This document shows, one piece after another, positions 1 to 32,000 of a stretch of DNA of 32,000 nucleotides. Position numbers and translations under genes: made by a program. This stretch comes from Synechocystis sp. PCC 6803 substr. PCC-P (GTDB lineage: Bacteria > Cyanobacteriota > Cyanobacteriia > Cyanobacteriales > Microcystaceae): positions 1,560,001-1,592,000 of the forward strand of contig NC_017039.1 of the NCBI RefSeq assembly GCF_000284455.1. Reading direction: 5' to 3'. The notes under the pieces were generated by a model. The model had not been told where the DNA came from. It searched no databases and worked only from the letters and a program-made list of their open reading frames with translations. Each line of letters opens with the position of its first letter. The stretch's first letter is position 1.

Positions 1-452
1 TCAGTGATGGAGACGTTTCCGCCGCCATTTCCTGTGCTTTTTCCGGCACCAACATCCACGCTCTGATGGGCATCGGGGCTGCTCCTGAAGGGGTAATTTC
101 CGCTGCTGCCATGCGCTGTCTGGGGGGTCACTTCCAAGGTCAGTTAATCTACGATCCCGAAGTGGTTAAAACCGGCCTAATCGGTGAAAGTCGGGAAGGC
201 AACCTAGAGCGTCTCGCTTCCATGGGCATCAAAAATCCTGACCAGGTTTATAACTGCGAAGAATTGGCCTGTGGCGAAACCGTATTATTTGCCGCCTGTG
301 GTATCACCCCTGGCACTTTGATGGAAGGAGTCCGCTTCTTCCATGGTGGGGTACGGACCCAAAGCTTGGTTATTTCTAGCCAGTCCAGCACCGCCCGCTT
401 TGTAGACACTGTCCATATGAAGGAAAGCCCCAAAGTAATCCAACTGCATTAA
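1..452 (+). CDS. glpX: Class II (GlpX-type) fructose-1,6-/sedoheptulose-1,7-bisphosphatase, C-terminal part; the 5' end lies outside the window (codon phase starts at nt 3)
   Basis: Frame 3 is open from the window edge ([30 protein letters not shown]...) and runs into the listed ORF 66..452. The DGDV and AAPEGV motifs are typical of GlpX-family FBPases. It matches my memory of the cyanobacterial dual-function F-I enzyme (fbpI). Stop TAA at 450..452. Confidence 0.9.
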
Positions 453-515
453 TTTCCCTCTCGGCAACTATCCCCAGAAGGTTAAAACCTGGGGAAATAC
501 ATCGCCGTTTCCCTT

Positions 516-552
516 GTCCCCTGAAGTTCAGACTTTGGGGGACTTATGTTTT
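516..552 (+). terminator. Possible intrinsic terminator downstream of glpX
   Basis: GTCCCC (516..521) pairs with GGGGAC (538..543) and is followed by the T-rich TTATGTTTTGG. The stem is only 6 bp and the loop is 16 nt, so this is weak. Confidence 0.3.
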
Positions 553-656
553 GGTTGGGTCATAGTAACTGGGGTTTGATTACCCGCTACTGATTATCCA
601 TATCATTGGTATCGGGTAGGCGCTGATCACGTAACAAGGCTATCATTAAAATTACG

Positions 657-678
657 GAGAGTTTCAAATAGATAATGA
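657..678. repeat. Left terminal inverted repeat of the IS1-family element
   Basis: GAGAGTTTCAAATAGATAATGA versus the reverse complement of 1437..1458, GAGAGTTTCAAGAAAGTAATGA. Confidence 0.8.
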
Positions 679-720
679 TGTAGGATGATAGAGAATATTG
701 GGTAATGAGCTTTTGGAAAA

Positions 721-1146
721 ATGTCTACACACTGTCACTGTCCTCAATGTGGTCATGGGAATGTCGTCAAAAATGGCTTTGTCAAGGATAAGCAACGATT
801 CAAATGTAAGAGTTGCCAATATCAATTCACCAATCTCTCCAAAGAACGGGGTAAACCTCTCTGGATGAAACTAGAAGCGGTCTTACTGTATATGAGTGGT
901 ATGTCAATGAATGCCACGGCGAAACTATTGGGAGTTTCTACTCAATCAGTGCTCAACTGGATTAGGGATTTTGGCGAAGCAAACTACGAGAAACCGGCTC
1001 CAGACTCAGCAATCGTAGTGGAATTAGACGAACTGTGGCATTTTCTTCAGGCAAAAAAAACAAGTTATGGCTCTGGAAGGCATATGACCGTGTTACTGGG
1101 AGACTCATCGACTGGGAACTGGGAAATCGTGATAGTCAAACCCTGA
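721..1146 (+). CDS. IS1 InsA-like protein (zinc-finger plus HTH), the unshifted upstream-frame product
   Basis: CPQCGHGNVVKNGFVKDKQRFKCKSCQYQF is a Cys4 zinc finger. It is followed by an HTH (MSMNATAKLLGVSTQSVLNWI), as in IS1 InsA. Confidence 0.75.
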   Translation: MSTHCHCPQCGHGNVVKNGFVKDKQRFKCKSCQYQFTNLSKERGKPLWMKLEAVLLYMSGMSMNATAKLLGVSTQSVLNWIRDFGEANYEKPAPDSAIVVELDELWHFLQAKKTSYGSGRHMTVLLGDSSTGNWEIVIVKP

Positions 1147-1451
1147 GTCGTTTGCTGGAGAGACTGGCAAAGTGGAAAGTGACAGTGTACTGCACCGATG
1201 ACTGGAGGCCCTATCAACAACTGCTGGATGAACATCCTGATGCGTTTCATGGGATTAGCAAAAGAGAAACAGTAGGAATTGAGAGCAAAAACTCAGATAA
1301 CCGTCATTGGTTTGCTAGATTTCATCGCCCCACGAAAGTTGTCTTCAGGTCACCCTACATGGTTGATATCACCATGGCAATATTTGCCGAATTTAGGGTC
1401 AATGGTAACATAGAACTACTACGCAACTGGCGCCTCTCATTACTTTCTTGA
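721..1451 (+). CDS. IS1-family transposase (InsAB'-type fusion; needs a -1 ribosomal frameshift in the A8C run at 1053..1061)
   Basis: Frame 1 (721..) and frame 3 (1035..1451) overlap across AAAAAAAAC. The downstream frame reads KNKLWLWKAYDRVTGRLIDWELGNRD...CTDDWRPY...RETVGIESKN, which resembles IS1 InsB (WLFYAYDR...MTDGWPLY...QRIERHN), giving DDE candidates. Confidence 0.8.
1053..1061 (+). promoter_or_regulatory. Programmed -1 frameshift (slippery) site A8C
   Basis: IS1 uses an A6C motif. Here AAAAAAAAC sits exactly in the overlap of the two transposase frames, and the frame change (frame 1 to frame 3) is a -1 shift. Confidence 0.65.
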
Positions 1452-1458
1452 AACTCTC
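1437..1458. repeat. Right terminal inverted repeat of the IS1-family element (contains the transposase stop TGA at 1449..1451)
   Basis: Reverse complement matches 657..678 at 18 of 22 positions. Confidence 0.8.
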
Positions 1459-1495
1459 AAAATTTCCAATTCTTAATCCTTGTAGGAGAAAATTG

Positions 1496-1870
1496 ATGTC
1501 AACTTTGTATGAAAAATTAGGTGGAACCACCGCTGTCGATCTAGCTGTGGACAAATTTTACGAGCGGGTGTTGCAGGATGACCGCATCAAACATTTTTTC
1601 GCCGACGTGGATATGGCTAAACAACGGGCCCACCAAAAAGCCTTTTTAACCTATGCCTTTGGCGGTACGGATAAATATGATGGTCGCTATATGCGGGAAG
1701 CCCACAAAGAGTTGGTGGAAAACCATGGTTTGAACGGTGAACACTTCGACGCAGTGGCGGAGGATTTGCTGGCAACCTTGAAGGAAATGGGTGTTCCCGA
1801 AGATTTAATTGCAGAAGTGGCCGCCGTGGCCGGGGCTCCAGCCCATAAACGGGACGTGCTTAATCAGTGA
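1496..1870 (+). CDS. glbN: Group I truncated (2/2) haemoglobin, cyanoglobin GlbN
   Basis: MSTLYEKLGGTTAVDLAVDKFYERVLQDDRIKHFFADVDMAKQRAHQKAFLTYAFGG... is the 124-aa Synechocystis haemoglobin as I remember it. AGGAGA (1484..1489) lies 6 nt upstream of ATG 1496. The listed ORF start at 1448 is a TTG inside the IS inverted repeat and is not used. Confidence 0.95.
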   Translation: MSTLYEKLGGTTAVDLAVDKFYERVLQDDRIKHFFADVDMAKQRAHQKAFLTYAFGGTDKYDGRYMREAHKELVENHGLNGEHFDAVAEDLLATLKEMGVPEDLIAEVAAVAGAPAHKRDVLNQ

Positions 1871-2142
1871 AGTTGAGAATTTATTTTATGGAGGCGATCG
1901 TTGCATCCTAAAAATTTGCACCCTTTGCCCAAATTGCCAATGGCAGGCCAAAAACTCCCGACTTTATTTGATGCTCTCCTGACTGTTGAGCAGGATATGG
2001 GCCAAAGCGTCCACATGCTCTACCTTTAACATTGTCCTGGAGTTTGTCTAAAAAAGTTTAACGTTTTCGGCGACGCTGTTCGTCATTATTGGGGCAGGAA
2101 TAAGACTAGGTGGATTAGCATAGTCATATCTATGGGCAACCT

Positions 2143-5100
2143 ATGTTTTGGCAACCTGTTAGTCCCCTCAACGCTGACCAGCTTAATTATCAGGGTTCCT
2201 ATGACCCTAAATTAGTTCTGCTCTCTGTGGCGATCGCCATTTTTACGGCCTATATGGCTTTCTTGATGGCCAGTTCCGCCCTATCGTTGCCGGGGCGTTG
2301 GTCACGGAAAATTGCCTTAGCCCTCAGTGGGACTGTTATGGGGTTAGGTATTTGGGCCATGCACTTCATTGGCATGCTGGGGTTTGAGTTGCCCTGCCCC
2401 ATCAGCTACGATCCCTTGATCACGTTTATTTCTGTTATACCGGCGATCGCCGCTAGCATTTACGCTCTGAACTTTTTGAGTTTCCAGGCCCCGACGGCGA
2501 AAAACCTCATGGTGGGGGCTATCTGGTTTGGTTTGGGCATTGGCACTATGCACTATAGCGGCATGGCGGCTCTGGAGTTACACGGCAATATTTACTACGA
2601 ACTGCCCCTATTTGTCCTCTCCCTGGTCATTGCGGTCATGTTGGCCTTTGTGGCCCTATTATTCCGCTTCCATTCCGCCAAAATTTTCCACACGACCCAT
2701 GGGCCAGCTTTGGGGAGTTCCGCCCTGGTGATGGGTCTGTCCACGTCGGGTATGCACTACACCGCCATGACGGCCACCCACTTTATCTGCCGCCCCTGGG
2801 GAGAATTTTTTATCCAAGGTATTGATATTCAGGAAGTGGCGATCGCCGTCACCATTTCCATCACCCTTTTGACTGGCGGGGTAATGCTGTTTGTTTTGCG
2901 GGAAATCAGCATCCAAAATCAACAGCAGAAAATCCTAGTGGCGACGGAATCTTGGTATCGGCAAATTATCGAGTATGCTCCGGAAGGCATTATGGTGCTG
3001 GATGCCCAGGGAAATATCATTTTGGCCAATACTTCCATAGAAAAGTTGTTTGGCTATTCCCAAACAGAACTGATTGGCCAATCCATTGCCCTACTGGGCC
3101 TGGCAGAACTGTTGCAACAATCCCTCCATCTGCTTCAGGAAGGGGAGGACGTGGGCCCCACCTGCCCCCTAGATCAAGAAGAATTTGAAATCCTCGGCAC
3201 CCGTTACGATGGCTCGGAGTTTCCCATTGAAGTTAGTTTGACCAGCTTGCCTTCCCTGAGCCAAAGGGAAATGAATATTTTTGCCTCTGTGCGGGATATT
3301 TCCGCCCGTCAAGAAGCCCAGCAACAAATTTTGCGGCAACGGGAACATCTGCAGTCAGTGCTCGATTCCGCCCCCGTCGGGGTGGCCATTACCGTCAATG
3401 GCATTACCCAATTTGCCAATCCCCACATCGGTGAACTGGTGGATTTAAAAGTAGGGGATTCGCCCCAAAAGATCTATGTGGACCTAGGCGATCGCCAGCA
3501 AATGTTAGAAGAACTGACCCAGTTTGGCCGCAGTCAAAGCCGGGTGTACAAAATGTATAATCCCAGAGGTGAAATCCGGGACATTTTGGCTACCTTTTTA
3601 GCCACGGACTACGAGGGGCAAAAGGGCATCTTAGGCTGGTTAGCAGATATTACCCCCATTAAGGCCGCCGAAGCAGAAATGAAACGGGCCAAGGAACTGG
3701 CGGAGGAAGCCAGCCGCATCAAAGCTGATTTTTTGGCCAATATGAGCCACGAAATCCGTACCCCCATGAATGCGGTCATCGGCATGACCCATCTGGCTTT
3801 GAAAACTGACCTGACCCCCCGTCAACGGGAATATTTGCATAAAATTCGGTTTTCTGGTCAGCATCTGCTGGGGGTAATTAACGATATTCTCGATTTTTCT
3901 AAAATTGAAGCGGGCAAATTGCCCATGGAAAGCATTGATTTTGACCTGGATAAGGTGCTGGATAACGTTGCCACTTTGATCAGTGAAAAGGCCACCAATA
4001 AGGGTTTAGAACTGCTGTTTGACATTGACCGTAACCTACCCCGCCACTTCATCGGCGATCCCCTCCGTCTGGGGCAAATTCTGATTAACTATGCCAATAA
4101 TGCAGTCAAATTCACCGAGCAGGGGGATATTACCATTGTGGTCAGGCTCCAGGAATACCGTGACCAGGACGTGGTGCTGTACCTAGCGGTGAAAGATACG
4201 GGCATTGGCATTAAACCAGAGCACATTGCCAATCTCTTTAACAGTTTTCAACAGGCGGATTCCTCCACTACCCGGAATTTTGGCGGCACAGGGTTGGGTT
4301 TGGCCATCTGCAAACGCATTGCGGAACTGATGGGGGGAGAAGTGGGGGTTGAAAGCGAATACGGCCAAGGCAGTACTTTCTGGGCCAAGGTCTGTTTGCA
4401 GAAAAGTAATGTCATACCCCACCGATTGGTTTTGAGCAAAGATCTGGAAGGTAAACGGGTGCTGGTGGTGGACGATAACGACCATGCCCGCCTGGTGATG
4501 AAAGATTTGTTGGAGCAGATGAAGTTTGTGGTAGAAACGGTGGAGAGCGGGCCGGAAGCCCTTAATTTTTTAGCAGAAGCTGATCGGGAGAACCATCCCC
4601 ACAGCATTGTTTTCATTGATTGGCAAATGCCCAATATGGATGGCTTGGAAGTAGCCCGTCGTTTGAAAGCCATGGGGTTAAACCATCAGCCGTCGATTTT
4701 TATTGTCACTGCCTACGGTCGGGAAGAATTGTTTGTTAAAGCCAAAAGCCTCGGCATTGATGATGTTTTGGTCAAGCCCATTAGTCCCTCTGTTTTATTC
4801 GACAGTTTGGCGAGGGTGCTGGGGGATCCCACGGCCCTGGCCCAGGAAATGCGACAATCTTCGGGCATTGGGGCGGAAGACTTGGCCTTGGAAAAATTAC
4901 GGCGTATTCGCGGGGCCCGCATTTTGTTGGTGGAGGACAATGAAATTAACCAGGAAGTGGCGGCGGAATTATTACGGGATGTGGGTTTCAACGTCGATGT
5001 GGCGGCCAATGGTTTAATTGCTCTGGAAAGACTGAACAATAATGCTTACGCCTTGGTTTTAATGGATATGCAAATGCCGGAAATGGATGGCATCGAGGCA

Positions 5101-5928
5101 ACGATCGCCATTCGTCAGAATCCCCGTTACGCTCAGTTACCCATTGTGGCCATGACGGCCAATGTGATGCAGGGCGATCGGGAACGGTGTTTGCAAGCAG
5201 GCATGAATGACCATTTAGGCAAACCCATTGAACCAGAAGAATTGTGGAATAAGCTACTCCACTGGATTCCGGTGGACTCCCCCCTAGCCCCAGAAACGAT
5301 AGAAGAATCGGCCATCAATACTAGCGATCCAGAAATATCCATTCCCCATATCCCTGGACTGAACAGCGATGATGGTTTGCGGCGGGTTTTGGGCAAAAAA
5401 AGTTTGTATCTGAAAATGCTCCATAAGTTTGTGGCCAGTCAAAGTTCTTTTCTGCCGGAAATTACTCAGGCTTTAGGGGAAAAAGACTATGGCTTCGCCG
5501 AACGGTTGGCCCATACCTTGAAAGGAGTTGCCGGGAACATTGGGGCCCAGGAGCTACAACAGGAAGCGGCGGAGTTGGAAAAAGCGATTAAAGAGCAGTG
5601 GCCCCAGCCAGAGGTTGAAAATTTACTTACCAACCTAGGCGATCGCCTGGATAATCTAATTGCCCAATTGACCAGTAATCTACCGCCGGAACCCGCAACT
5701 GTGGCCATAACCTTAGACCAGGGCCAATTAGAAGAAATTTGTGACCATTTAGCCCAACTTTTGGGGGAAGATGATGCAGAAGCCGCCGACCTCCTCCAAA
5801 ACCATGGGGATCTTTTACGCCAAGCATTTCCAGACCATTACTCGGCGATCGCCGCTGGCATCAATAATTTCGACTTTGAAGCCGCCCTCGCCGCCCTCAC
5901 CACCGCCCGCCAATTTTCCCAACCCTAG
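2143..5928 (+). CDS. Hybrid sensor histidine kinase: MHYT membrane domain, PAS x2, HisKA-HATPase, REC, REC, HPt
   Basis: Three MHYT-type motifs sit in TM helices (AMHFIGM, TMHYSGM, GMHYTAM; aa 73-210). Other motifs: H-box [14 protein letters not shown], the N/G boxes ([26 protein letters not shown]), two receivers ([24 protein letters not shown]) and the HPt motif [11 protein letters not shown] (His codon 5512..5514). From memory this is probably Hik21/slr2098. Confidence 0.92.
2230..2237. repeat. HIP1 octamer GCGATCGC (example copy)
   Basis: Exact GCGATCGC. By eye about 31 perfect copies are spread over the window. Confidence 0.95.
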
Positions 5929-6017
5929 GGGATCAGAAAAACGGATTACACTAAACCCAGTCACCCCTTTTAAGCCCCAGCGGCTTAGGCCACTAACTTT
6001 TTCTCTCGCCATCACCC

Positions 6018-7118
6018 ATGGATACAGCAACAACCAAGGGCAACAAAGCAACCGTGCTGATTGTGGATGACTCCCCCGATACTTTGACCATGCTCAGTGG
6101 TTTGCTCAAGGATCATTACCGCATCAAAATTGCCAGCAAAGGGGAACAGGCCTTGGCGATCGCCGCATCTATGCCGCCACCGGACTTAATCTTGTTGGAT
6201 ATTATGATGCCGGAAATAGACGGCTACGAAGTTTGCACCAAGCTCAAAGCTGATACCCAAACTAAGAATATTCCAGTTATTTTCCTCACCGCCAAAACCG
6301 ACGTAGCAGACGAACAACATGGTTTTTCCCTCGGCGCAGTGGACTACATCACCAAACCCATCAGTCCCCCCATTCTCCTGGCCAGGGTACGCACCCATCT
6401 CAATCTCAAAGCCGCCTACGATCGCCTCACCCGCCTGCTCAAATTTCGGGAAGACATGGTGAACATGATTGTCCATGACCTCCGCAATCCCCTCTCCAGC
6501 ATTAGCCTGGCCACCGAGCTGTTATTGAACAAGCCTGACTTGCCCCTAGATCGTCAACAAAAAAAGCTCAAGTCCATTCAAACAAGCACCCAACAACTAC
6601 AAAATCTGGTGGAAGACCTGTTGCTTAAAGCCCAACTGGAATCCCATGCTCTGACATTGAACTATCAATCCACCGAACTTTGTGCCCTGTGTGAAATTGC
6701 CATTGCTACCCTAAGGGAAAGTATTGCCCAGAAACAGATTAACCTCATCACCCAATATCCCCCCGCTCCCCATCGTCCAGTTAATGTAGATGCCCAACTG
6801 TTCCGTCGAGCCATCGAAAATCTGATTAGCAATGCCATTAAGTTTTCCCCCTCCCAGAGTGAAGTCATAGTTTCAGTGGCCTATCCAGATGATGCCGTCG
6901 CAGTGGTGGCCATTGCCGACCAAGGGCCAGGCATAGACCTAAAACTGCGGGAACGGATTTTTGGCAAATACGAAATTGGCCCCATGCTAGAAGGGGTTGC
7001 CCAAATTGGACTGGGCTTAGCCTTTTGCAAAGTTATTGTCGAAGCCCATGGAAGCACAATAAGTGTTGTGGATAATTATCCCAAGGGTTCAATTTTTAGA
7101 ATTGAACTTCGTCAGTGA
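6018..7118 (+). CDS. Receiver-histidine kinase (N-terminal REC, then HisKA-HATPase; no other sensory domain)
   Basis: REC: VLIVDDSPD...LILLDIMMPEIDG...TAK...ITKP. H-box: MIVHDLRNPLSSI. ATP lid: DQGPGI, GLGLAFCK. Confidence 0.9.
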   Translation: MDTATTKGNKATVLIVDDSPDTLTMLSGLLKDHYRIKIASKGEQALAIAASMPPPDLILLDIMMPEIDGYEVCTKLKADTQTKNIPVIFLTAKTDVADEQHGFSLGAVDYITKPISPPILLARVRTHLNLKAAYDRLTRLLKFREDMVNMIVHDLRNPLSSISLATELLLNKPDLPLDRQQKKLKSIQTSTQQLQNLVEDLLLKAQLESHALTLNYQSTELCALCEIAIATLRESIAQKQINLITQYPPAPHRPVNVDAQLFRRAIENLISNAIKFSPSQSEVIVSVAYPDDAVAVVAIADQGPGIDLKLRERIFGKYEIGPMLEGVAQIGLGLAFCKVIVEAHGSTISVVDNYPKGSIFRIELRQ

Positions 7119-7344
7119 TTTGGGCAGGGCAACAAGCGGGTTTACCCTATTTAAATTCCGCTGAACATGTATCTAAAAAGTAAAAAAGACCGTATCACAA
7201 TTTATGGCTGGTGGAAATAAAATTCAGACAGTAGCGATAGCGACTTCTATCAAGCTTGTATTAAAAGTACTTTAGCCGTTTATGTTGCCCTATTTTTGAT
7301 TGAATTAGCTATACATACTCATTATTTATCTTTGACTATTGAAA

Positions 7345-8451
7345 ATGAACACTCCCCCCGATCCCAACTCAAAAGCCACCATTTTGGTTGTGGATGACAC
7401 CCCGGATAATCTAGCTTTGATGAGTGGATTATTGAAAGATTACTACCGGGTCAAAATTGCCAATAACGGGGAAAAAGCCCTCAAGGTTGCCCAAACTTTA
7501 CCCCCACCGGATTTAATTCTGCTGGACATTATGATGCCGGGCATAGATGGCTATGAAGTTTGTGCCCATTTAAAAGCAAATCCGGCCACCCAGAGGATTC
7601 CCGTAATTTTTCTCACGGCCAAGTCAGAAATTGAGGATGAACGCAAAGGGCTGGCACTAGGGGCAGTGGATTATATTACTAAGCCCGTTAGTCCACCAAT
7701 TCTGATGGCCAGGGTTAATACCCAGTTGACGATCAAAGCGGCGGCGGATTTTTTGCTTGATAAAAATGCTTTCCTAGAGCAGGAAGTGGCCAGACGTACC
7801 CAGGAGATGATGGCGATTCAGGATGTAACTATTCAGGTGATGGCTTCCCTGGCGGAAACTAGGGATCATGAAACGGGTAATCATATCCGCCGTACCCAAA
7901 ATTATGTCCGGGCTTTGGCTGAGCAATTAAAAAACCATCCCCGCTTCCAGAAATTTTTAACCGATCACACCATCAATTTGCTCTATAAATCGGCTCCCCT
8001 CCATGACATTGGCAAAGTGGGAGTGCCGGACCACATTCTGCTTAAGCCCGGTCCCTTAACAGCAGAAGAATTTGAAATTATGAAAACCCACACCACTTTG
8101 GGGCGGGATGCCATTGTCCAAGCGGAAAAAAGTTTGGGAATGAAGGTGGATTTTTTGCAACTAGCCAAGGAAATTGCCTATTCTCACCAGGAAAAATGGG
8201 ATGGAACCGGTTATCCCCAAGGGCTATCGGGGGATGATATTCCCATTGCGGCCCGTTTGATGGCGATCGCCGATGTTTATGACGCTTTAATTAGTAGTCG
8301 GGTTTATAAAGAAGCGATGCCCCACGAAGAGGCGGTGGCCATTATCGAAGCCGGCTACGGCCAACACTTTGATCCCGATGTGGTTGATGCGTTTATGGCT
8401 ATTCATCCCACTTTTAAAACGATCGCCGCTGAGTTCGCCGATAAGGGGTAA
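7345..8451 (+). CDS. Response regulator with HD-GYP output domain (RpfG-type cyclic-dinucleotide phosphodiesterase)
   Basis: REC: ILVVDDTPD...LILLDIMMPGIDG. HD-GYP: HETGNH, HDIGK (HD codons 8002..8007), HQEKWDGTGYP (GYP from 8209), ADVYDAL. ATG 7345 is preferred over the TTG at 7339 listed in the ORF track. Confidence 0.9.
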   Translation: MNTPPDPNSKATILVVDDTPDNLALMSGLLKDYYRVKIANNGEKALKVAQTLPPPDLILLDIMMPGIDGYEVCAHLKANPATQRIPVIFLTAKSEIEDERKGLALGAVDYITKPVSPPILMARVNTQLTIKAAADFLLDKNAFLEQEVARRTQEMMAIQDVTIQVMASLAETRDHETGNHIRRTQNYVRALAEQLKNHPRFQKFLTDHTINLLYKSAPLHDIGKVGVPDHILLKPGPLTAEEFEIMKTHTTLGRDAIVQAEKSLGMKVDFLQLAKEIAYSHQEKWDGTGYPQGLSGDDIPIAARLMAIADVYDALISSRVYKEAMPHEEAVAIIEAGYGQHFDPDVVDAFMAIHPTFKTIAAEFADKG

Positions 8452-8615
8452 TGGCCATGGCGTATTAAAGAAGTACAGGTTTTGTGACTGTATGGCGATC
8501 GCCGTAATATTCCGGCAAAAAGCCTAGCCAAGGGAAAAGTTTGGGGTTAACGGGCTGAAATTAAGATTTATGGCGCAGAATTGGTTAAGACTAGCAACAT
8601 TAGACCCTGAGCACC

Positions 8616-9047
8616 ATGAAATTTATCTCCAGCTTCTTTGCCCTAGCCACAGTTCTTGCTTGCCAACCCACGGTTTTTGCTTTCGAGCCAGCGGAAGCAA
8701 TTAAGGTAGAAACCATCCTCAAAACCGAAACTAGTTGGGATGGTCAACCTCTGGCTTACCCAGAAGGCCAAGCAGAAATCACTGGCATGATGATCGAAAT
8801 TGCCCCCGGTGCCGAAACGGGTTGGCATTCCCATCCAGTGCCCTCCTTTGGCATTTTGCTGGAAGGGGAATTGGAGGTCACCCTCCTAAATGGGCAGAAA
8901 AAGCTCATCAAAACCGGGGACGCCATCGCTGAAGTGGTGAATACAGTACACAATGGCCGCAACGTGGGGGAGGGCCCTGTGAAAATTTTGGTGTTTTATG
9001 CCGGAGCGAAGGATTTGCCCGTAACCGTTAAGGATCAGCCCAATTAA
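8616..9047 (+). CDS. Secreted cupin-domain protein
   Basis: Signal peptide MKFISSFFALATVLACQPTVFA followed by a cupin_2 core (GWHSHPVPSFGILLEGELEV...HNGRN). Confidence 0.8.
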   Translation: MKFISSFFALATVLACQPTVFAFEPAEAIKVETILKTETSWDGQPLAYPEGQAEITGMMIEIAPGAETGWHSHPVPSFGILLEGELEVTLLNGQKKLIKTGDAIAEVVNTVHNGRNVGEGPVKILVFYAGAKDLPVTVKDQPN

Positions 9048-9236
9048 ACTGCCTAAGAAAACTGAAGCGCTCATCCCTAGGTGGCAAAAGGAAAAATTGC
9101 CCTGGTTTTTAGCCCCTGCCTCCCCGGTGTGGGAAAAACCGATAAACTAGGCACAATGGTCATTTGAAAACAGTGGGATTTCCATCCCAGGGCGATCGCC
9201 TAGAATTTTGGCCGGCTTCGTATTTTTCGCAAACGT

Positions 9237-10751
9237 ATGTTTAATTGGTTCCGTCGTCAGTTTGGTAAAGATAACACTGCCCCCGAGTCTGCTCCCCCGG
9301 AAGGGGCGGAGGTTAGTCCTGAATTGGCACCGGAGGTAATCCAGGCAGAAACCGAATCCCCCAGCGAGGAAGATTCTCAAACAACGGAATTAGCTGCTCC
9401 CCCCCCCGAGGAACCAAGCTCAGACACTGCCAACCCGGACGATTATCTCCAATGGGCGAAAGCGGCGTACCAAAATATTCAGGCCCGTAAAGCGGAAACT
9501 GTTAGCCCGCCAGAGTCTGCCGCAGCGATCACGGTTGAAGCAGGAATAGAAGAAACCGCAGAAGAAATAGTTGTTGCCCCCGAATCTGACCAAGCAACAG
9601 CTACAGAGGCAGATCTCCCTTCTCCTGAAACCGAAATAACAACCGGCCCCGCTTGGTTACAAAAGTCCGATCGCCTAGAAGCCTTAAAAGAAACGGCGGT
9701 GGAAGAAGCCACAGTGGCGGGCACCCTAACTGCTGAATCCATGGCCATGGACGATGACTTCATGTGGTCAGCCAAGGTCCTAGCGGCCCAAGGGCGATCG
9801 GCAGCGGATGTGTCGGCGGAAGAAATTGATTGGCTGAGGAAACTGCGGCAGGGACTGAGTAAAACCAGGGTTAACCTAGTCAACCAACTTAAATCCATCG
9901 TGGGCCAGGGGCCCCTCAACGAGGCGGCGGTAGAGGAGATTGAAGCGATTCTGCTCCAGGCCGATGTGGGCGTTGAAGCCACCGATTACATCATTACCAC
10001 CCTTCAGGACAAATTGCGAGAGGAAGCATTGCCCCCGGAACAGGCCATTGAATTCCTCAAAGAAATTTTGCGTTCCATCCTCGATCGCCCTTTGTTATCC
10101 CTGCCCAGTGCTGAATTTGCCCCGGAAGCGGAAGGGCTGAATGTCTGGTTATTGACGGGGGTTAATGGAGCCGGCAAAACCACCACCATCGGTAAGTTGG
10201 CCTTTATGGCCAAACAATCCGGTTATGACTGTGTGATTGCGGCGGCGGATACTTTTCGGGCGGCGGCGGTGGAACAGGTGAAAGTTTGGGGGGAAAGGAG
10301 TGGCGTTCCCGTCATTGCTAACCCTGGGCAAAATACTGACCCGGCGGCGGTGGTCTATGACGGCATTAGTGCAGCCCAGTCCCGTAACGTTAATTTGCTG
10401 TTGGTGGATACGGCGGGAAGGTTACAAAATAAGAAAAATTTGATGGACGAGCTAGCCAAAATCCGGCGCATTATCGACAAAAAAGCCCCCAACGCCACGG
10501 TGGAATCTTTACTAGTATTGGATGCCACCCTGGGGCAAAACGGTTTACGCCAAGCGGAAGTATTTGCCGAGGCCGCCAAATTGAGCGGAGTGGTGCTGAC
10601 CAAATTGGATGGCAGCGCTAAGGGAGGGGTGGCCCTGGCGGTGGCCCAGCAGTTGAATCTGCCCATTCGTTTTATCGGTGCAGGGGAAGGCATTGAGGAT
10701 TTGCGTCCCTTTTCCAGCTATGAATTTGTTGAAGCCCTACTAAACGGTTAA
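9237..10751 (+). CDS. ftsY: Signal recognition particle receptor FtsY
   Basis: A long acidic Pro/Glu-rich A-domain is followed by the NG domain with GVNGAGKTTTIGKLA, DTAGRL, TKLDGSAKGG and FIGAGEGIEDL. Confidence 0.95.
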   Translation: MFNWFRRQFGKDNTAPESAPPEGAEVSPELAPEVIQAETESPSEEDSQTTELAAPPPEEPSSDTANPDDYLQWAKAAYQNIQARKAETVSPPESAAAITVEAGIEETAEEIVVAPESDQATATEADLPSPETEITTGPAWLQKSDRLEALKETAVEEATVAGTLTAESMAMDDDFMWSAKVLAAQGRSAADVSAEEIDWLRKLRQGLSKTRVNLVNQLKSIVGQGPLNEAAVEEIEAILLQADVGVEATDYIITTLQDKLREEALPPEQAIEFLKEILRSILDRPLLSLPSAEFAPEAEGLNVWLLTGVNGAGKTTTIGKLAFMAKQSGYDCVIAAADTFRAAAVEQVKVWGERSGVPVIANPGQNTDPAAVVYDGISAAQSRNVNLLLVDTAGRLQNKKNLMDELAKIRRIIDKKAPNATVESLLVLDATLGQNGLRQAEVFAEAAKLSGVVLTKLDGSAKGGVALAVAQQLNLPIRFIGAGEGIEDLRPFSSYEFVEALLNG

Positions 10752-10758
10752 TATTTTT

Positions 10759-11643
10759 GTGCTAAGAGCGACCAGTGATCGATCGCCGTTGTTTGAGTGT
10801 AATCCTGCCCTGGACGGTTGGTCTTTGGGGGGGCGGGATCCGGAAACCATCAAACGGTTAATGCCTTTTTGGGAATGGTTTTACAAATACTATTTCCGGG
10901 TGCAGACTAGTGGCTGGGAAAATTTACCGCCGGGACAGGTATTGCTGGTGGGTTCCCATAATGGCGGCCTTTCTTCACCGGATATGGTGATGATGATTTA
11001 CGACTGGTTTCGTTGCCAGGGTTTACATCGCCCTGTGTACGGTTTAATGCATCCCACGGTTTGGAAAATGAGCCGTCCCCTGGCAGAGTTGGCCGTTAAG
11101 GTGGGGGCAGTCCAAGCTCATCCCAAAATGGCGATCGCCGCTCTGCAATCCGGGGCCAGTGTGTTGGTTTACCCCGGTGGAGCCCAGGATGTATTTCGTC
11201 CCTTTAGCCAACGACATGAAATTTATTTTGCCGGTCGTAAAGGTTTTATTAAATTGGCCCTGCGGCAAGGGGTACCCATCGTCCCGGCGATCGCCGTCGG
11301 TTCCCACGAAACTCTGTTGGTTATGGGGGATTGCTACGACCAAGTTAAATATCTCCATGACCTTGGTATGCCTTGGCTATTGGACGTGGACCCGGTGGTT
11401 TTTCCCATTTATCTGGGTTTGCCCTGGGGTCTAGCGTTAGGCCCCCTGCCCCATGTGCCTTTACCGTTGACTATGCACACTCGCATCTGTCCACCGATCT
11501 ACTTTGAGCGTTACGGCAACGACGCCGCCAAAGATAAGGATTATGTCGAGCAGTGTTATCAACTGGTGAAAACGGAGATGCAACGGGAGCTAGATCAACT
11601 GGCTGAAACTGCCAATATTTTGCCTCAATTAAATTTTCTCTGA
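10759..11643 (+). CDS. DAGAT/lysophospholipid-acyltransferase-like acyltransferase (GTG start)
   Basis: VGSHNGG...(H-x4-D-like region)...YPGGAQD...GFIKLALRQGVPIVP is typical of the DGAT2/PlsC-like superfamily. It starts 8 nt after the ftsY stop, so co-transcription is likely. From memory, the Synechocystis member of this family (slr2103) was reported to have DGAT/phytyl-ester synthase activity. Confidence 0.8.
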   Translation: MLRATSDRSPLFECNPALDGWSLGGRDPETIKRLMPFWEWFYKYYFRVQTSGWENLPPGQVLLVGSHNGGLSSPDMVMMIYDWFRCQGLHRPVYGLMHPTVWKMSRPLAELAVKVGAVQAHPKMAIAALQSGASVLVYPGGAQDVFRPFSQRHEIYFAGRKGFIKLALRQGVPIVPAIAVGSHETLLVMGDCYDQVKYLHDLGMPWLLDVDPVVFPIYLGLPWGLALGPLPHVPLPLTMHTRICPPIYFERYGNDAAKDKDYVEQCYQLVKTEMQRELDQLAETANILPQLNFL

Positions 11644-11876
11644 ACAGGGTTTGGCCCGTAAAAACACTTTTGTCGTAACTGGCTTGATAAAAATATTTGA
11701 AGCAGAGTAATAGGTAAATGTCGACTTCATCTATAGCGGTGAATCTATAGTTTTGCTGGAAAATATCATTGTGCGGATGGGCGCAAAAATCCGCTGATGT
11801 TTGTTGGAATAAATTAAAATCAAACTAGTCTGGTCTATATCAGCCGGGACATTAGCAATCATCTGTCTCCCCCAGA

Positions 11877-14729
11877 ATGAAGTCTTTTTTCCTCAACACA
11901 TTTTCTCCGTTGCGTAGTACGGCCAGATTCTGGGTGTTAGTGGCCTTACTCACTTCCATGGAGTTATCTGCCAGCCAGTTGAGGGATACGGAACAAGCGG
12001 TGGCCATAGAGGAGTCAAAATGCACCGATTGCGTTGAAGGTAGGGGGACAGGAATTGTTCGGGGGGAAAGTTTTGCCCAGGTTGAAACGGTTCCCACCGA
12101 GGCCAAGGTGGAGCAGATAAAGCCAATGATCGAAAGAATAAGTCCACATCTAGGATTGGTGGGGTTCGGACTGGCGTTTATCGGGGTATTATGGCTGACT
12201 TATTTGCTCAAAAAAGATCGGCAAACCAAGGCGCAATTAGCTTTTCAAGCACGGCGGTCCGATGTTTTGTTGGAATTACCCCAGTACGCCGATCGCCTGA
12301 GTGAAGTGGAATTTTTACAACGGGGTCAGGAGTTTGCAGAGGAACTGACGAAAAGTAAGATCGCCTTTATTCATTTTGTCAATGATGACGAACAGACCAT
12401 TGAATTGGTGGCTTGGTCCCGGGCCACCTTGGCCAACTATTGTCGTGTTGTAGCCGCTAGCCATTATCCCGTGGAAGAAGCAGGCATTTGGGCCGATGCG
12501 TTGAGACTCCGTCGCCCGGTGTTGATCAATGATTACGCCACCCACCAAGGGAAAAAAGGTTTGCCGGAGGGCCATGCCTATTTAGCCCGGTTGATCAGCG
12601 TCCCTGTTATCGACGATGGCAAAGTGGTGATGCTCACCGGGGTTGGTAATAAGGACGTTTTTTACACTGACCAGGATGTGGAAACCGTGCAATTAATTTC
12701 TAATGAAATCTGGCGCATTGCCCGTTCCCGTCGCCTAGTCAAAAAATTAACGGAAAGTGAAAACCGTTACCGCCTGGCCCAGGCGATCGCCAAAATTGGT
12801 AACTGGGAACTGGACTATGCCACCAACGTGCTTTTTTGGTCGCCGGAAGTGTTCAATCTGTTTGAGATTGCCCCCCAGGATTTTGCTGGAACCTATGAAG
12901 CCTTTCTCAATCTCATTCATCCCGGCGATCGAGAGTTGGTTGATGAAGCCTATCAGTGCCATCTGCAAAAATATCAACCCTACGATATTGTCCATCGCCT
13001 CCTAATGCCTGATGGTCGGATTAAGTATGTTCAGGAGCAATGTAATACCGTTTTTGATAAAAATAATCTGCCCCTTTTATCGAGGGGAACTATCCAAGAT
13101 GTTACGGAGTTACAGGAAGCACAAATTTCCCTAGAACACCTCAATGAAAAATTAGAGCAACGGATTCAGGAGCGAACTCAAGAGCTAGAAAACAGTCAAG
13201 AAAGCTTATTGGAAGCAAAGCTGGTGGCGGAGGGGGCCACCAAAGCCAAAAGTGAGTTTCTCGCCAATATGAGCCATGAAATCCGCACCCCCATGAACGC
13301 CATCATTGGCATGAGCGAGTTGGTTTTGCAAACGGATTTGACCAGTCAACAACGGAACTATCTCCAAAAAGTCCAGTATGCGGGGGAGTTATTGTTGGGA
13401 ATTATCAACAATATTTTAGATTTTTCCAAAATGGAAGCGGGCAAATTAGAGCTTGAGCAAAAGCCTTTTTCCGTGGAAGAAGTGATGGGTAATCTCCACA
13501 GTATTTTAGGCATCCAAGCGGAAGCCAAAGGTTTAACCCTTAACTTTCATCTTGATCCTAGAATTCCCCCGATTTTAGTTGGCGATCGCCTCCGTCTCAG
13601 CCAGATTTTGATCAACCTGGGCAATAATGCAGTCAAATTCACCAACCAAGGCGAAATTACCATTCGGGGCCAGTTGTTAAAAACCGAAAACGAGCAAACC
13701 AAACTACAATTTTCGGTCACAGATACGGGCATTGGTTTGACCCCCGACCAACAAAGCAAACTGTTTCAATGGTTTAACCAGGGGGAAACCTCCACCTCCC
13801 GCCAGTACGGGGGCACGGGTTTGGGTTTAGCCATCAGTAAATCCCTAACGGAGTTGATGGGAGGAGATATTTGGCTGGAGAGCGTGGTGGGCCAAGGAAG
13901 CACCTTTCATTTCACGGTTTGTTTGGGAACAGCTTCCCCAGCGGTGGCCCAAGATTATCTGGTTAGTCGGGTCTCCATTCTGGAGGCGAAACCATCGGTA
14001 ACCCAGGCGATCACCCAACTGGAGGGGGCCAGCATTTTACTGGTGGAAGACAATGAGATTAACCGGGAATTTGCCCATGATCTACTGACTTCTAAAGGGT
14101 TGCGGGTACAAGTGGCCAATAACGGCCAAGAAGCTTTAACTTTGTTGACCAGTAATACCTACGATGCCATTTTAATGGACATTCAAATGCCGATGCTCAA
14201 TGGTTATGATGCCACCCGGGCCATCCGGCAACAGGAATATCACCGCAATCTGCCCATTATTGCCATGACCGCCAATGCTATGGCCGGCGATCAGGAAAAA
14301 GCCCTAGATGCAGGCATGAATGACCATTTAACCAAGCCAATTAAGCCTGATCTACTTTTCCAAACCCTAGCCCATTGGATTCCGCCCAATTCTGCCAGGG
14401 AGAAAAAAAATCCAAGCAGCAATCTAAAAGCAGATTTGTCATTTTCCTCCATGACGGGCATTAATCAACAGATTGGCATGCAATATATCGAAAATGTGGA
14501 GCTTTACCACCGGCTTTTGGTTAAATTCGGCGATCGCTACTCCAACTTTGCAGATCAATTTAGAACAGAGCAAGCCAGCGACGACCCCACAGCGGCAACT
14601 CGCTATGCCCACAGCATCAAGGGTGCAGCGGCACTGCTGGGAATAGAAAATGTGCACCATACAGCTCAGCAGTTGGAAGATAGTTGCCGTGAACATGAGT
14701 CACCGGAGATGATTGACCGCCATCTCTAG
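11877..14729 (+). CDS. Hybrid sensor histidine kinase: signal/TM, GAF, PAS, HisKA-HATPase, REC, HPt
   Basis: H-box [56 protein letters not shown], HPt motif [11 protein letters not shown] (His codon 14610..14612). It is a paralogue of the kinase at 2143..5928. From memory probably Hik22/slr2104. See the finding on its stop codon. Confidence 0.9.
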
Positions 14730-14951
14730 GCCGTTCAAGCCGCGCTAGAACCTGTGCTGTCTGCATTAAAAATGCTCTGAAATGGGCGTTCGAGACCTAA
14801 AAAGTGGGCAGTGGGAGGGTACTGAGTTCATACTGTGGAATGCCTAAGGAGGGCTTGCTTGGGTCATCCTCAGCCTTTTTCACCATTTCTTTCTTTTTGA
14901 ACTCAGGTTAAACTAATCCGATTTCGCTAAAGCGAGGGAATCCGGCCATGG

Positions 14952-15635
14952 CTAGGCAACCCCTTTTCTGTCCGGTACTGAAGAGACTTTTTCCCCTAAC
15001 TTGGGCTCTGTACCCTGTAATATGCGTTCAATATTGGTCCGGTGACGAACAATCACATACATCCCTGCAAGAAAGGTAAAGGCAAGATAGGGCGGGGGCA
15101 ATTGGAGAGCTAGGGCAATGCCATTAACGGCGATCGCCGCCACAATGGAACTCAGGGAAACAATGCGGGTGAAGAAAATTACGGTCAAAAAGGTGGCTAA
15201 AGTGCCCAGGGCCAACCAGATGTTGAGCATAAATAACACCCCCAGGCTGGTGGCAACGGATTTCCCACCGGAAAACTTGAGAAAAATGGATTTGCTGTGA
15301 CCCAGCACCACCGCAATGGCCACCCCCAAAGTTAACCAGTTTTGCCAGGCCGCTGGTAAGGCCGGCAACCAATCTCCGCTGTAAATGGCCCGCACCAAGG
15401 CCACAGCCATTACCCCCTTACTGATATCAATGGCTAAAACGGCGATCGCCGCCGGTTTCCCCAGGGTGCGAAACACATTGGTGGCGCCGGTGGATTTGGA
15501 ACCATGCTCCCGAATATCAATGCCCAATAACAGTTTGCCTGCTAGGTAACCAGTGGGGATAGACCCCATCAAATAGGTAATCAAGAGCAGACACAGGCAG
15601 AGTAAAAGAGCGGTGGTCATGGCGGCAGGGGACAA
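14952..15635 (-). CDS. plsY: Glycerol-3-phosphate acyltransferase PlsY (acyl-phosphate dependent)
   Basis: YLMGSIPTGYLAGK...HGSKSTGATNVFR...GHSKSIFLKFSGGKSVATS are the PlsY/YgiH family signatures in a polytopic membrane protein. The internal Met at 15620 is an alternative start. Confidence 0.9.
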   Translation of the reverse strand: MSPAAMTTALLLCLCLLLITYLMGSIPTGYLAGKLLLGIDIREHGSKSTGATNVFRTLGKPAAIAVLAIDISKGVMAVALVRAIYSGDWLPALPAAWQNWLTLGVAIAVVLGHSKSIFLKFSGGKSVATSLGVLFMLNIWLALGTLATFLTVIFFTRIVSLSSIVAAIAVNGIALALQLPPPYLAFTFLAGMYVIVRHRTNIERILQGTEPKLGEKVSSVPDRKGVA

Positions 15636-15792
15636 TAATCAGCATGGCAGGGCTAACACCAATTATTTGCTGATCCGTGCCCAATGTCACCCAGTTTAAA
15701 AATTTTGGTTAAGCCAGCTAGAACTATCGCTCCATGTATGGCCAGCCCGTTTCGGTAAGATACGATACAGAGGATTTCGCATCACATCACCT

Positions 15793-17580
15793 ATGGCTCG
15801 GCTTACTGCTCTATTTCGGACTTACGGGAAATATGCCTTCTTACCGGCGATCGCCTTTGGCTTGGCGGGGGGCATTGCCCTAGGGGTAACCGGGGTAATG
15901 AGTAAGTTATATCTAGGTTTGATGGCCATAGCAGTGATTTTTTTCTTCCTCTGGTGGACCTGGCTTTGGCAAAGATCCCAAGGTTTTCTCGGCCGGCGAT
16001 CGACCCAATCTAGCGCTAACGTGATTGCCTCCACCCTAGCGGTGTTGGCGATTTTAACCCTCATTAACTACATTGCTTTTCGTTATCCTGTCGCCTGGGA
16101 TTTGACCGAAAATCAACGGTTTACCCTCGCCCCCCAAAGTCAGAGCTTAGTGGCAGAGCTGGAACAACCCCTCAAAGTCTGGATTTTCGACGATGCCCCT
16201 AGTGAAAAAGATCGGAGGCTACTGCAAAATTACCAACGTTTCAGTGATCAATTTAGTTTTGAATTTGTGCACCCCGATCGCCGCCCTAAATTGGTACAGG
16301 ACTTTAATGTGCAAAATAAGGGAGATGTATTCATCGAGTATGGCGACAAGAAACAATTAGTTCAAAATCTACTCAGCTTCCAGCAACGGGAAGACCTTTC
16401 TGAAATTCAACTCACCAATGCCATTGCCAAAGCCCAACGCCAGGAAATACCACAGGTTTACCTCGTCCAGGGCCATGGGGAATTGCCCCTCAATAACGAA
16501 CCAAGGGGGATCTCCACCGCAGTGACCGCCCTCGAAAATCTTGGTGTGACAGTCCAACCCCTCAACGTGGTTACCGATGGAGGTATTCCAGAAGATGCCG
16601 ATGCAGTGGTCATTGCCGGGCCGACCCGCAAGTTTTTAGCGCCGGAAATTGCTACTTTAAAACAGTACACCGACCAAGGGGGTAACCTATTAGTGATGGT
16701 ATCCCCGGAAGCTGATGCCGGCTTGGAAGACCTTCTGGAGCCTTGGGGCGTAAGTTTTGATCCCAGACTGGTAATCGATCTTTCCGGAGCTGGTGGTGTG
16801 TTTGGCCTTGACCCCACCGTGCCCATTTTCAATCGTTACGGCAACCATCCCATCACCCAGAAACTCCAAGGGGCGATCGCCATTTTTCCCCTAGTACGCC
16901 CCGTGGCCACCAAGGAACAACCCCATATTCAAGCCACCACCCTAGTGGAAGCTTCGGATTTGATGTATGCCACCCAACTAATCAGTGAAGACCTGCAACC
17001 AAACCCGGAAACGGACTTGTTGGGCCCCTTTGATGTGGCTGTGGCTTTGACCAGGGAAGGGAAAGAAGTCAGTTCAGCCAAGGAAATGGAGACAGGCAAT
17101 AATACTGAACCCGAAGAAATTAACCCCTCCCCTAGTCCCCCAGTTTCCCCCAGTCCTAGTCCCACCGGCAATGGCACCAATCAACCAGAGGCAATGCCAG
17201 AAAATGACAGCAATCAAGCTGGCGATCGGGAAGAATCACCGGCCGGTGAAAACGAAGACAGTGGCAATGATCAGGCCCAAACAGCTCAACAAAATGGCGA
17301 CCCAGAGCTTCCCCCTGCCAAGATGGTGGTGGTGGGTAGTGCTGCCTTTGCCACCAATGCGTGGTTTAACGAAGCTGTCAACGGTGATATTTTTCTCAAC
17401 AGTGTGCAATGGTTAGCAGAAAACGTTGACCAACCCCTTAATGTGCGGGCCAAAGACCCCACCGATCGCCGTATTAATCTAGGAGTGCGACGAGCTACGG
17501 TTTTAGGGTGGTTAACCTGGGTGATTGTCCCCCTAATCGGCCTAGGGCTAGCGGTGTTTACCTGGTGGCGACAAAGGTAA
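15793..17580 (+). CDS. GldG-like ABC-transporter auxiliary component (N- and C-terminal TM anchors)
   Basis: N-terminal TM helices, a large exported domain of GldG/ABC_transp_aux type (RFTLAPQS...VWIFDD...VVIAGP...FLNSVQWL) and a C-terminal TM helix (VLGWLTWVIVPLIGLGLAVFTWW). The family assignment is from memory of domain patterns. Confidence 0.7.
   Translation: MARLTALFRTYGKYAFLPAIAFGLAGGIALGVTGVMSKLYLGLMAIAVIFFFLWWTWLWQRSQGFLGRRSTQSSANVIASTLAVLAILTLINYIAFRYPVAWDLTENQRFTLAPQSQSLVAELEQPLKVWIFDDAPSEKDRRLLQNYQRFSDQFSFEFVHPDRRPKLVQDFNVQNKGDVFIEYGDKKQLVQNLLSFQQREDLSEIQLTNAIAKAQRQEIPQVYLVQGHGELPLNNEPRGISTAVTALENLGVTVQPLNVVTDGGIPEDADAVVIAGPTRKFLAPEIATLKQYTDQGGNLLVMVSPEADAGLEDLLEPWGVSFDPRLVIDLSGAGGVFGLDPTVPIFNRYGNHPITQKLQGAIAIFPLVRPVATKEQPHIQATTLVEASDLMYATQLISEDLQPNPETDLLGPFDVAVALTREGKEVSSAKEMETGNNTEPEEINPSPSPPVSPSPSPTGNGTNQPEAMPENDSNQAGDREESPAGENEDSGNDQAQTAQQNGDPELPPAKMVVVGSAAFATNAWFNEAVNGDIFLNSVQWLAENVDQPLNVRAKDPTDRRINLGVRRATVLGWLTWVIVPLIGLGLAVFTWWRQR
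16873..16880. repeat. HIP1 octamer (last copy before the 3.2-kb HIP1-free stretch)
   Basis: Exact GCGATCGC. Confidence 0.95.
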
Positions 17581-17752
17581 GGGTAATTAGAATTTTTTTA
17601 AAAAGTACCCCCGGAACCCCAAGTTTGGAGAAGAATCGGATTAAATTCTCCCGATATTGCCCAATCTTTAATGGGTCAATTCTGGTGAACAAATGATGCC
17701 AATAGGTCCTTAAAACCTCTTGAATACAAGGTTTTGAACACCATGGGAGCCC

Positions 17753-18271
17753 TTAATATTCCACCAGGGAAATAATTGGTAAATCCGGTAAACATTGACG
17801 GCCATTGAGGGCCGCAAGCTCAATGATAAAAGCAAAACCTAACACCTCACAGCCAAGCTTAGTTAACAATTCAGCAGTGGCCTTGGCGGTTCCCCCCGTA
17901 GCGATTAAGTCGTCCACAATTAACACCCGATGGTGGGGAGCTACCGCATCCTGATGGATTTCTAAAGAGTCTTTACCGTACTCTAAATCATACTCAACTC
18001 GGTGGACTGGGGCTGGTAATTTGCCTGGTTTTCGTACAGGGATAAAACCGGCATTCATTTGATAGGCAAGGGGCATGCCAAATAAAAACCCCCGGGATTC
18101 CATGCCCACCACATGGTCCGGCACAAGTTCCTGGCTTTCACATTGTTCCACCAGGGAGTCGATGGTGTAGCGCAGTCCCTCCGGACTATTGAGCAGGGTG
18201 GTTATATCCCTAAACATAATGCCTGGCTTGGGGAAGTCCGGTATATCCCGAATTAAAGCTTTTAAATCCAT
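17753..18271 (-). CDS. apt: Adenine phosphoribosyltransferase
   Basis: [19 protein letters not shown] and the PRPP loop [14 protein letters not shown]; 172 aa. Confidence 0.95.
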
Positions 18272-18484
18272 AATGCGATGGTTTAAGGTCGTTACGGCAA
18301 CAGGTTCAGGCTACAGTGTACCTTTAACTGATGATTAGCGATAAATTCCCAACTCTACGGATAGGTGAGCGGTGGGGTACAGGGGAATTCTCTACAAGCA
18401 TTATGCTGTGACGTTGCTAGATATCAGTAAACGTGTTTATCTCAACCACCCTTAATGAAGTTATTTCCCCTCCATTTACTGATG

Positions 18485-18520
18485 CCCTTACACTTGCAAT
18501 AGGCTGTAAGGGTTTGTTCT
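18485..18520 (+). terminator. Terminator-like hairpin (8-bp stem plus T-tract) with no plus-strand gene to terminate
   Basis: CCCTTACA (18485..18492) pairs with TGTAAGGG (18505..18512) over a 12-nt loop and is followed by TTTGTTCT. Its 3' arm overlaps the left direct repeat of the islet. Confidence 0.35.
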
Positions 18521-18527
18521 ACGGAAA
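18510..18527. repeat. Left direct repeat flanking the AT-rich islet
   Basis: GGGTTTGTTCTACGGAAA; compare 19939..19954, GGGTTTGTTACGGAAA (identical apart from a CT indel). Confidence 0.7.
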
Positions 18528-18651
18528 TAGTGCTATCTTAAGTAAATTCTCTAGCACCATAAGTAAAAACACTATGGGGTGAAGTATTAAACGGTTTAGG
18601 TTTTGCCATAGTCTAACCAAAAACGCCGTAGTTACAATAACTAAATTAAAT

Positions 18652-19566
18652 TCATATTTTTCGTGATTCTAATATAAATTCAATTAGTTTATCTCTATCC
18701 CAAAGCTCCACTTTATTTCTGTATGCTAACTCTTTAGCATTTTCGGTATAACTATTATTAGTTACAACAATAGCAATATCAGCATCATAATATCCCTTAG
18801 CACCAAGAATTTCTTGAATAGCTTTTACACTAACAGCACTGGCACTTCTCTTTGCCTGAATAACATATTTTTTACGATCTTTCATCAAAATTAGATCAGC
18901 ACCAAAATCTTGAGTTTGTTGAGTCAAAGATCCCCTGTAGCCCATCCTAGTAAAATGCGTTAGTAATACTTTTTCAAAATCAACTCCATCCATTTTATCA
19001 ATACTATCCATACCGGACTCAATAAGTTTTTGCTGTTCTTTGCATTCTTTTTTTAAGTCTAAAGTATCATATAAAAATATGATATGAGAATTAATATAAT
19101 TGGACGATTCTTCCCATTTTTTCATTTTATTTCTTTTTTCATTATTTTCCTCTTTCATTTCTTTACAAATTCTTGTGTCATAATAATGATCTTCTATTAA
19201 TCTTGATTGGCTATCTACTGTTTCCCAAACAGAATAAATAGTTTTTGATTGCTCAATATATTTTTCTATATGTTCTATATCTTCTTCTAAATTTTTTGTA
19301 TTTTTTCTGTCTTCACTCAAAATATTTTTGCTGACTTGATTCCATTCCTGGCTTATTCTCTCTTTTTCAAAAACTAACATTTCTCCGTATCTTTCAACAG
19401 CATCCCATATTGCTTTAGCTTCAGTATTTCTAGCTTCCCTTTTTTTCCTTTTTTCTTCTTCCTTTTTTTTATCTTCTTCATCCCAAGCATTTTTAATTTT
19501 ATTAAATCCCCAAACAAATGTAGCAGTAGCACCAGCACCTATTAACCAAGGAAGAACTAATATCAT
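18652..19566 (-). CDS. Membrane-anchored coiled-coil protein with C-terminal Mrr-type (PD-(D/E)xK) restriction-endonuclease domain
   Basis: N-terminal TM helix (MILVLPWLIGAGATATFVWGF), about 170 aa of Lys/Glu-rich predicted coiled coil, then FEKVLLTHFTRMGY...DFGADLILMKDRKKYVIQAKR...VKAIQEILGAKGYYDADIAIVVTNNSYTENAKELA. That pattern matches Mrr_cat (FE..L...GY, D.G.D, QxK, V.E, vvT...FT..A). AGAGGA lies upstream of the ATG. Confidence 0.8.
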   Translation of the reverse strand: MILVLPWLIGAGATATFVWGFNKIKNAWDEEDKKKEEEKRKKREARNTEAKAIWDAVERYGEMLVFEKERISQEWNQVSKNILSEDRKNTKNLEEDIEHIEKYIEQSKTIYSVWETVDSQSRLIEDHYYDTRICKEMKEENNEKRNKMKKWEESSNYINSHIIFLYDTLDLKKECKEQQKLIESGMDSIDKMDGVDFEKVLLTHFTRMGYRGSLTQQTQDFGADLILMKDRKKYVIQAKRSASAVSVKAIQEILGAKGYYDADIAIVVTNNSYTENAKELAYRNKVELWDRDKLIEFILESRKI

Positions 19567-19613
19567 TTACCATTTCCTCTAAACGTATAAATTTATTATG
19601 AAATTAAGGAGAG

Positions 19614-19862
19614 CTAAGCGCTACATAAGTTAATTATTCTATACACACTAGCCTGACTAATCCCCAACTCCCTTGCTACATAAGCTTTAGACCTACCATG
19701 ACGTACAAGAGTTACAACCTGTTCCGGTACACCGTCACTGATAGGTTTTCTAGCCTCATACTTCTCTTCAGCCTTAGCTACCCCTTCACGCTGACGCTCT
19801 AGCATCATCTCTCTTTCAAACTGCCCCACACCACCAAGCAAGGTAATCGTCAATCTTCCCAA
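19614..19862 (-). pseudogene. Serine recombinase (resolvase/invertase) remnant: only the C-terminal third and HTH survive
   Basis: GRLTITLLGGVGQFEREMMLERQREGVAKA...VVTLVRHGRSKAYVARELGISQASVYRIIN matches the E-helix plus HTH of Hin/Tn3-type resolvases. The roughly 100-aa catalytic N-domain (with the Ser nucleophile) is absent. The frame opens with TTG, and an in-frame TAA lies 13 codons upstream (19899..19901). Confidence 0.75.
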
Positions 19863-19938
19863 CTTCTGGTAGTTTGCTAGTAAGTTACAGTGCCAAACTT
19901 AACGGCCAGAATATTTTTTGCATAAAAGCTTTGACCAT

Positions 19939-19954
19939 GGGTTTGTTACGGAAA
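19939..19954. repeat. Right direct repeat flanking the AT-rich islet
   Basis: GGGTTTGTTACGGAAA, 5 nt from the stop codon (19960..19962) of the BASS transporter gene. Confidence 0.7.
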
Positions 19955-19959
19955 AGTTT

Positions 19960-20838
19960 TTATGTAGATTTGAGCCCCCTAAATATTTTGGCTTTCAGTA
20001 AACCAGCAAAAATGCCACTGGTCAAGAACATAACAACGGAATAAATTGCAGCAGGAATGGCCATAATAGGAGCATTTAAAAGAGTTGTGGCAATGGCGAT
20101 CGCCAAAGTGCCGTTTTGGATACCCACTTCAATGGTGATAGATTTTCTTTCAGCAAGCCCTAGCCCCGCCAAGATAGCAATGCCATAACCCAGCCCCATA
20201 GTGAGAAGATTGAGCGTTACAGTTACTCCCCCCACTTGGAGGAAAAAGTCTGCCAAGTTTTCCCGCTCTTTGACTAGAATAGCAACGATAATAATACCAA
20301 GAAAAAATAGGGAAAGCCATTTAACATTTTTCTCCATTACCATGGCAATTTTAGGCAAGAAATGGTAAAAAATCATACCTAAGCTAACCGGAATAATGGT
20401 AATTACGGCAATTTGTAAAACGGTTTTGAGAAAAGGAAGTTGGAGAGCAAATTGTTCCCCCATAAAATAATTTGCCGCCAGATTAACCACCAGGGGAATG
20501 GTGATGATCGTGACCAAACTACTGATGGCAGTTAGGGTAATGGAAAGGGCCACGTTGCCTTTGAGCAAATAGGTAATTACATTGGAAGTGGAGCCACCGG
20601 GACAGGCGGCCAAAATCATTAACCCCACTGCTAACTCTGGGGACAAAGAAAACAAAGATGATAGCCCGAATCCCACCATGGGCAACATAACTAATTGGGC
20701 GATTAAACCAATTGCAACGGCTTTGGGTTCTAGCCAAATGCGATTAAAGTCTTTAATGGTAAGCCCAAGCCCCATGCCAAACATAATCAAAAAAAGAGCC
20801 AAGGGCAAGAAAATAGTTGTTAAAAAATTGGACTCCAT
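19960..20838 (-). CDS. Bile acid:Na+ symporter (BASS/SBF) family transporter
   Basis: A polytopic membrane protein with FGMGLGLTIKDF, LVMLPMVGFGL, ILAACPGGSTSNVITYL and EVGIQNGTLAI, the characteristic SBF-family motifs. Confidence 0.88.
   Translation of the reverse strand: MESNFLTTIFLPLALFLIMFGMGLGLTIKDFNRIWLEPKAVAIGLIAQLVMLPMVGFGLSSLFSLSPELAVGLMILAACPGGSTSNVITYLLKGNVALSITLTAISSLVTIITIPLVVNLAANYFMGEQFALQLPFLKTVLQIAVITIIPVSLGMIFYHFLPKIAMVMEKNVKWLSLFFLGIIIVAILVKERENLADFFLQVGGVTVTLNLLTMGLGYGIAILAGLGLAERKSITIEVGIQNGTLAIAIATTLLNAPIMAIPAAIYSVVMFLTSGIFAGLLKAKIFRGLKST
20096..20103. repeat. HIP1 octamer (first copy after the HIP1-free stretch)
   Basis: Exact GCGATCGC inside the BASS gene. Confidence 0.95.
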
Positions 20839-20918
20839 GGGAGCAAATGATAAAAATTAATTTGATTTGAAATGGAAGTGTTGAATGATATTTGAAATAA
20901 AATCAAAAACTCTTTAAA

Positions 20919-20948
20919 ATTGTAAAATGCGGGGTAAATTCTTTGCAA
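20919..20948 (-). promoter_or_regulatory. Candidate sigma70-type promoter for the BASS gene
   Basis: On the minus strand, TTGCAA (20943..20948), an 18-nt spacer, then TACAAT (20919..20924), about 80 nt upstream of the ATG. Pattern match only. Confidence 0.25.
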
Positions 20949-21233
20949 ATAAACAAAGTGAGTGTATCATAATTTTGCTAAATTGCGAAAGAGCATTTGT
21001 TTTGTCTACCTGAAAATGGCCACCCAAAATTAGACATATTTTAAGACGTATCTAAGTTTATGCACATCTGGTTAGGATTGGTCCTAGACTAGAGTCAGAT
21101 GAAAACGGCAAATGTATTGAAAAGACTTAACTTGCAGGGAGTAACGTCCCAACAGGTGTTTTATGGAGTAAATTTCCCAGCAATTTGGTAAAATTCAGCC
21201 CCGTCAAACTTTGTAACCAACTAGCTATGGCCT

Positions 21234-22226
21234 ATGACAATTAGCACCACAGATACTTCCCTAATTATTTGGCCGGCCATGGGTTGTGGCACCTGGGCTT
21301 GGGGTAACAAATTGCTCTGGGGTTACCAGCCTGCTATGAATGGAGAACTGGAACGGGTGTTTAGGGAATGTGTGGCGGCGGGAATAACTTTTTTTGACAC
21401 TGGAGATTCCTATGGCACCGGCCGACTCCAAGGACAAAGTGAAAAACTGTTGGGGCAATTTTCCCAAGCCTATGAAGGACTAAATCAAGACAAAATTTGC
21501 CTGGCCACCAAATTAGCTCCCTACCCGTGGCGACTCACTCCCCAAGCTATGGTTGGGGCCGGCATGGCTTCCCAGCAACGACTACAGCGACCAATTGATC
21601 TCGTCCAACTCCATTGGTCCACGGCCAACTATGCTCCCTGGCAAGAACAACCTTTGCTCAAGGGTTTAGTCCAACTTTGCCAACGGGGCCACGCTAAGGC
21701 TTTAGGTTTATCCAACTTCGGTCCCAAGCGTCTGCAAAAGGCCTATGACTTTTGTCAGAATGAGGGAGTTAGCATTGTCAGTCTGCAGGTGCAATATTCC
21801 TTGCTTTCCACCGATCCCGTCAGCAAATTAGGCTTGAAGGAACTCTGTGAGCAATTGGGCATCAAATTAATTGCCTATAGTCCCCTGACCCTGGGGCTGT
21901 TGACCGGTAAATATGGTCCCCAAGGACCTTTTCCTCCAGGTATCCGTGGCCTATTGTTCCGGCGACTATTACCCAAAATTCAGCCTCTTTTGGATACTCT
22001 CCAGGCGATCGCCAGGGAGCGGGAAAAAACCATGGCCCAGGTAGCCTTGAACTGGTGTATATGCCAGGGGACTATGCCCATTCCAGGGGCAAAAAACTGC
22101 CAACAGGTACAGGACAATCTGGGAGCGCTGGGTTGGCAACTGGATCGGGGGGAGATGGACGAGTTGAACAATCAGGCAGCGGCCTTACCCCAAACCATGG
22201 TGCAAAACATTTTCCAAAGTCGTTAG
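21234..22226 (+). CDS. Aldo/keto reductase family oxidoreductase
   Basis: GCGTWAWG, FFDTGDSYG, ATKLAP, LVQLHW, LGLSNF and PIPGAKN are AKR signature blocks. Confidence 0.9.
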   Translation: MTISTTDTSLIIWPAMGCGTWAWGNKLLWGYQPAMNGELERVFRECVAAGITFFDTGDSYGTGRLQGQSEKLLGQFSQAYEGLNQDKICLATKLAPYPWRLTPQAMVGAGMASQQRLQRPIDLVQLHWSTANYAPWQEQPLLKGLVQLCQRGHAKALGLSNFGPKRLQKAYDFCQNEGVSIVSLQVQYSLLSTDPVSKLGLKELCEQLGIKLIAYSPLTLGLLTGKYGPQGPFPPGIRGLLFRRLLPKIQPLLDTLQAIAREREKTMAQVALNWCICQGTMPIPGAKNCQQVQDNLGALGWQLDRGEMDELNNQAAALPQTMVQNIFQSR

Positions 22227-22276
22227 TTTGCCAAAGGATTAACTGGGTTTATAAATACTAATCAAAGCGCTAGACT

Positions 22277-23527
22277 TTATTGACCCAAATCTTCGGGAAA
22301 GGGCCCTGGTCGCACTGCCATCATTTGTGGTTTTTGTCCACGCTTAACGGCGATCGCCAAAGGTTCCCCAATTTGACTCACTTCCACCCGTTCTTGAACG
22401 TCAGTGGCGGTTTTAACCCCCATGCCCCCCACTTCGAGAATGATGTCCCCTGGGGCCAACCCTGCCTGGGCCGCCGGGGAACCTGGACTGACTTGAATAA
22501 TTAAAACCCCTGTGTCCGCTGTCACCCCTGCCGGTAACTCCCCACTAGTCCGCAATTGTTTAGTCATTTCCGGGGTCAGGGTAACCATGTGGATGCCAAG
22601 GTAGGGATGCTCCATTTTGCCCTTGGTAAACAGATTTTCCGCTACATTTTGGGCCGTTTGAATAGGAATGGCAAATCCCAATCCCTGGGCATCGGCTCGG
22701 ATGGCTGTGTTGACTCCAATCACTTCCCCTTTGGCATTGAGCAGGGGGCCACCGGAATTGCCTGGATTGATGGCGGCATCGGTTTGGATAAAGCGCACCC
22801 GTTTATCTGGCACCCCCACCTCGGAACTAGAGCGGCCCAGGGCACTGATAATGCCAACGGTAACGGTGTTATCTAAACCCAAAGGATTACCAATAGCGAT
22901 GGCCCATTCTCCAGGCTGCAGGCGATCGGATTGGCCAATTTCCACCACAGGCAAATTTTCCGCTTCAACTTTCACTACGGCCACATCGGTCATCGTATCA
23001 ATTCCCATCACCTTACCTTCGAGGACGGAGCCATCTTTAAGGGTGACCTTAACTGTGCTGGCCCCTTCCACCACATGGGCATTGGTTAAAACTTCGCCGT
23101 CAGAACTCAAAATAAAACCCGAGCCAGTGCCCTGTTCCCTTGGGTCGGGGTTAGGGGGCATTTCCTCACCAAAAAAGCGACGGAAAAAGGGTTGGTCTCC
23201 CATGGGGCCGCCCTGGGAAACAGCAGTCCTTTCCGAATCAATTCTGACCACTGCGGGGCCAATTTTTTGCACAGCCCGGGCGATGAAATTTAGCTCCTGA
23301 TCATCCTGGGCAGAGCGAGGCAGAGTTAGGGGGAGGGCACTGCGGTAATTGCTCTCCACCGGGGCAGGAGTCAGACTTTGGGGACTGGTGTTGACAGGGG
23401 AGTCGGGGGAGGAATGGTTTTGGCCTGAAGACAAAAGATAACCCCCCCCAGCGGCACCGATCGCCCCACCGAAAAGGAGTAAAAGCACGGCCACGCCTAA
23501 ATGTGATGCCTTCAGATGGATTGCCAT
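22277..23527 (-). CDS. hhoB: HtrA/DegP-family periplasmic serine protease with one PDZ domain (HhoB)
   Basis: Catalytic triad context TNAHVV, DVAVVK and GNSGGPL, with a C-terminal PDZ (GSPAAQAGLAPGDIILEVGG). The 416-aa length and the neighbourhood match my memory of Synechocystis HhoB rather than HhoA or HtrA. Confidence 0.88.
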   Translation of the reverse strand: MAIHLKASHLGVAVLLLLFGGAIGAAGGGYLLSSGQNHSSPDSPVNTSPQSLTPAPVESNYRSALPLTLPRSAQDDQELNFIARAVQKIGPAVVRIDSERTAVSQGGPMGDQPFFRRFFGEEMPPNPDPREQGTGSGFILSSDGEVLTNAHVVEGASTVKVTLKDGSVLEGKVMGIDTMTDVAVVKVEAENLPVVEIGQSDRLQPGEWAIAIGNPLGLDNTVTVGIISALGRSSSEVGVPDKRVRFIQTDAAINPGNSGGPLLNAKGEVIGVNTAIRADAQGLGFAIPIQTAQNVAENLFTKGKMEHPYLGIHMVTLTPEMTKQLRTSGELPAGVTADTGVLIIQVSPGSPAAQAGLAPGDIILEVGGMGVKTATDVQERVEVSQIGEPLAIAVKRGQKPQMMAVRPGPFPEDLGQ

Positions 23528-23640
23528 GGAGAATTGTTAATAGTCAGTGTTTTAACTTTAACAAACTGGAGCTGGGGAAATTGTCGCCAAAGGACGAAAA
23601 CTCTTTCCCCTTCAACCCAGCTAAATGGCAGCGCAAAACT

Positions 23641-24111
23641 CTATTCCCAAAAGGGATTACTCTGGCCGTGGGTGCAGACCATATTTTGATTATTAGCTAA
23701 GTTATTCATCCAGCTTGTCATCTCTGCTTTACCGCCTTCCCCTTCTAGCCAAAAGACAGTGATTAAGCCCATGGTGGCGTTAGTTTCACAAGAAAAAGTG
23801 GCATCCCCTGGATCAACGGAGGGAATATTTTGTTCGCATGCCCAAGTCTGGTCTGGGTTAACGGTTTCCTGCCAACCTTTCAGCTCCTTAACTTCTACAG
23901 CAACACTTTTACTACCGTTTTTACATATCCAAGTGATCAACTGGTCGGGTTGGTCGGTGATGTCATCTACATCGGGGGTATCCAAAGCCTCTTGCACGGT
24001 GGGTATGTCATCCCCTGGAGCTACCTGGGCTGAAGTGGTTAATCCATAGCCCCCTGTGGCCATCAACACCGACACGGATAGGGCAATTCCCCGCAGTAAA
24101 GATTTCATCAC
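23641..24111 (-). CDS. Secreted Cys-containing hypothetical protein
   Basis: Signal peptide MMKSLLRGIALSVSVLMATGGYGLTTSAQV; the acidic mature part has four Cys. I recognise no family. Confidence 0.6.
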   Translation of the reverse strand: MMKSLLRGIALSVSVLMATGGYGLTTSAQVAPGDDIPTVQEALDTPDVDDITDQPDQLITWICKNGSKSVAVEVKELKGWQETVNPDQTWACEQNIPSVDPGDATFSCETNATMGLITVFWLEGEGGKAEMTSWMNNLANNQNMVCTHGQSNPFWE

Positions 24112-24236
24112 AACTTACCCTCTGGAAAAAGTGATTCAAGATATTCAAGACACATTGACCATAGCATTTTTCCCTAAAAAGCTGGGGCAAAAGGGTGCTA
24201 TTTCTGCAACTGGACTGGCCCTAGGACTAAGTAGTT

Positions 24237-26048
24237 TTAACTAGTCTTTTTCTCTGCTTTGATCCAGGCAGTTAAGGTGGGGACAACGGCGGCGATCGCC
24301 AGATTTTGCACACTTTTATCGGCCCGCTTGACCACTTCTAGCTGTCCTTGTTTGAGGGATTTGCCGGTGACAACCCGATAAGGAATGCCAATAAGTTCAG
24401 AGTCTTTAAATTTGACCCCGGCCCGTTCGTTGCGGTCATCCAGCAGCACATCTACCTCGGCGGCCTGGAATTCTGTGTAAATTTGCTCGGCCACCTGCAT
24501 TTGTTCTTCGTCCCCCACATTGGGTACCACAATGACTACTTCGTAGGGGGCGATCGCCGTGGGCCAAATAATGCCGTCTTTATCGTAACTCTGCTCAACG
24601 GCGGCCTGGGCTAAGCGGGACACGCCAATGCCGTAACAGCCCATCACCAAAGGTTTTTCTTCCCCCTGTTCGTTGGTGAAGGTAGCTCCCATGGCTTGGG
24701 AATATTTGGTGCCCAATTGGAAAATATGCCCCACTTCGATACCCCGGGCAGTTTTCAGTTCCCCTGTGGGGTCATGGACCGGGCGATCACCAGCCAGAGC
24801 TTTACGCACATCCACCACCAATTTAGGCAGGGTAAAGTCGGTGCTCCAGTTGGCTCCAGTAACATGGTAATCAACTGCATCAGCGCCGGTGGCAAAGTTG
24901 GTCAAATCCACCGCGGTTTGATCTACCAGCCGGAGAAATTTGTCTGCTACTTGTTTATTTGTGGCAATGTAATCATCACTAATGCCGGGGGAAATATAAC
25001 CCAAAGGTAACGGTTTTGCCGCCCATTTTTGCTGTTCTTTTTCATCGGGAACAGTCAAACTTAAAATATTAGTGCTTTCATAATGGGGAGCTAGTTTGGT
25101 CAACTCGTTGGTTAATTTAACTTCATTAACTTCTTGATCACCCCGGATACTTACCAACACTAAAACCGCTTTGCCGGAATTGTACACCGCTTGATATAAA
25201 ACGTTTTTCACCACATTGCTGGCATCACAGTCTAAGCATTGGCACATCTTGGCGATCGTGGCGGTATTGGGGGCTGACTGTTTTTTATAACCACTAAAAG
25301 GGGAAGGTTTAGCATCGGGGGCAAGGGACACTGCTTTTTCCACATTGGCGGAATATAAACCATCTTCGGTGTAGAGAATTTCATCTTCCCCGGCATCGGC
25401 CAGCACCATAAACTCCTGGGAACCGGAACCACCGATCGCCCCGGAATCCGCATCCACCGGCCGGAAATCTAGACCACAGCGGCTAAAAATATTTCTGTAG
25501 GCCTGGTCCATGGCCCCGTAGGTTGCCTTTAAACTAGCTTCGTCACTGTGGAAAGAATAGGCATCTTTCATAATGAACTCCCGCCCCCGCATAAGCCCAA
25601 AACGGGGACGAATTTCATCCCGGAATTTGGTCTGAATTTGGTATAAATTCACCGGCAATTGACGATAGGAACGGATCATTTCCTTGGCGATCGCCGTGAT
25701 TACTTCTTCATGGGTGGGGCCCAAACCAAGTTCCCGTTCTAGTCGATCCCGGAGGGCAAACATAATTCCTTCGGACTCTGTGTAGGTATCCCACCGTCCT
25801 GACATTTTCCACAATTCCGACGGCTGTAGCTGGGGCAATAGGCACTCCTGGGCCCCGGTGCGATTCATTTCTTCCTGGACAATGCGCTTCACTTTTTCTA
25901 GCACCCGCCATATCAGAGGTAAGTAGGCGTATAGACCACTGCCCAAACGACGGATAAAACCGGCCCGCACCAGAAGTTTATGACTGGGGATTTCCGCATC
26001 CGCTGGATCGTCTCTGAGGGTGACAAAGAGCATCTGGGACAGTCGCAT
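24237..26048 (-). CDS. proS: Prolyl-tRNA synthetase
   Basis: [45 protein letters not shown] is the canonical ProS N-terminus. Class II motifs are present ([27 protein letters not shown]). I prefer the Met at 26048 to the listed start at 26090. Confidence 0.95.
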
Positions 26049-26258
26049 AATGAGCCTAGGTAAATGACGCACTGACCCATTATCCCACACCAGTTAAATT
26101 GTGTTGAATGACTGCGCCGAGAATCCCTTAATTCAGCTAAAATCGGAGTGCCACTTGAATCCGGGGATGTATTTGCTCTGTATTTTCCCCAGTATTTTGC
26201 TCCCGCTCCCCTATGATAATTTTTCTCGTCTAGTTATCACTTTCCCCAGCTCTCTGCC

Positions 26259-26855
26259 ATGGATTTTCTCGCCTCCGAGTCCTCAGCCCCCGTCAATGCC
26301 GGCGTTCATGTCAATGTGATGGAAACGTTGGTCTATGAAGAGATTGATAAACAACTGCGTTTTTACCCCAAAAACTTGAGAAATTATCTCAATTTAACCG
26401 AGGTGGCAACCTACGCCCTCAATCGTTTACCGCCCCTCTATGCCTCCAGTGTGAAGGGAGTGGAAGAACAACGTCGGGTGGCGGCCCGCCAGTATCGCAG
26501 TGAGTTGACTTCCGCCGTTCGTCGGGCGATCGCCGCAGTGGAGAGGGACCCTTTACGAAGCTCTGAACCCATCGTTTCGGAAATTGAGGTGAATTATCGG
26601 GGAGCAGAAAATACCCTGGGACAAATTCAGGAATTGCTCAAACGCTACAACTTGTTGGAACCAGTTAACAAAGAAGTTACCTGGGACAATTGTTTACCTT
26701 TACTAAGGCAAGCCTTTTTGAAATTGACCGCTGTCCAATCCCCTACTCCTCCCGCCATTAATGAACGGCGATCGATGCCTTTGCCGCCCCCGCCCCCCAT
26801 TAGAACTCCGGCCATGGATAACCGCCAGATTGACCCCAAAAATACCCTTTGGTAA
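26259..26855 (+). CDS. ComFB-domain protein with Pro-rich C-terminal tail
   Basis: NVMETLVYEEIDKQL...LTEVATYALNRLPPLYASS...R.AIAAV follows the ComFB (late competence development protein) fold pattern. The C-terminus is PTPPAINERRSMPLPPPPPIRTP. Confidence 0.7.
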   Translation: MDFLASESSAPVNAGVHVNVMETLVYEEIDKQLRFYPKNLRNYLNLTEVATYALNRLPPLYASSVKGVEEQRRVAARQYRSELTSAVRRAIAAVERDPLRSSEPIVSEIEVNYRGAENTLGQIQELLKRYNLLEPVNKEVTWDNCLPLLRQAFLKLTAVQSPTPPAINERRSMPLPPPPPIRTPAMDNRQIDPKNTLW

Positions 26856-26926
26856 TTGGTTAATTGGATTTATGGAGCCTTGGCCAGGATTTACTCTGGG
26901 TATATTTCCAAAGATGACCGACAAAA

Positions 26927-28402
26927 TTAATTCTCAAACATAATTTGATTGCCCCGCAAAGCAATAATTCTGATCTTTAACGGTCCGACCACCGATGTAT
27001 CCTCAGCGGCGATCGCCCGGACTTCATTGGGGGGATTATCGGCCTGACGGCGCAGTTGTTCGATAAAATCAATCAAAGTTTTAATGCGCCCATCCTCCAC
27101 TTGTATCGGGCCCAAAATACCTTCCCGACGGGCACGGAATTGGGCGGCAGCCAGGAGATAATCAATCCGTTTTTGGACATCAACTTCGCTAAAGTCGGAG
27201 GATTCGAGGGAAATGGTGGCAATGGTTTCCGCTTCTCGAAAAACTTGGCGGTTGGGCACCACGTCAAAAAAGACCCGAATTTCCCTTTCTTCCTGCACAT
27301 AATTCCCCGCTGATAGCACCCGAATAACATATTCCTGGCCTGGTTGGAGTTGGCTTGTAATACTATCCACCTGGGCGGTGGTCACCCGGACAATGGGTTC
27401 ATCGGGCACGGGCATATTGGGGGTTTTAACCAGTTGTAGAGCAGTGCGATTAGCCTGGCGCAACAATTGATCCACGGCACCAGTGACAGCTTCGCTACTT
27501 ACCACCCTTAGACCACCAAAGGCCAATAACTGACCCCGCAGAATGGCAATTTGTTGCCCCCGCAGCTCTTGGTAATCTTGATAATAGCGTTCGAGTTCTT
27601 CCACTTCCCTCTGCAGGAAACTTAGTTCTGTTTCTAGCCCCTGTAACTTTTCTTCCCGGGCCTGGATGTCATTATCTTTAGCGGCGATCGCCTGGTCGAG
27701 TTGATCAATTTTGGTGTCCCGTTGATTAATTTCAGCTTGTAACTGTTGGCGCTGGGCCTCCAAAGAAGCAAACCTTTTCTCCAAAGATTGCACCTGTTCC
27801 CGCTGACGGGCAAGGACTTTTTCCTGTTGGGCAATGCGTTCCTGACGCTTGGATAATTCTTGATCCCTCAGTTTTACCTGACTCTGAAGTTCTGAAGATT
27901 CCGCTAATAGTGAGTCCTTTTGTTCGTTCAATTGAGCCCTTTCCGCTGAAAGGTTAGCCACCTCCTGGCGCAAATTACGGGATTGTTCCGATACCCGGCG
28001 CAATAACTGCAAAGCTTTGGTATAGTTTCGATTCAGCTCCCGACTGCGCTCCTGCACCAATTGTTGCTCTTCGCGTACAGCCGTAAGTTCCGATTCAATT
28101 TCTTCTTTCGCTTGGCTAGCCTGTTCCAATTCTGTTTTGGCCACCCGCAACTGCGCCAAAATATCATCTAGTTGAAACACCCCCTCTCGTAAGGATTTAC
28201 TAAAAGTAAACAAAATCCCCAGGGTGGAAGCGGAAATCAGAGTGCCAGTAATCACCGTCAACAATACCGCCGTCTGTCGGGGTCGCAGTTTAAACAGACG
28301 TAGGCGAGCTTTGCCCACCTTACTGCCCAAATGATCCCCCAGCGCAGCAATGATTCCGCCCAAAACTAGGACAGAAAGAACCAGAATATAGGCACTGGTC
28401 AT
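26927..28402 (-). CDS. Membrane-anchored long coiled-coil protein (DUF3084-like)
   Basis: Two N-terminal TM helices, about 220 aa of Gln/Glu/Leu-rich heptad-like sequence (LQAEINQRDTKIDQLDQAIAAKDNDIQAREEKLQGLETELSFLQREVEELE), then a globular C-domain. It starts 9 nt after the ntcA stop. Confidence 0.75.
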   Translation of the reverse strand: MTSAYILVLSVLVLGGIIAALGDHLGSKVGKARLRLFKLRPRQTAVLLTVITGTLISASTLGILFTFSKSLREGVFQLDDILAQLRVAKTELEQASQAKEEIESELTAVREEQQLVQERSRELNRNYTKALQLLRRVSEQSRNLRQEVANLSAERAQLNEQKDSLLAESSELQSQVKLRDQELSKRQERIAQQEKVLARQREQVQSLEKRFASLEAQRQQLQAEINQRDTKIDQLDQAIAAKDNDIQAREEKLQGLETELSFLQREVEELERYYQDYQELRGQQIAILRGQLLAFGGLRVVSSEAVTGAVDQLLRQANRTALQLVKTPNMPVPDEPIVRVTTAQVDSITSQLQPGQEYVIRVLSAGNYVQEEREIRVFFDVVPNRQVFREAETIATISLESSDFSEVDVQKRIDYLLAAAQFRARREGILGPIQVEDGRIKTLIDFIEQLRRQADNPPNEVRAIAAEDTSVVGPLKIRIIALRGNQIMFEN

Positions 28403-28411
28403 AGAGGGTGG

Positions 28412-29089
28412 TTAGGTAAACTGTTGACTGAGAGCAACGGGGTTATGGACGGTAATTTTCTTTTTCGTGATGGAGATCATATTACCCTCCCGCAGATCTC
28501 CTAGGAGCCTAGTCACCGTTACCCTGGTGGAACCAATGGCTTCGGCGATCGCCTGATGGGATAACTTGAGGTCAATGCGAATGCCGTCCGGGGCAGGTAC
28601 ACCAAAATCTCGACAGAGAATCAGCAAAAAACTAACCAAACGAGAACCCATATCCCGGTGGGCTAGGGTTTCAATCATCATTTCCGTCTGGAGAATGCGG
28701 GAAGAAAGCCCCTGTAACATCAACAATGACAGGTCGGGATGCTCCTTGAGAGCCTGTTCCACCTGTTCAATGGGGGCAGACAGTAACTCCACCGGGGTAA
28801 AAGCCACTGCGTGGTAAAAACGGTCAGAACGTTGCCCGGTAACTAATGATAACACCCCAAAAACACTGTTCTCCCTCAACAGAGCGACGGTAATTTCTTC
28901 CCCGGCTTCGTAAACCCTAGATAACTTAACAGCCCCCTTGAGCAAAAAATAAACCCGTTCCGCCGGATCCCCAGGAAAAAAAATTGTTTTACTCCGATCA
29001 AACGTTTCCACCACCGGGGGCATCAACTCACTGCCTAAGCGTCGAAACACTGCCGCTAGGGGACGATCTTGGGTTAGGGACTGATCCAT
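28412..29089 (-). CDS. ntcA: Global nitrogen regulator NtcA (CRP/FNR family)
   Basis: 225 aa. The cNMP-like domain ([24 protein letters not shown]) and the C-terminal HTH ([26 protein letters not shown]) are essentially the NtcA sequence as I remember it. Confidence 0.97.
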
Positions 29090-29137
29090 GCACGTTCACG
29101 GTAATGGGGGCATCAAGGGAAGTGCAAAACCCCATTC

Positions 29138-29154
29138 TGTATCAAGATTATACA
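29138..29154. promoter_or_regulatory. Palindrome TGTA-N9-TACA upstream of ntcA (NtcA-box-like, spacing off by one)
   Basis: TGTATCAAGATTATACA lies 49-65 nt upstream of the ntcA ATG. The canonical NtcA box is GTA-N8-TAC. Confidence 0.25.
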
Positions 29155-29161
29155 CAACGGA

Positions 29162-29410
29162 TTACATGCGCTCCACACTGCCAAAGAAAATTGGTTCCAC
29201 CCGAATGGCAACGATCGCCGAGGGTCGCACCACCATGTACTCGCCCTGAATATTTCTGATAGGCACACTGATAAATTCCTGGGAATCGTGCTTGGGCACA
29301 ACTTCGTTGCTATACCATTTTTGGAAATCTTGAATGGTCATGAAACGGACTTCCTCTCGATGGCCATTGGCCAAAAACAGATGGATGGCAAATTCGTCGG
29401 CTTTTTGCAT
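29162..29410 (-). CDS. Small conserved hypothetical protein (82 aa)
   Basis: A clean ORF with host-like codon usage directly upstream of ntcA. I do not recognise a family. Confidence 0.55.
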   Translation of the reverse strand: MQKADEFAIHLFLANGHREEVRFMTIQDFQKWYSNEVVPKHDSQEFISVPIRNIQGEYMVVRPSAIVAIRVEPIFFGSVERM

Positions 29411-29523
29411 GGTCAGGGTCCCTAATGATTTCGTTTAGATTATCCTCCATCCCGTGGACAGAGCAACGGTGACAAAAGGTCCAGCCTAGGTTGGCTCCAT
29501 TAAATTTTAGGTAACAAAAGGTA

Positions 29524-31392
29524 ATGGAGAAAAAAATAACTTTACGTTGGGGGCAATGGCAACAAAATTGCCTAGAATTAGCTCAGGTTTCTTGCCCACT
29601 GCTCCAGTCCAGCAACTTGGTTGATCCCCCCCCTTTAATTAATCTCGATATAGCTTCCATGGTCACTTTTCCCTTAAACCTCCGTCGTTGGCTGCAGTCC
29701 GTTTGTTTGGGAGCCCTCACGGCGATCGCCGTTCAATTGCCGGGCAAAACTGCGGAAAATATCTTTTTCACCTACGGGCCAATCAAGTTGACGGTGCGGG
29801 TGGAATCCCTAGAAAGATTTGTGCAGGATGGCACTGTGGATTCCAATCTCAGCTTTTTATTTAATCTGGTGGGAGCTTCCGAAGAAAAATTAGCAAAATT
29901 AAGGGAAATTATGGGGCTCCGGGCAGAGGTGGACCCCGTTGTGCTGAGTAACTTTTTTAACACCAGCCTGGGGGAAGATTCCCTGGCTAGGGCAGCGGTG
30001 ATTCTCAATGCCCCCTGGGGAGCTAACTCCAAATATGGTATTCGGGCCGCAATTGTGCAGGCAGCCGAGGATCCAGAAGGGGGACTAAGCCTCATCAATT
30101 TCATCAAAAAGTATCCCACCGATATCCATTTCCAAGGGGAAGTGGTGGAAGAACGGGCCCGGGCGGTGGAACTGCTAGTTAAAGCTTCCGAACACTTCAT
30201 TGATAAGATGATTGCCCTCTCGGAAATTGAGGCGGCTTCAGAAGGGGATATCAACTTTAGTGCTTTACCAGATCCCACTGAAATGGGCCCCTACGGTGTG
30301 GCCCCCAAAGAAACCTGGTGGTTAAACGACCAAAGTCGTAACCGTCGTTTTTACGTGGATGTTTACCGCCCCCAACGCTGGAAAGAAGGCAAAACACCAG
30401 TTTTAGTTTTTTCCCATGGTTTGGCTTCCCGTCCGGAAGATTTCGACAATGCGGCGGAGAAAATGGCCTCCTATGGTTTTGTGGTGGCTTTGCCCCAGCA
30501 TCCCGGCAGTGACATTCTCCAGGCCCAAGCTTTACTCAATCGCACTTCTCGCCAGGGTTACTATCCCACCGAGTTTATTGACCGGCCCAAGGATATTAGC
30601 TACGTCATTGATGAGTTGGAACGTCGCAATGCCAGTGAGTTCGGCGATCGCCTTAACTTGACCCAGGTAGGGGTGGGGGGCCACTCCTTTGGGGGTTATG
30701 GCGCGTTAGCTGTGGCCGGGGCCACCATTGACTGGGATTTTTTGAAATCGGAATGTCGCATTGGCCAAGGAGTCCCCAACACGGCCCTGTTATTGCAATG
30801 CGATGCCCTAACCCTGCCCCGGTCCGATTATGACTTCCGAGACCCCCGGGTAGTGGCAGTGCTGGCGGCCAATCCTGTTAACAGTGCGATCTTTGGCGTA
30901 TCGGGACTGCATAAGGTTACGGTCCCAGTTCTATTGCTTGGGGGCAGTTATGATCCAGCCACTCCTTTTGTGTTGGAACAGGCCCGTTCTTTCCCTCGCT
31001 TGGCCAGTCGTGATAAGTATCTAACTTTGATGGAAGGGCAAGCCCACGTAGATTTCTCCAAAATTGATGCCAATATCAAAAACGTGGTCGAGTCAGTGGA
31101 AGCAGTCAGTTTGAAATTGCCTGATCCAAACCTACTCCACACCTATGGTTCTGCTGTCATGGTGCCCTTTTTCCAGTTGTATGTAGCTGGGGACGAAAGT
31201 TTCCGCCCCCTAGTGGAGAACGGAGCCGCCCATGCCGCCTATTTGAGTCGGGATCAAGAATTCAAGTTTTATCTAATTAGCCAAAAATCCGAGGGAGCTT
31301 TAATTAAGGACATTGAGGAGTTCCGCCGCACCAACGGTCTGACTCCTCCTCCCAATGAGTTTCCCCCCCAAACCATTTCCGATAATTTTTAA
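29524..31392 (+). CDS. Alpha/beta hydrolase with N-terminal DUF1400-type domain (dienelactone hydrolase / PAF-acetylhydrolase-like)
   Basis: AENIFFTYGPIKLTVRVESLERFVQDG resembles the cyanobacterial DUF1400 module. The hydrolase core has VLVFSHGL and the nucleophile elbow GHSFGG. A signal-like segment begins at the Met at 29659, which may be the true start. Confidence 0.8.
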   Translation: MEKKITLRWGQWQQNCLELAQVSCPLLQSSNLVDPPPLINLDIASMVTFPLNLRRWLQSVCLGALTAIAVQLPGKTAENIFFTYGPIKLTVRVESLERFVQDGTVDSNLSFLFNLVGASEEKLAKLREIMGLRAEVDPVVLSNFFNTSLGEDSLARAAVILNAPWGANSKYGIRAAIVQAAEDPEGGLSLINFIKKYPTDIHFQGEVVEERARAVELLVKASEHFIDKMIALSEIEAASEGDINFSALPDPTEMGPYGVAPKETWWLNDQSRNRRFYVDVYRPQRWKEGKTPVLVFSHGLASRPEDFDNAAEKMASYGFVVALPQHPGSDILQAQALLNRTSRQGYYPTEFIDRPKDISYVIDELERRNASEFGDRLNLTQVGVGGHSFGGYGALAVAGATIDWDFLKSECRIGQGVPNTALLLQCDALTLPRSDYDFRDPRVVAVLAANPVNSAIFGVSGLHKVTVPVLLLGGSYDPATPFVLEQARSFPRLASRDKYLTLMEGQAHVDFSKIDANIKNVVESVEAVSLKLPDPNLLHTYGSAVMVPFFQLYVAGDESFRPLVENGAAHAAYLSRDQEFKFYLISQKSEGALIKDIEEFRRTNGLTPPPNEFPPQTISDNF

Positions 31393-31404
31393 TGTGAACT
31401 AGCC

Positions 31405-31616
31405 ATGAAAATCACTCTAAATCTTAACGATGATTTTTTCCAAGCAGCAATGAATCTTAGTCCAGATATGACCTTAAAACTGCTATTGAGCATGCTTTAC
31501 AAGCGTACCTAGAACAATAAAAATTACTGAAAATCATCAATATATTTGGGACAATAGAATAAGGTCTTGATTATGACTATAAACAACAGGGAACTGTCCA
31601 ATGGAAGTCATCGTAG
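31405..31616 (+). pseudogene. Decayed vapB-type (DUF2191-like) antitoxin gene: one frameshift and two in-frame TAA stops
   Basis: The ATG 31405 frame gives MKITLNLNDDFFQAAMNLS, then loses similarity. The -1 frame continues LKTAIEHALQAYLEQ*KLLKIINIFGTIE*GLDYDYKQQGTVQWKSS*, with TAA at 31518..31520 and 31560..31562 and the final TAG at 31614..31616. This reproduces the usual ...ALxxYLxxKxLLxIxxxFGTIxxxxDYDYK antitoxin C-terminus and overlaps the downstream ATG by 16 nt. Confidence 0.6.
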
Positions 31617-31834
31617 ATACCAGGATTTGGTCGTTGGCACTGCTAGGACGACAATCCAATTTAAATCAAGATATTACAGCCCAACTTCAGGCTCTCATTC
31701 AGAATGGTCAAACTTTAATCAATACTACTGATTATCAATGTTTGTTAAATCGTAAAGTAGAGTTATGGCCGCAAATCCTTAAATCCTTAGAAAGCTTAAT
31801 CTACCTAGGGACTACGGATAATTTCCCCCTCTAA
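31601..31834 (+). pseudogene. Truncated or degenerate PIN-domain VapC toxin
   Basis: MEVIVDTRIWSLAL is the conserved VapC N-terminus carrying the first acidic residue. Only 77 aa remain of the roughly 130 expected, and the distal acidic residues are missing. Confidence 0.55.
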
Positions 31835-31968
31835 AGAGTAATTCCACCGTTGTCGGCAAGGGGTTTTGCTCTGTGTTGCCGTGGCTGTGCCTGTACTTTG
31901 TCATTAGAATCAGGATTAAACTCCGTTGGCCCATCCCGGCCCTGAATGGCAGGGTTTTCCCGTGTCAT
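31831..31968 (-). CDS. Possible 45-aa ORF (MTRENPAIQGRDGPTEFNPDSNDKVQAQPRQHRAKPLADNGGITL)
   Basis: Hand translation of the minus strand, ATG 31968..31966 to TAG 31833..31831. There is no convincing RBS and it is below the ORF-track length cutoff. Confidence 0.2.
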   Translation of the reverse strand: MTRENPAIQGRDGPTEFNPDSNDKVQAQPRQHRAKPLADNGGITL

Positions 31969-32000
31969 ACTTTTCGGTAATAATCAGAAATTTAGGTGGT

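Follow-up and report, generated by a model that had tools for sequence, protein, structure and literature searches.

The locus described here lies in a 32,000-nucleotide stretch of the Synechocystis sp. PCC 6803 chromosome (hereafter the window, with positions counted from its first letter) that is 100% identical to the 6803 chromosome records. The genes apt and sll1428 (the latter hereafter BASS) are separated by a Mrr-like nuclease gene, sll1429, and a recombinase remnant (Table 1), and the arrangement was the same in all 6803 substrain contigs read. An initial annotation, made from the sequence alone, had described this gene content correctly and had taken the 1.4 kb between two direct repeats as an insertion. 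The locus was compared with that of ENA ERZ1793617, an island-free relative that is ~90-92% identical, with that of a second carrier, Synechocystis sp. CACIAM 05 (~97% identical), and with a metagenome contig (L032, 97.5% identical) that is a third carrier of the recombinase remnant. A Rfam E-value scan of positions 17500-21300 returned a single sub-threshold snoRNA match and ARAGORN found no tRNA or tmRNA in the window, so there is no RNA gene as an integration target. A promoter and terminator scan yielded none above shuffle expectation.

Table 1. Features between and including apt and the BASS transporter gene of PCC 6803, in window positions.
Feature	Position	Strand	Basis or remark
apt, adenine phosphoribosyltransferase	17753..18271	-	ORF; Pfam Pribosyltran
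apt-proximal upstream region, conserved side of the putative recombination breakpoint	18272..18380		100% identity to CACIAM 05, 88.9% to the ERZ1793617 apt contig
Native, strongly diverged apt-upstream flank	18381..18610		~78-80% identity among three alleles
Left repeat copy, GGGTTTGTTCTACGGAAA	18510..18527		Host DNA upstream of apt; derived state in the 6803 allele
Variable AT-rich cargo, 1,025 bp, 29.4% GC	18611..19635	-	blastn against CACIAM 05: homology ends at 19636, resumes at 18610
sll1429, 304-aa Mrr_cat protein	18652..19566	-	Pfam PF04471, E=1.2e-30
Small serine recombinase C-terminal relic (resolvase/invertase type)	19636..19878	-	Pfam; called ORF 19614-19862, 82 aa
Native BASS 3' flank	19879..19959		~90% identical to island-free relatives (contigs L033, L035) down to 19879
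Right repeat copy, GGGTTTGTTACGGAAA	19939..19954		Native BASS 3'-flank DNA
sll1428, BASS/SBF-family transporter	19960..20838	-	ORF; Pfam SBF, E=2.8e-53

In Sll1429, a hydrophobic helix at the N-terminus is followed by a charged, coiled-coil-like stretch and, C-terminally, by a Mrr_cat PD-(D/E)xK nuclease domain. The Mrr_cat match scored 106.4 bits (cutoff 21) and spanned profile positions 1-115 of 115, and PADLOC returned matches to the ZorD nuclease domain (1.1e-21) and to mREase_IV (1.4e-6). Residues E198, D220, D224 and Q237-A-K239 were invariant in an alignment of eight homologues. Like E. coli Mrr and other type IV restriction endonucleases, the protein matches the full Mrr_cat profile at its C-terminus and keeps the D...QxK motif; unlike E. 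coli Mrr, it has the hydrophobic helix and long charged region at its N-terminus in place of a winged-helix Mrr_N DNA-binding domain. A 2025 article by Gu et al. (Microbiol Res 296:128123, doi 10.1016/j.micres.2025.128123) is reportedly, going by its title, a functional paper on sll1429, and to the extent of that title the gene is an already-studied one. Domain, conserved catalytic motif and article title together suggest that Sll1429 is most likely a type-IV-restriction-like anti-phage or DNA-damage nuclease.

The closest full-length homologues of Sll1429 (79%, 54% and 55% amino acid identity) occur in three unrelated cyanobacterial contexts. DNA similarity to those contexts is limited to the ORF (±7 nt), which is likewise AT-rich in all three, and none of the three adjoins a recombinase. 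The gene is absent from the other named Synechocystis, searches of viral and metagenome contigs gave no confirmed relatives of the protein, and a PDB sequence search gave no match. A comparison with plasmids and phages had been proposed as a check on the origin of the DNA. Distant-mode blastn of positions 18300-19960 matched only a 65-nt recombinase segment in a Methylobacterium plasmid in PLSDB and nothing in INPHARED, and thus pointed to no donor replicon.

The recombinase remnant keeps the end of the E-helix and the helix-turn-helix, and its catalytic domain is gone. The Pfam Resolvase match, which falls below the gathering score (22.3 versus 23.3 bits), takes in no more than the final 34 positions of the profile (109-142 of 145), whereas the HTH_7 match exceeds its cutoff (27.0 versus 23.8 bits), and there is a stop codon in frame upstream of the relic. 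Loss of the catalytic N-domain, as originally proposed, is thus borne out by the missing Resolvase positions 1-108, and from its predicted domain content the fragment cannot carry out catalysis. Like the Tn3 and gamma-delta resolvases and the Hin and Gin invertases, the relic aligns to the catalytic E-helix end and HTH_7, and it is 45-60% identical to small serine recombinases from plasmids and metagenomes; unlike them, it is without the ~108 N-terminal residues that include the nucleophilic serine. Alignments with plasmid recombinases in tblastn reached at most 56% identity and started at query residues 3-10. Searches of plasmid, metagenome and viral collections returned generic serine recombinases of at most 60% identity and no close full-length relative, and no res-like, hix-like or other cognate site for the relic was identified. 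The relic and its truncation junction are the same in CACIAM 05 and in metagenome contig L032, at ~97% identity, and the adjoining cargo differs. The Mrr gene and the relic do not, on this comparison, make up the single immobilised element that had been envisaged.

The composition of the enclosed DNA is likewise not uniform. Three lines of sequence whose GC had been counted by hand gave 23.3%, 35.0% and 58.3% on recounting, so those counts were exact, and no other kilobase of the window has a GC as low as that of the Mrr segment (29.2% versus a mean of 48.1%, SD 4.3). The description of the whole insertion as AT-rich stands for the cargo with the Mrr gene, at ~29% GC, but not for the recombinase relic, at 46.5% GC. 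The HIP1 octamer is indeed absent inside, and the largest gap without it in the window extends from 16873 to 20096; at ~1 HIP1 per kb, zero occurrences in 1.4 kb have a probability of ~0.25 and are weak evidence on their own. Horizontal acquisition is supported for the strain-specific Mrr segment by its GC (29% versus 48%), its absence from other named Synechocystis and its homologues in unrelated contexts. The foreign DNA probably consists of two layers, an old C-terminal relic of a serine recombinase and a variable cargo segment, as in the explanation of the whole locus given below.

The extent of native DNA on either side depends on the relative used. Homology to S. salina and PCC 7338/7339 on the apt side reaches 18328, and with S. 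salina as the outgroup it stops at 18328 and 19952, so that the native flanks are underestimated and the closer ERZ1793617 relative was required. In that relative, apt-upstream homology continues past the left repeat to 18602 and BASS 3'-flank homology past the right repeat to 19879, and the two flanks lie on separate contigs. The upstream neighbour of apt is a DUF2973 gene in S. salina, and BASS is followed downstream by a 465-aa gene in the ERZ1793617 relative. Among the four lineages without the island that were compared (S. salina, PCC 7338/7339 and the ERZ1793617 relative), none had apt next to BASS. The empty site that an integrated element would be expected to leave in relatives was therefore not found between apt and BASS: the genes are unlinked in 4/4 of these lineages, and the island is present in every 6803 substrain contig read.

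Two further alleles were recovered at the apt side of the locus. In CACIAM 05 the order is BASS, the same truncated relic, a different AT-rich ORF of 439 aa and apt, with a non-homologous AT-rich segment of 1,518 bp in place of 18611-19635; the sole defence match of the 439-aa ORF was a weak one to AbiGi (E=2.2e-4). The apt contig of ERZ1793617 (L027) holds a third cargo at the same apt-side boundary, a ~30%-GC islet of three ORFs (J-domain, HTH and HNH-like, the HNH motif being recognized by eye) with only weak defence-search matches and with no recombinase relic beside the apt boundary. This boundary is common to all three cargos within ~10 nt, and the far side (BASS, or shc in the ERZ1793617 apt contig) is not conserved across the genus. 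Identity between 6803 and CACIAM 05 falls from 100% to 78% at ~18380, and across 18381-18610 the three alleles are about equidistant (77.8% for 6803 and CACIAM 05, 79.7% for 6803 and the ERZ1793617 contig, 78.5% for CACIAM 05 and the ERZ1793617 contig). Identity on the side of the relic remains ~97% up to an abrupt loss at ~19640. The step at ~18380 points to an exchange of cargo through homologous recombination in the flanks.

The repeat pair GGGTTTGTTCTACGGAAA and GGGTTTGTTACGGAAA is present as claimed, with a CT indel as its sole difference, and the right copy does lie 5 nt from the BASS stop codon (19960-19962). An ungapped repeat search overlooked the pair owing to the indel; it gave no further convincing repeats at the true cargo edges. 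The copies do not, as had been stated, bound the insertion: the foreign DNA runs from 18603/18611 to 19878, so that ~76-84 nt separate it from the left repeat and 60 nt from the right, and both repeats lie within DNA that is conserved in relatives without the island. In minus-strand orientation, the site orthologous to the left copy reads TCTCCATAAAAAAGACCC in the ERZ1793617 apt contig and TCTCTACAAAGAAGACCC in CACIAM 05. The latter compares with TTTCCGTAGAACAAACCC in 6803 and is unlike the right site, so CACIAM 05, although it shares flanks and relic, has no matching left copy. In the right copy CACIAM 05 and 6803 do not differ; in metagenome contig L032 the site of this copy is TTTTTTGTAACAAACCT, with 3 of the 16 positions changed, and it is TTCTTTGTAGCAAACCC in contigs L033-L035, which lack the island and in which homology extends a further 60 nt, to 19879. 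With host DNA running 60-85 nt inward of each copy, the interpretation as att or target-duplication scars is not supported.

The frequency of such repeats was assessed in block-wise dinucleotide shuffles of the window, counting pairs with 16 or more matched bases, a single gap of at most 2 nt and a spacing of 200-4000 nt. Shuffles contained a mean of 0.99 pairs and 63% of them had at least one, compared with four in the real window, and in 0 of 200 shuffles did a pair lie at most 400 nt from both ends of the Mrr ORF. It is thus the position of the repeat that is unusual, not the repeat itself, and the absence of bracketing pairs from all 200 shuffles sits slightly uneasily with pure coincidence. 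Between the state in the ERZ1793617 apt contig and the left copy of 6803 there are five substitutions, four of which go towards the right copy; since the site was picked for its match, part of this direction is selection bias. There is no third copy in the window, and among all loci retrieved the exact 16-mer GGGTTTGTTACGGAAA occurs at the BASS flank only. As part of the explanation favoured below, and with the same good likelihood, the 16/18-nt repeats are a chance likeness of two native non-coding flanks that arose in the 6803 allele only.

Taken together, the locus is probably a slot of the 6803 clade, small and hypervariable, that lies immediately upstream of the apt promoter region, rather than a discrete element bearing integration scars. 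A junction at ~19878, formed illegitimately or by rearrangement and older than the split between 6803 and CACIAM 05, would have joined an old, inert recombinase fragment to the native BASS 3' flank. The AT-rich cargo at 18611-19635 would in 6803 be the allele carrying sll1429, a predicted solitary Mrr-family PD-(D/E)xK nuclease gene, and related strains may swap such cargo by homologous recombination, for which natural transformation would be the likely route. One crossover would fall in the relic at ~19636 and the other in the apt-upstream region at ~18380; a crossover there would mean that the diverged 230-nt flank travels with the cargo, and positions 18381-18610 were probably swapped along with it. 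Exchange by homologous recombination is suggested by the identity steps in the three alleles, and the weak matches described above lend weak support to a possible defence role of the cargos other than the Mrr gene.

That the 1.4 kb is instead a mobile element in the BASS 3' flank, with the repeats as att or target-site-duplication scars and with loss of the N-domain immobilising it later, is extremely improbable. The repeats are real and bracket an AT-rich gene, no shuffle reproduced such a bracket, and a recombinase fragment is present, much as in att-flanked islands and transposons, where direct repeats bracket foreign DNA with a recombinase. Unlike in those elements, the repeats in 6803 do not abut the foreign DNA, conserved host DNA in an island-free relative continuing inward of them for ~75 nt on the left and 60 nt on the right, and they are host sequence from two ancestrally unlinked loci, the flanks being apart in four island-free lineages. 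Nor are they conserved in the other carrier: CACIAM 05 shares flanks and relic without a matching left copy, the right copy has diverged in metagenome contig L032, and no empty site turned up in the lineages sampled. The relic and the Mrr cargo also differ in GC (46% versus 29%) and in history, and the locus, unlike active integrative elements and transposons, offers the relic only and no cognate, potentially active recombinase or transposase. To our knowledge, small resolvase/invertase-type serine recombinases make no target duplications, which counts further against this account. Part of the original proposal is retained, in that the DNA is horizontally acquired; att or target-duplication scars it does not have.

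A modular element, consisting of a small serine recombinase gene with exchangeable cargo, would account for a variable segment that starts at most ~20 nt from the natural 3' end of the recombinase frame, and for a relic and cargo that adjoin and are co-oriented, in both 6803 and CACIAM 05. Cargos would then have come with intact recombinase copies, and recombination in the 3' part of that gene would have kept the resident truncated 5' end. We regard this as unlikely. The other crossover requires homology to the chromosomal apt-upstream DNA at 18381-18610, so the donor looks like a related chromosome and not a free element; the Mrr homologues examined have no neighbouring recombinase, the relic has no close full-length relative (at most 60% identity in the searches of plasmid, metagenome and viral collections), and the ERZ1793617 islet sits at the same apt boundary without a relic. 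It is very improbable that the repeat arose other than by chance, through short-patch ectopic gene conversion or a common functional motif (for example a protein-binding site) that made the 6803 apt-upstream site resemble the BASS-flank site. The rarity of the positional coincidence in shuffles speaks for this, as do the four of five derived left-copy substitutions that go towards the right, conserved copy, but the choice of the site by its match deprives their direction of independent weight. The inferred ancestral similarity of ~12/16 is moreover too low for seeding conversion, the entire 230-nt stretch is ~22% diverged, the window has no third copy, and the exact 16-mer was confined to the BASS flank among the loci retrieved. 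One more possibility, which we hold to be quite unlikely, is that ORF-only nuclease genes of the sll1429 type spread themselves like free-standing homing-endonuclease genes, with the apt-upstream slot as a preferred landing site repeatedly taken by selfish nuclease or abortive-infection genes. It is compatible with DNA similarity that ends within 7 nt of the ORF and with a single boundary common to three unrelated cargos, of which two are nuclease-like.

The exchangeable slot favoured here has counterparts elsewhere. Defence hotspots between conserved flanks have been described in other bacteria. As in such islets and hotspots, the 6803 slot holds different low-GC cargo at the same position in close relatives, the cargo may be of defence type (the Mrr nuclease, one ORF with a weak AbiGi likeness and one that is HNH-like), and the pattern of flank identity fits exchange by homologous recombination. 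Unlike them, the slot is very small and has a single gene per allele, a recombinase pseudogene serves as one of its flanks, and only the apt side is a boundary common to all three alleles. Single-ORF, promoter-poor cargo units would be swapped at a fixed position as in integron cassettes; unlike those, the slot has flanks bearing a homologous-recombination signature. There was no IntI tyrosine integrase among the neighbouring genes, and no attC-like imperfect palindrome or notable inverted repeat at the cargo ends. On a larger scale, low synteny and a ~40-kb GC-poor cassette substitution between conserved flanks are on record for 6803 versus 6714 (PMC4060947).

For the annotation of such loci, the case cautions that a direct repeat of 16/18 nt around an AT-rich gene may be coincidence, and that the proper test of bounding repeats is whether host homology ends at the repeat. 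For users of PCC 6803, sll1429 would lie in a strain-specific exchangeable slot beside a dead recombinase fragment, and the locus would not be a mobile element liable to excise. It would also provide a small natural case of gene-cassette replacement, with recombination breakpoints at base level, in a naturally transformable cyanobacterium, and the position upstream of apt is a candidate variable site for new Synechocystis genomes.

The BASS and Mrr-like proteins gave residue-exact matches on PCC 6803 chromosome records, including BA000022.2 (at ~1.57-1.59 Mb) and AP012205.1, and 12.9 kb of the window aligned to PCC 6803 records with 100% identity. The initial annotation had taken the AT-rich DNA between apt and the BASS gene for a single horizontally acquired element, later immobilised, with flanking direct repeats as its att or target-duplication scars. 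The horizontal origin stood, but neither the repeats as scars nor the single immobilised element did. In the substrain assembly Logan SRR11267202, one G is added to an apt G-run (L004:8942, G6 to G7) and apt is called at 133 aa rather than 172 aa, a frameshift that is likely a loss of function; the 133-aa form is on record for 8 contigs (P0244). The same assembly carries an A-to-G change at L004:8520 (~window 18319), 48 nt 5' of the apt start codon.

Features of the apt-BASS locus (window coordinates)
Feature	Position	Strand
sll1428, BASS transporter	19960-20838	minus
Recombinase fragment	19614-19862	minus
sll1429, Mrr-like	18652-19566	minus
apt	17753-18271	minus

The limits of the foreign DNA were established by comparison with relatives. 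In S. salina and PCC 7338/7339 (~86-88% identical), apt and BASS are not neighbours, which gave the first evidence that they were not adjacent ancestrally; a DUF2973 gene, an MFS transporter and pst genes precede apt there, and two MscS-type genes follow BASS. At that distance the flanks could not be delimited, homology ending at 18328 and 19952, and they were resolved with a closer, island-free relative, ENA sample ERZ1793617 (~90-92% identical). Unbroken homology to this relative runs from apt to 18602, through the left repeat and 75 nt further, and from BASS to 19879, through the right repeat and 60 nt further, beyond which it is replaced by a convergent 465-aa gene. The island is thus not bounded by its repeats. 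The two flanks lie on separate contigs of the relative, neither of which has an Mrr gene or a recombinase fragment, so that the repeat copies belong to the normal flanks of two loci that are not linked. The foreign DNA extends from ~18603 to 19878. The neighbours of BASS differ on both sides among 6803, S. salina (an aminotransferase and two MscS genes) and the ERZ1793617 relative (the 465-aa ORF, NIL-Fer4 and TopA, all downstream). DNA homology of BASS (window 19952-20847) to S. salina is limited to the ORF +/- 9 nt, and synteny blocks around the gene are just a few kb long.

Both repeat copies were found where they had been annotated (18510-18527 and 19939-19954), differing solely by a CT indel, with 5 nt separating the right copy from the stop codon of BASS. 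In block-wise dinucleotide shuffles, repeat pairs of equal quality occurred at a mean of 0.99 per window and at least once in 63% of shuffles, while a pair bracketing the Mrr ORF within 400 nt was seen in 0 of 200; the repeat is unremarkable in itself, and only where it lies is unusual. Read on the minus strand, the left site is TTTCCGTAGAACAAACCC in 6803, TCTCTACAAAGAAGACCC in CACIAM 05 (CP019225.1) and TCTCCATAAAAAAGACCC in the ERZ1793617 relative. The right site is TTTCCGTAACAAACCC in both 6803 and CACIAM 05, TTTTTTGTAACAAACCT in the JGI contig Ga0498932_0537106 (L032) and TTCTTTGTAGCAAACCC in the ERZ1793617 relative. The 16/18 match is therefore confined to 6803, and these readings suggest an older similarity of ~12/16. 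No third copy was found in the window, and across all loci compared the exact 16-mer was confined to the BASS flank. Short-patch conversion could also have made the copies alike in this one allele, but we regard it as very improbable, and conclude that the 16/18 similarity is a coincidence. In L032, 14 inserted nucleotides downstream of BASS, within its 3' flank (1029-1046), create a perfect palindrome, GCATAAAAGCTTTTATGC, which is lacking in 6803 and might be a terminator hairpin variant.

The island itself comprises two layers. The three GC counts made by hand in the initial annotation were recomputed and were all exact; no kilobase of the window is poorer in GC than the Mrr segment (29.2%, the window averaging 48.1% +/- 4.3%), and the recombinase fragment is host-like at 46.5%. 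The reported absence of the HIP1 octamer (GCGATCGC) from the insertion was likewise correct, with P ~0.25 at ~1 HIP1 per kb. The longest HIP1-free stretch of the window (16873-20096, 3.2 kb) spans the island, apt and the 3' end of an ABC-auxiliary gene, and HIP1 lies at the centre of two (2441/5843 and 15126/15438) of the window's four best gapped repeat pairs. The predicted recombinase remnant proved to be an 82-aa relic retaining HTH_7 but only the final 34 of the 145 positions of Resolvase. It starts at ~19878, within the end of the catalytic-domain E-helix, immediately after an in-frame stop, and the proteins most similar to it are small serine recombinases of a generic kind (<=60% identity). 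Activity of the relic is impossible, and the point where it joins the BASS flank represents an illegitimate or rearrangement breakpoint and no attachment site.

In CACIAM 05 (~97% identical), BASS is likewise followed by the native 3' flank and, across an identical junction, by the truncated recombinase fragment; next comes another AT-rich ORF, 439 aa long (L037:8366-9685), in place of sll1429, and then apt. One relic with two cargos contradicts a single immobilised element. The 439-aa ORF has no Pfam domain or NCBIfam family, and its only PADLOC match, to AbiGi, is weak (E=2.2e-4); the gene could be of the abortive-infection type. Homology between 6803 and CACIAM 05 ends at 19636, ~20 nt short of the recombinase reading-frame end, and picks up again at 18610. 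The BASS-relic junction is also present in L032 (97.5% identical), and the shared relic (19636-19878) therefore predates the 6803/CACIAM split; the cargo beside it (18611-19635 in 6803) was replaced afterwards. The ERZ1793617 relative has a third, unrelated AT-rich islet (~1.65 kb, ~30% GC; L027:6000-7660, NODE_105) adjoining the same apt-side boundary to within ~10 nt and bordered at its other end by squalene-hopene cyclase. Its three ORFs encode proteins of 181 aa (J-domain), 100 aa (HTH) and 216 aa (HNH-like HHLYD...N...H motif).

Between 6803 and CACIAM 05, identity is 100% over 18272-18380 and falls stepwise to 77.8% over 18381-18610, a 230-nt stretch containing the left repeat in which the three alleles are equidistant (77.8%, 79.7%, 78.5%); in adjoining segments, 6803 and CACIAM 05 resemble one another much more than either resembles the ERZ1793617 relative. 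On the relic side, ~97% identity is lost abruptly at ~19640. We infer that these steps are the pattern expected had the cargo and the diverged apt-upstream piece been imported together by homologous recombination; the donor would be another Synechocystis-like chromosome, and the crossovers would lie at ~18380 and ~19636. Low synteny and GC-poor "cassette substitution" between conserved flanks have been described at the 40-kb scale between 6803 and 6714 (PMC4060947).

The Mrr-like assignment of the 6803 cargo gene was confirmed by a full-length Mrr_cat match (E=1.2e-30). Sll1429 has an N-terminal hydrophobic helix, a long charged region and the C-terminal Mrr_cat domain, which PADLOC groups with the ZorD nuclease domain and type IV restriction enzymes; E198, D220, D224 and Q237-A-K239 are invariant in its homologues. 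Among ~5.8 billion proteins, only three full-length relatives were found, all metagenomic and cyanobacterial (79%, 54% and 55% identity). The homologous genes (L019:993-1916, L020:135-1007 and L026:374-747; 84%, 72% and 79% nucleotide identity) lie in unrelated contexts, beside hemA, beside a cation-efflux gene and near panB/chlM. All three ORFs are AT-rich, DNA similarity is limited to the ORF +/- 7 nt, and no recombinase is visible nearby. The gene is already known and studied, going by a title cited within PMC13099982 and PMC12915332.

The locus failed every test made for an att- or TSD-bounded element, and is no integron cassette. What is new here is solely the description of the apt-BASS slot and its breakpoints, which behaves as a miniature version of a strain-variable genomic islet or defence hotspot.

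Follow-up and report, generated by a model that had tools for sequence, protein, structure and literature searches.

Sll1429 of Synechocystis sp. PCC 6803 is a predicted membrane-anchored Mrr_cat nuclease with a rare helical spacer

Introduction

Among defence nucleases, those that owe their specificity to membrane localisation are a recognised class (PMC12904381). In SNIPE (PD-lambda-1) an N-out single-pass transmembrane (TM) helix is followed by an elongated middle region in the cytoplasm and, at the C-terminus, by a GIY-YIG nuclease (Saxton et al., Nature 2026, PMC13190303). SNIPE cleaves phage DNA during injection, i.e. the defence is direct and non-abortive and is exerted while the protein is bound to the membrane. 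A SNIPE variant without the TM helix is toxic and attacks the host nucleoid, so that membrane sequestration is what prevents self-cleavage, and the system leaves plasmid transformation unblocked. The nuclease of SNIPE is conserved, whereas variation is found in the N-terminal and middle regions (all PMC13190303).

Membrane association has also been described for nucleases of the Mrr_cat type. Epona, a validated single-gene anti-phage system that combines Mrr_cat with a 2-TM 'holin' domain, is a cassette of the chromosomal integron of V. cholerae and is almost confined to this species (bioRxiv 10.1101/2024.07.02.601686). Zorya is a membrane-linked defence system, and its type I effector ZorD, which is encoded together with zorABC, consists of an SNF2 helicase and an Mrr-like nuclease. 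Zorya and Kiwa are able to sense membrane perturbation (PMC12904381). The type IV enzymes EcoKMrr, MspJI and AspBHI, which restrict DNA in a modification-dependent manner, are in contrast soluble and carry an N-terminal modification reader (Mrr_N or SRA-like) in front of an Mrr_cat domain with a D...QxK active site.

The cyanobacterium Synechocystis sp. PCC 6803 encodes an Mrr_cat protein, Sll1429, that differs from all of these. In its title, a recent study presents SLL1429 as a nuclease of the Mrr family that takes part in resistance to mitomycin C and to phages (Gu et al. 2025, Microbiol Res 296:128123, doi 10.1016/j.micres.2025.128123, pmid 40037110), and PMC13099982, PMC12915332 and PMC12113986 cite this work, in the passages concerned in the reference list or for a generic statement. 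An initial annotation, made from the DNA letters and their open reading frames, had put the gene forward as a defence candidate, in line with the phage resistance in that title. It had recognised no named defence family, a view superseded both by this publication and by the RefSeq product name 'restriction endonuclease'. As the link to phage and mitomycin C was published in 2025, the observation holds true but is no longer new. Likewise, the idea of a defence nuclease parked at the membrane is already established by SNIPE, and the combination of TM helices with Mrr_cat by Epona. Here we describe the architecture, the family and the genomic setting of sll1429 and discuss how a nuclease of this build may tell self from non-self.

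Results

The gene lies on the minus strand of the 32,000-nt stretch of DNA that was analysed (the window) and occupies positions 18652..19566; the ORF list gives 304 codons from an ATG start plus a stop codon (18652-18654), and an AGAGGA Shine-Dalgarno-like motif is found 5' of the start. The product is 100% identical to Sll1429 (BAA18002.1). The gene has 29.5% GC (GC3 18%) as compared to 48% GC for the window, and composition profiles place it in a low-GC islet (18425..19700; 22-37% GC in 150-nt windows), which lies between an apt-like phosphoribosyltransferase gene (apt, 17753-18271) and an SBF transporter gene (19960-20838). Upstream of sll1429, at a distance of 47 nt, the minus strand encodes what is left of a serine recombinase (19614..19862; Pfam HTH_7, 4.8e-6), namely 82 aa from its C-terminus. 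These comprise HTH_7 and ~34 aa from the end of the catalytic domain, the catalytic N-terminal part being absent: the Resolvase profile is matched at positions 109-142 of 145 only. In tblastn searches the remnant matches plasmid 'recombinase family protein' genes, and a 65-nt recombinase match is also all that was found as a plasmid counterpart of the islet DNA. Direct or inverted repeats flanking the islet do not go beyond short, AT-rich matches of the kind expected by chance, neither tRNA genes nor Rfam families were found within the window, and a promoter and terminator scan was uninformative, as it returned fewer sites than in shuffled sequence. The foreign composition and mobile context perceived in the initial annotation are thus borne out by GC content and by the adjoining resolvase remnant. 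The same is true of the stand-alone nature of the gene, as sll1429 is alone in the islet and its family has no conserved neighbour or operon partner outside a vertically inherited Microcoleus synteny group. In sum, sll1429 is a horizontally acquired, single-gene unit.

The C-terminal part of the protein (aa 184-304; 18655..19017, minus strand) is a PD-(D/E)xK nuclease domain, as judged from Pfam, Foldseek and an alignment with EcoKMrr. Mrr_cat (PF04471) matches end to end at aa 189-298 (profile positions 1-115 of 115, E = 1.2e-30, 106.4 bits at a cut-off of 21), in agreement with the Mrr_cat pattern noted before, the numbering of which, D224 and Q237-A-K239, proved exact. D224, the catalytic Asp (codon 18895..18897), is located in a G-A-D-L motif, and Q237-A238-K239 (codons 18850..18858), a QxK variant of (D/E)xK, in I-Q-A-K-R; GxD and the QxK motif are both present in 120 out of 120 homologues. 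Together with E198, the acidic active-site residue in helix 1 (codon 18973..18975), D224, Q237 and K239 are invariant across an alignment of 64 diverse relatives, i.e. the conservation of catalytic residues that had been named beforehand as a check is found throughout the family. BLASTP against E. coli K-12 Mrr aligns the FE, GxD and VQAKR motifs (26% identity over 114 aa, E = 4e-5). The whole protein has no match at E <= 1 among PDB sequences and a fold search was thus needed: Foldseek on the nuclease domain retrieved MspJI, AF1548 and AspBHI with a probability of 1.00, MspJI and AspBHI being the best PDB fold matches. The AlphaFold2 (AF2) model shows a restriction-endonuclease-like alpha/beta fold with a pLDDT > 93 over this domain. 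Sll1429 thus shares the Mrr_cat domain with D...QxK with EcoKMrr, MspJI and AspBHI, but a TM helix and a helical spacer take the place of their readers. An Mrr_N winged helix is absent from aa 1-188 even at E <= 1, a search in which the EcoKMrr control scored E = 3e-20, so that the architecture is indeed not that of classical Mrr. On sequence grounds, then, Sll1429 is an Mrr_cat nuclease with a complete set of catalytic residues.

It is hardly credible that the domain is a catalytically dead relic of a mobile element that has decayed. Such a relic would fit the truncation of the adjoining recombinase and a Pfam match to NA-iREase1 (PF22722), the 'inactive restriction endonuclease' family (2e-8); this match, however, reaches 34.6 bits as compared to 106.4 for Mrr_cat, no catalytic residue is lost or variable, purifying selection on the domain is strong (dN/dS 0.07-0.10 in a comparison of the long-form proteins introduced below) and the complete ORF has been kept in several lineages.

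The N-terminus (aa 1-22; 19501..19566, minus strand) is a predicted TM helix. It contains no charged residue, and its 19-residue Kyte-Doolittle maximum of 1.75 (aa 1-19) exceeds the usual threshold of 1.6, which supports the hydrophobic helix assigned to these residues initially. The first 11 residues, MILVLPWLIGA, are identical across the three complete long-form coding sequences. Sll1429 has no Lys or Arg before the TM helix and four after it, and the nuclease side is also the one richer in Lys and Arg in 89 of the 105 TM-bearing proteins of the family (mean 3.69 vs. 1.23). By the positive-inside rule this enrichment places the nuclease domain in the cytoplasm; the cytoplasmic DNA-binding add-ons of relatives, i.e. 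a Topo-type Zn-ribbon, HRDC and FtsK-gamma, agree with this orientation. Thus, the helix is predicted to be a single-pass, N-out anchor with the nuclease on the cytoplasmic face, and the membrane tethering suggested earlier is supported by both hydropathy and charge distribution. An EndA/NucA-type nuclease acting in the periplasm or outside the cell was also considered and was rejected on the basis of the same rule.

Anchor and nuclease are separated by a helical spacer (aa 23-183; 19018..19500, minus strand), delineated on the basis of AF2 models, periodicity and charge pattern and encoded by the DNA of lowest GC content (22-27%). Within aa 23-190, 45% of the residues are Lys, Arg, Asp or Glu, and there are two glycines and no proline. 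Residues 23-52, of which only two are hydrophobic, make up a charged stretch of the ER/K type, and the AF2 model (pLDDT 93, pTM 0.76) contains three long helices (aa 11-82, 90-127 and 143-183), the spacer helices being amphipathic. Hydrophobic residues recur with a period of 3.5 more strongly than in shuffled sequences only between aa 90 and aa 127 (p = 0.002), the period in aa 23-82 being 3.6. Of the initial description of aa 25-190 as Lys/Glu-rich with heptad character the charged, helical nature thus stands, but the heptads hold for this one stretch only. A long extended dimeric coiled coil was rejected on this ground and because AF2 yields three helices of ~40 residues each. When the spacer alone was submitted to Foldseek, the nearest shapes were spectrin-like three-helix bundles, the best E-value of 0.77 being non-significant. 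Taking helix lengths, pTM and these shape matches together, we consider it more likely that the modelled spacer is a charged stalk (~aa 23-50) followed by a compact three-helix bundle than that it is one extended coiled coil.

The spacer evolves much faster than the nuclease, with dN/dS values of 0.31-0.96 in the long-form comparison; the spacer of one homologue is 34% identical to that of Sll1429. The net charge of the spacer is negative, amounting to -5 in Sll1429 and to -6 and -9 in the other two complete long-form proteins. An exhaustive phmmer search of 1.84 billion representative proteins with aa 1-190 returned only five matches, all from the same clade. Pfam gives a sub-threshold hit to DUF5382_N alone (18-19 bits at a cut-off of 27), and a search of PHROGs with the spacer gave no match. 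Rapid spacer evolution may reflect an arms race, but relaxed constraint on a mere linker could account for it as well.

The nuclease domain is 45-58% identical to ~200 members of an unnamed clade, the motifs of which, SGxxxIDxMxGxxFE, DFGADL, VIQAKR and VELWDR, are all found in Sll1429, as are the nearly invariant positions. The clade ranges over Bacillota, including many Bacillota plasmids, and Cyanobacteria, and a scan of GTDB species genomes with a 9-sequence domain alignment detected at least 446 loci. Its members are typically 170-245 aa long and frequently carry a C-terminal Topo-type Zn-ribbon, which is absent from Sll1429. N-terminal TM helices are predicted to precede the same nuclease in 105 of the 120 nearest homologues, Sll1429 included. 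Given this number and the precedent of Epona, a tethered Mrr nuclease is a less exotic architecture than had been assumed. What is exceptional is the spacer. In the short forms of the clade the anchor normally abuts the nuclease, with a linker of 15 aa in the median (interquartile range 10-22 aa) as compared to ~167 aa in Sll1429, where an insertion of ~160 aa is shared with a handful of cyanobacterial relatives. Within a membrane-anchored Mrr_cat clade, Sll1429 thus represents a long-spacer variant that is very rare.

Compared with described defence systems, Sll1429 most closely recalls SNIPE. Both are products of a single gene and combine an N-out TM helix (predicted in Sll1429), an elongated middle region and a C-terminal nuclease, and they show the same pattern of conservation. 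The nuclease, however, is GIY-YIG in SNIPE and Mrr_cat PD-(D/E)xK in Sll1429, and the middle region of SNIPE is a DUF4041 domain with a basic DNA-binding face, whereas the spacer of Sll1429 is net acidic, probably does not recruit DNA for this reason and has no DUF4041 match at E <= 1. The two proteins are analogous, not homologous. Epona, which we compared by description only, is 2-TM and holin-like and its description mentions no long helical spacer, while Sll1429 has one TM helix plus spacer; no holin domain was matched by Pfam in Sll1429, and no Vibrio protein is named among the 120 best matches, most of which are listed without a source name. In PADLOC the nuclease domain matches best to ZorD (1.1e-21) and PDC-S02 (2.1e-12), but both matches are limited to the nuclease part (positions 932-1061 of 1071 and 191-308 of 334, respectively), and neither an SNF2 helicase nor ZorABC partners accompany sll1429.

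Discussion

Sll1429 contains no DNA-reader domain, so that discrimination between self and non-self is most likely spatial. Our preferred reading, to which we assign a probability of roughly 0.55, is that sll1429 encodes an acquired, stand-alone Mrr_cat nuclease that is held at the cytoplasmic face of the membrane by its TM helix and discriminates self from non-self by location. The anchor would keep the nuclease off the nucleoid, and the enzyme would instead meet DNA on its way through the membrane or located at it, such as phage DNA at injection and perhaps further kinds of DNA that enter the cell. The spacer, variable and acidic, may set the reach of the nuclease, or may act as an adaptor or as an auto-inhibitory module. 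By analogy, this would amount to the logic of SNIPE realised with different parts.

The same architecture, i.e. TM helix, spacer and nuclease, is also compatible with a latent toxic effector of abortive infection, which would be parked at the membrane until a perturbed membrane or a phage trigger frees or activates it, and would then degrade the chromosome and kill the infected cell. Removal of the TM helix turns SNIPE on the host nucleoid (PMC13190303), so that release of a tethered nuclease would be lethal, and a membrane trigger has precedents in the sensing by Zorya and Kiwa (PMC12904381), the Zorya nuclease ZorD being the best PADLOC match of the Sll1429 nuclease domain. Yet the sequence of sll1429 indicates no release mechanism, neither a protease site nor a partner gene nor a sensor domain was found in the gene or its neighbourhood, and SNIPE, the one studied membrane-tethered single-gene nuclease, acts non-abortively while it is retained in the membrane (PMC13190303). 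We thus regard an abortive effector as unlikely.

A further alternative concerns the host's own DNA metabolism. Mrr_cat is related to archaeal Holliday-junction resolvases, Hjc-type resolvases are among the weaker Foldseek matches of the nuclease domain, and mitomycin C resistance is named first in the title of Gu et al. 2025. Sll1429 might thus be a repair or structure-specific nuclease that processes intermediates at cross-links or forks, and phage resistance would then be a by-product. A membrane-tethered enzyme on a stalk would, however, be poorly placed for work on the nucleoid. Moreover, the gene was inserted recently from a foreign source and is patchily distributed, its TM helix and spacer have a mere five relatives in 1.84 billion representative proteins, and plasmid-borne relatives would be atypical for a core repair function, all of which renders a primary role in repair rather improbable. 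The mitomycin C phenotype, as far as it can be taken from the title, nevertheless hints at a DNA-repair role, which spatial restriction leaves unexplained.

If spatial restriction by a membrane-held nuclease applies to sll1429, it might extend further. All membrane-anchored Mrr_cat proteins of the clade, Sll1429 included, might be PD-(D/E)xK counterparts of SNIPE that cut by position at the point of entry through the inner membrane, and in the long forms the bundle and the MILVLPWLIGA anchor might dock to the entry channel or to a phage injection protein. We offer this as a tentative extension that we are inclined to doubt; if true, spatial discrimination of self and non-self would be a convergent and common strategy with a tractable example in cyanobacteria. 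Independently of this extension, what our analysis adds to the literature searched is that membrane anchoring with a nuclease predicted to face the cytoplasm is the default of a large Mrr_cat clade that is common on Bacillota plasmids, and that Sll1429 stands out as an unusual variant, its helical insertion being lineage-restricted and fast-diverging. Provided that spatial restriction holds, the short and the long forms would be a natural test of how the length of the tether and the identity of the adaptor set the specificity of a nuclease without a reader, and there would be a bearing on the engineering of Synechocystis strains that are more resistant to phages or more readily transformable.

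The genomic neighbourhoods of the family bear on the kind of DNA that such a nuclease would encounter. Enrichment of the homologues in defence islands, which the initial annotation had itself chosen as a criterion, is not evident. The long-form genes (30-31% GC in flanks of 39-46% GC) are inserted at three different housekeeping sites, i.e. they are surrounded by housekeeping genes with no recognisable defence islands, and the short forms are mostly found in plasmid or conjugative-element contexts, with a minority adjoining defence genes. A PADLOC comparison of proximal and distal genes yielded output by family and non-comparable sets, as the control set was swamped by two kinase proteins that match dozens of PD-T4-6 models. 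Domain-level homologues occur on 327 plasmid records, 120 of them typed as conjugative and 111 as mobilizable, but in only 6 of 50,697 phage records. The proximal neighbours of the short forms are enriched in FtsK_SpoIIIE, T4SS-DNA_transf, CHAP, integrase and HTH_3, and the short-form gene of Priestia abuts a DUF3991-TOPRIM gene. All this would suit a barrier that is centred on mobile genetic elements (MGEs) and directed, by entry exclusion or in the competition between such elements, against incoming plasmid, conjugative or transforming DNA and not primarily against phages. Synechocystis is naturally transformable, which we also count in favour of such a barrier. The contexts, however, are those of the short forms and not of the long-spacer clade, SNIPE does not stop plasmid transformation (PMC13190303), and it is phage resistance that appears in the title of Gu et al. 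2025, so we give a role directed primarily against MGEs only a small chance and retain spatial restriction at the membrane as the preferred reading for Sll1429. As regards the short forms, their frequent location in conjugative or plasmid backbones fits MGE-centred as well as anti-phage roles.

Gene and genomic context

The gene sll1429 (304 codons, 18652-19566, minus strand) encodes what is best read as a stand-alone, membrane-tethered and defence-related nuclease, in agreement with the title of a study by Gu et al. (2025, Microbiol Res 296:128123; cited by three papers, PMC13099982, PMC12915332 and PMC12113986), which names sll1429, an Mrr-family nuclease, and resistance to mitomycin C and phage. 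This much of the defence effector proposed in the initial annotation holds, but not its novelty, as by that title sll1429 and its link to phage and mitomycin C resistance are already known. What remains of interest is the clade-wide rule of membrane tethering and the rare, quickly diverging spacer of sll1429.

A Shine-Dalgarno-like motif, AGAGGA, stands ahead of the ORF, which shares 100% identity with Synechocystis sp. PCC 6803 sll1429 and which RefSeq lists as 'MULTISPECIES: restriction endonuclease'. With a GC content of 29.5% (GC3 18%) in the window of 48% GC the gene has indeed the foreign composition ascribed to it, the trough being lowest (22-27%) across the portion coding for the spacer. 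An apt-like phosphoribosyltransferase gene (17753-18271) and, on the other side, a gene for an SBF-family transporter (19960-20838) flank it. Located 47 nt upstream of sll1429 is what is left of a serine recombinase/resolvase (19614-19862, minus strand): 82 aa from its C-terminus, comprising the final ~34 residues of the catalytic domain plus HTH_7, with the catalytic N-terminus missing. This remnant may mark the insertion route or be an unrelated older scar. Its GC content of 42-49% is near the genome value, unlike that of sll1429. Flanking repeats, tRNA genes and Rfam families were looked for and none marks the islet. A second short stretch of low GC (26-32%; 20750-20974) is found immediately upstream of where the SBF transporter gene starts (20838); it is intergenic and ahead of an aldo/keto-reductase-like ORF at 21234.

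Long-form homologues, i.e. the few cyanobacterial relatives that share with sll1429 a spacer of ~160 aa between anchor and nuclease, are lone genes of 30-31% GC within flanks of 39-46% GC. At one of the three different housekeeping sites that they occupy, the neighbours are cation-efflux, GtrA and GFO_IDH genes, at another they are pantoate-transferase plus methyltransferase genes, and at the third there is a glutamyl-tRNA reductase fragment. Therefore, the transfer unit is the single gene.

The nuclease domain

Pfam Mrr_cat covers aa 189-298 of sll1429 with its complete profile (E = 1.2e-30), confirming the Mrr-type nuclease, and BLASTP aligns the protein with E. coli K-12 Mrr over 114 aa (26% identity, E = 4e-5), FE, GxD and VQAKR motifs included. 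The residue numbers originally assigned, D224 (GADL), Q237 and K239 (IQAKR), are exact. GxD and QxK occur in 120/120 best homologues, and G194, F197, E198, G222, D224, Q237 and K239 are invariant in a 64-sequence alignment. Foldseek matches in the PDB are confined to the nuclease domain; MspJI and AspBHI, both type IV enzymes, rank at the top together with AF1548, which is Mrr-like, and VC1899, Cdn1, Can2 and Hjc come after them. By its full-profile match, catalytic motifs and fold, sll1429 belongs to Mrr_cat / PD-(D/E)xK, and the nuclease is predicted to be intact as the catalytic residues are present. These residues, together with purifying selection, exclude a dead remnant.

As annotated initially, sll1429 does not have the architecture of a classical Mrr, for it lacks the Mrr_N DNA-reader domain. 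Intact catalytic residues set it apart from NA-iREase1, nor is it ZorD or PDC-S02, whose profiles match it in their nuclease part only. Epona, a V. cholerae integron cassette that guards E. coli against phage, is described as a fusion of Mrr_cat with a 2-TM holin domain (bioRxiv 10.1101/2024.07.02.601686); its likeness to sll1429 is known at the level of this shared Pfam domain.

Membrane anchor and spacer

The first 22 residues of sll1429 contain no charged residue and reach a Kyte-Doolittle maximum of 1.75 (19-residue window), which exceeds the usual TM threshold, so that the hydrophobic N-terminal helix is upheld. Positively charged residues (K+R) flanking this helix number 0 before it and 4 on the nuclease side; likewise, K+R are richer on the nuclease-facing side of the last TM helix in 89/105 homologues (mean 3.69 vs 1.23), which by the positive-inside rule places the nuclease in the cytoplasm. 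The product of this single-gene foreign islet combines a predicted N-out/C-in anchor and a putatively cytoplasmic nuclease with the lack of a DNA-reader domain.

The region between anchor and nuclease had been described as a long coiled coil. Residues 23-190 are indeed highly charged (K/R/D/E 45%) and free of proline, and the AlphaFold2 model (pLDDT 93, pTM 0.76; input alignment of 64 sequences) has a helix at 11-82, which begins inside the membrane segment, and further long helices at 90-127 and 143-183, followed by a canonical alpha/beta nuclease fold. Identical helices were recovered when aa 1-190 were modelled separately (pLDDT 83). However, a hydrophobic periodicity of 3.5 residues above that of shuffles is found in aa 90-127 only (p = 0.002), the period of aa 23-82 being 3.6, and aa 23-52 (KIKNAWDEEDKKKEEEKRKKREARNTEAKA) hold 10/26 i/i+4 opposite-charge pairs and only 2 hydrophobic residues, the signature of a putative ER/K single alpha-helix. 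A Foldseek search with the spacer alone yielded no significant match (best E = 0.77), the nearest low-RMSD shapes being spectrin repeats and designed three-helix bundles. The charged helical region therefore stands, but instead of an extended coiled coil it more likely forms a charged stalk followed by a probable three-helix bundle, the packing of which is suggested by helix lengths, pTM and these nearest fold matches. The spacer is acidic, with a net charge of -5 in sll1429 and of -6 and -9 in two homologues.

An exhaustive search of 1.84 billion cluster representatives with aa 1-190 returned 5 proteins, all from the same small cyanobacterial clade or fragments thereof and none fused to another effector. 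When sll1429 was compared region by region with three long-form genes for which DNA is available, the nuclease showed 80-82% amino-acid identity (dN/dS 0.07-0.10), and the spacer 76%, 34% and 26% (dN/dS 0.31, 0.57 and 0.96); hence, a conserved nuclease adjoins a fast-evolving spacer. The first 11 residues, MILVLPWLIGA (19534-19566, minus strand), are identical in the three complete long-form CDSs, the spacers of which are only 34-76% identical; the fourth, L005, ends at a contig edge. This conservation exceeds the need of a passive membrane anchor and hints at a specific intramembrane contact.

Mode of action

The closest parallel is SNIPE (formerly PD-lambda-1), in which an N-out single-pass TM helix is followed by DUF4041, lying in the cytoplasm, and by a GIY-YIG nuclease; SNIPE resides constitutively in the membrane, cuts lambda DNA during injection, becomes toxic and nucleoid-associated without its TM helix, and combines a conserved nuclease with variable N-terminal and middle regions (PMC13190303). 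Moreover, membrane localisation, as in Zorya, Kiwa and SNIPE, is a recognised way to nuclease specificity (2026 review, PMC12904381). The proposed working mode is the same, but the parts are not homologous: sll1429 has an Mrr_cat / PD-(D/E)xK instead of a GIY-YIG nuclease, no DUF4041 match at E <= 1, and an acidic rather than a basic spacer, and is thus not a SNIPE member. We propose that the nuclease would be held at the inner membrane face, off the nucleoid, and may act on DNA entering through the membrane or located there, and that the spacer might determine how far the nuclease reaches, serve in oligomerisation or attach to a host or phage protein. An abortive effector set free by a trigger, as the initial annotation had it, is not supported. 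The mitomycin C phenotype in the title of Gu et al. suggests a repair nuclease as an alternative to this tethered, defence-related nuclease.

Homologues and their mobility

Among 200 matches listed from 5.8 billion proteins, only 4 cover the N-terminal 60% of sll1429, i.e. P0002 (79% identity), P0003 (54%), the partial P0004 and the truncated P0005; the remaining ones are proteins of 170-245 aa that align to the nuclease domain only (40-58% identity). One to three TM helices precede the nuclease in 105/120 best homologues, and 8 more have C-terminal ones. Therefore, membrane tethering, once regarded as unusual, is the norm of the clade and no peculiarity of sll1429. By homology, sll1429 can be assigned to this unnamed membrane-anchored Mrr_cat clade, deviating in linker length: the last TM helix and Mrr_cat are 135-167 aa apart in sll1429 and three long relatives as compared to a median of 15 aa in the 120 best homologues. 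Some relatives carry add-on modules (a topoisomerase-type Zn-ribbon, HRDC, FtsK with FtsK-gamma), which are cytoplasmic DNA-handling domains. Three clade members, P0033 (519 aa), P0056 (306 aa) and the gene at 9713-10783 of locus L082, show a reversed or an extended arrangement: in two, Mrr_cat is N-terminal, with an FtsK/SpoIIIE ATPase and/or FtsK-gamma next and the TM anchor at the C-terminus, and in one, a C-terminal HRDC domain is added to TM-Mrr_cat. Each of the three pairs its membrane anchor with modules for DNA handling in the cytoplasm.

Other cyanobacteria appear, from their sequences, to have invented different long tethers. In Microcoleus and relatives, proteins of ~700-780 aa place an EcsC-like region, 2 TM helices and some 287 aa ahead of Mrr_cat; in Moorena, 2-3 paralogues stand in tandem arrays, their spacers being K/S-rich repeats of 68-156 aa. 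The former type, found at 6897-9143 of locus L028 and at some 20 loci of Microcoleus/Oscillatoriales that are syntenic with it (L032, L042, L048 and others), has an Ala/Gly/Ser-rich repeat N-terminus, the EcsC-like region (PF12787, 1.6e-7) and a C-terminal Mrr_cat of the sll1429 clade; neighbours on both sides are kept in about 15-19 loci. The Moorena arrays (L031, 5300-8972; L077, 8764-10967) encode paralogues of 250-350 aa with a near-identical 2-TM N-terminus, the same Mrr_cat and repeats such as 'GDLKRKLKEEVNNGKSSVEDRRASKSSSF', one paralogue having Q-A-K-I instead of QAKR; they look like a diversification of spacer length through repeat expansion.

A GTDB scan (one genome per species) confirmed at least 446 relatives, the best 80 loci being mostly from Cyanobacteria and Bacillota. 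Domain-level homologues were found by tblastn on 327 plasmid records, chiefly of Bacillus, Priestia, Staphylococcus and Listeria (120 conjugative, 111 mobilizable). Across about 45 non-redundant loci, conserved neighbours are limited to the Microcoleus synteny group, and the commonest proximal domains are HTH_3, FtsK_SpoIIIE, MTES_1575, CHAP, T4SS-DNA_transf and integrase. The FtsK_SpoIIIE, T4SS-DNA_transf and CHAP genes, which also neighbour chromosomal short forms (anchor abutting the nuclease), suggest that short forms are components of conjugative-element backbones. This plasmid and conjugative context suggests a further alternative, a barrier to plasmid or transforming DNA. Genuine defence genes (Hhe, PD-Lambda-1, ZacA, DpdF, Mokosh, SspH) are a minority of proximal neighbours, and enrichment of the clade in defence islands is unproven. 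On Priestia megaterium plasmid pNCT2_1 (L087), a short TM-Mrr_cat gene (5935-6573) and a DUF3991-TOPRIM gene overlap at the end of the latter.

Phage records with a homologue number only 6/50,697. Three viral 'restriction endonucleases' of 228-330 aa in BFVD (A0A2Z4QA31, A0A8S5URS9 and A0A8S5QLE7, of which two are ascribed by name to uncultured Siphoviridae) share alignments of 247-298 columns with the model of sll1429 (E about 1e-11), helical N-terminal parts included, so some phages may encode similar helix-plus-Mrr_cat proteins.
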